Virus record (IMG/VR): IMGVR_UViG_3300003323_001359
Span: 1 to 64,000 of that record
Source of the DNA: a virus
Length of the DNA stretch: 64,000 nucleotides
Direction: 5' to 3' (one strand)
Below are positions 1-64,000 of this stretch, piece after piece. The notes under the pieces are model-generated. The model was not told the origin of the DNA and searched no databases. It worked only from the letters and a program-made list of their open reading frames with translations. The translations under genes and the position numbers were made by a program. How positions within the stretch are numbered: position 1 is the stretch's first letter; the number at the start of each line of letters is the position of its first letter.

Positions 1-740
1 CCAGCGCCGGGCTGCTGCTCACGCCGTCGTCGCTGCCGATCACGGGTGCCGCGCGGCTCACCGGCACCGCCTCGGTTGCCACCCGTGCCACCTCGACTGC
101 CACGCGTGCCACCTCGATCGGCACCCCTGCCATCGGCATCGGTGCCACGGTGCCACGGTCGATGGCGACGCTCGGTGTCACCCGTGCCATCGCCGCCTCG
201 CCGCCGTCGCCTGCTGGCACCCGTATCACCGCCGTTGGCACCCGTGTCACGGTGAGCGTTGGCACCTCGCCGATGGTTGGCACCGTTGCCGCTGGCGCCC
301 GTGCCACCTCGGTTTCCGGAGGTTGTGCCACCGACACGGTTGGCACCCGTGCCCGTGCCAGCGGCACCCTGGCCGGTGCCACGACGGTTGGTACCGCCGC
401 GACGGCTCAGTGAGCCGGAGCCGAAGAGGTACCACAGGGCGAGAGCGAGACCCACCATCACGATCAACCCACCGGCCACGAGCATGGCCAGCTCCGGAGA
501 CTGCATCCACAGCAGCACGCTACCCACCAGGGCGATCAGCAGCCCCAGGGTCAGCGACAGGTGCCACGTGGGACGACCCGTGCTCGGCCTCGGCTTGGGA
601 CCGGCAGCCGGCGCGTCTGTCTTGGTCTCGGCCCTCTCGTCCTTGGTCTCCTCGCCCTCAGCCAGGTCGGTGGGGGTCACCGGTGCCGCTGCAGCGAACA
701 CCGAGGTCTCACCCTTCTCGAGCTCCTCGCTCACCGTCAT
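1..740 (-). CDS. Membrane protein with two TM helices and a Gly/Arg/Thr-rich tail (runs off the left edge, partial)
   Basis: ATG at 740 after GAGGAGG; reads MTVSEELEKGE...LSLTLGLLIALVGSVLLW...LIVMVGLALALWYLFG, open to base 1; not in the ORF track because its stop lies outside the window. Confidence 0.7.
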   Translation of the reverse strand, partial: MTVSEELEKGETSVFAAAAPVTPTDLAEGEETKDERAETKTDAPAAGPKPRPSTGRPTWHLSLTLGLLIALVGSVLLWMQSPELAMLVAGGLIVMVGLALALWYLFGSGSLSRRGGTNRRGTGQGAAGTGTGANRVGGTTSGNRGGTGASGNGANHRRGANAHRDTGANGGDTGASRRRRRGGDGTGDTERRHRPWHRGTDADGRGADRGGTRGSRGGTGGNRGGAGEPRGTRDRQRRRREQQPGA

Positions 741-1200
741 CACCTCCTCAGTGATACCACCTTATCACATCAACTGATGAAGATGGCAGTGACATCGGTC
801 GTCGTGTCACGTGTCAGACGTGTCAGTGCCACCGACACCCGCTGGCATCGGTGGCACCGATCTGGGGACTCAACGTGGTCAAGAGACGAGCCGCTCCCTG
901 GCCGCGCGCAGCCGACGAGCCGCGGTGGAGTGTGTCATGTTGAACCTCTTCTGGACCATCTTGACGGTGACGGCGTTCACGCCGTCCCTCTCGATCAGCT
1001 TGAGGATGGCCTCGATCTCGAGGTTGGCACTGCCGCTTCGGGGTGCCAGTGCCACGGGACGTGGCACGAGTGACACGGCAGGAGGTGTCACCTCCTCGGT
1101 GTCACCGACGCTCTCAGGGGTGTCAACCGTGGTGTCAGTGTCAGTGTCAGTGTCAGTGTCGGTGTCAGCTGACACCTGCTCGATGGCATCTGACACCTCG
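80..1200. repeat. Dense field of GTGYCA/TGRCAC hexamers
   Basis: About 38 exact copies counted by eye, including a tandem GTGTCA run at about 1132-1167 and a cluster in the 780-860 intergenic gap. Confidence 0.85.
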
Positions 1201-2018
1201 AACGGCATCGGGTACCTCAGGTCGTGGATCCTCTCCGCGTTCGCGGCCAGCTTCATCGAGTTGATGAACAGCTTGAGGGTCTCGGGATCGTTCGCGACGT
1301 CGGCTCGAGCCAGCAACTTGATGAACTTGCGTCGCCTACGCGGCTTGCCGTCACCGGTCATGAAGACGCGCACGGCGCTCGCGACGGCGTGCTGACGAGC
1401 GATCACCTTGGCGTCTCGTTCCTCGTCGCTGAGACCCAGGAAGGCGAGCACGCGCTCCCTCAGCTCACGCGTGACGCGCACCCACACGGAGTCATCCTTG
1501 ATCCTTAGGCTGCGGATCTCGATGCCGAGCGCGAGGTGAAGCATGACCAGCGACAGGATGGGTCCCAGCACGACTCGCGCGATGCCGATCCACGGGCCGC
1601 TGAGGCTCCACGCCATGTAGGCGGACACGGCGCAGAGAAACCACGCGATCAGACGAGCCGGCCCCGGCTTGCCGTGCTCACGGATGGACGCGCGCATGCC
1701 CCAGCCGCACGCGACCTGAGCGAGCTCCAGAACGAAGAACATGATGCCTCGTTCCACGACGTCGTCAACGTGCAGCACCTCACCGAAGTAGCTCCAGCTC
1801 GTGTTCAGGGACACGGTCATCCCCGCGAGCGCCGCGGCGTAGAACATCCCGGTGCCCGACGCGTCCGTGGGCTGCCGCGGTCGACGGGCCCACGCGATGA
1901 CGCTCAGCACGGTGGAGCGCAGCAGCCACAGCGTCAGCAGCGCCAGCGCGCCGTACCCGAGACCCACGAGCCACGGGCTGAGGTAGATCATCGACGCCCA
2001 TAGGGCGGACAGGCTCAC
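879..2018 (-). CDS. DUF2637/Spd-like multi-TM protein with C-terminal winged-HTH
   Basis: Several TM segments (LNTSWSYF, ELAQVACG, GPILSLVMLHLALGIE), DTDTDT linker, C-terminal VTVKMVQKRFNMTHSTAARRL resembling an FtsK-gamma-like wHTH. Confidence 0.6.
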   Translation of the reverse strand: MSLSALWASMIYLSPWLVGLGYGALALLTLWLLRSTVLSVIAWARRPRQPTDASGTGMFYAAALAGMTVSLNTSWSYFGEVLHVDDVVERGIMFFVLELAQVACGWGMRASIREHGKPGPARLIAWFLCAVSAYMAWSLSGPWIGIARVVLGPILSLVMLHLALGIEIRSLRIKDDSVWVRVTRELRERVLAFLGLSDEERDAKVIARQHAVASAVRVFMTGDGKPRRRRKFIKLLARADVANDPETLKLFINSMKLAANAERIHDLRYPMPFEVSDAIEQVSADTDTDTDTDTDTTVDTPESVGDTEEVTPPAVSLVPRPVALAPRSGSANLEIEAILKLIERDGVNAVTVKMVQKRFNMTHSTAARRLRAARERLVS

Positions 2019-2086
2019 GATCGCTCCCTTCCTCGTTCACGTTCCGACAGGTGTTTACAATACCGCATCAAGTTGCAGAGATACAG

Positions 2087-2119
2087 CGAGGGGCGGATCC
2101 GCTCGGGATCCGCCCCTCG
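2087..2119. terminator. Intrinsic terminator-like hairpin
   Basis: 14-bp perfect stem CGAGGGGCGGATCC/GGATCCGCCCCTCG just downstream of the leftward operon. Confidence 0.7.
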
Positions 2120-2126
2120 TTCTCGG

Positions 2127-2315
2127 TCAGCTCTCGTCGTCGTTGAGAACCTCGTTCGGGTCGACGTCGAGGTCGATGAGTCTCAGCCGAAGCGTGTCGT
2201 TCTGCCTGGTCAGCCGCTCGTTGGTGCGGGTGAGGTGACGGTTGTGGGCCCGCTCCTCACGGAGCCTCGCGGTCAGTCGAGTGATCGTTCGCGTGCACCA
2301 CCGGATGATGCTCAC
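2127..2315 (-). CDS. Hypothetical coiled-coil protein
   Basis: GTG overlaps the upstream stop (GTGA); operon packing. Confidence 0.5.
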   Translation of the reverse strand: MSIIRWCTRTITRLTARLREERAHNRHLTRTNERLTRQNDTLRLRLIDLDVDPNEVLNDDES

Positions 2316-2509
2316 GGCTGGATCACCCGGACGTACCACCGGCCCCTCTTCAGCCAGTCATCGGTGTTCGTGGGGAGCTGGATGGTGCCGTCGCTCAGCA
2401 GCTGGAACGTCTCGACGCAGTCACCCTCGTACCTGACCTCGAGACCGACGGCGTCCACGCGCACCCACGTTCCCGGTGCGACGTCGATGAGCGTGACTTC
2501 CTCAATCAC
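2312..2509 (-). CDS. Hypothetical protein
   Basis: RBS GGGAG, GC3-rich frame, operon packing. Confidence 0.6.
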   Translation of the reverse strand: MIEEVTLIDVAPGTWVRVDAVGLEVRYEGDCVETFQLLSDGTIQLPTNTDDWLKRGRWYVRVIQP

Positions 2510-2520
2510 GGTGGTCTCCC

Positions 2521-3009
2521 TCAGTCGCAGGCGCTCGTCTCGAGGCGCTCGGGAAGGTCGGCGTCCTTCCAGTCCTCAGTCAGGTAGCCCCGCGAGTCGG
2601 TGTTGTACTGGTTCACCGTGTTCAGGCACTGCTGCCGCAGGCCGGTCACGTTGGTGACCAGCGACTGCCGCGCCTGGACGTCCTGCATCCCCATCAGGCC
2701 GTCCTCGCTCGTGAGGTTCGGGTGCAGCTTGTCGAAGTCGGCGAGGTCCTGCCTGGCCTGAGCGATCTTCTGCGTGAACGCGGTGACGTCGTTCGCCTCA
2801 CGGTGGAACGCGACTTGCGCCGCGACCCAGTTCGACGCCGAGTTCTTCTGCCGGTAGGCGTCGCCCTGCCCCCACCAGTAGGAGAACCCGGTCGCGAGGC
2901 CCCAGCCCAGCGCGATCACCGCGAACCCAGCGAGCACGGCGAGGATGAGCAGCCCGAACCCGGTGCTCAGGGGCCGCCTGTCCAGCGACCGCTCCCAGTT
3001 GTAGCCCAT
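2521..3009 (-). CDS. Single-TM membrane protein with coiled coil
   Basis: MGYNW start abuts the upstream stop; hydrophobic FGLLILAVLAGFAVIALGWGLA. Confidence 0.7.
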   Translation of the reverse strand: MGYNWERSLDRRPLSTGFGLLILAVLAGFAVIALGWGLATGFSYWWGQGDAYRQKNSASNWVAAQVAFHREANDVTAFTQKIAQARQDLADFDKLHPNLTSEDGLMGMQDVQARQSLVTNVTGLRQQCLNTVNQYNTDSRGYLTEDWKDADLPERLETSACD

Positions 3010-3614
3010 CACTTGCCTCCGATCTTCGCGAGGCCGCCCTTGTCCAGCGGCGACCCCTGGTTCGCGTTGTAGGTGATGACCGGCTGGGTGCTGAAGGTCA
3101 TCGGGGTATCGGACTCGACCGCGGACAGGCCGTTGCACGGCAGCCGGATCTCGTTGCCGGACGTGGTGAAGAAGTCGTAGCAGAACGGCTCCGGGCCCCA
3201 CGTGCCGTTGTCACCCGGCGCGTCGACGACGCCGCTGCCGCCGTTGCTGGACCACGAGATGGACTGGCTGTTGGTCATCTGGCTGTCGGGCGAGAAGACC
3301 ATGCCCTTGATGGTCCACTGCGCGACGAGAGCGCCGGTCATCGGCACGATCCAGTACACGTAGTGGATCGCGTTCGGGTCGTTCTGCCGGAGCAGGTGCT
3401 CCTTCAGGAGGGTGCGCTCGGTCCAACCGCCGGCGTCCATCTGGCTCAACGGGTAGGGCACCGCGTTTTGGGCGTGCTGAGAGTACTGCTCGGTGACCTG
3501 CTGAGCCTGGCTCTGCGCGCTGCCGGTGCCGCACGAGTCGGCCATCAGGGCGATGGGCAGGACGCCCACGGCGACCAGCGTGGTCAGCACCCTCTGTCGA
3601 CGGGTCAGCTTCAT
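3009..3614 (-). CDS. Putative lipoprotein
   Basis: Basic N-terminus, hydrophobic stretch, then LMADSC (atypical lipobox). Confidence 0.65.
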   Translation of the reverse strand: MKLTRRQRVLTTLVAVGVLPIALMADSCGTGSAQSQAQQVTEQYSQHAQNAVPYPLSQMDAGGWTERTLLKEHLLRQNDPNAIHYVYWIVPMTGALVAQWTIKGMVFSPDSQMTNSQSISWSSNGGSGVVDAPGDNGTWGPEPFCYDFFTTSGNEIRLPCNGLSAVESDTPMTFSTQPVITYNANQGSPLDKGGLAKIGGK

Positions 3615-3868
3615 TCCTCAGTTCCTTCCTGGGTGGGGAGCGGCGTGCGCCGCGCCCGGACTCTGTCATCAACCTTGACGCGGAGCTGCGTCTCGTCCTC
3701 GAACGTGAACAGCACGATGCCGTTCTCCTCGTCGCGCTGCTTGCGCCTGACGCGTCGCCAGACGCCGTCCGGCGGCTCAACCTGGATCTCGTAGCCAGTC
3801 TTCACCTTGACCGCGACGCGGTTGTACTCGGGAAGCTCGCCGTAGCGAACCGCGTGGTGTCGCGCCAC
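3611..3868 (-). CDS. Hypothetical protein
   Basis: Operon packing, GC3 bias. Confidence 0.6.
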   Translation of the reverse strand: MARHHAVRYGELPEYNRVAVKVKTGYEIQVEPPDGVWRRVRRKQRDEENGIVLFTFEDETQLRVKVDDRVRARRTPLPTQEGTEE

Positions 3869-3869
3869 G

Positions 3870-4301
3870 TCAGTCCCCTCTCGTGGGCCACACGTACGGC
3901 AGGTCGAGCGGCACGTCCGGCCACAGCGCGCCGTAGTGCTCGGGGTTCTTGCGGATCAGGTTGGAACGGTGGCTGCGGTGAAACGCGACGTCGCCGAGCC
4001 ACGGTGGGTCGACGTCGAACCGCGGCGGCACCCCGTACTCGAGCGCCAGATCGAGGGTCTTGCCCCAGCACGTGTCCCGGTAGCCGCGCTCGGTCCACTC
4101 CTGGCAGATCACGGCCTGGTAGCGAAGGAGGACGGGCTCGTAGCCGCGCCACATCCTGGTCGCGGGATGGTTGACCCAGCCCCCACCGGTCAGGAGCGCC
4201 GTCATGATCTGCAGCGTCTCGACGCGCTGCTTGCCGAGGCGCTGACGGTCGAGCGACCGCGCCGTCTCACCGAAGTCGACGTCGGGAAGAAAGGTCTGCA
4301 C
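3870..4301 (-). CDS. Pyrimidine-dimer DNA glycosylase family (MSMEG_6728-like)
   Basis: MQTFLP...LDRQRLGKQRVETLQI...NHPATRMWRG...HRSHRSNLIRK...YVWP signature. Confidence 0.85.
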   Translation of the reverse strand: MQTFLPDVDFGETARSLDRQRLGKQRVETLQIMTALLTGGGWVNHPATRMWRGYEPVLLRYQAVICQEWTERGYRDTCWGKTLDLALEYGVPPRFDVDPPWLGDVAFHRSHRSNLIRKNPEHYGALWPDVPLDLPYVWPTRGD

Positions 4302-4309
4302 GTCACCCT

Positions 4310-4786
4310 CTAGAAGTAGTCCGCGGTCAGGAACCACGTGGGGGTCGGGTGCGTGGGCCTCAGGTTGAGCGTCTCGAACGCCCTCTCGAACTGCAGCACG
4401 AGCTGCTCGTTGCAGGCGATCCGTCCGACGACCTCGAGGTCAACCGCTGAGGTGTCGCCCCACTCGGCGTCGAACTGCGGCTCCTTGAGAACCAGGGCGA
4501 ACGAGTTGAGATCGTAGCCGTGGGAGTGCACCTCGAGGCCGGCGCTGAGCGGCTTTCCCGTGACGTCGAAGGTCACGGAGTCGAGATGCTTGAGTCCGAG
4601 CTCCATCACCTCGGTGTAGCTGAGGTCGTCCCACTCGTCGATCTGATCCTCGGTCAGCCACGGGAGGTCCGTGGGCTCGAGGGACGCGTACCCCAGCTCG
4701 TCCTTGGGTTCCCGCAGGAGCCAGCCCTCGTCGCTGCCGCCGAGCGGCACCCCGAACACGAGGTGACCGTGCGCGTTCTGTCCCAT
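4310..4786 (-). CDS. Hypothetical protein
   Basis: RBS GAGGTGAGG before MGQNAH. Confidence 0.65.
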   Translation of the reverse strand: MGQNAHGHLVFGVPLGGSDEGWLLREPKDELGYASLEPTDLPWLTEDQIDEWDDLSYTEVMELGLKHLDSVTFDVTGKPLSAGLEVHSHGYDLNSFALVLKEPQFDAEWGDTSAVDLEVVGRIACNEQLVLQFERAFETLNLRPTHPTPTWFLTADYF

Positions 4787-4857
4787 CCTCACCTCTCTCG
4801 ACACAATTCATCAATGATGCCTGTGACCGTATCGCCGCTCGCGACGCTCGTCCAGGG

Positions 4858-5043
4858 CTAGATCTCGTCGCAGATGTCCTGCAGGCAGTTCTCACAGAGG
4901 TACCGCAGGATCGTACGGCCGTTGACGTCCGACTCGTAGGGATCCACGTAGCGCTCACCCGTGCCGGTGCAGCGGCTGCCGCTCTCCGAGCACCGCGCGA
5001 CCAGCGGCAACGACCAGCGACCGGTTGTCTCCACGTCGCTCAT
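4858..5043 (-). CDS. Small Cys-rich (Zn-binding) protein
   Basis: C..C...DPY...LCENC pattern. Confidence 0.6.
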   Translation of the reverse strand: MSDVETTGRWSLPLVARCSESGSRCTGTGERYVDPYESDVNGRTILRYLCENCLQDICDEI

Positions 5044-5270
5044 CCCTCCCGGTAGTCCACGACCACGATCTCCGCCTCGGAGCCGTGCGCGACCCCGAGC
5101 TCCCGGGCCTCAGCGAAGGCCGGCGACCGCCAGCGATCCCCGTTCTCGGACCGATGCCGGCTGCTCGCGACCAGGTCACGGGCCGCGGTCTCGTTCAGCG
5201 CGATCACGACCGCCTGGTTGAGCTCACCGCGGTCGACGTGACCCAACCGGTCGAGGTGGAAGATCCTCAC
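5040..5270 (-). CDS. Hypothetical protein
   Basis: Operon packing. Confidence 0.55.
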   Translation of the reverse strand: MRIFHLDRLGHVDRGELNQAVVIALNETAARDLVASSRHRSENGDRWRSPAFAEARELGVAHGSEAEIVVVDYREG

Positions 5271-5288
5271 GACCCTCGCTCCTTATAT

Positions 5289-5657
5289 CTAGTAGATCGA
5301 GGCGACGCGAGCGAACTCTCGAGCCGCGGTCGGGTCCTTGGGACGGAACTCGTGGAGGTGACGAAAGAACTCGTCACGGGTGTACTTCTTCACCGGGACG
5401 GTCTTGTAGCCGTGCCGCGAGTGCGCGTGCAGCTTGATCTCGGTCTGGCCGGTCGTCGAGGTGGTGACGCCGCGGGAGAACTGCGGCGCGAAGCGACGCG
5501 CGGTGTCCTCGTCGATGCCGACCCGCTCCAGCCAGACGCGCGCCGGCTGCGGCTCGCCGCTCTCGGTGAGACGGTGGATGCGGTTCAGGTGGCGGGTCGC
5601 CGCCGCGAGCTCGCGCCGGATCCGCTGCAGCCGCCTGCGCTCGGACCTCTTCGACAT
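5289..5657 (-). CDS. Hypothetical basic protein, first gene of the leftward operon
   Basis: Directly downstream of a TTTACA promoter, strong RBS. Confidence 0.7.
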   Translation of the reverse strand: MSKRSERRRLQRIRRELAAATRHLNRIHRLTESGEPQPARVWLERVGIDEDTARRFAPQFSRGVTTSTTGQTEIKLHAHSRHGYKTVPVKKYTRDEFFRHLHEFRPKDPTAAREFARVASIY

Positions 5658-5694
5658 CCGTGGTCTCCCTCCGTGGTTCCTCGTTCCTGGGACT

Positions 5695-5723
5695 ACCGTA
5701 CCACCCTGAGAGGGAGATGTAAA
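5695..5723 (-). promoter_or_regulatory. SigA-like promoter TTTACA-N17-TACGGT
   Basis: Member of a promoter family repeated at least 9 times in the window. Confidence 0.8.
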
Positions 5724-5782
5724 CAGTAATCTTAGCTGAACATCGTTGTCATCAACCTTGCGTCGCTGGTACGATGTTCACC

Positions 5783-6445
5783 ATGGATGACGTGAAGACC
5801 CTTCCCCCGCTCAAGCAGCGGGTCGCCAGCTACCCGCTCAGCTTCCTCGCGGTGCGCCACGTCGTGCTCGAGCCCGACACGCCCAACGAGCGAGCGCTCG
5901 TCTACGCGTGGGACGCCTGCGCGGCTCTCGGTGTGGATCTCAACGAGATCTCGACGCTCGACCCTCAGGAGGTGAGCAAGGTCGACGTCTACGAGGGCCA
6001 GCAGCTCACCGAGTCGGTTCTCCTGACCACGGCGGGCGTTCGACGGCTCGCCGGCCTGGACGGTGATCCCGAGCGTTCCCGGTTCGTGACCTGGGTTGAG
6101 ACCGAGCTTCTTCCTCGCCGCACCGGCCACCGCGCACCCAACCCGAACCGCACCAAGTGGGGCTGGCAGCCCATCCGCGACCTCGTCCGTGACCACGGCT
6201 ACACCGCGCGACGGTTCACCGAGGAGGCCAACGCGCTCGACCTGCCCGGTGTCGATCACTTCAACCAGGGTAACTACATCGCGTGGGCCTACGGCGGCTG
6301 CCTGCCGGCGGAGTCCCTCGTCAGGCGAGCCTGCGTCCTGCTCGGCGTGAACGAGAACGAGCTGTTCAACGCCGACGTCCTCGCCGCCTACCCGAGCCGC
6401 GGCCGCGGCCGCCGTCGGCGCCGCGTTGAGGAGGCTCGCGGGTGA
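5783..6445 (+). CDS. BRO-N-like plus C-terminal HTH regulator (probably leaderless)
   Basis: DACAALG...LLTTAGVRRL...RFVTWVETELLP (BRO-N-like); XRE-like C-terminus; TTGTCA-N18-TACGAT ends 7 nt before ATG 5783; divergent from the 5695 promoter. Confidence 0.65.
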   Translation: MDDVKTLPPLKQRVASYPLSFLAVRHVVLEPDTPNERALVYAWDACAALGVDLNEISTLDPQEVSKVDVYEGQQLTESVLLTTAGVRRLAGLDGDPERSRFVTWVETELLPRRTGHRAPNPNRTKWGWQPIRDLVRDHGYTARRFTEEANALDLPGVDHFNQGNYIAWAYGGCLPAESLVRRACVLLGVNENELFNADVLAAYPSRGRGRRRRRVEEARG

Positions 6446-6621
6446 GCGAGGATCCGAGCAGCCAGCCCGACATGTCACCGTTCGAGACGACGGAGGTGTC
6501 GAAGCTCGTGCAGGACGCGATCGCGATGCACGAGATCCTCACGTCCCTGATGAGGGGCGGTTGGACCGAGCGTCAGGCGATCATCTACCTCGTCGAGATG
6601 GGCCGACCGCGACGTGACTGA
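6442..6621 (+). CDS. Small hypothetical protein (59 aa)
   Basis: GTGA overlap; ...AMHEILTSLMRGGWTERQAIIYL...; below the ORF-track cutoff. Confidence 0.55.
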   Translation: MSEDPSSQPDMSPFETTEVSKLVQDAIAMHEILTSLMRGGWTERQAIIYLVEMGRPRRD

Positions 6622-7030
6622 CCGCAAGAGCCGACCCGCGAAGCGAGTCCCCGACCCTCTCACCGCGAGACGCGTCCGCTGGCGGTCCGAGATCGACGAG
6701 ACGGAGCTGACCGCCGCGTTCATGTATCTCACCCTTCTGATGGAGGATGACGTCGCGTCGATCATCGTAGAGAACTTCCGCAACCAGGTCGACACCCATC
6801 GTCGTCAGCCGCTCGATCTGCTTCGCGCCGCGGAGCTGCCGCTGCTGAAGCGCGACAACCCACACGTCACCGCGGAGCTCGTTCGCGTCGCCGGCGGTGC
6901 CCGGTTGACACCCGTGCTCTACCTGCGGGGCAACACGCGGCGACCGCCGGTCATCGTCACCGGCTACCACCGGATCTGTGCCTCGTACCACTGCGACCCC
7001 ACCGCCGACATCAACGTGAAGCTGGTGTGA
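6614..7030 (+). CDS. Hypothetical protein (possible ParB-like fold)
   Basis: TPVLY...VIVTGYHRIC resembles the ParB/Srx DGxHR motif. Confidence 0.55.
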   Translation: MTDRKSRPAKRVPDPLTARRVRWRSEIDETELTAAFMYLTLLMEDDVASIIVENFRNQVDTHRRQPLDLLRAAELPLLKRDNPHVTAELVRVAGGARLTPVLYLRGNTRRPPVIVTGYHRICASYHCDPTADINVKLV

Positions 7031-7713
7031 CCGTGACCAACGACCATCTGACCCTCCGTGGCGTCGCCCTGCGCGGTGACCGCCTCAAGCGCACCGAGGA
7101 GCTTCGCCGGGGCGTCACCTTCACCGACGACAGCGTCACGCTTCGCACCGTGCGTGACGAGCTGATCGGGCAGGCCGCGCTCGACCTCAACGACGAGGGG
7201 GACATCGTCGTTGAGGCAGTCGTGCCGATCGACCAGGTTGACAAGCTGAGCGGCTCACCGTACCTCTGCGTCGCGGCGCGCCTTCACGAGGACGAGCCGG
7301 CCGACCTCGGCTTCATCCTCGTCACGCCCTCCTCCGGTGACGCGCTGCAGCTGCCGTACCGGCTCACCCGCGTTCCCGAGGGATGCGAGGGGCAGCTGCG
7401 GCGCGAGGGCTACCGCCCGGTGCGGGTCGTGGATCAGGCGACGCTCGTGGAGCTCAGCCTCAACGAGCGAGGTCAGGTTGAGCCGAGCTGGGACGACGAG
7501 ACCACCCACGTCGAGTGGCAGCACGCGAGTGAGATCGACCACGTCGACGTGTCGAACGCGATCGCGCGGGCGCTCGGCCACGGGTCGTGGCACCAGCTCA
7601 CCGAGAGCGGCGACGAGGGTGACGTGGAGCTCGGCCGGCGGATCTTCATGGAGCTCAACCACCGGCGGATCTTCATGGAGCTCAACCACCTGGATCTGCG
7701 CGGCCGGCACTGA
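7027..7713 (+). CDS. Hypothetical protein
   Basis: GTGA overlap, GC3 bias. Confidence 0.6.
   Translation: MTVTNDHLTLRGVALRGDRLKRTEELRRGVTFTDDSVTLRTVRDELIGQAALDLNDEGDIVVEAVVPIDQVDKLSGSPYLCVAARLHEDEPADLGFILVTPSSGDALQLPYRLTRVPEGCEGQLRREGYRPVRVVDQATLVELSLNERGQVEPSWDDETTHVEWQHASEIDHVDVSNAIARALGHGSWHQLTESGDEGDVELGRRIFMELNHRRIFMELNHLDLRGRH
7635..7688 (+). repeat. Perfect 27-bp tandem duplication (in frame, RRIFMELNH x2)
   Basis: CCGGCGGATCTTCATGGAGCTCAACCA at 7635-7661 and 7662-7688. Confidence 0.95.
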
Positions 7714-7876
7714 CCTGCTAGGCTTGATCACGACGCGGAAGCCGGAACGAGCGGAGCGGTGTGGGAGCCCTGACCTGGTTGCTGATGATGCTGGTCGTCT
7801 TCCTGACCACGATCGTGGTGCTTCTGCTCGACGCGCTCGAGAGGGGCCCCAGCTCGAGAGCTGGGGCCCCGTCCGA

Positions 7877-8131
7877 TCACCGCAGCGCGAGCCGCGCCGC
7901 CACCGACACCGGGTCGTGGATCACGTTGATCCGGAAGCCGTTGTCGGCCGGTGACACCGTCCACGTCTCGGGGTCCTCACCGGGTGCCTCTCGCCAGCCT
8001 CCCCGCGCGATCAGGTCGATCGCCTTGGCTCGTGAGAACGCCTCGGACCACACGCCCTCGTAAACGCGCCCGGTCGAGTAGATCGTCACGGCCTTCCGGC
8101 CGCAGTCCAGGATCGCGACGCCGTGCCTCAT
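7877..8131 (-). CDS. Hypothetical protein
   Basis: ATGA overlap with the upstream gene. Confidence 0.55.
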   Translation of the reverse strand: MRHGVAILDCGRKAVTIYSTGRVYEGVWSEAFSRAKAIDLIARGGWREAPGEDPETWTVSPADNGFRINVIHDPVSVAARLALR

Positions 8132-8574
8132 CCCTCGTACCCCGTCGCGAACGCGAACAGGGTCGCCAGGTTGACCATCGCGACCGGCTCGCCGTCCTGC
8201 CTGAGGACGACGTGCAGCTCCTCGTGGTTCTTGCCGGCGAGGTCCTCGTTCTGGATGCCCCAGAAGCCGGCGTTGTCGAAGCTCCTGCCGCGAACCTCGA
8301 CGGTGATCTCCCGCTCGTCCGGCTCGTGCCAGTCGTTCCGCAGCCCGAGCCGCGCCCGCAGCTCCTCCAGCTCGAACCGTCGGTGGATCATCTTGACGTC
8401 GGGCTGGACGAAGACCTCGAGCTCGCTCCGGAAGAAGCTGAAGGTGTCGTCCTCGACGTCGAGGTAGACCCGGTAGGACCCGTCCTCGAGAACCTTGACG
8501 ACCGTTCCCTTGCTGCCCTCCGACGGGCCTCGGGTGATCTTGACGCGGGTGCCGAGCTTCAGCTGCTCGCTCAT
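8128..8574 (-). CDS. KOW/SH3-like domain protein
   Basis: LKLGTRVKITRGPSEGSKGTVVKV matches the KOW motif. Confidence 0.65.
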   Translation of the reverse strand: MSEQLKLGTRVKITRGPSEGSKGTVVKVLEDGSYRVYLDVEDDTFSFFRSELEVFVQPDVKMIHRRFELEELRARLGLRNDWHEPDEREITVEVRGRSFDNAGFWGIQNEDLAGKNHEELHVVLRQDGEPVAMVNLATLFAFATGYEG

Positions 8575-8606
8575 CTGGTTCCTCGCTTCCTGGTTCAGGT
8601 TCTCGA

Positions 8607-8879
8607 TCAACGATCGAAGGTGACGGGGCCGTGGATGTCCCCGCCGGTCTGGTAGGCGGTGCCGGTGACCGGGCCGTTGATGGTGTTGTTGACCACGCGA
8701 CGGTTGGCGTGCGCCGCCACGAGCTCCGTCTCGAGGTGCTCGCTGACCGGCCTGCCGGAGCCGATCCACGCGACGTCGAAGACCTTGACTCCCTTGCGCT
8801 TGCCCTTGTAGCTGATGATGACGCCCAGGTGCTCTCGTCGGGCGTCGCTCTTGCGGTAGACCTTGTCCGCCTCGTCCAC
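8607..8879 (-). CDS. Small protein with a C-terminal BASS-like amyloid-motif sequence
   Basis: GTG 8879 after GAGAGGA; C-terminus VNNTINGPVTGTAYQTGGDIHGPVTFDR. Confidence 0.6.
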   Translation of the reverse strand: MDEADKVYRKSDARREHLGVIISYKGKRKGVKVFDVAWIGSGRPVSEHLETELVAAHANRRVVNNTINGPVTGTAYQTGGDIHGPVTFDR

Positions 8880-8915
8880 GCTCGTTCCTCTCATCCATCG
8901 CTCGTTGCTGGTGCA

Positions 8916-8944
8916 ACCGTACCACGTCCGCGGCAACTTGTAAA
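8916..8944 (-). promoter_or_regulatory. Promoter TTTACA-N17-TACGGT
   Basis: Exact spacing, same promoter family. Confidence 0.8.
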
Positions 8945-8969
8945 CACTGAAAGTTGTTGAGAAATACCC

Positions 8970-8999
8970 TGGACAACGCTCGGAGCTGCCTGGTACGGT
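8970..8999 (+). promoter_or_regulatory. Promoter of the tRNA/Y-RNA array, TGGACA-N18-TACGGT
   Basis: Divergent from the 8916 promoter, immediately 5' of the RNA cluster. Confidence 0.6.
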
Positions 9000-9034
9000 T
9001 TCACCATCACCGGTTGAACCCCGGTGGGTAGCAA

Positions 9035-9193
9035 GGGAACCTCCCGGTGCGAACGCACTCGGATACTTCAACCGGAACTCTGGGTTACGGGTTCGAGTCC
9101 CGTCGTCCCGACCTAGGTCGGGACGTGGCTCAACAGGCAGAGCAAGAGTCAGCAAGGACGCCGAGAGCGATCCCTGGTCTCGGGTAGGTTCTC
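9035..9193 (+). ncRNA. Y RNA-like 1 (YrlA-type, permuted tRNA-like domain, Pro-like acceptor)
   Basis: Terminal stem GGGAACCT-CCCG/CGGG-AGGTTCTC; GGTGCG...TACTTC...GGTCT motifs; internal order T arm, loop-closed acceptor (CGGGACG/CGTCCCG), D arm. Confidence 0.8.
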
Positions 9194-9195
9194 GA

Positions 9196-9268
9196 GGGTC
9201 TGTGGCGCAACTGGCAGCGCAGCCGTCTCCAACACGGAAGGTTCCAGGTTCGAGCCCTGGCGGGCCTG
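9196..9268 (+). tRNA. tRNA-Trp(CCA)
   Basis: Cloverleaf; anticodon loop CTCCAAC; T loop TTCGAGC. Confidence 0.9.
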
Positions 9269-9280
9269 CTTAGGAAACGA

Positions 9281-9351
9281 GCCCCACTGGTGTAACGGTA
9301 GCACCTCCGCCCCTCGAGCGGAGAGCGCCGGTTCGATCCCGGCGTGGGGTA
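9281..9351 (+). tRNA. tRNA-Glu(CTC), non-canonical C33/G37
   Basis: GCCCCAC/GTGGGGT acceptor; TCCGC-CCCTCGA-GCGGA. Confidence 0.85.
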
Positions 9352-9502
9352 CGGGGTGTCGGCACGACGGCGAACCCTGCGGAACGGTCCCGGGACCTCA
9401 CCCGCATCAGAGCTCGATGCGTAGCGAGCTTAAGCCAGGGGATGACCCGGCATCGTGCGTAGCGTGGAGAGGGAGGACCCGGTTCGATCCCGGGATGCCG
9501 GC
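9352..9502 (+). ncRNA. Unassigned structured RNA ending in a T arm plus acceptor-like stem
   Basis: CCCGG-TTCGATC-CCGGG followed by ATGCCGG pairing with CCGGCAT (9447-53); several upstream hairpins. Confidence 0.5.
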
Positions 9503-9569
9503 GCGACGTCCCGCACTCTGGGAGCCGGCAGAGGTGGTGTAGCTGGAGCACACCCTCTCAACGCGGCGA

Positions 9570-9644
9570 GGCTGTCTAGCTCAGTCAGGTTAGAGCACCG
9601 CCCTGATAAGGCGGGGGTCGGTGGTTCAAGTCCATCGGCAGCCA
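9570..9644 (+). tRNA. tRNA-Ile(GAT)
   Basis: Cloverleaf; CCGCC-CTGATAA-GGCGG. Confidence 0.92.
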
Positions 9645-9646
9645 CG

Positions 9647-9716
9647 GCGGGAAGTCGGGGGTTCGAGTCCCCTCACCTCCACCTCATGGGGGTGTACCTC
9701 AGCGGCAGAGGACCGC
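9647..9716 (+). ncRNA. Circularly permuted tRNA-Ala-like element (no anticodon loop)
   Basis: GCGG, variable region, T arm (GGGGG-TTCGAGT-CCCCT), CACCTCC-A, linker, GGGGGTG, D arm (CCTC/GAGG), CCGC; G3-U70 and A73 present. Confidence 0.7.
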
Positions 9717-9721
9717 GGCAA

Positions 9722-9793
9722 GCTGGTGTAGCTCAATGGGAGAGCGCTCCCCTGTCCAGGGAGAGGTCGCGGGTTCGATCCCCGTCTCCGGCG
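9722..9793 (+). tRNA. tRNA-Asp(GTC), non-canonical C37
   Basis: CTCCC-CTGTCCA-GGGAG; G73. Confidence 0.88.
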
Positions 9794-9818
9794 CGGGTGG
9801 CGAGTACGACGCCGCCAA

Positions 9819-9938
9819 GTTGAGATCGACAGACCGGGTCCGTCAGGTTCAACTCCTTGGCTGGACGCCGACCGTCTCGTACGCGGTTGAGGGTTCGATT
9901 CCCACCTGGTGGTAGGATCACGGTCGACAGATCTCAAC
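9819..9938 (+). ncRNA. Structured RNA with two T-loops and an anticodon-like hairpin
   Basis: GTTGAGATC/GATCTCAAC stem, GACA/GACA internal loop, GACCG/CGGTC stem; AGG-TTCAACT-CCT, ACCGT-CTCGTAC-GCGGT, GGG-TTCGATT-CCC. Confidence 0.65.
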
Positions 9939-9942
9939 GCTT

Positions 9943-10016
9943 GGCTGCCTAGCTCAGGTTGGCAGAGCGCCCGGTTGAAGCCCGGGAGGTCGCTGGTTCG
10001 AGGCCAGCGGTAGCCA
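9943..10016 (+). tRNA. tRNA-Phe(GAA), G37
   Basis: CCCGG-TTGAAGC-CCGGG; full cloverleaf. Confidence 0.9.
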
Positions 10017-10059
10017 CGAGCTTGACCCGTGCTTGCTGCACACTTGCGCGGTTCAAGCA

Positions 10060-10190
10060 TCACCTCGGTGCGAAGCTGAGCGGGTACTTCCTCGTGGAAT
10101 CGTGGGTTCGAATCCCATCGACCGGCGTGCCGGTCGTTCGCCGCAGCGGCCAAGCGGCATACCCCAACCAGCTGCCAGGTCTCGAGGTGA
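10060..10190 (+). ncRNA. Y RNA-like 2 (YrlA-type)
   Basis: TCACCTCG/CGAGGTGA stem; GTGCG, TACTTC, CAGGTCT; order T arm, closed acceptor, D-like arm. Confidence 0.8.
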
Positions 10191-10201
10191 CCACAACTTC
10201 A

Positions 10202-10349
10202 TCGTCGCGGTGCGCGCGTGAGCGGTTCCTTCACACAACCCTCGCAAGGTTGAGGTGTGGGTTCGAGTCCCACCGACCCCTCGGGGTCGTGGTGTAATCG
10301 GTAGCACGTTACTGAAGACAACACCGCCCATCATCAGGTCTCGCGACGA
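10202..10349 (+). ncRNA. Y RNA-like 3 carrying a complete permuted tRNA (anticodon CGC)
   Basis: TCGTCGCG/CGCGACGA stem; GTGCG, TCCTTC, CAGGTCT; anticodon arm CAACC-CTCGCAA-GGTTG, T arm, closed acceptor, D arm. Confidence 0.8.
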
Positions 10350-10369
10350 CCCACAACTACACACAGGCT

Positions 10370-10455
10370 TCGCCACGGTGCGAAGACCGGCGGATACTTC
10401 AATCGACTGTTAATCGGTAGCGAAACTCCGTCGGTCAGCTCAGGTCTCGTGGTGA
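10370..10455 (+). ncRNA. Y RNA-like 4 carrying only an Asn anticodon stem-loop
   Basis: TCGCCACG/CGTGGTGA stem; GACCGGCGGA/TCCGTCGGTC stem; TACTTC; ATCGA-CTGTTAA-TCGGT. Confidence 0.78.
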
Positions 10456-10457
10456 TC

Positions 10458-10558
10458 TCGTGAGCGACCGGGACGGTGCGCTGACGGACGGCTACTTCAA
10501 CGGCTGATGGTGAACACGCCGCCCGTCGCATCAGGTCTCGTCCCGGCCCAGCTCACGA
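10458..10558 (+). ncRNA. Y RNA-like 5 (minimal scaffold)
   Basis: CCGGGACG/CGTCCCGG stem plus outer TCGTGAGC/GCTCACGA; GTGCG, TACTTC, CAGGTCT. Confidence 0.75.
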
Positions 10559-10561
10559 CCC

Positions 10562-10635
10562 AGCGGGGTAGCGCAGCTCGGTAGCGCGATGGGCTCATAA
10601 CCCACAGGTCGCGGGTTCAAATCCCGTCCCCGCAA
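10562..10635 (+). tRNA. Initiator tRNA-fMet(CAT)
   Basis: 1:72 mismatch, three G-C pairs in the anticodon stem, loop CTCATAA. Confidence 0.92.
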
Positions 10636-10676
10636 CTCGGTCCCACGTTGACAGGCAGGCGACGGGGGACCGCCCA

Positions 10677-10716
10677 CGAGACCCCGATCACGCCCCGACG
10701 CGTGATCGGGGTCTCG
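10677..10716 (+). terminator. Perfect 17-bp hairpin between the RNA array and Ro60
   Basis: CGAGACCCCGATCACGC/GCGTGATCGGGGTCTCG. Confidence 0.65.
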
Positions 10717-10746
10717 CTCTGTCTGACGAGGAAGGAGCTAGGAACG

Positions 10747-12459
10747 ATGGCAGGATTCAACAAGGTGTCGGCTCAGCCGCGACGGCTGGCGGCCAGCGGG
10801 CCGCTGCGCACCGTGAGCGACGTCTCGGACACCGTCACCCACGAGAGCGCTCCCGGCTTCCAGCGCGACGCGCAGTCCGAGCTGTTCCTGCGCGCGACCA
10901 CGCGCTTCGTCGGTGAGAGGGCCTTCTACGAGACCGCGGACGCCGGTACCGACCGGCTGCGTGAGCTCGTGAGCCAGCTCGCCGTCGACGACGAGACGTG
11001 GCCGTGGGTGCGGGTCTTCCTCTCGTGGCTGCGCGGTCCGGGCAACATCCGCACCGCGTCGATCCTGCTCGCCGCGGAGGCCGTGCACTCGCGGCTCGCG
11101 GCCGGCAAGCTGGGAGACGGCAACCGTGAGCTGATCACATCGGTGCTGCAGCGACCGGACGAGCCGGGTGAGATGATCGCCTACTGGCGACACCGGTTCG
11201 GGGTCAAGCGGAGCGACGGCACGATCATCGTCCGCCTGCCGAAGCCGGTCAAGCGCGGCATCGCCGACGCCGCCACGCGGCTCTACGACGAGGCCGCGTT
11301 CCTGCGCTACGACGGCGAGGGCAAGGCGGTCCGGATCGGTGACGTGCTGGAGCTGACCCACGCCGACGTCCGCGTCTCGAGCGAGGAGCGCACCTGGCAA
11401 GACGACGTGTTCCGGTGGGCGATCACCGCGCGTCGAGGCCGCGACGCGGAGCCCCCGGAGTCCCTGACCCGGATCCACCTGCGGCACGTCCTGTCCCGGT
11501 ACGAGCCCGACCAGCGCCACGCGCTCGCGAGGAGCGCGCTCGACGGCAGCCAGGTCTCCCTGGACCTGATCCACGGCGCGATGGCCGGTCAGTGGGAGTG
11601 GCTCAAGCCGTGGCTCGGTGAGCGACCGACCGAGGTGACGCCCCTGACCGACGCCGAGATCTGGCAGCTCGCGCTGCCGACCATGGGGTACATGGCCCTG
11701 CTTCGCAACCTGCGGAACCTGGACCAGGCCGGCGTCCCGGATCCCGTGGTCGCGCCGGTGATCGCGCGCCTCGCCGACCCGGAGCAGGTCGCGAGGAGCC
11801 GTCAGCTGCCGTTCCGGCTCTGGTCCGCGTACCAGGAGGTCTCGTCCCTGCGGTGGGGCCACGCCCTGGAGCAGGCCCTGAACCACTCGCTGCGGAACGT
11901 GCCGGTCCTCGATGGCCGGACGCTCGTGCTCGTCGACGTCTCGGACTCGATGACGTGGGGCAAGCTGTCCGGGAGCTCCAAGATGGACTACGCGACCGCG
12001 GCCGCGATCTTCGGTCTCGCGCTGAAGATCCGCAACCCGGGAGGCGTCGACCTGTGGGGCTTCGCGAACCAGCAGTTCCACGTCACCGGCGTCGACGCCG
12101 GCTCGAGCCTGCTTCGGATGGTTGAGGCGTTCCGTCGGCAGCAGGGACGGGTCGGCGGCGGCACCGAGATCGCCCGGGCGATCCGGGAGACGCTGCGAGA
12201 CGACCACGCCCGCGTGATCATCCTCACCGACATGCAGACGTTCGGTGGGAACCACTGGCAGGTCGGTGACGTCGACACCGCCGCGCCGCGGGACATCCCG
12301 ATCTACGCGTTCAACGTCGCCGGCTACAAGAGCTCGGCGATGCCGGTTCAGCTGGGCAACAACCGTCACGAGCTCGGTGGCCTCACTGACGCGACGTTCG
12401 GCCTGATCCGGATCCTTGAGGCTGGGCAGGCAGGGCGGTGGCCGTGGGAGCTGAGCTGA
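10747..12459 (+). CDS. Ro60/TROVE-domain RNA-binding protein with C-terminal vWA domain
   Basis: RDAQSELF, LQRPDEPGE, PKPVKRGIADA, DVLELTH, MGYMALLRNLRN, SRQLPFR, vWA MIDAS DVSDSM, GGTEI, IILTDMQ; ATG 10747 after GAAGGAG. Confidence 0.93.
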   Translation: MAGFNKVSAQPRRLAASGPLRTVSDVSDTVTHESAPGFQRDAQSELFLRATTRFVGERAFYETADAGTDRLRELVSQLAVDDETWPWVRVFLSWLRGPGNIRTASILLAAEAVHSRLAAGKLGDGNRELITSVLQRPDEPGEMIAYWRHRFGVKRSDGTIIVRLPKPVKRGIADAATRLYDEAAFLRYDGEGKAVRIGDVLELTHADVRVSSEERTWQDDVFRWAITARRGRDAEPPESLTRIHLRHVLSRYEPDQRHALARSALDGSQVSLDLIHGAMAGQWEWLKPWLGERPTEVTPLTDAEIWQLALPTMGYMALLRNLRNLDQAGVPDPVVAPVIARLADPEQVARSRQLPFRLWSAYQEVSSLRWGHALEQALNHSLRNVPVLDGRTLVLVDVSDSMTWGKLSGSSKMDYATAAAIFGLALKIRNPGGVDLWGFANQQFHVTGVDAGSSLLRMVEAFRRQQGRVGGGTEIARAIRETLRDDHARVIILTDMQTFGGNHWQVGDVDTAAPRDIPIYAFNVAGYKSSAMPVQLGNNRHELGGLTDATFGLIRILEAGQAGRWPWELS

Positions 12460-12638
12460 GGTGCACGGTCTGGTGCGCCGGCGGCTGCTCGTTCCCGAGG
12501 TGCCAGGTGGAGGTTCACCCATCGCTCACCCCGGGACGGCTTGAGGTGGGCCGCCGTCGGTACGGGCGGCGGCGTCGTCGGGGACGGCACCGCCTCGGGT
12601 TCTGGTCGTGGCTCCTGCGACGCGTGAGCCGCTGGTAG
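12438..12638 (+). CDS. Possible small Cys/Arg-rich protein
   Basis: Fills the gap after Ro60; weak support. Confidence 0.3.
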   Translation: MAVGAELRCTVWCAGGCSFPRCQVEVHPSLTPGRLEVGRRRYGRRRRRGRHRLGFWSWLLRRVSRW

Positions 12639-12737
12639 GCGAGCCTCACCACGTAGTATAATAGTTCCAGCGTAGAGATGGTGGGGTCGGGACAGCCCGG
12701 CCCCATCGTCGTATCCGAGGAAAGGAAGCAGGAAGTG

Positions 12738-13190
12738 ATGAGACAACGAGCCTGGCTGTTCGACGTGGACGGCACCCTCGCCCTGCGAAAGCCCGGCGGT
12801 CGCGGCCCCTACGACTGGGACCGCGTCGACGAGGACGAGCCCAACGAGCCCGTGTTCGCGATCGCTCGTTCCCTGCTCGACGCCGGCGATGAGGCGGTGT
12901 TCGCGTCCGGCCGCAACGAAGTGTGCCACTACGACACAACGTGGTTCATCCACAAGCACCTGTGGGACCGGATGAGCTTCGCGACCGTCGCGGCTCACCT
13001 GCATCTCCGACCGGACACCGACGAGTGGCGCTACGCCAAGGACGTTGACCTGAAGCGGTGGCTGTACCGCGACCAGATCGAGCCGCTCTACGAGATCGCC
13101 GGCGTCTTCGATGACCGCGACCAGGTCGTTCGCCTGTGGCGCGAGGAGCTTCAGCTGCCGACGTTTCAGGTATCGAACGGTAACTTCTAG
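12738..13190 (+). CDS. HAD-family polynucleotide 3'-phosphatase (PNKP/PseT C-terminal-like)
   Basis: FDVDGTLA, PYDW, SGR, LHLRP...KDVDLK, VFDDRDQVV, FQV..GNF. Confidence 0.88.
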   Translation: MRQRAWLFDVDGTLALRKPGGRGPYDWDRVDEDEPNEPVFAIARSLLDAGDEAVFASGRNEVCHYDTTWFIHKHLWDRMSFATVAAHLHLRPDTDEWRYAKDVDLKRWLYRDQIEPLYEIAGVFDDRDQVVRLWREELQLPTFQVSNGNF

Positions 13191-13228
13191 CCCGCCGTGG
13201 TTGGTCAGTGCGATGATACTATCGCACC

Positions 13229-13897
13229 ATGGCGGAGCCCGCAAGATCGAACGTCCGCGAGCGCCTGCGCGCGGCCGTCACCAGCGCCGTCGATCTCAAC
13301 GGCCGGCTCGAGACGGTCATCGCGACCGCCACGAGCCGGCTCGGCGGCCGGGGCCACCCCGGTCGGATCGACCACTCGCAGCCACCGTGGAACGCCCCGG
13401 TGGCTCACCTCGTTCTCGAGCTGCACGCCCTGGCGCGCTACCTCGAGAACGACCTCCGAGACCTCGTCGGCATGCGGTGGATCGCTCGCGGCGGTGACGA
13501 CGCCAACACGGTCTTCGCTCTCGAGGCGATCGTGAACCTCGCGGAGGCCGTCACGCAGGATCGCTGGCTTCTCAAGCCGACGCACGATCTCGATGGCTGG
13601 TGCTCGCGCTCGCTCGTCGTTCTCGGTGAGCGGGACGTGCCGCAGCGTCTGCCGCGGAACGTGGGACAGCCGGAGGCCCGGTGTCCCTACTGCGGTTGCC
13701 ACACCCTTCGCTTCTGGTCGAGCCGCGGCGAGGTTCGGTGCGTCAACCCCGCGTGTCGTGATGACGATGACCGTCGGCCAGCCGCGCGCATGGACTACTC
13801 GATCGTCGCTCAGAGCTGGGTGCTCGCCTGGCGAGACGGCACCGTGGGCCTGCCGCAGCCCCGCAATGACATCGACGACGTAGGGATCGCCTCATGA
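13229..13897 (+). CDS. Zn-ribbon protein (putative regulator, leaderless)
   Basis: CPYC...CVNPAC; TACTAT just upstream of the ATG. Confidence 0.65.
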   Translation: MAEPARSNVRERLRAAVTSAVDLNGRLETVIATATSRLGGRGHPGRIDHSQPPWNAPVAHLVLELHALARYLENDLRDLVGMRWIARGGDDANTVFALEAIVNLAEAVTQDRWLLKPTHDLDGWCSRSLVVLGERDVPQRLPRNVGQPEARCPYCGCHTLRFWSSRGEVRCVNPACRDDDDRRPAARMDYSIVAQSWVLAWRDGTVGLPQPRNDIDDVGIAS

Positions 13898-14181
13898 CCG
13901 AACGAGATGCGCCGCGCCGCGGCTGGTCCTCCCGGGACCTGCCCGTCGTTCCCACCCTGGACTCGCGGTACTGGTCCGTGTTCGACGCGGCCAAGCTGCT
14001 CGGTCCGCCGACCCTCACCGAGGACCAGGTTCACAGCCTCATCGAGCTGATCCAGCTGAAGCCGGTCGGCAAGCGCGTCAACGGCTCCCGCCGGCGTCAC
14101 GTCCGGGTCTACCCCGCTCAACGGCTCATCAGGGCGCACGAGAGGATCGCCGCGGAGATCGACGACGACGGTGACGACTGA
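13894..14181 (+). CDS. Putative HTH DNA-binding protein
   Basis: WSVFDAAKLLG...VHSLI...RVYP; ATGA overlap. Confidence 0.6.
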   Translation: MTERDAPRRGWSSRDLPVVPTLDSRYWSVFDAAKLLGPPTLTEDQVHSLIELIQLKPVGKRVNGSRRRHVRVYPAQRLIRAHERIAAEIDDDGDD

Positions 14182-14206
14182 GTTGATATAAGTTGTACCT
14201 CAGGTG

Positions 14207-14235
14207 TTTACTTGATCTTCAAGCGTTGATAGGTT
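14207..14235 (+). promoter_or_regulatory. Promoter TTTACT-N17-TAGGTT
   Basis: Same promoter family, AT-rich intergenic context. Confidence 0.65.
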
Positions 14236-14375
14236 GAGGTCACGCAACCACCGGTTGATGGCAAGCTTGGATGTGACGAGGTATACTATCGCCAAGAGGT
14301 GACCTGTCTCATCAGCCGTTCTCCGGTGGTTGCGGTCAGCGCCCCAGCGCGTCACGCGGTGACGCCCGAGGGTGA

Positions 14376-15104
<729 letters not shown>

Positions 15105-15128
15105 AACCTCCACCGCCCGGAGGAAACA

Positions 15129-15164
15129 CGACAGCCCCATCCGGTTCGCCGGGTGGGGCTGTCG
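15129..15164 (+). terminator. Hairpin with TTCG loop after rpf
   Basis: CGACAGCCCCATCCGG/CCGGGTGGGGCTGTCG. Confidence 0.7.
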
Positions 15165-15190
15165 CACGTCTGAACCACGAGAGGAGACCG

Positions 15191-15739
15191 ATGGCCAGCC
15201 ACGAGGATGAGCAGCTCCTGCTGCCGGTTCCCATCGGCCCCGTGGAGAGCTACGGCCGGATGAGGGACAACGAGGCGGCCCGGCTCAAGGCGCTCGGGTG
15301 GCGGCTCGACCAGATCGCGGAGCGCCTCGAGCTGTGGGTCGGCGGCGAGAGGGAGAACGGCCCCAGCGAGGACCGCGCTGCCGCGGCCATCAAGCGCGCC
15401 ATGGCGCGCGCCGTGCGGTTCGCGACCGACGAGACCCGGGCGCTCGAGCTGCAGAGCTACGACGAGCTCGAGGCCGTGTGCTGGCGCGAGCTGCAGGCCA
15501 ACCCACGGCTCGTGCAGCAGGGCCGGATCATCGTCGACGAGGAGGGCCTGCCGGTCCCCGACAAGCGGCTCCTGATGGAGATCGTCGACCGCATCCTGAA
15601 GATCAAGGAGCGGCGCTCGCGCCTGCTCGGGCTCGACGCGCCCACCCGGGCCGAGATCCTCACCGTCGACAGCGTCGACGCGGAGATCGCGAAGCTCGAG
15701 GCGGAGCTCGCCGAGGCCAAGAAGATCAACCTGCTCTAG
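15191..15739 (+). CDS. Terminase small subunit
   Basis: HTH then VDRILKIKERRSRLLGLDAP; upstream of TerL. Confidence 0.8.
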   Translation: MASHEDEQLLLPVPIGPVESYGRMRDNEAARLKALGWRLDQIAERLELWVGGERENGPSEDRAAAAIKRAMARAVRFATDETRALELQSYDELEAVCWRELQANPRLVQQGRIIVDEEGLPVPDKRLLMEIVDRILKIKERRSRLLGLDAPTRAEILTVDSVDAEIAKLEAELAEAKKINLL

Positions 15740-15867
15740 TCGTCATCGGTCTCTCGCGTCTCGCCGTAGGTCAGGCACTGGTTGTAGACCTCGCCGTCCT
15801 GCTCGTAGTCGTGACCGTACTCCTCGCACGGGGTCAGGTTGTCGAAGCTCGACCAGCTCTCCATCAT
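15736..15867 (-). CDS. Small acidic antisense protein (43 aa)
   Basis: MMESWSSFDNLTPCEEYGHDYEQDGEVYNQCLTYGETRETDDD; RBS GAAGGAG; has its own promoter. Confidence 0.65.
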   Translation of the reverse strand: MMESWSSFDNLTPCEEYGHDYEQDGEVYNQCLTYGETRETDDD

Positions 15868-15893
15868 CCGCTCCTTCCTCGGTTCCTGACGCG

Positions 15894-15922
15894 ATCGTAT
15901 CGCGACTCGACACAATTGTAAA
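15894..15922 (-). promoter_or_regulatory. Promoter TTTACA-N17-TACGAT
   Basis: Same promoter family, antisense within the terminase operon. Confidence 0.75.
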
Positions 15923-15938
15923 CAGGTGGTGACGCGCC

Positions 15939-17432
15939 GTGGCCGACACCCTCCTCGAGGTCAAGCTCGACAAGCTCCGCCGCCTCCGCGAGCTGCAGCA
16001 GCGGAAGGTCGACCTCGACAACGGTGACGGCCTCAAGCGCACCTGGCGCGAGCAGGCCCGAGCCGACCAGCTCGAGCCCGAGGGTGACTGGTTCGTCTGG
16101 CTGATCCTCGCCGGCCGAGGCTGGGGCAAGTCCCGCACCGCCGCCGAGATGATGGCTGAGAAGGCCCGCCGGTTCCCGGGCTGCCGCATCGCGCTCGTCG
16201 CCCGCACCATCGGCGACACCCGCGACACCATGATCGAGGGTGACTCGGGACTGCTCAACTGCTTCAAGCAGACCGAGCTCCGCGGCGGCAAGATCACCGG
16301 CGCGTGGAACCGCTCCCTGGGCGAGCTCTACCTCGAGAACGGCAGCCGGTTCTTCACGTACTCCGCGGAGAAGCCCTGGCAGCTCCGCGGCCCTCAGTTC
16401 CACTTCGCCTGGGGCGACGAGGCCTGCTTCTGGGCCGACGCTCACAAGGGAACCGCGACCGACACCACGTGGTCCAACCTCACCATCGCGACCCGTCTGC
16501 CGCGCCGCCCCGACTGGCCACTCGACTTCCGCACCCAGATCGTCGTCGCCACCACGCCGCGACCCGTTCCCCTGCTCCGGGTCGCCGACACCCAGCTCAC
16601 CTCGCCCGGTCTCATGCAGCGCGACAACGTCATCGTCACGCGCGGCCGCACCGTCGACAACCTCGAGAACCTCAGCGACAGCTACAAGGCCAACGTCGTC
16701 GCGCCCCTCCTCGGCACCCAGCTCGGCCTGCAGGAGCTCGACGCCGAGATCCTCGAGAACCGCGACAACGCGCTGTGGAAGCGCGAGTGGCTCGAGGCCG
16801 ACCGGATCCCCGTCAAGCGCCGCTCGGAGCTCGACCTCGTCCGCATCGTCATCGGCGTCGACCCCTCCGTCACCGACACCGAGGCCAGCGACCTCACCGG
16901 CATCGTCGTCTGCGCCGCCGACCGCGAGGGCCACGGCTACGTCCTCGCCGACTACACCATGCGTGGCACCCCCAAGAGGTGCATGCAGCGCGTGAAGGAC
17001 GCCTACGACGAGTTCCAGGCCGACCGCGTCGTCGCCGAGGTCAACAACGGCGGTGACTACATCGGCACGGTCCTCAAGACCATCGACGCGAACATCCCCT
17101 TCCGGTCCGTGCGAGCCAGCCGCGGCAAGAACACCCGCGCCGAGCCGGTCTCCGCGCTCTACGAGCAGCACCGCGTCCACCACGTGGGCGTGTTCCCGCA
17201 GCTCGAGGACGAGATGTGCACGTGGGCCCCCGGTGACAAGGAGTCACCGGACCGCATGGACGCGCTCGTCTGGGGCATGTACGACCTCAAGGACCTCATC
17301 GGCGGGTCCTGGCTCGACGCCTACGGCGTCATCAAGTGCGAGAGCTGCGAGCGACCCTTCACCAAGACGCTCAACGGCAAGCCCCGCGACAAGTGCCCCC
17401 ACTGCAGCGCACCCCTCGAGGAGGCGGCGTGA
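15939..17432 (+). CDS. Terminase large subunit (with C-terminal Zn ribbon)
   Basis: Walker [30 protein letters not shown] nuclease, [10 protein letters not shown]; CESC...CPHC tail. Confidence 0.95.
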
Positions 17433-17803
17433 CCCAGCCGGCACCGCTGCCCAACTCCTACCTCGCCGTCACCGCCAACGGCTCGCAGTGGGCGCAGAGC
17501 TACCAGGTCACCAACGACGACGGCACCCTCGCGGACATCACCAACAAGACGTTCGAGCTGATCGTGCGCAACACCCAGACCAGCGCGACCCTGTTCTCCG
17601 TCAACAGCACCGCGTCCACCGCGTACGGCACCATCACCGTCACCAGCAGCACCGCCACGCTGCAGGTCGTGCTGACACCCACCGCGACCACGCTTCTTCC
17701 CGAGTGGGGCGGCAGCTACACCCTGTGGATGGATCCCAACCTCAACGACGCGACCGCGCTCGTGGCCGGCATCTTCTACGGCCGCGCGGTCGCTCAACCC
17801 TAG
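17429..17803 (+). CDS. Putative virion structural protein
   Basis: Thr/Ser-rich beta composition, GTGA overlap. Confidence 0.65.
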
Positions 17804-17814
17804 GAGGAGCGCAG

Positions 17815-19059
17815 GTGGTCAACGTCACCATCGTCACCGCCGGCACCTCCGGGCCGCGCGGCAACGGCTGGCTGTCCGGCACCGGCGCACCGGCCAGCAG
17901 CCTCGGCTTCAACGGTGACTTCTACCTCGACACCTCCAACCCCTCGGTGTTCTACGGTCCCAAGGCGGCCGGCACCTGGCCGGCTCCCACCGCGTTCACG
18001 TCGCAGAAGAACAACACCACCGCGACGCGGAACCCCACGACGACCGACGACGCCTCGCAGGGCTACACGATCGGCTCGATCTGGATCAACACGTCGACGG
18101 CCGCCTACTTCGTCGCCGAGAGCGTCACCACGAACGCTGCCGTGTGGTACCAGAACTACCAGCTCGGCACCACGTCGGGCAGCGCCGCCGCCGGCAACGA
18201 CGCGCGGATCACCGGCGCGCTTCAGAAGGCCAGCAACCTCTCCGACGTCGCCAGCGTGACCGGTGCGCGCGCCAACCTCGGCCTCGGCGGCGCGGCGGTG
18301 CTGAACGTCGGCACGACGGCCGGCACCGTGGCCGCCGGTGACGACGCGCGGATCGTCAACGCCGTCGAGAACACCCTGCTCACGGCCAAGGGCGACCTGA
18401 TCGTGGCCGTCAGCGGCGGTGCGCCGGTGCACCTGCCGGTCGGCACCGACACCTACGTGCTCACAGCCGACGCGGCGCAGACAGCCGGCGTGCGGTGGGC
18501 CGCCCCCGCTGCCGGCGGTGCGACGTTCCCCCTGAGCGGCTATGGGTTGCTGACCGCTAGCGACGACCCGATGCTGTTCCAAAACGTCTCCAGCCTCGCC
18601 AGCGGCACGGTGTTCGGGGCGCGATGCTGGGTGCCGGCCAACACCGCCCTGTCCACCCTCGTCGCCGCTGTGCGCACCGGCGGCACCTACGCCACGTCGG
18701 CGGTGCCCAACCAGCTCGGCATCTACGACGACACGGGCGTCAGGCTTCAGGTGTCCCCAAACGACAACAACCTGTGGAACGCGGCCGGGTGGACCAGTAG
18801 CGGCATCACGACGGTCACGGCGCAGGCGACCGGTCGGTTCGTCTACATCCTCTACATCCTCGGTGGCTTCACCGGGGTCACCGTGCCATACGCCCTGGGC
18901 GCGAACGACAGCAACGCGCCGTGGCTCAGCCTGGGCGTCACCAACGCCGGCAACAAGCGAGCCTTCTACCTGAACGGTCAGTCGGCGCTGCCGGCGTCGT
19001 TCAACCCCACGACCGTGGGCACCACCACCGGCTTCATCCCTCTCGTGGGAGCCTACTGA
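17815..19059 (+). CDS. Fibre/minor virion protein
   Basis: [56 protein letters not shown] fibre motifs. Confidence 0.75.
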
Positions 19060-19400
19060 TGACGATGCCGCAGGGCGGAGGCTCACCCCACTCGCAGCTC
19101 GACCTCGCCGCGCTCGCCGCGGTCAGCAGCGCTCAGCGCCTGCTCGGCAGCCAGCCGCGGCTGCCGGTCACCCACGAGGAGCGCGAGGAGCTCGAGAGGG
19201 TCGCCGCCGACGGCGGTCTCTGCCGGTTCTGTGCCGGGATCCACGCCGGCGGCAGCACCCCGGCCTGCCCGCGTCTCGCGAGCGGCAAGCTCAACGGCGA
19301 CGGCGACCTCATCGAGTTCACCTACTGGCCGAGCTGGGACGCGAGCCGCGTGATCTACCCGGAGGACGTGGACGAGGAGGCTGAGGTTGACCCCACGTGA
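19059..19400 (+). CDS. Hypothetical Zn-binding protein
   Basis: CRFC..IH...CPR. Confidence 0.6.
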   Translation: MTMPQGGGSPHSQLDLAALAAVSSAQRLLGSQPRLPVTHEEREELERVAADGGLCRFCAGIHAGGSTPACPRLASGKLNGDGDLIEFTYWPSWDASRVIYPEDVDEEAEVDPT

Positions 19401-19587
19401 GGAGCTGATGCTCAAGCTGCGTCTGATCAACGACGCGCAGGAGCGCGGCGCCACGTGGGCGGAGATCGCCAAGGCGTTGGGGTACGCGAGCGCGAAGGCG
19501 CTCAAGAACGAGGTCAAGGTGGCCGCGCGGCGGCTGCAGCGAGAGCTCTGGGCGGAGGCTGAGACGGTGAGCGGTGGCGTCGACTAG
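19387..19587 (+). CDS. Small HTH protein
   Basis: RGATWAEIAKALG. Confidence 0.65.
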   Translation: MTPREELMLKLRLINDAQERGATWAEIAKALGYASAKALKNEVKVAARRLQRELWAEAETVSGGVD

Positions 19588-22500
19588 GTCCATCCTGCGC
19601 GCGGCGCGCTACTCGCCCGGCGGCGCCCGTCCCACGCCCGCCCCGCAGGGCGCCGGCGTCGGCACGGGATCGCTGTCACCGCTGGTCATGAACTACGCGG
19701 AGCAACACGGCTACGCCAACGCCTACGCCGGCTTCCTGCCGCGGCCGCCGGCCACGTTCACGCAGGGCGCGTTCGGGCCGTTCAGCCCGATCCTGCCGGT
19801 GCCGGTCGACGAGCCGGACGCGAGCGGCCGCGCTGAGCCGCGCCGCGAGGAGTACCGCGTCGGGTGGAACCTGCCGGTCGGCACGCCCGGCTCGGAGGGC
19901 CTGAAGCTCGCGTCCTTCAGCACGCTCAAGACGCTGGCCGATCTCTACTCGGTCGCGCGGGCGTGCATCCAGCTCCGCAAGTCCGAGATCCGCGGCCTCG
20001 AGTGGGACATCATGCCCACGCAGGAGGCCGCCAAGGAGAACCGCGGTGACAAGGCGTGGTTCAAGGACTTCGGTGAGCGCCGCGCCAAGGCCAAGAAGTT
20101 CTTCAAGCGCCCCGACCCGGACTACTACAGCTGGAGCACGTTCATCGACGCCTTCCTCGAGGAGGTGTTCGTCTTCGACGCGCTCTCGCTGTACCTGCGT
20201 CCCAAGCGCGGCCGCGGCATGGGAAAGGGACTGCTCGGCAGCGACCTCGACAGCCTCAACCTGATCAGCGGCCCCACCATCCGGCCGCTCTACGACATGC
20301 ACGGCGGCTTCCCCGCGCCGCCGGCCCCGGCCTACCAGCAGTACCTCTACGGCGTTCCCCGGTCCGACTTCATCAAGATGATGACAGACATGGACATCCA
20401 GGAGGGCGGCCTGCGAGGCAGCCAGGTCGGCCAGTTCCGCGGCGACCAGCTCCTGTACGTGCCGATGGTGCCGCGGCGGTGGACCCCCTACGGCTTCCCA
20501 CCCATCGAGCGCGCCATGATCCCCGTGCTGTCCGGCCTGCAGAAGCAGGGCTACCAGCTCGACTACTTCCGTGAGGGCACCGTCCCGGCCGTCTACATGT
20601 CACCTGGCGACGAGAACATGACCCCCAACCAGATCCGGGAGCTGCAGGACGCCCTCAACGCCTTCGCGGGCGACCCCGCCTGGCACCACAAGATCATCGT
20701 TCTGCCGCCGGGAACCAGGGTCGAGCCGCAGCGCGCGGTGCCGCTGGCCGACGCGTTCGATGAGATCGTCATGACCCAGGTCTGCATGGCGTTCGACATC
20801 ATGCCCATGGAGCTAGGCATCGCGCCCAAGGTCAGCACGTCGATGTCCCCCGGCGCGTCTCACCAGATGGCGAAGATGGCTGAGAACGTGGGCGAGCGCA
20901 AGGCGACCAAGCCGACGCTCATGTTCATCGCGGACATCATCAACAACATCCTCGAGTACGTCTGCGGTCAGGACGACATGCAGTTCGTCTTCGAGGGCCT
21001 CGAGGCGGAGGAGGACGAGGCGCTGATCACCGACCTGCTCATCAAGCAGGTCGAGAACGGTCTGCGCAGCGTCGACGAGGCGCGCGACAAGCTCAACCTT
21101 CAACCGTGGGGCCTGCCCGAGACCAGCGGTCCGGTCTTCCTCAGCAAGAACGGCCCCGTACCGTTCGGGGCGCTCACGGCCGGTGCCGGCGAGCCGGCGC
21201 CCAGCGTCCCCGGTCAGCTCTCGATCCCAGGACCTCAGCCCGAGCTGCCCGTCACGGCCAGCGGCAGCGGTCAGTCGCAGAACCCCGGCCAGGGCAGCGT
21301 GCCGACCCAGCCCAACGCGGTGCAGCACCCCGAGACGCCGGGACACGCCGCGGCCACCGGTGCGGGCACCGTGCCGCCGAGGTCGGCAACCGGCAAGAAG
21401 CCGGCCGCGCCGGCCAGGAAGCCGACCGCCGCGCCCGCCGGGAAGACAGACGCGGCGGCCCTGGAAAAGGCGGCGAGCAGCGAGCTCGAGGCCTTGAGTC
21501 GGCACGTGAAGAAGGGCCGGCAGGTCAGCACGTGGGTGCCGAGAAACCTCAACCCAGACGCGCTCGCCCGGATCAGCCAGCACCTGGCGGAGGGCCTCGA
21601 GATCGATGACGCGATCCGCGTCGTCAAGGCCACGCGGCGGGTGGTCAGCCTGAACGGCGAGGGGTCGTGGGTCACCTCGACGACACCGAACGACGCGGCT
21701 GGCGGCGGTGGACGGTCACCGGTCAGGCACCTGGGAGACGGCACCGAGGTGCCCGGTGGGGTCACGGAAGGCACGGCTGGGGGCGAACCCCCGAGGTGGA
21801 TCTCTCAGCCCCCCAACGGCTACATGGGCGGCTTCTACGACGGCTCCAACCGATCTCAAGCGCATCACCCTCTCAGTGGTCGCGACGACCGGGTACCACT
21901 CACCCATGGTCATCAAACCGACGTCAGCTCACGACCTCAACGCTACCCCAGCGCGGGCCTCGACGGCTGGCCACAAGGCGGCATCGACACGGGTAGGTCG
22001 CCGGTCAGCGAGCCGCCCGGTGACGCGAACGACCGCGGCCGCGCACCGAGCGTGGGGGACGCCGCTGCCAAGCGAGCCAAGGTCTCCAAGGCGTCCGTGA
22101 ACTACCGCGCCGGAACCGACGCGCGACGGTGCGGCACGTGCGTGATGTTCCACGCCAACGGCACGTGCGACCTCGTGGTCGGTGACATCCAGCCCGACGC
22201 CGTGTGCGACCGGTGGGAGGCTCCAAACGTGGCCAAGGGAGCCTGCGTCGCGGCCGGTCTCGCGGTCCGCGCAGCCGACACCGGTCGGGTGCTCATGCTG
22301 CAGCGAGCGATCACCGACGACGACCCAGCCGCCGGCACGTGGGAGTTCCCCGGCGGCTGCCTCGAGCCGGGCGAGCAGCCCCGCAGCGCCGCGGTCCGGG
22401 AGTGGCAGGAGGAAACCGGCTGCGTTCTTCCCGTGGGTCGGTTCGTTTCGGGCTGGGGCACCGAGAGCGGCCGCTGGCGGGGCTTCGTCTACGAGGTCGC

Positions 22501-23110
22501 GTCCGAGGCGGACGTGCCGATCTTCGACGGTCGGGACCGCGTCACCAACCCGGATGACCCCGACGGTGACCAGGTGGAGGCGCTCGCGTGGTGGGACCCG
22601 AGCCACCTCGTCGACAACCCGTCGGTGCGCGCCGAGCTTCGCGAGGATCTTCAGCTCGTTCTCAACGCCCTCGCGCGTCCCACGGCTCAGGGCGCGAGAA
22701 CGGCGACCGCGGACGAGGTCGCGGCCCTGATGAGCCGGAACTTCAGCGCCGAGGGCTACGCCTGGGTGGATGACGCGACCTGGGTTGGCCCGAGCGACGT
22801 CCCCACCGACCGCATCGACTTCAGCAACGAGGCGCGGTGGGCGGCGCATCACGAGAGCGCCGCCGTCGACCGCTTCGTTGAGCGGCTGCGCGTCGGCGAG
22901 ACCCTGCACCCCGCCATCCTCGTCGACACCCCCGGTGATCCCAAGCTGAAGGTGGTCGACGGTCACCACCGGGCGCTGGCCGCGCAGCGCCTCGGCAAGC
23001 CGCTCAACGCGTACGTCGGCACCGTCCACACCGTGGTCGGGCCGTGGGACGAGGCTCACTCGTTCCAGATTCACCACGGTGACGATCACCTCAACAAGAC
23101 GACCGACTGA
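19574..23110 (+). CDS. Portal protein fused to 4-Cys, Nudix and ParB-like domains
   Basis: Portal core (TPYGFPPIE, AFDIMPMELG, SVDEARDKLNLQP); RCGTC..C..C.RW; Nudix box GGCLEPGEQPRSAAVREWQEETG; VVDGHHR. Confidence 0.85.
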   Translation: MASTRSILRAARYSPGGARPTPAPQGAGVGTGSLSPLVMNYAEQHGYANAYAGFLPRPPATFTQGAFGPFSPILPVPVDEPDASGRAEPRREEYRVGWNLPVGTPGSEGLKLASFSTLKTLADLYSVARACIQLRKSEIRGLEWDIMPTQEAAKENRGDKAWFKDFGERRAKAKKFFKRPDPDYYSWSTFIDAFLEEVFVFDALSLYLRPKRGRGMGKGLLGSDLDSLNLISGPTIRPLYDMHGGFPAPPAPAYQQYLYGVPRSDFIKMMTDMDIQEGGLRGSQVGQFRGDQLLYVPMVPRRWTPYGFPPIERAMIPVLSGLQKQGYQLDYFREGTVPAVYMSPGDENMTPNQIRELQDALNAFAGDPAWHHKIIVLPPGTRVEPQRAVPLADAFDEIVMTQVCMAFDIMPMELGIAPKVSTSMSPGASHQMAKMAENVGERKATKPTLMFIADIINNILEYVCGQDDMQFVFEGLEAEEDEALITDLLIKQVENGLRSVDEARDKLNLQPWGLPETSGPVFLSKNGPVPFGALTAGAGEPAPSVPGQLSIPGPQPELPVTASGSGQSQNPGQGSVPTQPNAVQHPETPGHAAATGAGTVPPRSATGKKPAAPARKPTAAPAGKTDAAALEKAASSELEALSRHVKKGRQVSTWVPRNLNPDALARISQHLAEGLEIDDAIRVVKATRRVVSLNGEGSWVTSTTPNDAAGGGGRSPVRHLGDGTEVPGGVTEGTAGGEPPRWISQPPNGYMGGFYDGSNRSQAHHPLSGRDDRVPLTHGHQTDVSSRPQRYPSAGLDGWPQGGIDTGRSPVSEPPGDANDRGRAPSVGDAAAKRAKVSKASVNYRAGTDARRCGTCVMFHANGTCDLVVGDIQPDAVCDRWEAPNVAKGACVAAGLAVRAADTGRVLMLQRAITDDDPAAGTWEFPGGCLEPGEQPRSAAVREWQEETGCVLPVGRFVSGWGTESGRWRGFVYEVASEADVPIFDGRDRVTNPDDPDGDQVEALAWWDPSHLVDNPSVRAELREDLQLVLNALARPTAQGARTATADEVAALMSRNFSAEGYAWVDDATWVGPSDVPTDRIDFSNEARWAAHHESAAVDRFVERLRVGETLHPAILVDTPGDPKLKVVDGHHRALAAQRLGKPLNAYVGTVHTVVGPWDEAHSFQIHHGDDHLNKTTD

Positions 23111-23125
23111 CGGAAAGGAAGCCGT

Positions 23126-26041
23126 GTGGCCGCAACCCTCACCCCCGACGGCGAGCTGACCTACTTCTCGTTCCCCATCGAGAAGACCGAGGAAACGAGC
23201 GACGGCGACCTCATCGTCTACGGCAAGGCCACCGACGGCACCGTCGACAGCGACCTTCAGATCGTCGACCAGGACTGGTCGGCCAAGGCGATCCACGAGT
23301 GGCTCGAGACCGGCGGCAACCTGAGGGTGCAACACCAGGCCCGTCGCGACCCGGCTGGTCGGGGCCTCTCCGTGGAGGCGACCCCGGAGGGCCACTACGT
23401 CAAGGCCCTCGTCGTGGAGCCCGTGGCCAAGGAGCTCGTCAAGAAGGGCGTGCTGACCTGCTACTCGGTCGGCATCACCCACCCGGACATCGTGCCGGAC
23501 CCCACCGGCAAGGCCATGAACGGCATCATCCGTGGTCGTCGTGACGGCCTCACGAAGATCAGCGAGATCAGCCTCGTCGACCGCGGCTCCAACTTCAACT
23601 CGAAGTTCGAGCTCGTCAAGGCCGCCGGCGACGCCGGCGAGCCCGAGTTCATCGGCAAGATGCTCATCGACCCGGAGCTCGACGGCGCGGTCGTGACGAG
23701 CGTCGACGGCCTCCCCGGCGGCCGCGTCACGCCGGCCGACGTCGCCAAGGCGCTCACCGGCCACGAGGGCGTCGCCAAGCGGAACGTCGACCCCAACGTG
23801 GGCGGCGGCACCGACCGCGACCGGATCCCCGCCGAGGACTTCGCCGGCGACGATCGCTCCTACCCGATCGTCACGCCGCAGGACGTGCACGACGCGTCAC
23901 GGTCCATCGGCCGCGCCGGTGACGACAACAAGTCCTCCGAGGGACTGAAGCGCAGCATCATCCGCATCGCACGGCGCAAGGGTGCCGCCTTCGTGGCCCG
24001 GCTCCCCGAGAGCTGGAAGAAGGAGCTGGGCATGAGCGACAGCGAGAAGGTGACCGACGTCGAGATGACCGAGGACGCCGAGGTGAAGACCGTCGAGACC
24101 GAGGCTGAGACGGACGCCGACGTCGCGAAGGACGAGGAGCCGGACGAGGTCAAGGCCGGCTCGACGGGCGGCGGCAGCGGCATGAGCGGCGGCAGCGCGG
24201 GTGCCGGTGACGCCGGCGGGGGCAGCGCGGGAGCCGGCACCGGCGGCGCGGGCAGCGCCAAGAGCGACGAGGACGACGAGGACGAGGACGCGGCGGAGAA
24301 GAGCGACGACGGCGTGAAGGCCGCTGAGCCCACCGTCGAGAAGGTCGTCACCGTCGAGAAGAAGGACAAGGTCCTGTGCCCCGGCTGTGGGGCGAACCTG
24401 CACGCCGACCACAACTTCTGCCCCGAGTGCGGCGGCAAGCTCAAGGGCGCGCTCGCGATCAAGAAGAACCACGACTTCACCTGCCTCGGCTGCGGCCTGC
24501 AGCTCGACAAGGGAGAGAAGTTCTGCCCGAGCTGCGGCAAGCCGCACCCCGGCTATCTGCCGGAGGCCGACTCCAAGGTCAAGGCCGCCGGTGGCGACGA
24601 CACCGTCGTTGACGACGACAAGGCCTCCCGGAAGGCCGCGAAGAGGGCGGCGAAGGCCGCCGCACGGGCCGACGTGACCAAGAAGCCGACGCCCACCGAC
24701 GGCGTCGAGGAGACCGAGGACGCCGACCCGGTTCCCGAGCACCGCGAGCCCGACGGCCCCGCCATCGAGGCTCTCGAGCGCGACGCCAAGGTCCCGACCG
24801 TTCCCGACTCGAGCGTCAAGGCCGCGGACCTCATCTTCCCCGGCGACCACGAGGGCTCGGCGTCGATGCGGCTGAAGATGCTGAACGTTCCCACGGACTA
24901 CGGCACGCTGCACGACCTGACCTGCCCGTGCTTCCACCCGGACGACGTCGCCAAGAGCTACCCGCGCTACGACCTGACCAGCCTCGACCCGAACCACTGG
25001 CAGCGCAAGGCGTTCGAGCTCGCCGCGTCCGCGCCGCTCGACCAGGCCCGCAAGGCGAACGAGCTGTGGCAGCACGTGGCGACGCTCAAGGCGACCGACC
25101 CGCGCTACCTGATGGAGGTCCGGTCGGAGCTCTACAAGGAGTTCCGCGACGCGAACCCCGGTCCCGGGACGTTCCCGACCCCGGGCTCCATGAACGGCCG
25201 CTCGTACAACCGACCGCTCGTCACCGCCGGCCACGAGGCGCCGTCACCGGGGCACGATGGCCCCAACACCGCGCCCGACCCGTTCGGGTCGATCTCCGCC
25301 GCGCAGTTCGGCCGCGGCTACCTCTCCGGCGGCCACGCGGCGGAGGCGCCCGCCAGTGGCGGCGACCCGATGCGGCCGGTGAGCGCGCCGAGCGTGACCG
25401 GTGTCCCCACCCGCACCTACTACACCAACGCGATGCGAGACAACGCGCGTCAGGCCATGCTGGCCATGCACGACCACATCGCGCAGACCTTCCCCGACCT
25501 CTGCCCGGCCGCTCCCGACGGCAGCCCGTACGGCGGCTCGCTGCCGGGCTCCCGACCGGTGCCGGTCGGCGTCGGTGGCCCCGCGCCGCACGGTGCGACC
25601 AAGGCGGCCAAGAAGGAGCGGAAGGCGAGGGAGGAGCTGGCCGTGACGGAGACCACCGAGAAGGCCGCGCCGACCGAGGTCACCAAGGCCGTCACCCTCG
25701 ACCTGGCGGCCGTGGACGCGATGATCGCGAAGGCGGTCGCGGCCGTCAACGAGCAGCGCGACACCGAGGTCGCCGACCTCAAGAAGACCCTCAAGAAGAT
25801 GCGCAAGCAGGTTGAGGCGCTCGCCGAGCAGCCGGACCCGGTGGGTCCCTACCGCGGCGTCGCGTTCGACCAGCTGACCAAGATGTCGGCCGCACCGGAG
25901 GTGCTGCCGTCCGTGAGCCGCGCGGAGCGCGCTCAGGAGTCCGTGTTCCAGGCACTGCACCACCAGTGGCGGAACGACCCCGACCCGATGCAGCGGGAAG
26001 TTGCGTGGCGGGAGCTGAAGAAGATGTCTGGTTTCAAGTAG
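23126..26041 (+). CDS. Capsid maturation protease/scaffold polyprotein with double Zn ribbon
   Basis: VYGKAT..VDSD.Q, QH, YSVG, EISLVDRGSN protease domain; acidic linker; four CxxC; C-terminal coiled coil. Confidence 0.82.
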   Translation: MAATLTPDGELTYFSFPIEKTEETSDGDLIVYGKATDGTVDSDLQIVDQDWSAKAIHEWLETGGNLRVQHQARRDPAGRGLSVEATPEGHYVKALVVEPVAKELVKKGVLTCYSVGITHPDIVPDPTGKAMNGIIRGRRDGLTKISEISLVDRGSNFNSKFELVKAAGDAGEPEFIGKMLIDPELDGAVVTSVDGLPGGRVTPADVAKALTGHEGVAKRNVDPNVGGGTDRDRIPAEDFAGDDRSYPIVTPQDVHDASRSIGRAGDDNKSSEGLKRSIIRIARRKGAAFVARLPESWKKELGMSDSEKVTDVEMTEDAEVKTVETEAETDADVAKDEEPDEVKAGSTGGGSGMSGGSAGAGDAGGGSAGAGTGGAGSAKSDEDDEDEDAAEKSDDGVKAAEPTVEKVVTVEKKDKVLCPGCGANLHADHNFCPECGGKLKGALAIKKNHDFTCLGCGLQLDKGEKFCPSCGKPHPGYLPEADSKVKAAGGDDTVVDDDKASRKAAKRAAKAAARADVTKKPTPTDGVEETEDADPVPEHREPDGPAIEALERDAKVPTVPDSSVKAADLIFPGDHEGSASMRLKMLNVPTDYGTLHDLTCPCFHPDDVAKSYPRYDLTSLDPNHWQRKAFELAASAPLDQARKANELWQHVATLKATDPRYLMEVRSELYKEFRDANPGPGTFPTPGSMNGRSYNRPLVTAGHEAPSPGHDGPNTAPDPFGSISAAQFGRGYLSGGHAAEAPASGGDPMRPVSAPSVTGVPTRTYYTNAMRDNARQAMLAMHDHIAQTFPDLCPAAPDGSPYGGSLPGSRPVPVGVGGPAPHGATKAAKKERKAREELAVTETTEKAAPTEVTKAVTLDLAAVDAMIAKAVAAVNEQRDTEVADLKKTLKKMRKQVEALAEQPDPVGPYRGVAFDQLTKMSAAPEVLPSVSRAERAQESVFQALHHQWRNDPDPMQREVAWRELKKMSGFK

Positions 26042-26078
26042 ATCGACCACCAACACCGCTGCTTTGGAAGGAACCACC

Positions 26079-27890
26079 GTGGCTGCACTCCTCGAGGGCG
26101 CCGACACCACGACGCCCACGGACATGAACGAGCTCAAGGCGGGTCTCCAGGAGACCGTCTCGCGCTGCAACACCACCGGCGACGCCATCAAGGCGCAGCT
26201 GCCGAACCTGGTCAAGGGCGCCGGCCTCGCTACCATCGGCTCCAACAAGCCGCTGGAGGACCAGGCCGACATCACCTACCGGGCCCACCAGGCCGCCCTG
26301 GACCTGCGCACCGCGACGATGCAGGGCTACCAGAACCGGTCCTCCGTGGTGAAGTCCATGAACCAGGGCTTCCTCAACCAGTTCGGCAACCTGAAGACCG
26401 CGCTGACCACGCCGTCCATCGGCGAGCAGGTCTCGCAGCTGCTCGCCGGCATCCCCGGCATGGAGAGCAACAAGTCCTTCACCGCCGGCAACCTGGGCAT
26501 CGGCTCGATCTACGGTCTCGTGCCGTTCGACCTGCTCGCGCCCTCGCGGCTGATCTACCCGGTCTACACCCTGTACCGCAACAAGTTCCCCCGCCCGGCG
26601 GGACAGGGTCTGTCCCGCATCGAGCGCGTGTTCACCGGCATCTCCGGCTCGCAGACCGGCGGCCAGGGCGTGCTCGACATCTCGATCGACGAGCTGGTCA
26701 CCTCCGGTGGCTCGTTCAGCAGCTGGCCGCTGAACCTGCCGCCGTCGGGGAACCAGACCGAGGTCACGCTCAATGTGCCCTACCGGTTCTTCGGCATCAC
26801 CGAGCAGCTGTCCTGGCTGGCTCAGTTCAGCGGTCAGGGATTCGAGGACGTCTCGGCCCTCGCGAACCTCATCCTCCTGCAGGAGATGATGCTCGGCGAG
26901 GAGTACCAGATGATCGCCGGCACGTCGATCAACCTGACCGCGCCGGCCGCGCCGACCATCACCGTGCGCACCGCTGGCTCCAACGAGACCGCCTTCACCA
27001 CCGGCACGCTGACCGTGGAGATCACCGCCGGCAACTACTGGGGTGAGACCGCGCCCTCCTCGGCCAGCAACTCGGTCACCGTCAGCGCCGGCCAGGTCGT
27101 CGACGTCACCATCCCGACCGTTCCCGGCGCGCTCTTCACCAACATCTACACCAACAGCGGGAGCGCCGGCTACTTCCTGCAGCAGGCGCAGGTCGGCGGC
27201 ACCCGCTTCACCCTGCAGGGCACCGCCGCGACGACCACCGCGCCGCCGAGCGCCGACACCGGCACCGGCAAGGGGACCCGGATGGAGGGCGTGATCCCGA
27301 CCCTCGCCGGCGTCTCGGCCAACGCGGGCATCTACCCGTCCGGCTGGCAGGGCGGCTACGTCAACAACGCGGTCGGCACCACGCTGAACTACAACGTCAT
27401 CAACACGACCCTGAAGGCGCTGTGGGACAGCTCGTCCAACAACCCGGGCGCGTTCAAGGCCGACCCGGCGGAGCTGCTCAGCTCCGCGACCGACATCGCG
27501 AACCTGTCCGACGACGTCATCGCTCAGGGCTCGGCCACCAACTACCGCCTGTTCATCCAGCAGTCGGAGACCGGCGGCATCCAGACCGGTGCCGCGGTGG
27601 ACGAGTTCCGCAACCCCTTCACCCGGTCGATCATGAAGATGGTCGTTCACCCCTGGTACAAGCAGGGCAACGCCGACCTGATGACCTACCAGCTCCCCCA
27701 GACGTGGACCAACGTCGCCAACGCGTGGGAGATGACCACGGTCCAGGACTACGTGTCCATCGCGTGGCCGGTGATCGACGCCACCTTCCGCTACTCCATC
27801 TTCCTGTACGGGGCGATGGTGGCGCACGCGCCGCAGTACTCGGCGCACCTCGCTGGCCTGCAGAAGACCAACACCACCCCCTACACGTGA
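26079..27890 (+). CDS. Major capsid protein with S/T-rich Ig-like insertion
   Basis: Position after the scaffold; FDLLAPSRLIYP, MMLGEE, VHPWYKQG; central beta-rich insertion. Confidence 0.78.
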   Translation: MAALLEGADTTTPTDMNELKAGLQETVSRCNTTGDAIKAQLPNLVKGAGLATIGSNKPLEDQADITYRAHQAALDLRTATMQGYQNRSSVVKSMNQGFLNQFGNLKTALTTPSIGEQVSQLLAGIPGMESNKSFTAGNLGIGSIYGLVPFDLLAPSRLIYPVYTLYRNKFPRPAGQGLSRIERVFTGISGSQTGGQGVLDISIDELVTSGGSFSSWPLNLPPSGNQTEVTLNVPYRFFGITEQLSWLAQFSGQGFEDVSALANLILLQEMMLGEEYQMIAGTSINLTAPAAPTITVRTAGSNETAFTTGTLTVEITAGNYWGETAPSSASNSVTVSAGQVVDVTIPTVPGALFTNIYTNSGSAGYFLQQAQVGGTRFTLQGTAATTTAPPSADTGTGKGTRMEGVIPTLAGVSANAGIYPSGWQGGYVNNAVGTTLNYNVINTTLKALWDSSSNNPGAFKADPAELLSSATDIANLSDDVIAQGSATNYRLFIQQSETGGIQTGAAVDEFRNPFTRSIMKMVVHPWYKQGNADLMTYQLPQTWTNVANAWEMTTVQDYVSIAWPVIDATFRYSIFLYGAMVAHAPQYSAHLAGLQKTNTTPYT

Positions 27891-27954
27891 TCGGCAGCGC
27901 GGCGGCTCGTCGAGCCGCCGCGCGTCGTCGGACCGAGGCCTCGAAAGGATCGAA

Positions 27955-28311
27955 GTGGCCATCTTCGAGGGGGACTACCCCCAGCTTCAGAACACCACGA
28001 TCACCACGTCCGGTGGCACGCAGGTGTTCGCGACCTCCGGCTCCGGCGTGAGCCACGCCGGCGGCACGTACACCTGGAACTTCATCTCGTCCACCACCGC
28101 GAACCAGGCGTACACCGTGCTGAACCAGGGACCGAACGTCGCGTACGTCGGCACCAACTCCGGCATGACCGCGCCGACCGCCGGCATCCTGCTCAACGTC
28201 GGTGAGCAGCTGACCGTTCAGGGCCGGGTGCAGAACCTGTACGCGGCCGTCGCGAACGGCAACACCGCGACGATCTCGGCGGCGCTGGCGTCCAACCCGT
28301 CGGTGGTGTGA
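27955..28311 (+). CDS. Putative capsid decoration protein
   Basis: S/T/G-rich, NQGPNVAYVG motif. Confidence 0.6.
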   Translation: MAIFEGDYPQLQNTTITTSGGTQVFATSGSGVSHAGGTYTWNFISSTTANQAYTVLNQGPNVAYVGTNSGMTAPTAGILLNVGEQLTVQGRVQNLYAAVANGNTATISAALASNPSVV

Positions 28312-28312
28312 C

Positions 28313-28816
28313 GTGGCGAGCCGTTCCATCTACACGCCCGTGGGAGCGGCGCCGGTTCAGGTCTACACCCCCGCGAGCGTCGGTCGACCGCACGTCGTGG
28401 TCTTCAACGCCGGCCCGTCCACGGTGTACGTGGGTGGGGTCGGCGTCACGTCGACCAGCGGCCTGGCGGTGCCGCCGAACACGGAGATCAGCTTCTCCAA
28501 CGGCGTCAACGCGATCTACGCGGCCGCGGGCGGCGTGACCGTCAGCGGCACGGCGACGACCAACCTGACCGCGGCCACGACCGGCGGCTCGTCCAGCAAC
28601 CTGAGCGTCGGCACCACCGCGAACTTCGCGGTGGGCAACCTGGTTCAGATCGGCACCGGCAACACCGCCGAGATCGGCACGATCTCGGCGTTCGCCAACA
28701 GCACCACGTTCACGCTGGCGAGCGCGGTCGTCTACGACCACCGCGCGGGAGCCGCGGTCTCGGCGGTCACCGGCGCCTCACCGGGAACCGTCCGGACAAC
28801 CGCGGGAACGTCGTAG
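28313..28816 (+). CDS. Putative capsid decoration protein (paralogue-like)
   Basis: NAGPSTVYVG..V.S..G motif resembles the preceding gene. Confidence 0.6.
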   Translation: MASRSIYTPVGAAPVQVYTPASVGRPHVVVFNAGPSTVYVGGVGVTSTSGLAVPPNTEISFSNGVNAIYAAAGGVTVSGTATTNLTAATTGGSSSNLSVGTTANFAVGNLVQIGTGNTAEIGTISAFANSTTFTLASAVVYDHRAGAAVSAVTGASPGTVRTTAGTS

Positions 28817-28935
28817 CCGACCGGATCACGACACCTCGATAACAGCCTGGCGGCACTCGGTCTCCAACGTGATGATACGCGATATAGTGAAGCCGACGGG
28901 AGAGCCGTCGCTTCAACCCGGGCAGGGAGCGTCGC

Positions 28936-29547
28936 GTGGCATCACAACCGGGGCCGAGCGCCGCCGGCTCGATGGTCAACCTCATCTGCGTGAAGGTGGC
29001 CTGGCGAGGCAGAACGATCCCCAGCGTTGAGCAGCCGTTCCACGTCATCGAGGTCAACCCCGAGCCGGCGCATCCCAAGGGACGCAAGGGCCTCGTGCTC
29101 GCGTCGGCGTGGCGACAGATGGCGACGCCTCAGGACGTGGGCATGCTGATCCTCGACTCGGACGTCGCGATCGAGCCCATCGACCTCGGCACGATGGTTC
29201 AGCACGTCGGTCGAGACACCAGCTCGGTCTGGACCGCGCCGGCGCGTCTGTGGCCGCGGTCGACCCACCTGCCGAGCTGGGTGTGGGGCCACCGCAAGGA
29301 GCCCGCGCCCAACGCCACCGCGGAGGAGGCTCTCCGCCTGTGGCAGACCGACGTCGACGACCCCGACTGGTTCACGTTCTGCTTCACGTACCTGCCGCGG
29401 CGGCTCGTGGAGACGGCGGTCGCTGAGGGCCTCAAGGAGTGGCACTACCCGTACGTGGACCTGAACATGCACCGCCTGGCCAAGCGCCTCGGCGTGCCGG
29501 TCCGCGTCGTTCGCGGGGACTGCCACCCCAAGCACATCAACTTCTAG
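28936..29547 (+). CDS. Putative GT-A glycosyltransferase
   Basis: MLILDSDV (DxD), FCFTYLP. Confidence 0.55.
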   Translation: MASQPGPSAAGSMVNLICVKVAWRGRTIPSVEQPFHVIEVNPEPAHPKGRKGLVLASAWRQMATPQDVGMLILDSDVAIEPIDLGTMVQHVGRDTSSVWTAPARLWPRSTHLPSWVWGHRKEPAPNATAEEALRLWQTDVDDPDWFTFCFTYLPRRLVETAVAEGLKEWHYPYVDLNMHRLAKRLGVPVRVVRGDCHPKHINF

Positions 29548-29566
29548 CTCAGAATCGAGGGCGGCG

Positions 29567-29785
29567 ATGGCTCAGGTGACCGCGAAGGTCCGGTGCAACA
29601 GCAAGAAGATCTGGAGCGAGACCGGCGCAACGTTCGAGTTCGGGGTCGACTACGCGGACGGCCGCAACAAGGCGTGGGCGCAGGCGACGCCGTCCCTGTC
29701 GGTCAGCATCGCGGTCAAGGACGCTGAGATGTTCGAGGTCGGTAGGTCGTACACGCTGACCTTCACCGTGGACGACGAGGCCTGA
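29567..29785 (+). CDS. Hypothetical protein
   Basis: AKVRC...N.AW..ATPS...FEVG..Y.LTF, a pattern typical of small phage proteins. Confidence 0.65.
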   Translation: MAQVTAKVRCNSKKIWSETGATFEFGVDYADGRNKAWAQATPSLSVSIAVKDAEMFEVGRSYTLTFTVDDEA

Positions 29786-29788
29786 GCC

Positions 29789-30082
29789 GTGGGCGTCCGC
29801 GTCAACCTCCCACCCGGGTGCGAGGGCTTCAACATGCAGGACGGCACCCGCTACGCCGGCAAGGCCGGCGGCACCGTCGAGGTCGCCGAGCGCCACGCGA
29901 CCGCGGTCCAGAAGCAGATCGGCGGCGACGCCGGCCTCGCGTTCGCCGGCTTCCGCGGCTTCCTCGGCACCAAGAAGGGCCGCTGGTGCGCCGCGTGCTG
30001 CCGGATGTGGAACGCGTGGAGCCACAGCTGTCCGAGATGCGGTGAGGACACCGTCGAGGATACCGCGATGGAGGCGTCGTGA
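29789..30082 (+). CDS. Zn-ribbon protein
   Basis: CAAC...CPRCG. Confidence 0.65.
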   Translation: MGVRVNLPPGCEGFNMQDGTRYAGKAGGTVEVAERHATAVQKQIGGDAGLAFAGFRGFLGTKKGRWCAACCRMWNAWSHSCPRCGEDTVEDTAMEAS

Positions 30083-30396
30083 GCAACACCTTCAACATCA
30101 GCACGTCCGGTAACTTCACGCTGCAGAGCTACGGCGGCGCGGTGCTTCAACGCCTCATCATCAACAACGCCGGTGCCGCGACGGGGTCTACCATCACCAT
30201 CTACGACTCAGCCACCGCGTCCGGCACGGTCCTCGGCACCCTCCACGCGTCCGCGGTGAGCACCCAGGGATCGTACGAGTACGGCAGCGTCCTGCAGCAC
30301 GGCCTCACCATCGTGAACGGCAACCCCGCGAGCGACGTCACGGTCGTTCTCGACCAGCCCATCACCAGCCCCACCGCCGCCGAGGTCAGGCAGTGA
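30079..30396 (+). CDS. Small beta-sandwich virion protein
   Basis: LQRLIIN...TITIYDSATASGT...GLTIV. Confidence 0.6.
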   Translation: MSNTFNISTSGNFTLQSYGGAVLQRLIINNAGAATGSTITIYDSATASGTVLGTLHASAVSTQGSYEYGSVLQHGLTIVNGNPASDVTVVLDQPITSPTAAEVRQ

Positions 30397-31370
30397 CGAG
30401 GGTCTTCGGCTGGCTCTGCGACCACAGCGGCTGCGGCTACTACCGCGTCAAGCAGCCGTTCAACGTTCTCAAGGCGCGCGGTCACGACGTCTTCTACGAC
30501 GGCAACATGCCGGCCGACGTCGCGCTCGGCGGTGCGGACGTCGTGGTCGCGCAGCGGGTGGTGCTTCCCGGTCCCACCGAGTGGGTGCAGCGGACCGCCC
30601 GCAAGGGAAACGTCAAGGTCGTGCTCGAGTTCGATGACGACCTGTGGAACATCGAGGGCACGAACAGCATCGCTCACGGTTTCTTCAACCGTGAGATGCA
30701 GGATCGCGCCAGGCAGAACCTCGCCGTCGCCGACGTCGTGACCACGACGACCGACCACCTCGCGAACCGTCTCAGCGAGTACACCACGGCGCCCATCGAG
30801 GTCATCCCCAACCACGTCTCGAGCTGGCTCATCGACCACGAGCCGGCGCGTCGCGAGGACACCGTCACCGTTGGCTGGGCCGGCAGCGCCACCCACCTCG
30901 GTGACTGGAACGAGCTCGCGAGCGAGCTTCGGCGGTTCCTCAGCCGCACGGACGGCGTTGAGCTGCACACCATGGGGCACGATCTCGCCAACCGGTGGCC
31001 CCGGACCCGCCACTCGTGGTGGAAGAACGAGATCGACGACTACCTGCGCGTGATCGACTTCCACGTCGGCCTCGCGCCGCTCCGTCCCTCGCTGTTCAAC
31101 AAGTCGAAGTCGGCGCTGAAGGCGATGGAGTACGGCGCGCTCGGCATCCCCATCATCGCCTCCAACTGCGGCCCCTACGCCGACTACGTGCAGCACGGTG
31201 AGACCGGCTTCCTCGTGGACCGACCGCACGAGTGGCCGATCTACCTCCGCGAGCTGGTCAACGACCCGACGCTCCGCGAGACGATGAGCCAGAAGGCCCG
31301 CGGCTACGTCGCCGCGAACAGCCTGATCGAGGACAACATCTGGCGGTGGGAGAGGGTGCTGCTGTCGTGA
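30393..31370 (+). CDS. GT-B glycosyltransferase
   Basis: GCGYYR, EFDDDLW, VGWAGS..H, LAPL..FN.SKS.LK.MEY. Confidence 0.9.
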   Translation: MTRVFGWLCDHSGCGYYRVKQPFNVLKARGHDVFYDGNMPADVALGGADVVVAQRVVLPGPTEWVQRTARKGNVKVVLEFDDDLWNIEGTNSIAHGFFNREMQDRARQNLAVADVVTTTTDHLANRLSEYTTAPIEVIPNHVSSWLIDHEPARREDTVTVGWAGSATHLGDWNELASELRRFLSRTDGVELHTMGHDLANRWPRTRHSWWKNEIDDYLRVIDFHVGLAPLRPSLFNKSKSALKAMEYGALGIPIIASNCGPYADYVQHGETGFLVDRPHEWPIYLRELVNDPTLRETMSQKARGYVAANSLIEDNIWRWERVLLS

Positions 31371-32284
31371 GCAGGAAGGCCCTCGTCACCGGTCACCTCG
31401 GGTTCATCGGCCGGCACATGCTGCGCCGTCTGTCCCAGCTCGGGTACTCGGTCACCGGCTTCGACATCCGCGGTGAGTGCCCCGTCGACGCCCGCGACTT
31501 CTTCCGCACCAACCGGCAGCGGTTCGACCTCGTCGTTCACTGCGCCGCGGTCGTTGGTGGTCGACAGACCATCGAGAGCGCGCCGCTCAGCGTCGCCGTC
31601 GACCTCGCCATCGACGCCGAGCTCTTCCAGTGGGCGCTGCGAACCAGGCCCGGCGCGGTCGTCTACTTCTCCAGCTCCGCGGCGTACCCGATCAACCTGC
31701 AGGGTCTCGCCCGAGCCGCCTGGGAGAACGACCTCCACCACGGGTTGCCCCTCGTCGAGACCGAGATCAACCACGCCGACGACACCTTCGGCAAGCCGGA
31801 CCTCACCTACGGCTGGGCGAAGTTGACCGGCGAGGTGCTCGCTGAGCACGCGCGAGCCGCCGGCGTGCGGGTCCACGTGTTTCGGCCGTTCAGCGGCTAC
31901 GGTGCCGATCAGGATCTCTCGTACCCCTTTCCCGCGTTCATCCAGCGCGCGCTGCGTCGCGACGACCCCTTCGAGGTCTGGGGCGACGGCAACCAGCTTC
32001 GTGACTTCATCCACGTCGACGACATCGTGAACGCGGTGATGACCGCGGTCGATGAGGGGTTCACCGAGACCGTCAACCTCTGCACCGGGCGCGGTACCTC
32101 GTTCAACGATCTCGCACGGCTCGTCACGAGCGCGGTCGGCTACGCTCCCGAGATCAAGCACCGCACCGACGCGCCCGTGGGCGTGACGAGCCGGGTCGGC
32201 AGCCCCGAGCGAATGATCACGTTCTACCGTCCGAGGGTGTCCCTCGAGGAGGGCATCTACCGCGCGATAAGGTCAGCGTCATGA
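31367..32284 (+). CDS. NAD-dependent sugar epimerase/dehydratase
   Basis: TGHLGFIG, SSSAAY, YGWAK, RDFIHVDD. Confidence 0.92.
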   Translation: MSRKALVTGHLGFIGRHMLRRLSQLGYSVTGFDIRGECPVDARDFFRTNRQRFDLVVHCAAVVGGRQTIESAPLSVAVDLAIDAELFQWALRTRPGAVVYFSSSAAYPINLQGLARAAWENDLHHGLPLVETEINHADDTFGKPDLTYGWAKLTGEVLAEHARAAGVRVHVFRPFSGYGADQDLSYPFPAFIQRALRRDDPFEVWGDGNQLRDFIHVDDIVNAVMTAVDEGFTETVNLCTGRGTSFNDLARLVTSAVGYAPEIKHRTDAPVGVTSRVGSPERMITFYRPRVSLEEGIYRAIRSAS

Positions 32285-32958
32285 CCGATCTCATCGCGCT
32301 CGTTCCCACCCGCGGTCGACCCGCCAACGCGGCTCGCCTGGCCGCCGCCGTCAGCGAGCTGAGCCGCGCCAAGACCCTGCTCGTGCTCGGTGTCGACGCC
32401 GACGACCCCGAGCTGGAGGCGTACCAACGGATCGACGCCGTCGTTGAGATCACCGATCCCACCGACACGCCCGGCATGGTCGGCGCGCTCAACCAGCTCG
32501 CCGACCGCTACGACACGCAGGCCGCGTGCCTTGGGTTCCTCGGTGACGATCACCTGCCCCGCACCGTGGGCTGGGACGCCCTGCTCTGCGAGGCCATCGA
32601 CGTCATGGGTGGCGGCGTCGCCTACGGCAACGACCTCGTGCACGGCCCCGGTCTCGCGACCGCCGCGGTCATGGACGCCCGGATCCCACGCAGCCTCGGC
32701 TTCATGGCGCCACCGAACCTGTGGCACCTCTACGTCGACAACGTGTGGATGGACTGGGGCCGCGGCATCGGCAAGCTCGGCTACCGCGGCGACGTGATCA
32801 TCGAGCACCTTCACCCCCTCGTCGGCAAGGCTGAGACGGATGAGCGGTACGCGGTCGTCAACGCCGGCAGCGTGTCGAACCACGACCACGCGGCCTACGT
32901 CGAGTACGTCGAGCACGGGCTGCCCCTGGACATCGCGAACCTGCAGGCACGCGCGTGA
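32281..32958 (+). CDS. GT-A (GT2-like) glycosyltransferase
   Basis: VPTRGRP, FLGDDH, HLYVDN, IEHLHP. Confidence 0.8.
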   Translation: MTDLIALVPTRGRPANAARLAAAVSELSRAKTLLVLGVDADDPELEAYQRIDAVVEITDPTDTPGMVGALNQLADRYDTQAACLGFLGDDHLPRTVGWDALLCEAIDVMGGGVAYGNDLVHGPGLATAAVMDARIPRSLGFMAPPNLWHLYVDNVWMDWGRGIGKLGYRGDVIIEHLHPLVGKAETDERYAVVNAGSVSNHDHAAYVEYVEHGLPLDIANLQARA

Positions 32959-33515
32959 CGAGAACCCGACTGCGTCCCAGGTACTCCGACGCCGACCTGG
33001 CCCGCATCTACGCGACCCCGCACGACCACACCCGCTGGGCCGACCACGTGATTCGTGTGAACGTCACGACGAGCCTCGCGCGGTGGTTCGCCGACCAGAC
33101 GGGATGTCGATCCGCGGCCGACCTGTCGTGCGGTGACGGCGCGATCCTCAACGCGCTTGACCTGCCTACCAAGGTCTTCGGTGACTACGCGCCGGGCTAC
33201 GAGCTCACCGGCCCCATCGAGCGGACCATCGAGCAGCTCAGCCACGTGGACCTGTTCATCTGCTCTGAAACGATTGAGCACCTCGACGACCCCGACGCCG
33301 TGCTGCGACGGATCAACGTGAAGGCTCGCTTCCTGGTGCTGTCGACGCCGATCGGTGAGGCAGACGTGGGAAACCCGGAACACTACTGGGGCTGGGACGT
33401 CGACGACGTCAGGGAGATGCTCGGCAGCACGGGTTGGGAGCCGTACAGCACGATCGAGCTCAAGCTGCCGCACTTCACGTACGACTTCCAGATCCACGCG
33501 TGCTGGAGAATCTGA
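32955..33515 (+). CDS. Class I SAM-dependent methyltransferase
   Basis: ADLSCGDG, DLFICSETIEHLDDP, NPEH. Confidence 0.85.
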   Translation: MTRTRLRPRYSDADLARIYATPHDHTRWADHVIRVNVTTSLARWFADQTGCRSAADLSCGDGAILNALDLPTKVFGDYAPGYELTGPIERTIEQLSHVDLFICSETIEHLDDPDAVLRRINVKARFLVLSTPIGEADVGNPEHYWGWDVDDVREMLGSTGWEPYSTIELKLPHFTYDFQIHACWRI

Positions 33516-34138
33516 TGCAGACCTACAAGGGTGACATCACCGTCGTCATCCCCACCATCCCACCGCGTCGTGATCACCTTCTCCGGGCCCTGCAGTCGGT
33601 CAGCACGCAGACCCTGCCCGCGTGGAACGTGGCCATCGCGCAGGACACCACGCACGCCGGCGCCGGTATCACGCGGCAGCGCGCCCTCGAGACGGTCCGT
33701 ACCGGTTGGGTCGCGTTCCTCGACGACGACGACGCGTTCATGCCCAACCACCTCGAGATCCTGTACTGCGCGGCGCTCGAGACCAACGCGGACTACGTCT
33801 ACAGCTACTACATGGTGCGGGACGCCGCGAACAACGACCGTCCCGACGTCGACCCCCTCGGCCACCTCGGTCGGCCGTTCGACACCGCGGACCCTCACCA
33901 GACCACGGTCACGACGCTCGTCCGCACCGAGCTCGCGCAGGTCGCGCGGTTCACCCCACCCGAGGCGGCCGAGGTCGACGGCCAGGTGTACGGCGAGGAC
34001 TTCCAGTTCACCGTGAACTGCTGCAAGCTCGGTGCCAAGGTCCACCACGTGCCCCGGCGCACGTGGTGGTGGTACCACCACGGCATGGGCGCGCCCGGCG
34101 TCCAGGGGAACACCTCCGGTCGCGGTGACCGGTGGTGA
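33515..34138 (+). CDS. GT2 glycosyltransferase
   Basis: ITVVIPT, WVAFLDDDD, GEDF. Confidence 0.9.
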   Translation: MQTYKGDITVVIPTIPPRRDHLLRALQSVSTQTLPAWNVAIAQDTTHAGAGITRQRALETVRTGWVAFLDDDDAFMPNHLEILYCAALETNADYVYSYYMVRDAANNDRPDVDPLGHLGRPFDTADPHQTTVTTLVRTELAQVARFTPPEAAEVDGQVYGEDFQFTVNCCKLGAKVHHVPRRTWWWYHHGMGAPGVQGNTSGRGDRW

Positions 34139-34160
34139 CGCCTCAACTCGAGGAGAAACC

Positions 34161-34781
34161 ATGACCCTGCACGCACGCAGCGACCTCGTGAGCGTCGCTG
34201 TGTCGAAGGATCACGGGGGGTGTGGAGCCACGCACACGCGTCCGGTGACCCACGGCTCCCCGGTCAAGGTGTGGGTGCTGAGCTGCCCCGCCTGCGAGAA
34301 CCACCTGCGCGGCGACCCGAACTGGGCGGTCGATCCGGAGGAGATCCCGGAGACCCCCGACGAGGTTCGGCTGCGCGAGAGCCAGGAGAAGCGCGGCGAG
34401 AAGAACATCGCGTCGAGCCTGCAGGCCTCGATCGCGAGCCTCGCGTCCTCTCAGGAGGGCATGCAGAAGCTGATGGCGATCATGACCACCGCCCTGGCCG
34501 GCGTCAACCCGGAGGTCACGAAGGCGATCGCGTCCCTGACCGGCTCACCCACCGAGGAGTCACCGGTTGGTGCGACCAACGACAATCCCACGGGCGTCGC
34601 GTCCCCCAACCGCACCCAGGTCGCCGGCGTGCGTGTCGTTGAGGACGGGGACCCACGGGACGATCAGCCGGACCTCAGCAAGCTCACCGTCAAGGACCTG
34701 CGCGCGCTCGCGAAGGATCGCGGTGTGGCCGACACCGGCAACCGCGCGCAGCTCATCGAGCGGCTGACTCAGGCGGGATAG
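34161..34781 (+). CDS. Zn-binding plus C-terminal SAP/Rho-N-like domain protein
   Basis: C..H...CPAC; LSKLTVKDLRALAKDRGV..GNRAQLIERL. Confidence 0.7.
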   Translation: MTLHARSDLVSVAVSKDHGGCGATHTRPVTHGSPVKVWVLSCPACENHLRGDPNWAVDPEEIPETPDEVRLRESQEKRGEKNIASSLQASIASLASSQEGMQKLMAIMTTALAGVNPEVTKAIASLTGSPTEESPVGATNDNPTGVASPNRTQVAGVRVVEDGDPRDDQPDLSKLTVKDLRALAKDRGVADTGNRAQLIERLTQAG

Positions 34782-34784
34782 AGG

Positions 34785-34976
34785 GTGTCGAGGCGGGGCG
34801 TCTGCGGCCGATGTGGCACCATCCGTCGGGGCAGGCGCGCCGCCACCACCCAACCCTTCACCCAGTGCGTCGAGTGCGTCACGCCGCTGTGCGTCAAGCA
34901 CGCGATCTGGGACACCGACCGCGACGGCTACCTGTGCCGCAAGTGCGTCAAGGCTAAGAGGACGGTGATCCCGTGA
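34785..34976 (+). CDS. Small Zn-finger protein
   Basis: CGRC, CVEC...C..H, CRKC. Confidence 0.65.
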   Translation: MSRRGVCGRCGTIRRGRRAATTQPFTQCVECVTPLCVKHAIWDTDRDGYLCRKCVKAKRTVIP

Positions 34977-35920
34977 CGCTGCCCGTTGGCCCGCTCATCC
35001 CCTACGTCACGCCCGAGCTGCTGACCAACGCGCCCACCGGCATCTCGTGGTCCACGATCCCACCCGGTCGGTCCGTCACCGACGCCGAGCGTCTCGCCGA
35101 GCAGGCCAACATCTGCGCTCGCGCCACGGCTCAGGCCGACACATACTGCAACCAGGTGCTGCGCGCAACCCTCGACACCGAGATCCAGCAGGGTCCCGAC
35201 TTCCGCATCACGGTCCAGAACGGCACCGGCAACGGCCGCTTCATCCTCCAGCGCTGGCCGGTGCTTCAGATCGTGAGCCTCGCGGTCTCCCCCAACACCT
35301 TCCCTCGTCAGTACGTCACGCTGCCCACCACCGCGTACGACATCGAGCACCCCGTCATCGGCGTCTACGGCAGCAGCGCGCCCTCCTCTGCCGGCGAGGG
35401 TGGCCAGTCGATCGCGTTCGCGCCCGGCTACGTCGACTGGGGCCTGGGACGCAACGGCTACGTCGTGAAGTGTCAGTACGTCAACGGCTGGCCGCACACG
35501 TCCCTCACCCAGCCCACCTCCGCCGGCCAGCAGGTCATCTCGGTCGACGACTGCACCGGCTGGGCGATCACCTCCGAGACGCTCGGCGCGGTCGGGGCCA
35601 CCGGCACCGTGTTCGACTCCGGCAATCAGGAGGTCGTGCACGTCTCCTCAACCAGCGTGGCCGCGGGACCCGGCACGATGACCCTCGCCGCGCCCCTGCA
35701 GCTTCCCCACGCCGCGGGAACGATGGTGTCGACCCTGCCGCAGTCCGTGATCTGGGCCGTGATCCTGTTCGGCAGCTCCATCGCGCTGACCCGGGGCTCA
35801 ACCGCCACCACCGTGCAGACGATCCCCGGCGGCGGCGGCAGCACCGGTGGCGTGAAGAGCCCCGCCGACCTCGCCGGTGAGGCTGAGCTGCTCCTGAACC
35901 CGTTCCGTCGGACCGTTTAG
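34973..35920 (+). CDS. Head-to-tail adaptor
   Basis: YVT..., ATAQADTYCN, YVNGW, LLNPFRR; position. Confidence 0.7.
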   Translation: MTLPVGPLIPYVTPELLTNAPTGISWSTIPPGRSVTDAERLAEQANICARATAQADTYCNQVLRATLDTEIQQGPDFRITVQNGTGNGRFILQRWPVLQIVSLAVSPNTFPRQYVTLPTTAYDIEHPVIGVYGSSAPSSAGEGGQSIAFAPGYVDWGLGRNGYVVKCQYVNGWPHTSLTQPTSAGQQVISVDDCTGWAITSETLGAVGATGTVFDSGNQEVVHVSSTSVAAGPGTMTLAAPLQLPHAAGTMVSTLPQSVIWAVILFGSSIALTRGSTATTVQTIPGGGGSTGGVKSPADLAGEAELLLNPFRRTV

Positions 35921-36354
35921 TGTCGTACGTCCACGTGCTCGGCCTTCACCGGGTCGGGCGCTCTCGGCGTGCGCGGGACACCCACCACGGCAGGCTCGGC
36001 ATCCGTCGCGGCGCCCGTCACCGGCAGGCGAGCCGCCACAACCGCGGTCACGCGCTCCGTCGGATCCACCGGCGCTCCCACCACCTGCACCGCGTCGCCG
36101 GCCACGCGCACCCACACCGCGGCAGCCACGTCAAGCACGCGTTCACGCACCGCGTCGTCCGTCAGCACTACACGCGGAAGAAGCACGAGGAGAAGAAGCG
36201 TCGACGCGCCGCGCACGTCACGCGGCACCGCGCCCACTACACCAAGCGCCGCGTCGTCAAGCGCGGGTTCCACCACGTCAAGCACTCGCACGTGGTTCAC
36301 CACGCGCACCGGCACCACCGTGGGTACCACGGGCACCGTCGTCGACGGCACTGA
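35920..36354 (+). CDS. His/Arg-rich protamine-like protein
   Basis: About 34 His, 35 Arg, 8 Lys and 3 acidic residues in 144 aa; GC3-rich codons in this frame; GTG shares the G of the upstream TAG and the ORF fills the gap. Confidence 0.65.
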   Translation: MSYVHVLGLHRVGRSRRARDTHHGRLGIRRGARHRQASRHNRGHALRRIHRRSHHLHRVAGHAHPHRGSHVKHAFTHRVVRQHYTRKKHEEKKRRRAAHVTRHRAHYTKRRVVKRGFHHVKHSHVVHHAHRHHRGYHGHRRRRH

Positions 36355-36370
36355 GGGGAGGCGCTGAGCC

Positions 36371-36889
36371 GTGCCGATCAACTCCACCCAGGTCTACGTC
36401 AACAACCTGCTCAACGGCATGGCATGGCCGATCCCCAACCTTCCCAACCTGCAGTGCCAGATCACGCCGCCCGACCCGAACGTGGACGCCGAGATTCCCC
36501 AGGCGTACGTCTGGCCGTCCCGGGGTCGTGAGGACCGCAACCCCACCAGGGGCGGCACGATCCCCCGCGCCACCACGGCCAACGGCCCCTCCGGCCTCAA
36601 GACGCAGCAGCACCGTCTCAGCATCTACCTCGTGTGGTGGGGCCAGGACGACGACCCGGACTCCGACACGCTCTTCCCCGGCATGGTCGACGCGGTCATG
36701 GAGACCCTCCGCATCTCCGCCGACCCCACCGACGTCCTCACCGACCCGTGGAGCGGCCGGCAGAGCTACCTGATCGACGTCGGCGAGAACATGGACTACC
36801 AGATCACCGTCCGCGCCGTCATCGACCAGCGCTACAACCGCTACGACGCCGAGATCACCTGCGTCATCAACGAGGTGTTCGCGGCCTAG
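36371..36889 (+). CDS. Tail terminator-like protein
   Basis: Position before the major tail protein; size. Confidence 0.6.
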   Translation: MPINSTQVYVNNLLNGMAWPIPNLPNLQCQITPPDPNVDAEIPQAYVWPSRGREDRNPTRGGTIPRATTANGPSGLKTQQHRLSIYLVWWGQDDDPDSDTLFPGMVDAVMETLRISADPTDVLTDPWSGRQSYLIDVGENMDYQITVRAVIDQRYNRYDAEITCVINEVFAA

Positions 36890-36956
36890 TGAAGAGGAGC
36901 CGTGTGACCTCAGCCTCGGAGCGCGCCGCGCTCACCGTCTCAAGTGGAGGAGCTCG

Positions 36957-38183
36957 ATGAGCAACGTCCCTTCCTTCGTGTCGCCCTCCACCAAGACCTG
37001 GCTGGGGATCGCGCGCGAGGTCACCGTCGGCACGCCCGTCATGCCGACCGTCACGATCCCCCTCGACAAGGGAACCTACGAGCCCGAGGACCTCATCAAG
37101 TACCTCCCCGATGAGGCCATCCGTGGCTCCATGGCCCTGATCTACCAGGAGATCCAGGGCGTTGAGGACTCCACCTTCAACTACGGTGGCCCGGTCTTCG
37201 GTGACGTCTACGGCTTCTTCCTCGACAACGCGTTCGGTGACCTGTCCACCAGCGGCCAGCCCGCCGCCGGCGCGAGCTCGAACACCTCGGCCGCGTCCTC
37301 CGCCGGCAACACCAACGTCACCGTCGCGTCCACCGCCGGCTTCGTGGCCGGCCAGAACGTGCAGATCGACTCTGGCACCTCGGCTGAGGTGGTCAAGCTC
37401 TCCGCCGCCGCCGGCAACTCGATCACGTTCACCGGCTATCCCCTGCGGTTCAACCACGCCAACAACGTCACGGTCCAGACCGTGTCCGGCAGCTACACGC
37501 ACCGGTTCAACATCCTCAACTCCGGCACGGGGCAGCCACCGACGCACACCGCGACCGACTACACCGCCCTGACTACCACGGTCGGTGCGCGCTCCTACCC
37601 CAGCCTCTGCGTCAGTCAGCTCGACTTCACCGGCAGCGCCGAGGCCCTGTTCATGGCCAAGGTGTCCGGCAACGCCTGGATCAGCGCCCCCGCGGCGTCC
37701 ACGCCCACCGCGTCCACGAGCTTCACCGTGCCGATCCCGGCGTGGCGAACCAACATCACCATCGGCTCGTCCGCGATCTACGACATCGGTCAGTGGTCGC
37801 TCGCGATCAAGCGGACGCTGCAGGTCTACTGGACCAACCAGGGCTTCCAGAACCCGTACATCATCGCCCGCGGCCCGCTCGACGCGACCGGCACGCTGAA
37901 CTTCTCGGTCGCCTACGACGAGACCGCCCTGCTTCAGTTCCTGAACAACACGCAGCCCGCCGTGGTCATCAACGTCGACAACGGCCTCTCCGGCACGAGC
38001 CACATCAACTACACCTTCGTGATGGCGCAGGCCGCGTTCGTCAAGTCGAAGATCACTCGCTCGGGCGTGCTGGTCGGCTACGACGACGAGATCCAAGCCG
38101 TCGCCAACACGTCCAACAGCGGCGGCTCCGGCGGCCTCGGTCCCATCACCGTCATCGTCACCAACAACTACGCGCCGTACTAG
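36957..38183 (+). CDS. Major tail (tube) protein with S/T-rich insertion
   Basis: WLGIARE.T.GTP, DEAIRGS; position before the chaperones. Confidence 0.8.
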   Translation: MSNVPSFVSPSTKTWLGIAREVTVGTPVMPTVTIPLDKGTYEPEDLIKYLPDEAIRGSMALIYQEIQGVEDSTFNYGGPVFGDVYGFFLDNAFGDLSTSGQPAAGASSNTSAASSAGNTNVTVASTAGFVAGQNVQIDSGTSAEVVKLSAAAGNSITFTGYPLRFNHANNVTVQTVSGSYTHRFNILNSGTGQPPTHTATDYTALTTTVGARSYPSLCVSQLDFTGSAEALFMAKVSGNAWISAPAASTPTASTSFTVPIPAWRTNITIGSSAIYDIGQWSLAIKRTLQVYWTNQGFQNPYIIARGPLDATGTLNFSVAYDETALLQFLNNTQPAVVINVDNGLSGTSHINYTFVMAQAAFVKSKITRSGVLVGYDDEIQAVANTSNSGGSGGLGPITVIVTNNYAPY

Positions 38184-38195
38184 GTCGGAGGAGCT

Positions 38196-38525
38196 ATGAA
38201 GGTCGAGCTGCCCAGCGGCAACTGGGTTGAGCTGCGGGACAACCTCAAGGGACGCGACCGCACGGCGGTCAACGCGGTGCTGCGCATCCGGGTCCGCACG
38301 GGTGAGCAGCAGGAGCGCGAGCAGGAGGTCGGCGCCGACGTGTCCGACCGCATGCACGACACCCTGCTCGCGAACCTGATCACGCTGTGGTCGTTCGAGC
38401 GGCCCATCCCCAGCTCGCAGGGCGGCGCCGACGCGGTGGCTGACCTCGACATCGACGACTACCACGAGCTTCACTCGCGGACCGAGGACCTCCTGCAGAG
38501 GGTGACCGCCAAGTCCCCAAACTGA
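38196..38525 (+). CDS. Tail assembly chaperone (gpG-like)
   Basis: Between the tail tube and tape measure genes; ends in a slippery site. Confidence 0.8.
   Translation: MKVELPSGNWVELRDNLKGRDRTAVNAVLRIRVRTGEQQEREQEVGADVSDRMHDTLLANLITLWSFERPIPSSQGGADAVADLDIDDYHELHSRTEDLLQRVTAKSPN
38516..38522 (+). other. -1 programmed frameshift site C CCA AAC
   Basis: XXXYYYZ in the correct phase; the -1 frame is open and joins ORF 38597-38782 (GWTPDQVGDL). Confidence 0.8.
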
Positions 38526-38782
38526 GGGACACCCGTCGCCGGCTCGTCGCGTTCTTCCTCAGTCAGGGCGCGCAGGAGGTTCCTCTTCCCGAGGGCATGC
38601 CGGAACGGGTGCTCATCCACCGCTGGTTCGCAGCCACGTACGGCTGGACCCCGGACCAGGTCGGCGACCTGGATCTCGACGACCTGCTGTGGCTGCCGGT
38701 CATCGAGGAGGCGGCGCACGAGGCGCAGGAGTTCCTCAGCAAGCAGAACGCGAAGGCGAGCCAGGGACCGAGAAGGGGGTAG
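38522..38782 (+). CDS. Tail assembly chaperone frameshift extension (gpT-like)
   Basis: Open -1 frame ending at TAG 38782. Confidence 0.75.
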   Translation: MRDTRRRLVAFFLSQGAQEVPLPEGMPERVLIHRWFAATYGWTPDQVGDLDLDDLLWLPVIEEAAHEAQEFLSKQNAKASQGPRRG

Positions 38783-38784
38783 CC

Positions 38785-39210
38785 GTGGCAACGAGCGGTG
38801 CCCGAGGCGCGATCGACGCCCTCGGTCTGATCATGACCGCCGGTGCCGCCGCGGCGACCCCCGCCGCGGAGGCGATGGGTGAGGCTGTGGCCCGCGAGGC
38901 TCGCTCGCAGCTCAGCCGGTCCTCCCACCCGCCGGGAACACCCACCACGTCGATGCCTGGGTCGCCGCCGGCGACGGTGACCGGCCGACTGCGGGACAGC
39001 GTCGAGGTGAGGGTGATCGGTGAGGGCGCCGTGCAGGTCGGCGCGACCGCTCCCTACGCGCGGATCCAGGAGCTCGGCGGCACGTCGGGGCGCGGTGGGG
39101 CGACCGAGCTGCCGTCGCGGCCCTACCTGATCCCGGCGTGGGAGATCGCCGGCAGCGAGGCGTACGAGGTCGCGCTCGAGGTCATCCGGGAGGCGGTGAG
39201 CCGTGGCTGA
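38785..39210 (+). CDS. HK97 gp10-like neck/tail completion protein
   Basis: PGSPP..TGRLRDS, PYARIQELGG, PSRPYLIPA. Confidence 0.8.
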   Translation: MATSGARGAIDALGLIMTAGAAAATPAAEAMGEAVAREARSQLSRSSHPPGTPTTSMPGSPPATVTGRLRDSVEVRVIGEGAVQVGATAPYARIQELGGTSGRGGATELPSRPYLIPAWEIAGSEAYEVALEVIREAVSRG

Positions 39211-42154
39211 GGAGCTGCCTCCCGCGATCCTCGACCTGATCGTCAACACGGCGCAGTGGCTCGAGGGGATGCAGACCTCGATCGCGTCGCTCGAGGAGCT
39301 CGACGCCTCCATCCTCGAGACGACCGACGTCGTCGCGACCTTCACGGAGGCGCTCACCGCCGGTGCCACCGACATCGCGATCGCGATGGATGAGGCCGCG
39401 GTCGCGATGGATGAGGCGATGACCAGCATCGCCGCGGCCGCCGACGAGGCGGCGGCCGCGATGGAGCGCCTGGGGGTAGCGGCCGACTCAGCCGCCGCCT
39501 CCCAGGATGCCGCGGCCGTCTCATCCAAGGAGATGGCCGCGAGCAGCGCTGAGTCGAGCAGCGCCATGGGCAGCATCGCCGACGAGGTCGGCCGGCTGGC
39601 TGAGAAGGCCGCCCTCGCCGTCGCCGCGGTCGGCACGACCAGCCTCATCATGGCCGGTGACTTCCAGGCGTCCGTCACGCGGCTCGTCACGAGCGCGGGC
39701 GAGTCCTCGCAGGCGATCGGGTCGCTCAGCCAGGGGCTGATCGACATGTCCACGAAGGTGGGCTTCACGGCCAACGAGATGGCGAAGGCGATGTACCCCA
39801 TCGAGTCCGCCGGCTACCACGCGGCGGACGGCCTCAAGGTGATGCAGGCGGCCGCGCAGGGAGCCAAGGACGAGGGCGCCGACCTGAGCCACGTCGCCGA
39901 CGCCGTCACCACCGTGCTACGGGACTACAACCTGGGAGCCGACCAGGCCGCCGACGTCACGAGCAAGATGGTCACCGCGATCTCCTTCGGCAAGACCAAC
40001 TTCGACGCGTTCTCCAAGTCCCTCGCGACCGTGCTGCCCATCGCTGAGTCGGTGGGCCTGAGCTTCCAGGACGTCGCGACCGTGGAGGCCGCGATGACCG
40101 CGAAGGGCACGACGGCCCAGCGAGCGGCGCAGGACGTCGCCGCCGCGATCAAGAGCCTCATCGCGCCCACCACGCAGATGACCAAGGAGTTCACCGCCCT
40201 CGGCATCACGAGTGACCAGGTGCAGCAGCACCTCGGCAAGGACGGCCTGGCGGCCACCCTCGAGTGGCTGCGTCAGGTCGCGGAGAAGAACGCCGCCGCG
40301 GTGGGGCAGACCGTGCCGGAGGCGATGAAGAAGCTGATCGGCACGTCGCCGGGCCTGCAGGCCGCCCTCGAGACGACCGGCGGCGCCGCCGACGCCCTGT
40401 CCGAGGCGATCAAGAAGGTCGGCGGCGCGACCGCCGACGCGCAGGGCGACGTCATCGGTTTCTCCGAGGTGCAGGGAAACCTCAGCTTCCAGTTCGACCG
40501 GTTCAAGGCTCAGCTCGAGGCGGTCGCGATCAGCATCGGCAACATGATGATGCCGTCAATGATCAAGCTGCTGAACCTGCTCGAGAGCGCGTTCCAGTCG
40601 ATGTCGAAGAACACGGACATCGGCGAGGGGTTCAAGGCGGTCATCGACTCGATCGGTGAGGCGTTCGCGGCGCTCAAGCCGATCTTCGCGCCGCTCGCGG
40701 CGTCCTTCAAGGACCTGATGGAGGTTCTCGGCCCGCTGCTCGTCGACGCCCTCAAGCTGATCGCGCCCACCCTCGCCGTCAACATCCAGGCCTTCGACGA
40801 CCTGCTCAAGGCGATCAAGCCGCTGCTTCCCGTCATCGGTCAGATGACGGAGGTCGTCGGCAAGGGGCTCGGCGAGTCCTTCAAGCAGGTCTGGGACGCG
40901 ATCAAGCCGCTGCTTCCCGAGATCACCAAGCTCTTTCTCGCGATCGAGAAGGGAATCATCGCCACCGTTCCCATTCTCGCCAACTTCATCACCGGCATCA
41001 TTCACACCATCGAGTGGATCGACAAGTTCGCGCGAAAGCTGTCGGACGCGTCGGCAGCCATCGGCCGCTGGATCGAGGACATCCCCAACAAGATCCGTCG
41101 CATGGTCGAGGAGGTCGGCCGGTACATCTCGGACCAGTGGAACAAGGCCATGGAGGGCCTGAAGTCCACGGCTCGTACCACCGTTTCCAACGTGACGTCG
41201 CTGTTCACGAACCTCCCGGAGAAGATCGGGTACGCGCTCGGTCAGATCGCCGGAACCGTCGTAAGGGAGAGCATCAAGATCGGCGTGAACCTCGAGAACG
41301 GCGTGAAGACCGGCGCGCAGCGCGTCGTCAAGTTCTTCGGCTCGGACCTGCCGAACAGCATCCTGCGAGCCATGTCCGACGCCGGCACCTGGATGATCAC
41401 TACCGGCAATGACATCCTGAGGGGGCTGCTGGACGGCATCAAGACGGCGGCAACAGCCGTTGTGAAGTGGTTCGTGAACCTGCCCAACGTGATCCGAAAC
41501 CTCGTCAGCGACGCCTATCACTGGCTCGCTAAGACCGGTCAGGACCTGGTTCAGGGCCTCATCGACGGCATCATCAAGAAGCTGGGAGACGTCGTGAACG
41601 CCATGACCGGCGGCAGCAGCGTCAAGAGCTCGGTGACGCACCCGATGTCCGACGCCTACAACTGGCTCGTTCGCTCTGGCTCCGACATCGTCCACGGTCT
41701 TTGGTCCGGCATGGTGAACTCGTTCAACTGGCTCATGAGGAACATCTCCAACTTCGCGAACAGCGTCAAGCAGGGCTTCATGGACGCTCTTCACATCAAC
41801 TCACCGTCGAAGGTGATGGCCGACGTCGTCGGCGTCGGCATCGTGGAGGGCATCGCTCAGGGCATGACCGACAACGTGGACATCGTTCACCGCGCGATCG
41901 GCACCGTGAAGACCTCGATCCTGAGCGGTTTCGGCGGCGTCGGCGTCACGCCGGCCGGTCTCGGCATCCCCGTGGGCGCCGCCGGCATCGGCCTCGGCGG
42001 TGCCGGCGGCGGCCTGCTCGTGATCAACAACAACATCCAGGGAACGGTCGTCGCGGAGAAGCAGATCCGAGAGATCAACCAGACCCAGACCCTTCGCTAC
42101 AACCTGCGCAACCCGACGAACGGGCTGTCGCTCTTCGGTCGAGGGAGCGCCTGA
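39203..42154 (+). CDS. Tape measure protein
   Basis: Long Ala-rich helical protein, TP901-like core, LHINSPSKVM. Confidence 0.93.
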   Translation: MAEELPPAILDLIVNTAQWLEGMQTSIASLEELDASILETTDVVATFTEALTAGATDIAIAMDEAAVAMDEAMTSIAAAADEAAAAMERLGVAADSAAASQDAAAVSSKEMAASSAESSSAMGSIADEVGRLAEKAALAVAAVGTTSLIMAGDFQASVTRLVTSAGESSQAIGSLSQGLIDMSTKVGFTANEMAKAMYPIESAGYHAADGLKVMQAAAQGAKDEGADLSHVADAVTTVLRDYNLGADQAADVTSKMVTAISFGKTNFDAFSKSLATVLPIAESVGLSFQDVATVEAAMTAKGTTAQRAAQDVAAAIKSLIAPTTQMTKEFTALGITSDQVQQHLGKDGLAATLEWLRQVAEKNAAAVGQTVPEAMKKLIGTSPGLQAALETTGGAADALSEAIKKVGGATADAQGDVIGFSEVQGNLSFQFDRFKAQLEAVAISIGNMMMPSMIKLLNLLESAFQSMSKNTDIGEGFKAVIDSIGEAFAALKPIFAPLAASFKDLMEVLGPLLVDALKLIAPTLAVNIQAFDDLLKAIKPLLPVIGQMTEVVGKGLGESFKQVWDAIKPLLPEITKLFLAIEKGIIATVPILANFITGIIHTIEWIDKFARKLSDASAAIGRWIEDIPNKIRRMVEEVGRYISDQWNKAMEGLKSTARTTVSNVTSLFTNLPEKIGYALGQIAGTVVRESIKIGVNLENGVKTGAQRVVKFFGSDLPNSILRAMSDAGTWMITTGNDILRGLLDGIKTAATAVVKWFVNLPNVIRNLVSDAYHWLAKTGQDLVQGLIDGIIKKLGDVVNAMTGGSSVKSSVTHPMSDAYNWLVRSGSDIVHGLWSGMVNSFNWLMRNISNFANSVKQGFMDALHINSPSKVMADVVGVGIVEGIAQGMTDNVDIVHRAIGTVKTSILSGFGGVGVTPAGLGIPVGAAGIGLGGAGGGLLVINNNIQGTVVAEKQIREINQTQTLRYNLRNPTNGLSLFGRGSA

Positions 42155-45100
42155 TGGCCCCGATCCTCACCAACATCTACTCCGGGTCGTGGACCACCTC
42201 CGACACCTACTCCACCACGCAGCCCAGCAACCAGATGGTCAACATCGCGGTCAGCAGCATCACGGGCGGCAACTGGCTGCTGGCGTTCGTGGGATGGCAC
42301 GAGGTGGCGCAGCTGCCGACCACGGTCAGCGTCGGCGACGACGCCAGCAACTACTGGGTCCCCATCGCCACGTCACCCGTGTCACCCACGAGCCAGACGT
42401 TCCTGCTCAACCAGAACTACAGCTTTCAGAGCGGTACGACCACCGGCTGGACCGCGAGCCACGGCACGCTGTCGGTCGCGACGACCAACACCTACGGCAA
42501 CAACGCGTACGTGGGCAAGGTCGTCAACAACGGGACGAGCTCCACGGTCTCCGTCACCACGGGTGCCGTCAACGTCAGCAACATCCGATACAACCTGATC
42601 ACCGGCAGCGCCTACGTCTGGTTCACGAGCGGTGAGTCACACGCCCACGTCGACCTGAGCTGGTTCGACGCCGGTGGCTCCCTGATCTCGACGGTCACGG
42701 GAACCGACAACGTCATCCCCGCGGCCACGTGGACCAACATCACGACCAACGCGAAGGCACCCGCGAGCGCCGTGACCGCGAAGATGGCCGTGGTCGCCGG
42801 CGGCACCCCCAGCGCGGCCAACGTGTGGTACCTGTCGAACGCGGGCATCCTCGAGCAGACCGTTCTCAACAACAACCCGTTCTTCACGCTCAACAACCCC
42901 ATGACCGGGTGGACGGGAACCAACGCGACGTTCACGTCCAGCACCGCGGAGACGCTGAGCAACCTTCCCTCCCTTCGGGTCTCGCCCAGCGGCACCCCCA
43001 GCCAGGTGTCGCTGACCACCGCGTCCACGGACCTGGTCGGCATCCTGCCGTTCCTCTACTACACGGGGAACGCCTACCTCTACGCGCCGGCCGGCTACTA
43101 CTACGTGTGCTCGTCGCTCAGCTGGTACGACGGCTCCAAGACGCTCATCTCGACAACCTACTCCAACAACTCGTACGTGCCGCCGGGGGAGTGGACGCAG
43201 GTCACCGTCGTGGGTCAGGCGCCGTCCAACGCCGCCTTCGTGGGCGTCGGCTTCACCATGTTCAGCAACCCACGGTCGTGGGACACCCTGTACGCGTCCC
43301 AGGTGACGCTGGTGCCCAACGGCGGGTTCAGCTCCTCGTCACGGTGCGCGATCTGGGCCGCTCCCAACATCTCCGCCACGACGAAGCAGGTGTCCATCGC
43401 GCCGCTCGGTCAGGTCACCGGCATGGCCGCCGAGCTGTGGCAGGTCAGCGGCATGCCCTCGTGGCTCGACGTCGACACCGTCACGGGCACGTTCGCCCTG
43501 TCCTCAGCGACCGGCCTGACCATCACGCCCTCGCAGAGCGACCTCCTGATCTCGCTCGGCGCGAGCAACGAGGTGCTTCAGTGGACGCTCGACCAGAGCA
43601 ACCTCAACGGCTGGGACGCGTACGGCAAGCACTGGGTCTACGAGACCAACACGGTCGACACCGTCGGCGACGTCAGCGTCAACATCGCGGCGCAGGTCAC
43701 GAGCGGCGGCAACCTGTCGCGGATCTACTCGGTCAACCCCCTCAACAACAACCCCGTCTTCGCTCCCGGCGTGTCCGGCTGGAGCGTGACCAACTCCACC
43801 CTCACCGCGGTCAGCGGCACGTCGTGGCCCAAGAACGGCTACGACCCCCGGCTCACCTCGAACAACGTCGCGCGGTGGACGCCCAACGGCACCAGCAGCT
43901 CGTGCACCATCCAGGTCGCCACCAGCGCCGCCCCCTCGATCACACCCGGCCTGGTCTATCAGGCGGACGCCTACCTGCTCACCGGCAATAACCTAGCCTG
44001 GAACGGCTACACGATCTCGATCGTGTTCCTCAACTCCAGCCGCGTCGCGATCTCCTCCGCGACCAGCGCCTCCTTCAGCACGATCGCCGGCACCTGGACC
44101 AACACGTTCGTCACCGGGGTCGCGCCCAGCGCCGCCGCCTACGCCCTCGTGCGCGTCACCCAGAACGGCACGCCGCCCACGAGCGCCTTCACGAGCGTCG
44201 GCCGAGGCACCGTGACGCAGCAGAACGGCGTCACCATCTGCGACAGCGCGGTTCTCGCCGCGATCCGCCTGACCCCGCAGAACCAGCCCGCGACCGTCAA
44301 CTCGAACTGGCCCTACGTCAAGCTCGAGGCCGCGTTCGGCTACCCCTCAAGCACCCCACCCGACCAGCTGCAGTACGTCGACATCTCCAACCGCCTGCTG
44401 TCCTTCTCCCTCAAGCGTGGCCGTCAGTACGAGCTCAACTCGCTCGAGGCCGGCGAGGTCGACTTCGTGCTGCGCAACGACGACGGCTACCTCACGCAGG
44501 GCAACGCGGCGAGCCCCTACAGCATCCAGACCTACACCCCGATCCGGATCACCGCCCTCTGGAACGGCAAGATCTACCCCGTGTTCACCGGCTTCATGGA
44601 GCGGTGGCCGGAGAAGTGGACCGACCCTCACTGGGGCGAGATCAACGCCGTCGGCGTCGACTGCTGGGCCATGTTCGCCGGCATCCTGCCGAGCATCGTG
44701 AAGGGTGAGCGCCTGCTCGACATGCCGTTCGGGTACTGGCCGTGCGGCGACGGCAACAGCTCGACGACCGCGGTCAACATCGGCCTCAGCGGCAACTCCA
44801 CGCCGCTCACCCTCGTCGAGTCCGTGAACGGTGCCGGTGCCGGCGTGCCGGCGTTCGGCAACAACCTCGTCGAGCTCGTCGGCGACGCGGGAACCAACTG
44901 GGCCCTGACCGGCCTGCTGTCCAGCGAGGGAAGCAAGGGCTTTACCCTCACCTACAACGGGCCGCCGCTGCCGCCCATCAACCAGGGCGTGTGCGTCACC
45001 TGGTGGATGCGGATCCCCTACCCCGGTGGCCCCGTCACCACCAACGCGCGCACCGCGATCTTCACCGCGATCGGTCAGATCAGTCCCATCATCCAGGTGT

Positions 45101-46263
45101 GGATGGATCCCGGCACCGGCATCCACGTCTCCACGTGGAACACCGCGGGCGCCAAGACCGACCACGTTCCCAGCAGCTCGTTCGGCTACGCCAACCAGAC
45201 CGTGCCGATGATGCTCAACTTCAGCAGCACGGGCTACACGCTGTACATCGGCAACGTCGAGACGCTCACCGGCACCGACACGATGGCCACGAACTGGTCC
45301 TACTTCAGCTTCGCGGGTCGCGCCGACCGCTTCGAATCCGGCTACTTCGCGAACATGGGGATCAGCCACGTCGCCGTGTTCCCCCGCCAGCTGAGCTTCT
45401 CTCGCCTCGTCACCTACAACTACACCGGCATCAACGCGATGGCCGGTGACTTCGGCGACTGGCGCGTGTCGCGCTACCTCTCCTACATGCTGTGGCCGGT
45501 GCCGCACCGGGTCTACTACGACTCGTTGACCGGCCAGCTCTCCGGTGCGACCAACATCGAGGGAGCCGGCGTCGCCGCCGCGATCAACGACGTCGCCCAG
45601 ACCGAGCAGGCGCTCCTGTACGTCGACAAGAACGGCTACATGGCCTACCGGACGCGTAGCCACGCGCTCGACCGTGGCGTGCAGGCGACGTTCGGCGAGA
45701 ACACCGCCGCCGGCGAGATCCCCTACCTCGTCGACCTCGAGCTCGACTACGACCCACAGTACGTCTACAACGACATCCAGGTGACGCACAAGGGCACCCC
45801 CGCCTTCGGCAGCACCACGGTCAGCAGCCCCGTCATCTACGTCAAGAACCTCAGCTCGATCAACCAGAACGGTGACCGAAGCCAGCAGCTGACGAGCCTC
45901 TTCAGCGACGTCACCCAGTCGATCGACCTCGCGAACTGGCTCGGCAACCAGTACGCCATCGCCCGGCAGCGGGTGCAGCAGGTCACGTTCACCCCGGGCA
46001 GCAACCCCGCCTACTTCGCGACCCTGCTTCAGCTCGACGTCGGCGACCGCGTGACCCTCAACCGGCGGCCGGTCGGCGCGAGCGCGATCAGCCTCGACGT
46101 CATGATCATCGGTGTGCACCACGACGTCGAGTACGCCTCCGGAAAGTGGGCGATCACCTTCGACCTCATGCCCACCTCCGCGGCGTCCCTGACGGTGACC
46201 GGCCTGACCCTCAACGACGCGACGCTCGGCAAGCTCGACGCCGGCAACGTCTTCACCTGGTAG
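42154..46263 (+). CDS. Large minor tail protein (carbohydrate-binding repeats, LamG-like and hub domains)
   Basis: Three N..F...GW CBM-like repeats; RGRQYEL, PVFTGFMERW, YNDIQV, LDVGDRV. Confidence 0.8.
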   Translation: MAPILTNIYSGSWTTSDTYSTTQPSNQMVNIAVSSITGGNWLLAFVGWHEVAQLPTTVSVGDDASNYWVPIATSPVSPTSQTFLLNQNYSFQSGTTTGWTASHGTLSVATTNTYGNNAYVGKVVNNGTSSTVSVTTGAVNVSNIRYNLITGSAYVWFTSGESHAHVDLSWFDAGGSLISTVTGTDNVIPAATWTNITTNAKAPASAVTAKMAVVAGGTPSAANVWYLSNAGILEQTVLNNNPFFTLNNPMTGWTGTNATFTSSTAETLSNLPSLRVSPSGTPSQVSLTTASTDLVGILPFLYYTGNAYLYAPAGYYYVCSSLSWYDGSKTLISTTYSNNSYVPPGEWTQVTVVGQAPSNAAFVGVGFTMFSNPRSWDTLYASQVTLVPNGGFSSSSRCAIWAAPNISATTKQVSIAPLGQVTGMAAELWQVSGMPSWLDVDTVTGTFALSSATGLTITPSQSDLLISLGASNEVLQWTLDQSNLNGWDAYGKHWVYETNTVDTVGDVSVNIAAQVTSGGNLSRIYSVNPLNNNPVFAPGVSGWSVTNSTLTAVSGTSWPKNGYDPRLTSNNVARWTPNGTSSSCTIQVATSAAPSITPGLVYQADAYLLTGNNLAWNGYTISIVFLNSSRVAISSATSASFSTIAGTWTNTFVTGVAPSAAAYALVRVTQNGTPPTSAFTSVGRGTVTQQNGVTICDSAVLAAIRLTPQNQPATVNSNWPYVKLEAAFGYPSSTPPDQLQYVDISNRLLSFSLKRGRQYELNSLEAGEVDFVLRNDDGYLTQGNAASPYSIQTYTPIRITALWNGKIYPVFTGFMERWPEKWTDPHWGEINAVGVDCWAMFAGILPSIVKGERLLDMPFGYWPCGDGNSSTTAVNIGLSGNSTPLTLVESVNGAGAGVPAFGNNLVELVGDAGTNWALTGLLSSEGSKGFTLTYNGPPLPPINQGVCVTWWMRIPYPGGPVTTNARTAIFTAIGQISPIIQVWMDPGTGIHVSTWNTAGAKTDHVPSSSFGYANQTVPMMLNFSSTGYTLYIGNVETLTGTDTMATNWSYFSFAGRADRFESGYFANMGISHVAVFPRQLSFSRLVTYNYTGINAMAGDFGDWRVSRYLSYMLWPVPHRVYYDSLTGQLSGATNIEGAGVAAAINDVAQTEQALLYVDKNGYMAYRTRSHALDRGVQATFGENTAAGEIPYLVDLELDYDPQYVYNDIQVTHKGTPAFGSTTVSSPVIYVKNLSSINQNGDRSQQLTSLFSDVTQSIDLANWLGNQYAIARQRVQQVTFTPGSNPAYFATLLQLDVGDRVTLNRRPVGASAISLDVMIIGVHHDVEYASGKWAITFDLMPTSAASLTVTGLTLNDATLGKLDAGNVFTW

Positions 46264-46274
46264 GAGAGACCCAC

Positions 46275-46811
46275 GTGGCGAGCGTTCCCACCCCTCACCA
46301 GTTCGCGGTCGGCGAGGTAGCCACGGCGGACAACATCAACACCTACTACAGCGGCATCTCCTACCTGGAGAACCCACCCATCGCGTCGCTGTATCAGATC
46401 AACAGTCAAAACATCAACAACAACTCTCCCACCGCGATCACGCTCGACGGCTCCCTGATCGACACCTATGGGGGCCACAGCACGGTCACCAACAACACCC
46501 GCTACACGTTTCAGGTCGCCGGCGTCTACCTCATCGGCGGCTCCGTGGCCTGGTCACCCAACGCGTCCGGGGTCCGCGCCGGAAGCCTGCTTCTCAACGG
46601 CGTCTCACCGCTCATCGGCAGCCAGATCATCATCCCCACCATCACCATCGGCGGCGTCAACACCAACGTTCCCACGACCTCGGTCATGACCCAGGCCAGC
46701 GTTGGCGACTACGTCGAGCTGCTGGGAACCCAAACGTCGGGCGGCATCCTCGGCACCAACACCGGTACCAACAACACGAGCACCATGTTCGTCATGTGGA
46801 TCCACGCGTAA
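46275..46811 (+). CDS. Minor tail protein (C1q/TNF-like)
   Basis: GEVATA..N, TRYTFQVAGVYLI, GDYVEL. Confidence 0.7.
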   Translation: MASVPTPHQFAVGEVATADNINTYYSGISYLENPPIASLYQINSQNINNNSPTAITLDGSLIDTYGGHSTVTNNTRYTFQVAGVYLIGGSVAWSPNASGVRAGSLLLNGVSPLIGSQIIIPTITIGGVNTNVPTTSVMTQASVGDYVELLGTQTSGGILGTNTGTNNTSTMFVMWIHA

Positions 46812-46820
46812 GGAGACGAA

Positions 46821-47117
46821 GTGCCCACGAGCACGCACTCACCCCTCGGCACGGTTCAGGCCATCCAGTACGACGGCACCAACGTCGCCGAGATCCAGGC
46901 AGCGCTCGGCGCGCGGTGGAACGTCTACACGAGCCTCACCAGCTCGCTCGTCGCGTTCTGCCAGACCGGCCAGGAGATGCTTCAGCTCAACGCGTTCCTC
47001 CTGCGTCCCACCGACTGGATGGTGTCGCAGACGGCGTACAGCAACACGACGCCCGCGCTGTCCGGTGGGTTCTCCATCATGTCGAACTCCCAGTTCACCC
47101 AGTGGTACAGCGCATGA
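46821..47117 (+). CDS. Hypothetical protein
   Basis: VQAIQYDGTN...F..WY. Confidence 0.6.
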   Translation: MPTSTHSPLGTVQAIQYDGTNVAEIQAALGARWNVYTSLTSSLVAFCQTGQEMLQLNAFLLRPTDWMVSQTAYSNTTPALSGGFSIMSNSQFTQWYSA

Positions 47118-47153
47118 GACCCAGCGGATCCACCCGATCGTGAGGGAGCCAGC

Positions 47154-47552
47154 ATGACCGACGTCAACACCGTGGCAAGCATCATCGGCAGCCTCGGCGC
47201 CGGCTCCATCGCGATCGTGGGAGGGGTGTCGTGGCTGATCCGGCGGCTTCACCGGTTCAACTCACGGTTCGACGAGTTCCTCGAGGACTGGAACGGCACC
47301 GAGGCTCGACCGGGCGTGCCGCACCGTTCCGGCGTCATGGAGCGCCTGTCCAGCCAGGACGCCGCGCTGCGAAGCATCGACGAGCGGCTCGTCAACGTCG
47401 AGGCTGAGGTGAACCCCAACAGCGGCAAGTCCATCAAGGACGTCGTGGGACGGGTCGACGGCCACCTCAACCACATCCGCGGCGTCGTGGACGACCTCGA
47501 CCAGCGGGTATCCGACCTCGAGAGGCGCGACGGCAAGCGGGTGACCCGGTGA
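47154..47552 (+). CDS. Single-TM coiled-coil lysis-region protein
   Basis: TM then DW.G...RPG..GVMERL...PNSGKSIKD. Confidence 0.7.
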   Translation: MTDVNTVASIIGSLGAGSIAIVGGVSWLIRRLHRFNSRFDEFLEDWNGTEARPGVPHRSGVMERLSSQDAALRSIDERLVNVEAEVNPNSGKSIKDVVGRVDGHLNHIRGVVDDLDQRVSDLERRDGKRVTR

Positions 47553-47983
47553 CCGAGGTGCCGGCGCACGACCGGGCCACGACCCACCGCTACGTCATCC
47601 ACTACCCGGCCCACGAGCCACGCGCCGAGGACCCTCACCGCGCCGAGTTCGAGGAGTACAAGCGCCGTCGTCGTGAGGACGGCACCTACCGCTGCGACTT
47701 CGCGGCGGCGTTTCGAGACGGCGACGCCAGCGAGTGCGACCAGACCCGTCCCCTCGAGGCGCACCACGCGCACCTCGAGTTCGCGCTGCGAAACGCCGTC
47801 GACGAGACGCTGCTCGAGGAGCGGTGGCCCGGCGTCACCCAGGTCGGCGTCGGCGCGTGGCTCGACGGCGACGAGAACCTCACGCTGCTCTGCGTGAATC
47901 ACCACCGCGGCCGCCAGGGCGTGCACGTTCTCGCGGCAGCCGACTTCGAGGCGTCCAAGGTAGTGAGGAGGTTGACCTCGTGA
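47549..47983 (+). CDS. HNH-like protein
   Basis: C...C...LEAHH...NLTLLC..HH..GVH. Confidence 0.6.
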   Translation: MTEVPAHDRATTHRYVIHYPAHEPRAEDPHRAEFEEYKRRRREDGTYRCDFAAAFRDGDASECDQTRPLEAHHAHLEFALRNAVDETLLEERWPGVTQVGVGAWLDGDENLTLLCVNHHRGRQGVHVLAAADFEASKVVRRLTS

Positions 47984-48876
47984 CCCGTCGCATGGCTGAC
48001 TCCATCACCGCCACCGACATCCCCGTAGCCGACCCGCAGACCGGCCAACCGTGGTCGCTGGTGGCTGGCTACGTCGACGGCCGCTACGCGTGGTCTACGG
48101 CTGACTGGGGCCGCTTCCCGGGGAGCCGACACGTCCGGATCGCGGTGTTCAGCGCCACCAACGCCGGCGACGTCATCGACCGAGAGACCGGCGACGCGAC
48201 CGCGGACCAGGCGGTGGACTGGGTGCTCATGCGTCGCGCCGCCGGCCATCCCGCACCCACCGTCTACTGCTCCTACTACGACTGGCCCAACTGCCGGAAC
48301 GCGTTCGACCGCCGCGGCGTGGCTCAGCCGCAGTGGTGGATCTCCGGCTACCCCTCACCGGTCGACGGCTTCGGTCACCCCACCATTCCCACCGGCGCGG
48401 TCGCGCACCAGTTCACCGACACCCCCGGCGGTCACTGGGACGAGTCCATCGTGGCCGACAGGTGGCCCGGCGTCGACCCAGCCCCACACGTCACAACTCC
48501 CTGGAGAGACATCGTGTTCGAGTTCGTGTGCGACACCAGCAAGTTCGTTCGGGACACCGCCGGCGGCGTCACCGACAACCCCACCGTACTTCAGCTGGTC
48601 GGCGGCGGCTACGTCGTGGCCGCGACGTGGGCCGACGTCAAGGCCAAGGACAAGACGTGGGGCGGCGACGGCACCGGCTCGGTGCTCGGCGTCGAGACGG
48701 CGGCGTGGCAGCGCTACGTCGACCTGGACGCGAGCCTGCGCGCTCGGGACGCCCACATCACGGCCCTGGGCAGTGCCGGCACGGCCGGCGCGACGCCGGC
48801 CGAGGTGACCGCGATCGTGGACCAGGCCTTCCTCGACCACAACGCGCAGCTGACGTACAGCAAGATCGTCGGGTGA
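47980..48876 (+). CDS. Endolysin (GH25-like glycoside hydrolase)
   Basis: AGYVDG, D.ETGD, PTVYC, WISGY, AHQF...D.S. Confidence 0.7.
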   Translation: MTRRMADSITATDIPVADPQTGQPWSLVAGYVDGRYAWSTADWGRFPGSRHVRIAVFSATNAGDVIDRETGDATADQAVDWVLMRRAAGHPAPTVYCSYYDWPNCRNAFDRRGVAQPQWWISGYPSPVDGFGHPTIPTGAVAHQFTDTPGGHWDESIVADRWPGVDPAPHVTTPWRDIVFEFVCDTSKFVRDTAGGVTDNPTVLQLVGGGYVVAATWADVKAKDKTWGGDGTGSVLGVETAAWQRYVDLDASLRARDAHITALGSAGTAGATPAEVTAIVDQAFLDHNAQLTYSKIVG

Positions 48877-49190
48877 GGCGCTTCAACGAGGCGCTGGCCG
48901 TCCTGCTCACCCGGATGGTCGGCACGATGTGGTGCGCGTACGTCTTCGTGGGGCTCGCCATCCTCGGCTTCCCCTACGGGGCAGCCGACCTCGCGGACCT
49001 CGTGCAGTGGGTGTCCCAGACCCTCATCCAGCTGGTCATGCTCAGCGTGATCATGGTCGGTCAGGGTATCATCACCGCGAAGCAGGACGACCACGGCGAC
49101 AGGCTCGACGCACACGGCGAGAAGCTGGACGCTCATGGCGACAAGCTCGACACCGTCCACGATCTGATCAAGCTGAACGAAAAGGGATGA
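48873..49190 (+). CDS. DUF1003-like membrane protein
   Basis: FN...T..VGTMWCAY...WVSQT.IQLV.LSVIMVGQ. Confidence 0.7.
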   Translation: MRRFNEALAVLLTRMVGTMWCAYVFVGLAILGFPYGAADLADLVQWVSQTLIQLVMLSVIMVGQGIITAKQDDHGDRLDAHGEKLDAHGDKLDTVHDLIKLNEKG

Positions 49191-49194
49191 ACCA

Positions 49195-50022
49195 GTGACG
49201 TACAGCAGCGTGGGTCACACGAAGTTCGGTCGCTATCAGGTCGCTGAGCCGCTTCGGCTCGAGACGCTTCACTTCCACCGAGGCGAGCCGCTGGTGGAGG
49301 TCAACCACGAGCCGCCGGTGCCCGTGCTCGATCAGGAGGACCTGATCGCGCAGGGCATCCGCACCAGCGAGCTCGTTCCCGGTGCACCGGACGTGGACGC
49401 GCTCGGCTCCTGCACGTGCAACGCTGGCACGGTGTCGCTCGCGGGGCACCTGGCCGCCAAGGTGGGACCTCAGGCCGTGACCGACGCCGGCCTGTCCCTC
49501 ACCGACGCGGTCGCCAACGAGAGGTTCGCGATCAAGCTCTACCACTCCGTGACCTACCAGACCGGTGACCCGGCGCAGGAGTGGCCGCCCACCGACTGCG
49601 GCTCCACCGGTCTCTACGTCTGCCGCGAGCTGGAGACGCAGGGCCTCATCAAGAGCCACCGCAGCGCCCACGACGTGCACGGCCTGGTGTCGCTCATGCA
49701 GACCGGCACGGTCATCATGGGCTCACCGTGGTTCAACGCGTGGATGGAACCGGACGCGAGCGGCTTCGTCGACGGGCAGGGAACCATCGAGGACCTGCAG
49801 CGCGCGCTCGACTCGGGCGTCGCCGGCGGCCACGAGACCTGCGTCAGCGCCGTGGAGCGGGTCGTCTGGGCGACGCAGCACAAGCTCGACCTGGAGGCCT
49901 GCGTGGTCCGGGTCCGGAACTCGTGGGGCCCGCGCTGGGGTGACCACGGCTCGTTCCGCATCCACCTGTCGACCCTGCAGCGGCTCGCCGGCTACGTCGA
50001 CTACAAGCAGTTCGTGATCTGA
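49195..50022 (+). CDS. Papain-like (C1) cysteine peptidase
   Basis: DQ...GSCTCNA, GGHE, RNSWG..WGD.G. Confidence 0.85.
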   Translation: MTYSSVGHTKFGRYQVAEPLRLETLHFHRGEPLVEVNHEPPVPVLDQEDLIAQGIRTSELVPGAPDVDALGSCTCNAGTVSLAGHLAAKVGPQAVTDAGLSLTDAVANERFAIKLYHSVTYQTGDPAQEWPPTDCGSTGLYVCRELETQGLIKSHRSAHDVHGLVSLMQTGTVIMGSPWFNAWMEPDASGFVDGQGTIEDLQRALDSGVAGGHETCVSAVERVVWATQHKLDLEACVVRVRNSWGPRWGDHGSFRIHLSTLQRLAGYVDYKQFVI

Positions 50023-50246
50023 TGGCGACCAGCGAGGAGCTCGGCCGGGCGGCGTACGAGGCGTACGCGCGGTCCGTCGACTTCAAGAGCGTTCACGACG
50101 ATGACCTGTGGGCGTGGGACGAGCTGCCGGCGCGGATCGCGGCCGCGTGGGCGTGCGCCGCGGCCGCCGTCAGGGGCCGCGTCATCGCCGAGGAGCGAGC
50201 TGCCAACCGTCCCACCGCAACCCGAGAGAGTGAGACCGACAAGTGA
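50022..50246 (+). CDS. Hypothetical protein
   Basis: GRAAYEAY...WDELP...AW. Confidence 0.6.
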   Translation: MATSEELGRAAYEAYARSVDFKSVHDDDLWAWDELPARIAAAWACAAAAVRGRVIAEERAANRPTATRESETDK

Positions 50247-50611
50247 ACCTGATGACCAAGCTAAGGGAGCTGCTGGCCTACGAGCCGGCCGTCGTGGCGT
50301 GGGCCATCAACGGCGGGATCGCGACCGTGCTCGCGTTCCTGCTGAACCTGGACACCACGCAGACCGCGACCGTCACGACCATCACGACCGCGCTGGCCGC
50401 GATCGTGACCGCCGTCCAGGCTCGTCCCGTGGCCGTCTCCGTCGTGACCGGCGCGCTGGCGACGATCGCTGAGGCCGCGGCCGCGTTCGGCCTCAACCTG
50501 CCGCCGACCGTGATCGCCGCGATCACCGCGGTGGCGTCCGCGGTGCTGGGACTGCTGTTTCGTCAGAACCTGACGCCGGCGGCGAGGCTGCGGGACGACC
50601 CGTCCGCCTGA
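50243..50611 (+). CDS. Holin
   Basis: EP motif, 3-4 TM segments, RQ.LTP C-terminus. Confidence 0.75.
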   Translation: MNLMTKLRELLAYEPAVVAWAINGGIATVLAFLLNLDTTQTATVTTITTALAAIVTAVQARPVAVSVVTGALATIAEAAAAFGLNLPPTVIAAITAVASAVLGLLFRQNLTPAARLRDDPSA

Positions 50612-50627
50612 CCCTCGTCGGTTCCCC

Positions 50628-50660
50628 GAGCCCCACCCCCTCACCGCGGGGGTGGGGCTC
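50628..50660. terminator. Terminator between the convergent arms
   Basis: 13-bp stem GAGCCCCACCCCC/GGGGGTGGGGCTC. Confidence 0.8.
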
Positions 50661-50727
50661 ATTTGACGTACCTGACTCGCGGCCCCGGCGGTCCCATCGG
50701 ATCGCCGAGGCGACGAGGCCCATGCGC

Positions 50728-51612
50728 TCAGCCAAGCTCATCGGTGATCGTCTCCATCTCCATGACGCGGGTGCCGTTGTCGCGCCGGTAGTCGGCGAGG
50801 ATCCGGTACCGCTGTCCCGGCGGCATCAGGACCTCACGCTCGTTGTGGTGGTTGCTGCCGCCCGGGTGGCGGTTGACCTCGAGGGCCCGAGCCCCCGGCG
50901 TGACGTGGTAGTGGACCTCAACGGGGCCGAAGCCGCCGAGCGGGTAGGGGTTGGTCGTCGTGGACGTGAACCGCTGCTCGGTGAACGTGTCTCCCACTCG
51001 AGATCCTATCTCGCCGAACACCCGCAGGGCGGTGTGCTTGGGAAACGAGCGAAGGACCGCGAAGGGAGCGGTGACGACCGAGCGGTCGATGGCCGCGGTG
51101 AGGTACTTGACCTGACCGATGACGTAGGAGGACGCGGTGCTGGCGTCCCCGGCCAGCACGTGCTTGTTCATCGACTTGTAGGTGGAGCCGGTGTAGGAGC
51201 TGAGGGCGTTGATCTCGTTGTCGTCGAGCTTCGGGTGATCGATCGCCTTGCGAACGTCCTTGCCGGCGACCTCGCCCGGCCGCAGGGTGATGGGGCCGTG
51301 AAAGACCGGCTTGACATCGACGAGGCCGGCGATGACCTTGTTGTGGTGACTGACGATGGCGGCCATCGCCTCACGCTTGTAGACCTCCCGGTAGACCTGG
51401 GTGCCGTCGACGTGGGTGGCCGTGAAGATCGTGGTGCCGACGCGCTTGGGGTGGGGCTCACGCTCGAGCGTGGCGATGACCACGTGGCCGAGCTTGGTGA
51501 TGACCTGACCGGTCTTCTTCACCGCGAGATCGGTCACGGCGACGTGACCGGGGTTGCCCTGCTTGCCCTCGAGGGTGGTGAAGGAGATCGGGGCGGTGAG
51601 CGTCGCGGTCAT
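50728..51612 (-). CDS. VIP2/C3-type ADP-ribosyltransferase
   Basis: YTG..Y..MN, VLR, FTSTT, NEREVL (R-S-E triad). Confidence 0.88.
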   Translation of the reverse strand: MTATLTAPISFTTLEGKQGNPGHVAVTDLAVKKTGQVITKLGHVVIATLEREPHPKRVGTTIFTATHVDGTQVYREVYKREAMAAIVSHHNKVIAGLVDVKPVFHGPITLRPGEVAGKDVRKAIDHPKLDDNEINALSSYTGSTYKSMNKHVLAGDASTASSYVIGQVKYLTAAIDRSVVTAPFAVLRSFPKHTALRVFGEIGSRVGDTFTEQRFTSTTTNPYPLGGFGPVEVHYHVTPGARALEVNRHPGGSNHHNEREVLMPPGQRYRILADYRRDNGTRVMEMETITDELG

Positions 51613-51667
51613 CGTCTCGGTCCTCTCGGTTCCGGTTCCTGGTTCCTGGTCCGTCCTGCTGATACCC

Positions 51668-51711
51668 ACTATACTCCAGACCTAGGGGTTTGTAAACCCC
51701 TAGGTCTGGAG
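51668..51711 (-). promoter_or_regulatory. Promoter TTTACA-N17-TATAGT embedded in an 18-bp inverted repeat
   Basis: CTCCAGACCTAGGGGTTT-GT-AAACCCCTAGGTCTGGAG. Confidence 0.8.
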
Positions 51712-51724
51712 AACCTCAGCTCTC

Positions 51725-51871
51725 TCAGTGAGCCTTGGTGCGGTGAACCGTGACGACGTCCACGCCGTCGTCGAGCAGCTCCCTGACCTGACGCTCCACG
51801 TCACCCTCCGGCACGCCGTCGCGCCAGAACGAGTGGTCCTCGTAGTCCCAATCGAGCGTGTACACGATCAT
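51725..51871 (-). CDS. Small acidic protein (48 aa)
   Basis: MIVYTLDWDYEDHSFW...; RBS GAGGAG; below the ORF-track cutoff. Confidence 0.55.
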   Translation of the reverse strand: MIVYTLDWDYEDHSFWRDGVPEGDVERQVRELLDDGVDVVTVHRTKAH

Positions 51872-51936
51872 CTCTCCTCTCAGGGTCAGCAGGTCTCGCG
51901 GGTCGCGGATCCGTACACCGGTCTAGCTCGGTGAGC

Positions 51937-52503
51937 TCAGCTGAACTGCTTGCGGCAGACCGGGCCGATGCCCACCCGGACGCTGGTCGCGTCCTTGAGC
52001 CGGCGGTTGCAGCAGATGCAGCGACCGTACTCGAGCATCAGCTTCTCCGCCTCCGCCAGCGGCAGGCGGTCCCGCAACCGCAAGGTCTTGACCACGCCGG
52101 GCGCGTAGTCGAACTCGAACTTGGCCGTATCACCCAGCTGGGTCAGGCGCTCGCCGCTGATCGGCACGAGCCGCTTGGCGTACAGGTTGCCCTGCCTGCT
52201 GGGCTTGACGAGGAAGACCTCGCCGTTCTTGCCGTAGACGCCGGCGACGAGGGGCTCACCGTCGTCAGCTCGCGTGGCGGCCGGCCGGGTGATGGGCTTC
52301 CTCGGCTGCCCCAGCAGGTAGTCGATCGTGGCTCGGGTGTCCCGCTTGGTCAGCGGCTCCGTGCCGGCACGGTGAGCCTCGAGGCGCGCCCGCAGGTGAG
52401 CCTCGGCCTGAGCCAGCAGCTCCTCGTCGGGGGTGTCGATGAGCTTGCGCTCGGCGATCAGACGCTCGATGAAGTCGATCTGCTTGGGGCTGCCGTGCTC
52501 CAC
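51937..52503 (-). CDS. DUF6011-like Zn-finger protein
   Basis: S.KQI.FI..L; CICCNRRLKDATSVRVGIGPVC. Confidence 0.8.
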   Translation of the reverse strand: MEHGSPKQIDFIERLIAERKLIDTPDEELLAQAEAHLRARLEAHRAGTEPLTKRDTRATIDYLLGQPRKPITRPAATRADDGEPLVAGVYGKNGEVFLVKPSRQGNLYAKRLVPISGERLTQLGDTAKFEFDYAPGVVKTLRLRDRLPLAEAEKLMLEYGRCICCNRRLKDATSVRVGIGPVCRKQFS

Positions 52504-52544
52504 GGTGTCCTCCTGAGTTCCGGGTTCCTGGCTTGCTGGTACCT

Positions 52545-52573
52545 ACCTTACATCAGGTAGACTAATTTGTAAA
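52545..52573 (-). promoter_or_regulatory. Promoter TTTACA-N17-TAAGGT
   Basis: Same promoter family. Confidence 0.78.
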
Positions 52574-52626
52574 CAACTTGTTGAGAGAGGTTGGGGCGGT
52601 CCGTGGGACCGCCCCAACCCCGAGGC

Positions 52627-52920
52627 TCAATCCTTGATCCACTCCAGCAGGTCGCGGGCGGCGTTCACGGCGCTCGCGACGGGTCGGCTCGCCCGGTCAA
52701 GCAGCACGTCGACGGCGCAGTCCTCGACGCTCTCGTAGCGCACCGCCAGCCGCGTGAGCTCCTCGTACGTGCCGGTGAACGTAATGACCGGCCAGCCGCA
52801 GGCGGGACCGCTCGGGTTGTCGACGACTGCCGTCACGTTGAGGTCGCGGGTGAGGCTCTTGAGGACGTCCTCGATGGTCTCGTTCTCACCGTGGCAGACG
52901 TCCAGGGTCAGCTTGGGCAT
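52627..52920 (-). CDS. Hypothetical protein
   Basis: GP..GWPVITFTG motif; has its own promoter. Confidence 0.7.
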   Translation of the reverse strand: MPKLTLDVCHGENETIEDVLKSLTRDLNVTAVVDNPSGPACGWPVITFTGTYEELTRLAVRYESVEDCAVDVLLDRASRPVASAVNAARDLLEWIKD

Positions 52921-52958
52921 TCTCGATCTCCGTTCCGTCGTTCCTGCTTGCCGTGGTG

Positions 52959-53000
52959 ACCGTACCACAGAGGCCGGCTGTTTGTAAACAGCCGGCCTCT
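52959..53000 (-). promoter_or_regulatory. Promoter TTTACA-N18-TACGGT embedded in a 15-bp inverted repeat
   Basis: AGAGGCCGGCTGTTT-GT-AAACAGCCGGCCTCT. Confidence 0.78.
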
Positions 53001-53003
53001 CGG

Positions 53004-53210
53004 TCACGCGACGTGGGAACGGAGCTGCTTCTCGAGCCGGTGAACGTCCCGGTCGAGGTTGTCCTCCTCGCCCACGATCGCCGTGAGGGTGATCAGCTCC
53101 GGCCCCGCGATCAGCGTGGCGTGTCGCCGGCGGATGTCGTTGATCTCAGCCACCAGCCTGCCGAGCAGCTCGTAGACCCGTCTGAAGCCGTCGTCATCGT
53201 CGTCATCCAC
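53004..53210 (-). CDS. Hypothetical coiled-coil protein
   Basis: GTG abuts the upstream stop. Confidence 0.55.
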   Translation of the reverse strand: MDDDDDDGFRRVYELLGRLVAEINDIRRRHATLIAGPELITLTAIVGEEDNLDRDVHRLEKQLRSHVA

Positions 53211-53506
53211 TACCTCTCGCCCTCCTCGAGCCGGTGGCCGCGGTACCACTCCACGACCTCGTCCAGGTAGAACCGCCGCACGCTGCCGTTCGCGGTGGGT
53301 CGCTCCCACCCCTCCGGGAAGTGGGTGCGGTGCCGCCGCTTCCACCACAGCCACACGAGCTGGCGGGACACCTCGGGGCTGTCCGGGAACATCCGGTTCA
53401 GGGTGGAGGCGACGACCTGGTAGCCGCCGCTCATCCGCTCCGTGACGCCCTCGTTGCTTCCCTCGTTCTCGAGCAGCTTCATCACCACCGCCATCGTCGT
53501 CTCCAA
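53210..53506 (-). CDS. Excisionase/AlpA-like wHTH protein
   Basis: VSRQLV..W..R...FPE...FYLDEVVEW. Confidence 0.6.
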   Translation of the reverse strand: METTMAVVMKLLENEGSNEGVTERMSGGYQVVASTLNRMFPDSPEVSRQLVWLWWKRRHRTHFPEGWERPTANGSVRRFYLDEVVEWYRGHRLEEGER

Positions 53507-53567
53507 TCCGTTGGTACGCGAAAGCCGCCCACCGCGTTGGTGGACGGCTACCGCGTTGAGTTGTGGG

Positions 53568-54494
53568 TCAGGCGAGCGCCAGCAGGCGCCTGGTCAGGTT
53601 GACGCGGAACCTCGCGCCCTCGCCGTGCATGATGCTCTCGAAGCGAGCGTTGCCGCTTCGCTGGGTCTTCTTGTGATCCATGTACTCGGTCAGGCCGCCG
53701 AGCAGGCCGTACGCGGTGCCACGGTACGGTTGGGTGGTCTCCGAGGTCTGGTAGTTGAGCATGACCGCCTCCACCATGTCCTCCTTCCGCGGCCGCGAGT
53801 CCGGGATGACCTCCTTGATCAGGAGGCGCGCCTTGTCGTCGCTCACCTCGGTCTTCAGCAGCGTCTCCATCGAGGCCTTGAACTCCCTCTCGAAGCTCAC
53901 GGTCAGCTCGAAGGACTTCCGGGCCTCCGCGATGCGCTCGCTCAGCTTGCTGGTGTGCTGGAAGCTGAACTTGTCGAGCGCGGTCTGGGACACCAGGGGG
54001 AGCTGGTTGGTGCACCACACCTTGATCGGGGTCACGTAGCCGCTCACCGAGGAGCTGCCATCGTGGCTGGTCCGCAGGTAGAGGTACAGCTTGAACTGGT
54101 CGTCGTGGATGGTGAACGGCTCGTTGAGCTGCATGGTCATGAAGACCCGCCAGCCGTTGCCCTGCAGGCCGGCGTCCACCCAGCGGGCCTTGCCGTCGGC
54201 GACGAGCGCGTCGCCGAACGCGAACGCGTCCCGGTTCTGCCACACCTCGTACTTGCCCTTGACCGTGCCAAGCTCCTCACCGGTGTCGGTGCGGTAGATC
54301 TCGAAGGACTTCGCCGACGGCACGATCTCACCGTCGAGGTTGGTGCGCAGCAGGGGACGCTTCGCGACCTCCCAGTTCAGGCCGGCGCGCTCCAGCAGCT
54401 CCTCGCTGGTGGTCAGCTCGGAGTCGGCGGTGCCGGTGGTGATGCCGGCCCACGCCAGCTGGCGACCCTCGGTGGGGACGTCCAAGATCTCCAT
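53568..54494 (-). CDS. DUF932 family protein
   Basis: AGLNWEV, YRTDT, QN.DAF, AGL..G.RVF, TSHDGS, TPI.V.C.N, HT, GTAYG. Confidence 0.88.
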   Translation of the reverse strand: MEILDVPTEGRQLAWAGITTGTADSELTTSEELLERAGLNWEVAKRPLLRTNLDGEIVPSAKSFEIYRTDTGEELGTVKGKYEVWQNRDAFAFGDALVADGKARWVDAGLQGNGWRVFMTMQLNEPFTIHDDQFKLYLYLRTSHDGSSSVSGYVTPIKVWCTNQLPLVSQTALDKFSFQHTSKLSERIAEARKSFELTVSFEREFKASMETLLKTEVSDDKARLLIKEVIPDSRPRKEDMVEAVMLNYQTSETTQPYRGTAYGLLGGLTEYMDHKKTQRSGNARFESIMHGEGARFRVNLTRRLLALA

Positions 54495-54536
54495 GGTGTC
54501 GATTCCTCTCGTTCCGGCGTTCCTGTGTACGAACTC

Positions 54537-54565
54537 ATCATACCAAAGCTCGTTCACCATGTAAA
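54537..54565 (-). promoter_or_regulatory. Promoter TTTACA-N17-TATGAT
   Basis: Same promoter family. Confidence 0.8.
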
Positions 54566-54581
54566 CACCTGAGCGGTGAGG

Positions 54582-55829
54582 CTACGCGACGTCCTGAAGG
54601 CGGCGCGCGGTCTTCCAGTCATGCGAGACGTCGATGAGGCGTGCGCCGGTCTCGATGAGGTCGCCGACCTCGCTGCCGGGGTTGCCGTTGAGGCTCTCCC
54701 GGACCCAGGTCATGATCCACCGGGCGGGTGCGACGCTGGTGCCCTTGCCCCAGTAGGCGGAGAGCTGCGGGTCGTCGTGAACGGGGCTGATGAGGTAGTC
54801 GTCGGGGAAGCCCATGATGCGGGCGGCCTCGCGGTTGGTGATGACGCGGCCGTTAGGATGCCACACCATGTAGACGCCGGCGCCGCTGAGCACGCGACCG
54901 GGGTCGGTCCACGACCAGCACTTGGTCTGGTTGAACCCGCCGGGGTTGAAGCCTCGCTCGAGGAGGTGCTTGTCGCGGGTGAGGCCGTTCCCGCCGGGCT
55001 GCGGGTACTGGTAGGACTCGGGCAGGTAGCCGTGCAGCTCGTAGTGCCGCTTGAGAACGTCGCCCTCCCTCTCACCGGGTGCCCAGCCGGCGCCGGCGTG
55101 GATGTCGGTGAGGCGCCTGGTAAAGGCGTTCTCACGGAAGTGGTGACCGTCGACGTGGCCGTCGGTGCGGCGCATCGACGCGCTCCACGCGGTGGGCGCG
55201 TTGACGTAGGGCTGGTCGTCCCACGCGAGCTGCTGGTTGGTGAGGTCGAACAGGGCGTCACCGAGGGTGGCGACCCGACCGATGACGGGTCGCTCGACGC
55301 CGAACGGGACCTGGCTGAGCACGAGGAAGTAGCGCTTGCGGTTGGTGCAGCCGCCGACGCTGAGGTTGTTCTGCAGCACGTGCGTCGTGGTGTACCACAG
55401 GCCGGTGCGCTGGTTGAGCTCGCTGGCCAGGCGGGTCATGAGGCTGACGCCCTTGGTGTAGGCCTGGCTGACCGACTCCATGACCACGGCGGCGGGGCGG
55501 ACCCGGGCGGCGTAGCCGATGAGGTCCCACATGCAGTCGTTGATCGACGAGTCGATGCCGTGCTTGCCGGTGCCATAGGTCATGCCGCTGAACGCGGCGC
55601 ACGGTGGGGTGCCGACCACGACGTCGGCCTGGAAGGTCTCCCAGTCGGTCGCGGGGTCGCCGACCTGGTAGCTCCAGTCCTCACCGAGGAAGGCGCGGTT
55701 GGCGTTCATCAACGGCAGGCCGAAGCCGCCCCTCTTCTCGACCTTGTTGACGAGCCGCAGGCCGGCCTGCGTGGCACCGACGGCCATGCCGCCGGCAAAG
55801 CCTTGGCAGTCAATGAACGTGAGCGTCAT
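54582..55829 (-). CDS. DNA cytosine-C5 methyltransferase (divergent motifs I and VI)
   Basis: FIDCQGFAGG (I), GTPPC..FS (IV), MESV (VI), NRKRYF (VIII), TNREAARIMGFPD (IX), GKG (X); leaderless after TAGGAT. Confidence 0.85.
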   Translation of the reverse strand: MTLTFIDCQGFAGGMAVGATQAGLRLVNKVEKRGGFGLPLMNANRAFLGEDWSYQVGDPATDWETFQADVVVGTPPCAAFSGMTYGTGKHGIDSSINDCMWDLIGYAARVRPAAVVMESVSQAYTKGVSLMTRLASELNQRTGLWYTTTHVLQNNLSVGGCTNRKRYFLVLSQVPFGVERPVIGRVATLGDALFDLTNQQLAWDDQPYVNAPTAWSASMRRTDGHVDGHHFRENAFTRRLTDIHAGAGWAPGEREGDVLKRHYELHGYLPESYQYPQPGGNGLTRDKHLLERGFNPGGFNQTKCWSWTDPGRVLSGAGVYMVWHPNGRVITNREAARIMGFPDDYLISPVHDDPQLSAYWGKGTSVAPARWIMTWVRESLNGNPGSEVGDLIETGARLIDVSHDWKTARRLQDVA

Positions 55830-55869
55830 GCCGTGATCCTATCAGGTTGTCATCAATCCGCGGACAGGG

Positions 55870-55906
55870 AACGAGCGGGGAACCATGGCCCGGTTCCCCG
55901 CTCGTT
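55870..55906 (-). terminator. Hairpin ending the replication operon
   Basis: AACGAGCGGGGAACC/GGTTCCCCGCTCGTT. Confidence 0.7.
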
Positions 55907-55915
55907 GGCTGCTGG

Positions 55916-56299
55916 CTAGCTCTCGACGGTCGCCCAGTGCCCGTCGTACGCGCTGGCGTGCCGGTCCCGGTTCTTGGCGATCTTGGCTCGCACGGCGTCG
56001 AGGAGACGGCGCTCGCTCACGTCACCCGCGAGCATCAGGTTCAGGAAGAAGATGAGCACGTCCGCGAGCTCACCGACGTACGCGTCCTCGTTGATCTCCG
56101 CGTCGATCGGGTAGGTCGCCCACGGCTTCCACGGCGTCTCGTCGAGAGCCTCGGTCACCTCCTTGATGATCGCGAGAGCCTGCTCGCGGATGTACCGCGC
56201 GACGTCGCGGCCATCCATGTCCTCGAAGTTGTGTCCCATCAGCTCCTGCAGCTCGGCCTGCTCCTTGAGCAGCAGGCCGAGCTCACCGTCAACGCTCAT
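55916..56299 (-). CDS. Dimeric dUTPase/dCTPase-like all-alpha NTP pyrophosphatase
   Basis: KEVTEA...WKPW...ELADVLIF...K..KN..R. Confidence 0.85.
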   Translation of the reverse strand: MSVDGELGLLLKEQAELQELMGHNFEDMDGRDVARYIREQALAIIKEVTEALDETPWKPWATYPIDAEINEDAYVGELADVLIFFLNLMLAGDVSERRLLDAVRAKIAKNRDRHASAYDGHWATVES

Positions 56300-57324
56300 T
56301 CCTTGATCATTCCTTCCAGTTCCGTGAGGTACCGGTCGCGTGACCAGACCTTGACGCGCAGGCAGCTCGCCTGCGCCTCCGCGAGCTCCCGCAGCTCGCT
56401 CGTGGTGAGGGTCTCAACCCCCTGGACGTCGGTGAGGTACGGCGCACCGAGCCGACGTACCTCGTCCTGGTCGGCCAGCAGCACCGATCGGGTCATCGCG
56501 GCGTACACGAACCGGTTGCGCCACCAGCCCGAGCCGGCGACCTTCTTGTAGAGAGGGCTGAGGACGCCCCAGCTGTCGGCGTACATCGCGACCAGGTCCG
56601 CCTCCTGCATCGGCGGCGCGCCCTCCTTCGGGCGGCCGGCCAGGTGCAGGTCCCACGTCATCGGGCCGAGGGACTTGAGCCACGTGGACTGATCGCTGAG
56701 CACTCCAAGCACCCACCGGCGGTGCCGCTCCCCGTCCGTGAGCCGGGGCTCCGGCAGTGGATAGGGCCGCGTGTACGAGGTGGGGTCGAGGAAGAACGAC
56801 CGCTCCGCGGGCAGGTGACCCGACAGCAGCTTGTGGTCGCCCCACGCGAACGCGGGGTAGATCACGGGCGGCCACGGGCGGGTCAGCATCCGCTCGAGGT
56901 GGTGATCCAGGACGCGCTGGCCCTCGGGGCTCACGAGCCACCCGTAGCCGGGCCGCCCCTTGAAGACGGTCTCGCGAGCGAGCCGGCTCGGGAGGCGAGC
57001 GACGGTCATGAGGTTGTCGAGGATGCGGGGGAACTGCCAGTCATCCACGTTGAGGATGACCCGCTTGCCCGCGGCCTCGGCGCGCTCGATGAGGTTGAGG
57101 ACGGGGTAGACGTGGTGACCGGCGATGCTGAGGCACGGGACCTGACCCACGATCAGGACGTCGTGGGTCAGGGCCTCGTCGTCGTCGATCACCACCGGCC
57201 GCTGCGTGACCTCGTGGCCGAGGTCACGCAGCGCCTGAACGTGCATCTCAATGACCGGCTGGTAGCCCTGCTTCGTGGAGCTGCCGCACTGCTGCTGAGA
57301 CGCACCGGTGACGAGGATCCGCAT
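56296..57324 (-). CDS. T4 beta-glucosyltransferase-like DNA glycosyltransferase (GT-B)
   Basis: MRILV...LRDLGHEV...HDVLIV...VILNVDDWQFP and C-terminal WW.NRF..A....VLLAD...LRELAEAQ parallel the recalled T4 BGT layout. Confidence 0.6.
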   Translation of the reverse strand: MRILVTGASQQQCGSSTKQGYQPVIEMHVQALRDLGHEVTQRPVVIDDDEALTHDVLIVGQVPCLSIAGHHVYPVLNLIERAEAAGKRVILNVDDWQFPRILDNLMTVARLPSRLARETVFKGRPGYGWLVSPEGQRVLDHHLERMLTRPWPPVIYPAFAWGDHKLLSGHLPAERSFFLDPTSYTRPYPLPEPRLTDGERHRRWVLGVLSDQSTWLKSLGPMTWDLHLAGRPKEGAPPMQEADLVAMYADSWGVLSPLYKKVAGSGWWRNRFVYAAMTRSVLLADQDEVRRLGAPYLTDVQGVETLTTSELRELAEAQASCLRVKVWSRDRYLTELEGMIKE

Positions 57325-57326
57325 GG

Positions 57327-57899
57327 TCAGAACGGCAGCTCGGGCGCGGGCGCCGTGGGAGCCGGTGCCGCCGCGGCAACCGGCGGGGCCGGGGGCGGTG
57401 CCGGCTGCGTGACCGTCGGCATCGAGGGCGCGCCCGCGCTGGGCGGCACCACGGGCATCGACGTCGGTGCCGGCGACGCGACGGTCGCGGTGCCGTCGAG
57501 CGGCGGCAGCACGCTCTGCACCTCGTTCCGGTCCTGCCCCTGGTACTCCCGGGTGCCGATCTTGATGCGGCACGTGCGTCCGACGAGGGTCGCCGCGACG
57601 TGGTCCAGCGGAGGGTTCGCGGCGAAGAACGCCTCGTCCAGTCCCAGGGCCGCCATGTGCCGGAAGAAGAACGCGAGCGCGTTCGCGCTGTCCGGCGAGA
57701 TGACGAACTGGTTGAAGACCCGTCGGCCCTCGTGCGGCCCGTTCTGGATCTTGAACTGGACCTTGATCATGTCCTTGCCGGTGGAGGACTGGGTGGCCTC
57801 CGCGGTGTCGACGAACGTGTCGTAGACGCCGTTGGGGACCGGCGTGAACGCGGCGTCGCCCGCGGCCTGCTGCAGGTCCTTCCAGTTGATTCCCGCCAT
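57327..57899 (-). CDS. DUF669 ssDNA-binding protein
   Basis: F.PVPNG.Y...SSTG.DMI...GP.EGR...EYQG..RNEV; LPF tail. Confidence 0.8.
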   Translation of the reverse strand: MAGINWKDLQQAAGDAAFTPVPNGVYDTFVDTAEATQSSTGKDMIKVQFKIQNGPHEGRRVFNQFVISPDSANALAFFFRHMAALGLDEAFFAANPPLDHVAATLVGRTCRIKIGTREYQGQDRNEVQSVLPPLDGTATVASPAPTSMPVVPPSAGAPSMPTVTQPAPPPAPPVAAAAPAPTAPAPELPF

Positions 57900-57905
57900 G
57901 CGGTG

Positions 57906-58685
57906 TTACCTCTTCTCGCTCAGGTTGACGGCCAGGTTGGCCGCTGAGGACGTGGTGGGCAGCGTCGCTTCCTCGCCGCGGATGCGAGCGAGGATCTCGC
58001 TGATGTTCGGGCTGTCGATGTAGCTGCTGAGCAGGTGCTCCGGCAGCCGGTGCCCGGTCTCGAAGCCGGGGAAGTTGCCGCAGAACAGCCGTCGGGTCTG
58101 CGTGCCGTCCTCGCTGACGACGACGTCGAGGTAGCAGCAGGCGTCGACGTAGTACGGCAGGGTGGTCGCGAGCGAGCCCTGGATGTGGGGGCCCCACGCG
58201 CCGTCGTTCCGCTGCTTGGCCATCGCGATGAGCAGGACGGCGTCGAGCGGCTTGATCGGGTTGGTGACGAGGTCCCGGAACTTGCGGACGAGGTCGCTGA
58301 CGACCCGCAGCAGCTGACCCCAGTCCTGCACCTTCATGGCGCTGGAGCCAACCATGTCGTCGATGGCGCGCTGCTGGACCTCCGAGATGGAGTCGATGAC
58401 GACGCTGCGGAACGGGTGCTTGCCGCTGTTGAGCCACTCGTAGGCCTTGAGCACGTCCTTGTACTCACGGACCGGCACGAGCGCCGTGTCCCAGCTGCCG
58501 TCGGGAACCGGCGGGGCCTGCGCCTTGGGGTCCCAGATCATCTTGCGGCTGGGGGTCCACCGGCTGCCGGCCTCCGCGTCGAGCACGACGCGGGGCGCCG
58601 GGGTGGTGTCACCGAGCCACGACTTTCCCTTCTTGGAGGCACCGAAGACGATGCAGTTGAAGCCGTAGTGGTTGGTGTCAGCCAC
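57906..58685 (-). CDS. AAA_24/Sak4-like recombination ATPase
   Basis: GASKKGKS, LDAEAG, VVIDSISE, DWG. Confidence 0.85.
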   Translation of the reverse strand: MADTNHYGFNCIVFGASKKGKSWLGDTTPAPRVVLDAEAGSRWTPSRKMIWDPKAQAPPVPDGSWDTALVPVREYKDVLKAYEWLNSGKHPFRSVVIDSISEVQQRAIDDMVGSSAMKVQDWGQLLRVVSDLVRKFRDLVTNPIKPLDAVLLIAMAKQRNDGAWGPHIQGSLATTLPYYVDACCYLDVVVSEDGTQTRRLFCGNFPGFETGHRLPEHLLSSYIDSPNISEILARIRGEEATLPTTSSAANLAVNLSEKR

Positions 58686-59632
58686 TATCCCTCGCTTTCC
58701 GTATCCGTTCCGAGGTCCGCGACCAGGTACCGGATAGTATCGCGTTCGTAGTATTGATAGGGATCCCCGAGCGTGAAGTTCGCGCGAAGCGCGGCGTCCC
58801 ACCGGCTGCCGTCGTCCATGAGCGGGCAGACGCGGCTGAAGGGACAGCCCCAGTCGCAGTAGTCGGTGGCCGTGGGGTAGACCACGGCGTGGTGACTCTC
58901 GCCGGCGTCGAGGCGCTGGTGGGCCTCGAGGATCTCACCGGTGACGGCGAGGACCCGCAGGTAGGTGGCGTTGAGGTCGTGCCGGTTGTAGCTGATCTCC
59001 ACCTGCTGGTAGAACGGCGGCGCGGCGCGGACGGTCCGCTTCGACCGCTTGATCATCGTGTACAGCGCGCCGTCGACGCGGTGCTCCGGGAACCGAAGCG
59101 CGAGAAGCATCGCGTAGAACCGCATCTGCTGGTCGAGCACGAGCCGGTCGGCCTTGCTCAGGGTTCCCACGGTCTTGAAGTCCCGCAGCAGGAGCGCGCC
59201 GTCGGTGCGTCGGCGCACCAGCTGGTCGAGCTTGGCGCGCACCGTGACGGGACCGAGCGCGGTGTCGAGGACGTGCTTGAGCTCGCGCTCCACGTCCACG
59301 GTCTCGAGGTTGACGTCGATCGCCTCGTCGTCGAGCCACTGCACGTAGCCCTCGATCATGGCTCGCGCGAGGTCGAGCTGCTTCTCGAGGTCGAGCGCGA
59401 AGTCGGGGCGGTTCAACGCCTCCATCTCGTAGATCCAACGGAGAGCCTCGAGAGGGTCGATGCCGTAGCCGTACCAGGCCTCGAGCGCGAGGTGGACCCG
59501 CGTGCCGAGGACCGCGACGCCGACGGGTGACGTGTCCTCGAGGCGGGGCTGCCACCGCCAGTGATAGACGAGCGCCCAGTGCCGACGGCACCGCTGAAAC
59601 GACTGCATCTCACTGTTGCTGATCTCGAGCAT
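58685..59632 (-). CDS. PD-(D/E)xK Cas4/RecB-like exonuclease
   Basis: S.S...FQRC.R, GT.VH.ALE, KLD, DFKT, Q..FY, C.W.CPF..VC. Confidence 0.9.
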   Translation of the reverse strand: MLEISNSEMQSFQRCRRHWALVYHWRWQPRLEDTSPVGVAVLGTRVHLALEAWYGYGIDPLEALRWIYEMEALNRPDFALDLEKQLDLARAMIEGYVQWLDDEAIDVNLETVDVERELKHVLDTALGPVTVRAKLDQLVRRRTDGALLLRDFKTVGTLSKADRLVLDQQMRFYAMLLALRFPEHRVDGALYTMIKRSKRTVRAAPPFYQQVEISYNRHDLNATYLRVLAVTGEILEAHQRLDAGESHHAVVYPTATDYCDWGCPFSRVCPLMDDGSRWDAALRANFTLGDPYQYYERDTIRYLVADLGTDTESEG

Positions 59633-61458
59633 CAGCGACCTCCCAGCATCCGTCGCAGGGCCTCAGCGTCCTGCATGACCTGCTCGATCCGCGCGCCCTT
59701 GCGCTCCAGGATGTCCCGCCGTCGCTCCTCCACGGTTCCCGGCGCGATCTGCTCGATGATGTTGATGCCGTTGGGGTGGATCTCGGAGCCGATGCGGTAG
59801 ATCCGATCCTCTCCCTGCGTGTTCCGCAGGGGGCTGAACGACCGCTGCATGAACAGCATGCTGTCGGCCCGGGTCAGGGTCAGACCCTCCGCGCCGGCAC
59901 CGAGCGTGAGCAGCATCACCCGAAGCCGTCCCTCCTGGAAGCGACGCACGTTCTCTCCCCGCTCGAACGGTGACAAGGCACCGGTCACGAGCCCGTGGCT
60001 GATCCTCTCCTTGGTGAGCCGCGCCGCGGCGAGCTCGATGAGCTGCCGGGACTCCGCGGCGACCACGAGCGGCTTGTCCCCGAGCTCGCCGAGAAGGTCG
60101 ACGAGGTCGTCGACCTTGGGTGACGCACCGGTGAGCCGAACCTTGCCGTCCTCACCGATCTCCGCCGCGGCCGCGGCGAACTGCAGCAGCCGCGTGAACT
60201 GCTCGACCGTGGATCGCGCGACGAGGATCTCGTTGAGCTCAGCCAGCATGGTAAGCTCCATCTGCCGGTACGCCCTGGCTTGCTTGGTTCCCATGGGCGT
60301 CTCGCGGTAGACGGTCGGCAGCTTGGGCGGCAGCTGCGGCAGCGCGGCTCGCTTCAGCACGCGACGGAACAGGGGCGTGGTCACGGCCCGGAACTCGGGC
60401 TCGGTGGCCGGGTTGAGGCCGATGATCTCCGTGCCGCCCCAGAGGCCGTACGACTTCTCCGCGTAGCGGTCGAGGTACTTGGTCCGGGTGGGGAACCACT
60501 CGGGAAGCACCGCGTGCAGCAGGCCCCACAGGTCGCCGACGTGGTCGTTGACCGGGGTGCCGGTGAGCACGAATCGGTGCTCCGCGGCGTGAGCCACGGC
60601 GAACGCGGCGAGGGTCTGCTGCGAGGAGGGCACCGTGGTCCGGGTGCCGTCCTCGTTGGTGATGACCCTGCCGCCGACGTGGCAGAGACGGTGAGCCTCG
60701 TCGAAGACGACGGTACGGTGCCCGAGAGCGTTGAGCTCCTTGGGTGTCTTCTGAGCCTCGGTGAGCCGTACCGAGCCGTACGGCGCGAGCCGCGAGTGCA
60801 GCTTGAGCAGGTCGTAGTTGATGACGTACACGTCGGCGGGCGTGGCGAGCTGCTCCCGGCGCTTGGCCATGGAGCCGTCGACGACGACGACCCGCAGCTC
60901 GGGGGCCCAGTCCGCGAGCTCCCGCAGCCAGACGGTGTTCTTGAGGCTGTTGGGGCAGACGATGAGCGCCGGGAACGGGTCGTTGCCGAGCTCGTTGAGC
61001 ACCTGCAGGGTACGGATCACCTGCACGGTCTTTCCGGTCCCCATCTCGTCGTAGAGGCCGGCACGCTTCGCGGTCGCGAGGTACGCCACGCCGGCTCGCT
61101 GGAAGTCCTTGAGGGTCAGGATGTCGTCGGTCTCGACGCGGTCGATGGCCTTGGCGATCGCGGCCCACCGCGGCCAGTTGGAGGTGGGAAGGCTCATCGC
61201 CTCTCGCACCTCCTCGATGGGCTGAAGGAAGTCCCGCCGGAACTCCCAGGCCCACGCGATGAGGCTCTCGTCGAGCTCGAGGTCGCCCTTGAAGACGCCG
61301 CGGAGCTGCAGGCAGGCCGGCCACGTGAGCGGCAGCTGCCACGTGTCGGTCTTCTTGCTCCAGCTGCTGCCGGGGATGACCGAGAGCCGGTCCTTGTCGG
61401 AGAGGTTGGCCTTGACGATGATCCGGTTGAGGTCGTGGTCGACGCGCGCTCTAGCCAC
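59632..61458 (-). CDS. SNF2-family helicase
   Basis: DEMGTGKT, DEAH, LTGTP, GLTLT.A, QGEDRIYRIG. Confidence 0.92.
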   Translation of the reverse strand: MARARVDHDLNRIIVKANLSDKDRLSVIPGSSWSKKTDTWQLPLTWPACLQLRGVFKGDLELDESLIAWAWEFRRDFLQPIEEVREAMSLPTSNWPRWAAIAKAIDRVETDDILTLKDFQRAGVAYLATAKRAGLYDEMGTGKTVQVIRTLQVLNELGNDPFPALIVCPNSLKNTVWLRELADWAPELRVVVVDGSMAKRREQLATPADVYVINYDLLKLHSRLAPYGSVRLTEAQKTPKELNALGHRTVVFDEAHRLCHVGGRVITNEDGTRTTVPSSQQTLAAFAVAHAAEHRFVLTGTPVNDHVGDLWGLLHAVLPEWFPTRTKYLDRYAEKSYGLWGGTEIIGLNPATEPEFRAVTTPLFRRVLKRAALPQLPPKLPTVYRETPMGTKQARAYRQMELTMLAELNEILVARSTVEQFTRLLQFAAAAAEIGEDGKVRLTGASPKVDDLVDLLGELGDKPLVVAAESRQLIELAAARLTKERISHGLVTGALSPFERGENVRRFQEGRLRVMLLTLGAGAEGLTLTRADSMLFMQRSFSPLRNTQGEDRIYRIGSEIHPNGINIIEQIAPGTVEERRRDILERKGARIEQVMQDAEALRRMLGGR

Positions 61459-61963
61459 CGAGTCCCTCGCTCACGAGCTGGCGCAGCATCGCCTGGGGCA
61501 GCAGCCCGTCGCGGAGAAGGTGCGCGAGAAGGTGAGCCGCGGCCGCGTTCGCGTCCCGTCGGCCGGGTGCGTGCCAGCCCAGCTTCCGGAGCTTGTCCCC
61601 GTCCTGACCGAGGTTCCGGGCCGAGCTGGGCATGGGCTTGAGCGTGCGGCACCCGGCGTACCGGGTGACCCACTCAAGGAAGCCGATCACGCGGAGGGCG
61701 CTGCCGTCGTGCTTGACGCGGCTGCCGGTGATGAGGTACTGCTCCCAGCCGATCTCGAGCCGTGGTGCGTGCGCCATCAGCGAGCGGTAGATCTGGCTCT
61801 CGACGTGGTAGGCGTCGTCCTGACCGCTGACGAACGTGCCGTCGCCGGTCCAGACCGCCCAGCCGGTGGACTCACCGGGGTCGACCCACACGATGACGTG
61901 GTCGGCGCTCCCGGCGTCGATGAGACGGTAGAGCACGTCGTGGTTCAGGCTGGCACGGGCCAT
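61451..61963 (-). CDS. RuvC-like Holliday junction resolvase
   Basis: VDPGESTGWA, E, RVIG. Confidence 0.7.
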   Translation of the reverse strand: MARASLNHDVLYRLIDAGSADHVIVWVDPGESTGWAVWTGDGTFVSGQDDAYHVESQIYRSLMAHAPRLEIGWEQYLITGSRVKHDGSALRVIGFLEWVTRYAGCRTLKPMPSSARNLGQDGDKLRKLGWHAPGRRDANAAAAHLLAHLLRDGLLPQAMLRQLVSEGLGG

Positions 61964-61993
61964 GGCTTCCTCCTTCCGTTCATTCCTGAGGTG

Positions 61994-62022
61994 AACCTAT
62001 CAGGTGGCCGATCATTTGTAAA
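61994..62022 (-). promoter_or_regulatory. Promoter TTTACA-N17-TAGGTT
   Basis: Same promoter family; overlaps the palindrome GTAAACCGGTTTAC. Confidence 0.75.
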
Positions 62023-62027
62023 CCGGT

Positions 62028-63905
62028 TTACGTCTTCTTCCACCGCTCGGTGAGGATCGCGGCGTCGCACGTGAGCGGCACCGCGTAGGTGTCGCGGTCG
62101 GTCATGAGCTCGATGATCTGATGCTTGGCGTCCTCCGCGTCGCTGAGGTCCACCTCGAAGATGATCTCGTCGTGCACCGGGAGCAGCATCGCGTCGTCGA
62201 AGCCGCCGTTGGAGCAGGCGACGATGGAGCGCTTCAGGGCGTCCGCGGCCTCCGCCTGCAGGCGGTAGTTGAGGAGCGCGAAGTCGCGGCCGCTGTCGGC
62301 GGGCAGGTAGCGGCCCATGCTGGTCCACGTGGCCGGCTTGCCGTTGGCGCGCTTCTCCGCGGCGGCCTCCCGGTAGATGGCCTTGGCCATGGTCTCGAGG
62401 CCGGGGAACCGCTCGTTGAACGCGTCGTGGATGGGCTTGACCTGCTCGATGGGAAGGCCGATGGAGCGGGCCATGGTGGTGACGCTGGCCCCATAGAGCT
62501 TGGCGTAGGACATGGTCTTCACGGCCTGCCGACGGGGGTCCTTCTTGTCGACGTTCTCTCGGAAGAGCTCGCTGGCGATGGCTGAGTAGAAGTCGCGGCC
62601 GCCTGGGGTGTCGGCCTCCGCGAACGCGTCGATCAGGCCCTGGTCGGCGCTGACCGCGGCCGCGAGGCGCATCTCGATCTGGCTGAAGTCGCACGTGATG
62701 AACGCGCGGCCGGGGCGGGGGATGAACGAGCCGCGGACGATCTTGTCGTCGCGGTGCAGGGTCTGCAGGGCGGGCTCGGTGACGGACATGCGGCCGGTTC
62801 GCGCCTGCATCGTGTTGATCTGTGGGTGAACGACGTCGTTGGCGTCGCACAGCTCGAGGAACTTTTCGAGGTAGCTGCCGATGACCTTCTCGGCGTGGCG
62901 GGCCTCGATGACGGTCTTGGCGAGCTGCCTGGCTCCCTCGGGGACGCCGTCGTAGGCGACGATCGCCTCGAGGGTCTCCTTGTCGAGCTTGGGCTGGCCG
63001 CTGGGCGTGGTCTTGGTGATGGTGAGGCCGACCTGAGCGAAGCCGGCGGCGAGCTGCTTGGCGGACAGGAGGCTCGAGATGCCGAAGCTGTCCTTGAGCC
63101 AGGCGCGGGTCTCGCCGGTGTACCTCTTTAGCCTGGTGATCGCGTCGTTGACGTAGTCGCGGTCGATCATGATGCCGCGGTGGGACATCTCGCCGCAGAT
63201 CCGGGAGGTGGCGAGCTCGAGCTCGTAGATCGGTTGGGACCGCTCGGGAACGGGGTAGGTGCGCTCGAACAGGTGGGCGGTCAGGACGGGGTCGAGCGCG
63301 CCGTAGGCCCAGTACGGTGGGAAGCTGTAGGGCACGGTGGCCCAGGTCCAGCCGTTCTGCTTCATGCCGTCGTGCAGGAGCCGCTCGCCGGCGGTGGCGA
63401 GCTTGTCGATGAGCCTCGCGGACGCGGGCTTGAGGCCCTTCGGCAGGGTGGGGTCGCGGATCGCGAGCAGGGTCATCGTGTCGTGGCCGTTGGCCCACGG
63501 GATGTCGATCTCGCCGCGGTGCTTGAGGAAGCCGTAGTCGAACTTGCGGTGGTGCGCGACGGTGGGTTCCTCGTAGCGGTTCAGCTTCTCGCGGGCGAGG
63601 CCGCCCCAGAGCGGCCAGGGGATCGCCCACCCCGTGCCGGTGTCACCGACCTGGATGAGCCGTAGGTCGTCGGTGTGGTGGCTGAGGCCGCTGGTCTCGG
63701 TGTCGAACGCGAGGATGGGCCGGCGCTCACCGAGCCAGCGGGAGAACTCGAGCGCGTCATCCAGGGTCTCCACGAGCTTGAGCTGCACGTGGTCGAGGGG
63801 GCTGCCGCCGGTTCGCGCGGGCGATCGCTCGGGAACCGCTACCGCGGTCTCGGTGGCGGCCGCGGGAACGATCGCCGGTGGCTCGTAGACCTCAAGCTCG
63901 GTCAC
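62028..63905 (-). CDS. polA: Family A DNA polymerase with 3'-5' exonuclease
   Basis: FDTETSG, TGRMS..P.LQ, DFSQIEMR, R...K..Y..LYG, VHDEI. Confidence 0.95.
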   Translation of the reverse strand: MTELEVYEPPAIVPAAATETAVAVPERSPARTGGSPLDHVQLKLVETLDDALEFSRWLGERRPILAFDTETSGLSHHTDDLRLIQVGDTGTGWAIPWPLWGGLAREKLNRYEEPTVAHHRKFDYGFLKHRGEIDIPWANGHDTMTLLAIRDPTLPKGLKPASARLIDKLATAGERLLHDGMKQNGWTWATVPYSFPPYWAYGALDPVLTAHLFERTYPVPERSQPIYELELATSRICGEMSHRGIMIDRDYVNDAITRLKRYTGETRAWLKDSFGISSLLSAKQLAAGFAQVGLTITKTTPSGQPKLDKETLEAIVAYDGVPEGARQLAKTVIEARHAEKVIGSYLEKFLELCDANDVVHPQINTMQARTGRMSVTEPALQTLHRDDKIVRGSFIPRPGRAFITCDFSQIEMRLAAAVSADQGLIDAFAEADTPGGRDFYSAIASELFRENVDKKDPRRQAVKTMSYAKLYGASVTTMARSIGLPIEQVKPIHDAFNERFPGLETMAKAIYREAAAEKRANGKPATWTSMGRYLPADSGRDFALLNYRLQAEAADALKRSIVACSNGGFDDAMLLPVHDEIIFEVDLSDAEDAKHQIIELMTDRDTYAVPLTCDAAILTERWKKT

Positions 63906-64000
63906 AGCTCCTCCACGTGCTTGGCTCGCGTGACCGTGAGGCCACAGGTTCGTAGGTACGTCTCAACCGTTGTCGGGTCGCGGTGAGCGTCGTTGGGTCC

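What the first reader, a model, noticed from the sequence alone, without database searches (positions are those of the whole stretch)
10236..10308. Complete permuted tRNA (all four arms) nested inside Y RNA 3
Seen: anticodon arm, variable region, T arm, acceptor closed by a TC linker, then D arm, so the permutation point is between the D and anticodon arms. In RNAs 1 and 2 the scaffold replaces the anticodon arm; here the anticodon is kept. The CGC anticodon is Ala but there is no G3-U70 and the acceptor is sealed, so it should be a non-chargeable full L-shaped mimic that could engage the A site or ACNases (inference).
Basis: partly seen in the sequence, partly recalled or inferred. Interest (0 to 1): 0.7.

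Follow-up and report, generated by a model that had tools for sequence, protein, structure and literature searches.

The report
Phage Y RNA carrying a whole permuted tRNA
One of five Ro60-partner "Y RNAs" of a soil actinophage carries a circularly permuted tRNA look-alike with all four arms, and its anticodon-like hairpin recurs in hundreds of phage and actinobacterial Y RNAs, where the literature files it as a minor "variable" stem-loop.

Summary
10236-10308 reads 5'->3' as anticodon-type arm (5 bp, 7-nt loop CUCGCAA), 4-nt variable loop, T arm, acceptor hairpin, U8-G9, D arm, G26. It lies inside a 147-nt YrlA-class Y RNA (10202-10349), 400 nt upstream of a phage Ro60 gene.

The fold is not chance. 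Orthologues show compensatory changes in every helix, and RNAalifold finds the same arms without constraint.

The hairpin is not unique to this RNA. Among 272 distinct relatives next to Ro60 genes, 171 carry it and 157 of those have a 7-nt loop. The loop has Y32, U33, R37 and A38, and positions 34-36 vary freely. It is always followed by a 4-5-nt linker whose last base covaries with D-loop position 15.

The hairpin is the same element as the published "V" stem-loop of YrlA (Chen 2014). It behaves like an anticodon arm, not a variable arm.

"Sealed, non-chargeable" is uncertain. The 7-bp stem plus UC matches M. smegmatis YrlA, which RNase P opens and which then gains CA.

Function, most likely a Ro60-tethered bait or decoy for anticodon-loop-reading factors, is inferred only. 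This is a new variant of a known kind.

The parts
10202..10209 (+). P1 terminal stem, 5' strand (UCGUCGCG), pairs with 10342-10349
   Evidence: MFE fold. RNAalifold predicts it with compensatory changes. Helix 1 is 97.8% paired, with all 8 pairs covarying.
10210..10216 (+). 5' Ro60-binding-type motif GUGCGCG. The family consensus is GGUGCGAAGG, compared with GGUCCGA in metazoan Y RNA.
   Evidence: Column frequencies of A4. The motif is described in PMC4201824. Binding to Ro60 is inferred, not tested.
10222..10226 (+). P2 scaffold helix, 5' strand GCGGU, pairs with ACCGC 10323-10327
   Evidence: Compensatory change U-A to C-G in L102. Helix 2 is 81% paired, with all pairs covarying.
10229..10233 (+). 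Possible P3 linker helix CUUCA, pairing with UGAAG 10313-10317. It overlaps the conserved UACUUC (YUAY) motif.
   Evidence: Weak support: 75% paired, and absent or gapped in about half of relatives.
10236..10252 (+). Anticodon-type arm: stem CAACC/GGUUG, 7-nt loop CUCGCAA (triplet CGC)
10253..10256 (+). Class-I-type variable loop AGGU (A44, G45, G46, U48)
   Evidence: U48 matches A15. Across 71 relatives, 15/48 is A/U in 34, G/C in 32, and other in 5.
10257..10273 (+). T arm GUGGG-UUCGAGU-CCCAC
   Evidence: cmscan tRNA partial hit at 27.7 bits. YrlA model hit 10256-10307 at 27.1 bits. Covariation.
10274..10289 (+). Acceptor-like hairpin CGACCCC-UC-GGGGUCG. It is 6 bp plus a CUCG loop when closed, and 7 bp if cut between 10282 and 10283.
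   Evidence: Compensatory A-U to U-A change in L102 and L104. Covariation.
10290..10308 (+). U8-G9, D arm GUGU-AAUCGGUA-GCAC, G26
10335..10349 (+). 3' scaffold motif CAGGUCU (family consensus UUGAUCU), followed by the P1 3' strand CGCGACGA
10747..12459 (+). Ro60 orthologue (TROVE plus vWA-like), the presumed protein partner
   Evidence: Pfam TROVE, 1.8e-12. PHROG RNA-binding protein. 3426 homologues.
9033..9196 (+). Y RNA 1. The scaffold helix ACUCU/AGAGU takes the anticodon-stem position, and there is no hairpin.
   Evidence: Rfam YrlA at 33.6 bits. R1 hit at 50 bits.
10058..10192 (+). Y RNA 2. The scaffold helix GGGUA/UACCC lies next to the D arm, and a 4-bp/4-nt variable-arm hairpin is present.
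   Evidence: The MFE fold gives this cloverleaf.
10363..10459 (+). Y RNA 4. The same scaffold is capped only by an anticodon-type stem-loop, AUCGA-CUGUUAA-UCGGU.
   Evidence: MFE fold. R1 hit.
10461..10554 (+). Y RNA 5. Scaffold with a short cap.
   Evidence: R1 hit at 30.7 bits. Fold.

Best explanation
RNA 3 (10202-10349, + strand) is a YrlA-class Y RNA of an actinophage. A Ro60-binding scaffold (terminal stem P1, GUGCG opposite CAGGUCU, helix P2) carries a complete, circularly permuted tRNA-like domain. Unlike Salmonella YrlA, where the scaffold helix itself stands in for the anticodon stem and there is no anticodon loop, this RNA forms the anticodon stem in cis as a 5-bp hairpin with a 7-nt U-turn-type loop. 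The scaffold leaves the tRNA body between positions 26 and 27 through short linkers (CA on the 5' side, UUAC on the 3' side). Shown here: the arms, their covariation, and their wide conservation. Inferred: the RNA is made within the tRNA/Y-RNA cluster transcript and is bound by the phage Ro60. It presents a full tRNA shape, including an anticodon loop, to tRNA-recognising factors, so that Ro60 is tethered to them or they are titrated. The most likely targets read anticodon loops: host anticodon nucleases or modification enzymes. This would fit the free variation of triplet 34-36 between close relatives while the loop frame stays fixed. The acceptor may be opened by host RNase P and extended with CA, as in M. 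smegmatis YrlA.
For: Anatomy read directly from the sequence. The re-ordered sequence is called a tRNA, against 0 of 3000 shuffles. Rfam partial hits: tRNA model positions 10-63 at 27.7 bits, and YrlA model positions 30-81 at 27.1 bits. For comparison, the Bxz1 relative of the published phage ET08 YrlA scores only 32.5 bits. Orthologues with 76-79% Ro identity keep AC stem and variable loop identical, while the loop reads CUCGCAA, CUCGUAA or CUGAUUA. They show compensatory changes in the T, acceptor and P2 helices. RNAalifold on 11 unconstrained sequences predicts P1, AC, T, acceptor and D helices, with all 5 AC pairs compensated. On the CM alignment of 137 distinct RNAs, 93.4% of cells pair versus 62% after shuffling, and the AC helix is 94% paired. 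In phage and metagenome loci, 90 of 137 have the hairpin and 80 of those have a 7-nt loop: C32 84%, U33 97.5%, R37 90%, A38 96%, 35 different triplets, variable loop always 4-5 nt. In 80 cellular actinobacterial loci, 81 of 135 have the hairpin and 77 have a 7-nt loop with the same signature. A model-free census found 79 of 213 modules with a stem of at least 5 bp and a 7-nt loop, against 45 of 1065 at random positions. The last linker base covaries with D-loop position 15 (A/U 34, G/C 32, other 5), so the linker is a 44-48 loop and the hairpin ends at position 43. Where the hairpin is absent, the scaffold helix starts about 1 nt after the D stem. Where it is present, the scaffold is displaced by several nucleotides. 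RNA 4 carries the same kind of stem-loop with no tRNA body. The Ro60 gene lies 400 nt downstream on the same strand.
Against: There is no expression, processing, Ro60-binding or 3D data, and no RNA run was available. The CM alignment is fitted to my structure. The alignment is independent but covers only 11 sequences. P3 is weakly supported. The Rfam YrlA gathering score (69 bits) is not reached. Y3's 5' motif is GUGCGCG rather than the family's GUGCGAAG. The MFE of the whole RNA does not form the T or D arms, as is usual for tRNA. The z-score is only -2.2. Sequence alone cannot show whether the hairpin stacks under the D stem. Pseudo-anticodons show no relation to neighbouring phage tRNAs (10 of 40 versus 10.0 expected), which gives no help to any specific decoy model.
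Confidence: 0.75

Rival explanations
1. This is the published reading. The hairpin is the tRNA variable arm ('V' stem-loop of YrlA), the scaffold helix (P3/P2) is the anticodon-stem equivalent, and the domain mimics a class II tRNA without an anticodon loop.
For: Chen 2014 models the fourth stem-loop upstream of T as V (PMC4201824). RNA 2 of this phage fits that model well. In 3D the UUAC/UUAC region could extend the scaffold helix up to the D stem, as in the kinked stem of the Salmonella structure (10.1101/312249).
Against: The loop is 7 nt in 157 of 171 hairpins and has a U33/R37/A38 frame. By general knowledge of tRNA, variable-arm loops are 3-5 nt and have no such frame. Another 3-4 nt lie between the hairpin and the base that covaries as N48. 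Short-loop hairpins instead sit 2 nt from the T stem. The scaffold is displaced from the D stem when the hairpin is present.
Confidence: 0.15
2. The acceptor is not sealed in vivo. Host RNase P cuts between 10282 and 10283 and the CCA enzyme adds CA. This gives a two-piece, CCA-tailed, four-armed tRNA held together by base pairing and still attached to the Ro scaffold. This reading is compatible with the main explanation but contradicts 'sealed'.
For: M. smegmatis YrlA is about 147 nt with a 7-bp acceptor. It is found as 82-nt and 65-nt halves with added CA, and M1 RNA cuts it in vitro. Y3 is 147 nt, would give 80-nt and 67-nt halves, has a 7-bp stem, and has exactly U-C in the loop. The C-UC-G junction is kept in L102, L104 and L008.
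Against: L099/L100 has only 6 bp plus a CUC loop. Many relatives have acceptor stems of 8-12 bp, which the authors consider poor RNase P substrates. There are no end-mapping data.
Confidence: 0.35
3. It is a true permuted tRNA gene. The scaffold is removed, the ends are joined and the acceptor is opened, giving a working tRNA that reads GCG.
For: All conserved tRNA core bases are present. A polynucleotide-kinase-type phosphatase gene lies downstream.
Against: The record has no RtcB or RNA ligase. There is no G3-U70 or A73 for AlaRS. The scaffold is the conserved part shared by five RNAs and hundreds of relatives, and it carries Ro-type motifs. The triplet changes between close relatives. By general knowledge, no bacterial pathway for maturing permuted tRNAs is known.
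Confidence: 0.02
4. The hairpin is an evolutionary leftover of a tandem-tRNA ancestor and has no present role, or it is a chance hairpin.
For: The dimeric-tRNA origin model for YrlA (10.1101/312249). cmscan also sees a D-arm-like hairpin at 10218-10234 just upstream.
Against: Stem covariation and loop-frame conservation hold across Ro proteins only about 40% identical, in both phages and cells. The random-position control is 4% against 37% observed.
Confidence: 0.03

Closest known systems
YrlA (Y RNA-like A), Rfam RF02553; Chen et al. 2014 (PMC4201824); Wang et al. 2018 (10.1101/312249, PDB 6CU1)
   Same: Encoded just upstream of a Ro60 orthologue on the same strand. A 5' Ro-type motif near a terminal stem. 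T arm, closed acceptor-like hairpin and D arm in that order. Levitt 15:48 covariation. Actinobacterial and mycobacteriophage members have a fourth stem-loop upstream of T.
   Different: The solved Salmonella YrlA 'lacks the anticodon loop', and its scaffold helix is the anticodon stem. Here the fourth stem-loop is a 5-bp/7-nt anticodon-type arm followed by a class-I variable loop, and the scaffold is displaced. The D arm (GUGU...GCAC) differs from the near-invariant YrlA D arm (GCUC...GAGC). The Rfam score is below the gathering score.
M. smegmatis YrlA
   Same: About 147 nt, with a 7-bp acceptor stem. The loop supplies the discriminator and C74. It is bound by Rsr and encoded upstream of it together with other Y RNAs.
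   Different: Its cleavage and CA addition were shown experimentally. For Y3 they are only inferred. Its sequence could not be fetched here, so a hairpin-by-hairpin comparison was not made.
D. radiodurans Yrn1
   Same: A Ro-bound Y RNA with a T arm and a modelled 'anticodon arm' with a 5-bp stem.
   Different: The Yrn1 loop is 6 nt, the D arm is doubtful, the orientation of the arms is different, and the authors consider it an independent lineage.
Circularly permuted tRNA genes (Cyanidioschyzon type) and two-piece permuted tmRNA (Rfam tmRNA_permuted)
   Same: The 3' half is encoded before the 5' half. The acceptor strands are joined by a short linker that processing can open.
   Different: Those genes mature into functional tRNA or tmRNA. 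Here the break is at 26/27 and is occupied by a conserved protein-binding scaffold, with no sign of excision. The features of those two systems are recalled from general knowledge.

Membership tests
YrlA / bacterial Y RNA | Encoded within about 4 kb of a Ro60 (TROVE) gene on the same strand | tested here: met
   Y3 ends at 10349 and Ro60 starts at 10747, both on the + strand.
YrlA / bacterial Y RNA | 5' motif GNCGAAN0-1G (resembling GGUCCGA) next to a terminal stem | tested here: inconclusive
   Y3 has GGUGCGCG. Its sisters and the family consensus have GGUGCGAAGG. It is close to the published motif but not identical.
YrlA / bacterial Y RNA | T arm, closed acceptor-like stem-loop and D arm in that order, with tRNA core bases and 15:48 covariation | tested here: met
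YrlA / bacterial Y RNA | Reaches the Rfam RF02553 gathering score (69 bits) | tested here: not met
   27.1 bits, partial. Accepted-type relatives also fail: Bxz1 scores 32.5 and Streptosporangium 41.4 and 39.5. The threshold therefore does not discriminate in this clade.
YrlA / bacterial Y RNA | Bound and stabilised by Ro60/Rsr | not testable with these tools
   This needs immunoprecipitation.
tRNA (RF00005) | Linear order acceptor-D-anticodon-variable-T-acceptor, with free 5' and 3' ends at the acceptor | tested here: not met
   The order is permuted. ARAGORN finds no tRNA here in the native sequence. cmscan gives 27.7 bits, below 29, for positions 10-63 only.
tRNA (RF00005) | Four arms with canonical sizes and core bases (U8, A14, R15:Y48, G18G19, U33, R37, G53-C61, T-loop) | tested here: met
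   The re-ordered sequence is called a tRNA.
tRNA-Ala | G3-U70 and A73 identity elements | tested here: not met
   It has G3-C70, and the base after the 3' strand is U.
Permuted tRNA genes that mature to tRNA | Removal of the sequence at the permutation point and joining of the ends | not tested
   No ligase was found in the record, but the record is only about 70% complete, and no RNA data exist.

The most novel reading that the evidence does not exclude
Actinobacterial and actinophage YrlA RNAs form a family of Ro60-mounted, full-length tRNA mimics. Each displays an anticodon loop with a fixed U-turn frame and a freely exchangeable triplet. Arrays of them (five in this phage, two to four in cellular loci) would act as a panel of baits, decoys or sensors for anticodon-specific nucleases or modification enzymes. 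This would link Ro60/Y RNA biology directly to tRNA-targeting conflict between phages and hosts.
Probability: 0.2. Interest if true: 0.8.

Novelty: new variant of a known kind. Interest (0 to 1): 0.55.

Why it matters
What the tRNA-like domain of bacterial Y RNAs does remains an open question. The only solved example lacks an anticodon loop, so attention has gone to the tRNA elbow. Most actinobacterial and actinophage relatives turn out to keep a strict anticodon-loop frame with a variable triplet. That makes a concrete hypothesis testable: the partner reads anticodon loops. It also fits the proposal that YrlA came from tRNA. There are two practical consequences. ARAGORN calls these RNAs as tRNAs in phage genomes, for example 'tRNA-Ser(gct)' beside the Ro gene of phage LuckySocke. 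And the Rfam YrlA threshold misses the whole actinobacterial branch.

Tried and rejected
The IMG/VR alignment scan supplied orthologues instead.
- The first genome-contig scan with the single protein found nothing, and alignment A1 was too diverse. Alignment A5 worked.
- No RNA holder was listed for this stretch, so no reads were laid and nothing can be said on expression or ends.
- The promoter/terminator scan of 8500-10900 found nothing, which is uninformative for an actinophage.
- ARAGORN on the re-ordered sequence was rejected as a test of the AC arm, because it still calls a tRNA after the AC arm is shuffled.
- The MFE of the 73-nt and 151-nt pieces does not give the cloverleaf. This is expected for tRNA-like RNAs and was not used.
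- Pseudo-anticodons compared with tRNAs encoded nearby showed no association.
- The linker-length heuristic for short-loop hairpins had too few cases.
- RtcB and RNA-ligase families are absent from the 78-kb record, but the record is incomplete.
- The M. smegmatis YrlA sequence could not be retrieved. Bxz1 was used as a stand-in for the published phage ET08 RNA. Its hairpin is only 3 bp, with the 7-nt loop AUUGCAA.
- The phiLo Ro60 paper (PMC12135203) contains nothing on tRNA-like RNAs.

Full report
**Setting.** The window is a 64-kb part of a 77.9-kb IMG/VR viral record. It is high in G+C and its relatives are actinophages. Between 9030 and 10640 on the + strand lie six ordinary tRNA genes: Trp, Glu, Ile, Asp, Phe and Met. 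Interleaved with them are RNAs that ARAGORN does not call but that contain T-loop motifs. Thirteen GGTTCRANNCC motifs fall in 1.6 kb, against two in the other 62 kb. Five of these RNAs share a scaffold of a terminal stem, GUGCG(A) opposite C(A/U)GGUCU, a second helix, and a CGG-N-UACUUC motif. Their coordinates are 9033-9196, about 10058-10192, 10202-10349, 10363-10459 and 10461-10554. A Ro60 orthologue with a TROVE domain and a vWA-like domain starts at 10747. After it come a phosphatase domain of the polynucleotide-kinase type, an Rpf-like protein and the terminase. The finding concerns the third scaffold RNA.

**Check of the observation.** The coordinates are exact. Read 5' to 3', 10236-10308 contains these parts:
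- a 5-bp stem CAACC/GGUUG with the 7-nt loop CUCGCAA (10236-10252);
- AGGU (10253-10256);
- the T arm GUGGG-UUCGAGU-CCCAC (10257-10273);
- CGACCCC, UC, GGGGUCG (10274-10289);
- U and G (10290-10291);
- the D arm GUGU-AAUCGGUA-GCAC (10292-10307);
- G (10308).

In tRNA numbering this supplies U8, A14, A15 with U48, G18 G19, A21, G26 with A44, C32, U33, A37, A38, and G53-C61. G3 pairs with C70, not U70. When the 5' part (10283-10308) is put in front of 10236-10282, ARAGORN calls tRNA-Ala(cgc). None of 3000 dinucleotide shuffles is called. That call persists in 2427 of 3000 trials in which only the 17-nt anticodon arm is shuffled. It therefore certifies the other three arms and the spacing, not the anticodon arm. 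Rfam gives two complementary partial hits: tRNA model positions 10-63 at 27.7 bits and YrlA model positions 30-81 at 27.1 bits. One structural correction is needed. A 2-nt loop cannot close a 7-bp helix, so the uncut form is 6 bp plus a CUCG tetraloop.

**Comparative evidence for Y3 itself.** Scans with Ro60 alignments brought in 160 phage and metagenome loci and 80 cellular actinobacterial loci. Five IMG/VR contigs, whose Ro proteins are 76-79% identical to this one, carry clear orthologues of Y3. In the alignment the anticodon stem and AGGU are identical, but the loop reads CUCGCAA here, CUCGUAA in L099/L100, and CUGAUUA in L101/L102/L104. C32, U33 and A38 stay fixed while positions 34-37 change. 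The T stem, the acceptor stem (A-U to U-A) and helix P2 (U-A to C-G) show compensatory changes. A more distant orthologue, L008, changes two anticodon-stem pairs on both sides (UCACC/GGUGA). RNAalifold was run without constraint on a MAFFT alignment of 11 members of this subfamily. It predicts P1, the anticodon hairpin, and the T, acceptor and D helices. All five anticodon-stem pairs show changes on both sides, in 3-6 sequences each.

**The hairpin across the whole family.** A covariance model built from the five-sequence alignment finds full-length matches next to almost every Ro60 gene. On the 137 distinct phage and metagenome rows:
- 93.4% of cells pair, versus 62% after shuffling and 42-50% after sliding the partner strand.
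- The anticodon helix is 94% paired, and every one of its pairs covaries. This alignment is fitted to the model, so it leans towards the structure.
- 90 rows have the hairpin, and 80 of those have a loop of exactly 7 nt.
- The loop has C32 in 84%, U33 in 97.5%, a purine at 37 in 90%, and A38 in 96%. There are 35 different triplets at positions 34-36.
- The linker to the T stem is always 4 or 5 nt.

In cellular Streptosporangiales, Streptomyces and relatives the numbers are 81 of 135 with the hairpin, and 77 of those with a 7-nt loop and the same frame. A model-free census was also made. It required only a T arm, a closed hairpin directly after it, and a D arm. It found 213 distinct modules, 211 of them on the Ro strand. 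A perfect stem of at least 5 bp with a 7-nt loop occurred in 79 of them, against 45 of 1065 at random positions. The loop-base preferences were not part of that search.

**Anticodon arm or variable arm?** Chen et al. [quoted passage not shown] Wang et al. (2018) state that Salmonella YrlA 'lacks the anticodon loop'. Y3's hairpin is that same element. Four observations favour calling it an anticodon arm.
- The 7-nt loop and its U33/R37/A38 frame match an anticodon loop.
- 3-4 further nucleotides follow the hairpin before the base that covaries with D-loop position 15 (A/U 34, G/C 32, other 5 of 71). The linker is therefore a 44-48 loop, and the hairpin ends at position 43.
- In relatives without the hairpin, the scaffold helix starts about 1 nt after the D stem and ends 0-2 nt before the variable loop. 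In relatives with it, the scaffold is displaced by several nucleotides on both sides. In Y3 the displacement is CA on the 5' side and G-UUAC on the 3' side.
- This phage shows both designs side by side. RNA 2 folds with the scaffold helix next to the D arm and a 4-bp/4-nt hairpin 2 nt from the T stem, which is a genuine variable-arm design. RNA 4 carries a 5-bp/7-nt CUGUUAA stem-loop with no tRNA body at all.

Sequence cannot decide whether the hairpin really stacks under the D stem in 3D. I give the published variable-arm reading about 15%.

**Is the acceptor sealed?** M. smegmatis YrlA is about 147 nt with a 7-bp acceptor. It is recovered with Rsr as 82-nt and 65-nt halves. The 3' half begins at the RNase P site, and the 5' half carries an added CA. 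Y3 is 147 nt, would split into 80-nt and 67-nt halves, has a potential 7-bp stem, and has exactly U-C between the strands. One cut plus CA would give U73-CCA. I therefore treat 'sealed' as unproven and give roughly one chance in three that it is opened. Charging by AlaRS is unlikely without G3-U70 and A73, by established identity rules. Entry into the ribosomal A site is doubtful with a Ro-bound stem at the hinge. Both points are inference.

**Function.** Nothing here tests function. The anatomy fits the accepted Y RNA logic, in which one module binds Ro60 and the other binds an effector. Hughes et al. (2020) suggested that the YrlA tRNA-like domain might competitively inhibit an anticodon nuclease. 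A family that keeps the anticodon-loop frame and lets the triplet vary makes that idea, or tethering of Ro60 to an anticodon-loop-reading enzyme, more specific and testable. The triplets show no relation to the tRNAs encoded nearby. The record has a healing-type phosphatase but no RtcB or RNA ligase. No RNA-seq run holds the locus.

**Verdict.** The element is a new phage member of the YrlA family that represents a widespread but so far mislabelled variant: a Y RNA with a complete permuted tRNA, including an anticodon-type arm.

Noticed in passing
L012:2762-2922 (Streptomyces phage LuckySocke, OR725497.1 gene 36): The feature annotated as tRNA-Ser(gct), 74 nt long and directly upstream of the Ro-like gene, is a full-length match to the Y3-type model (72.8 bits). 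It has a closed acceptor hairpin and a second D arm after the T arm. ARAGORN likewise of the 79 hairpin-bearing modules in my census as tRNAs, so these Y RNAs are probably mis-annotated as tRNAs in actinophage genomes.
   Followed up: partly
L259:1852-1928, L181:1042-1158 and 1360-1420, window 9056-9170: The Rfam YrlA model (gathering score 69 bits) scores every actinobacterial and actinophage YrlA examined at only 27-41 bits. This includes mycobacteriophage Bxz1, a relative of the published ET08 example. The whole branch is invisible at the curated threshold.
   Followed up: partly
window 10363-10459: Y RNA 4 is the Ro-type scaffold capped only by an anticodon-type stem-loop, AUCGA-CUGUUAA-UCGGU (triplet GUU). 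It has no T arm, D arm or acceptor arm.
   Followed up: partly
window 9650-9714: This is a stand-alone permuted tRNA-like body between tRNA-Ile and tRNA-Asp, with no Ro scaffold. It has a T arm, an acceptor hairpin CACCUCC-ACCUCAU-GGGGGUG (G3-U70; the loop starts ACC), a D arm, and ends at a 4-bp GCGG/CCGC stem. Rfam gives YrlA 27.8 bits and permuted tmRNA 29.4 bits, both partial hits.
   Followed up: no
window 9352-9569 and 9795-9942: Two further gaps between tRNA genes hold T-loop hairpins, at 9481 and at 9846 and 9892. They belong neither to tRNAs nor to scaffold RNAs. Their structure was not worked out.
   Followed up: no
window 10350-10353: The terminal stem of Y3 is followed by C-CCA, and this trailer is conserved in the orthologues L099-L104 (CCCACAAC). 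It might mimic an acceptor end or act as a processing signal.
   Followed up: no
A4 columns 26-34 and 340-347 (family consensus): The family consensus next to the terminal stem is 5' GGUGCGAAGG opposite 3' UUGAUCU. It resembles both strands of the metazoan Ro-binding helix (GGUCCGA / UUGACUA). Earlier work reported that only the 5' strand is recognisable in the Salmonella and M. smegmatis RNAs.
   Followed up: partly
L179-L258 (cellular Streptosporangiales, Streptomyces, Micromonosporales): Cellular actinobacteria carry tandem arrays of two to four Y3-type RNAs directly upstream of their Ro gene. The paralogues usually have different loop triplets.
   Followed up: partly
MH744418.1 (Streptomyces phage JustBecause) about 84778-86454: In this phage the Ro-like gene lies next to an annotated RNA ligase. 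This Ro and RNA-repair pairing is absent from the present record, which has only a phosphatase domain.
   Followed up: no
L012:4967-5199: A manA RNA match at 47.8 bits (gathering score 55.2) lies between two tRNA-Lys genes, downstream of the Ro gene of LuckySocke.
   Followed up: no
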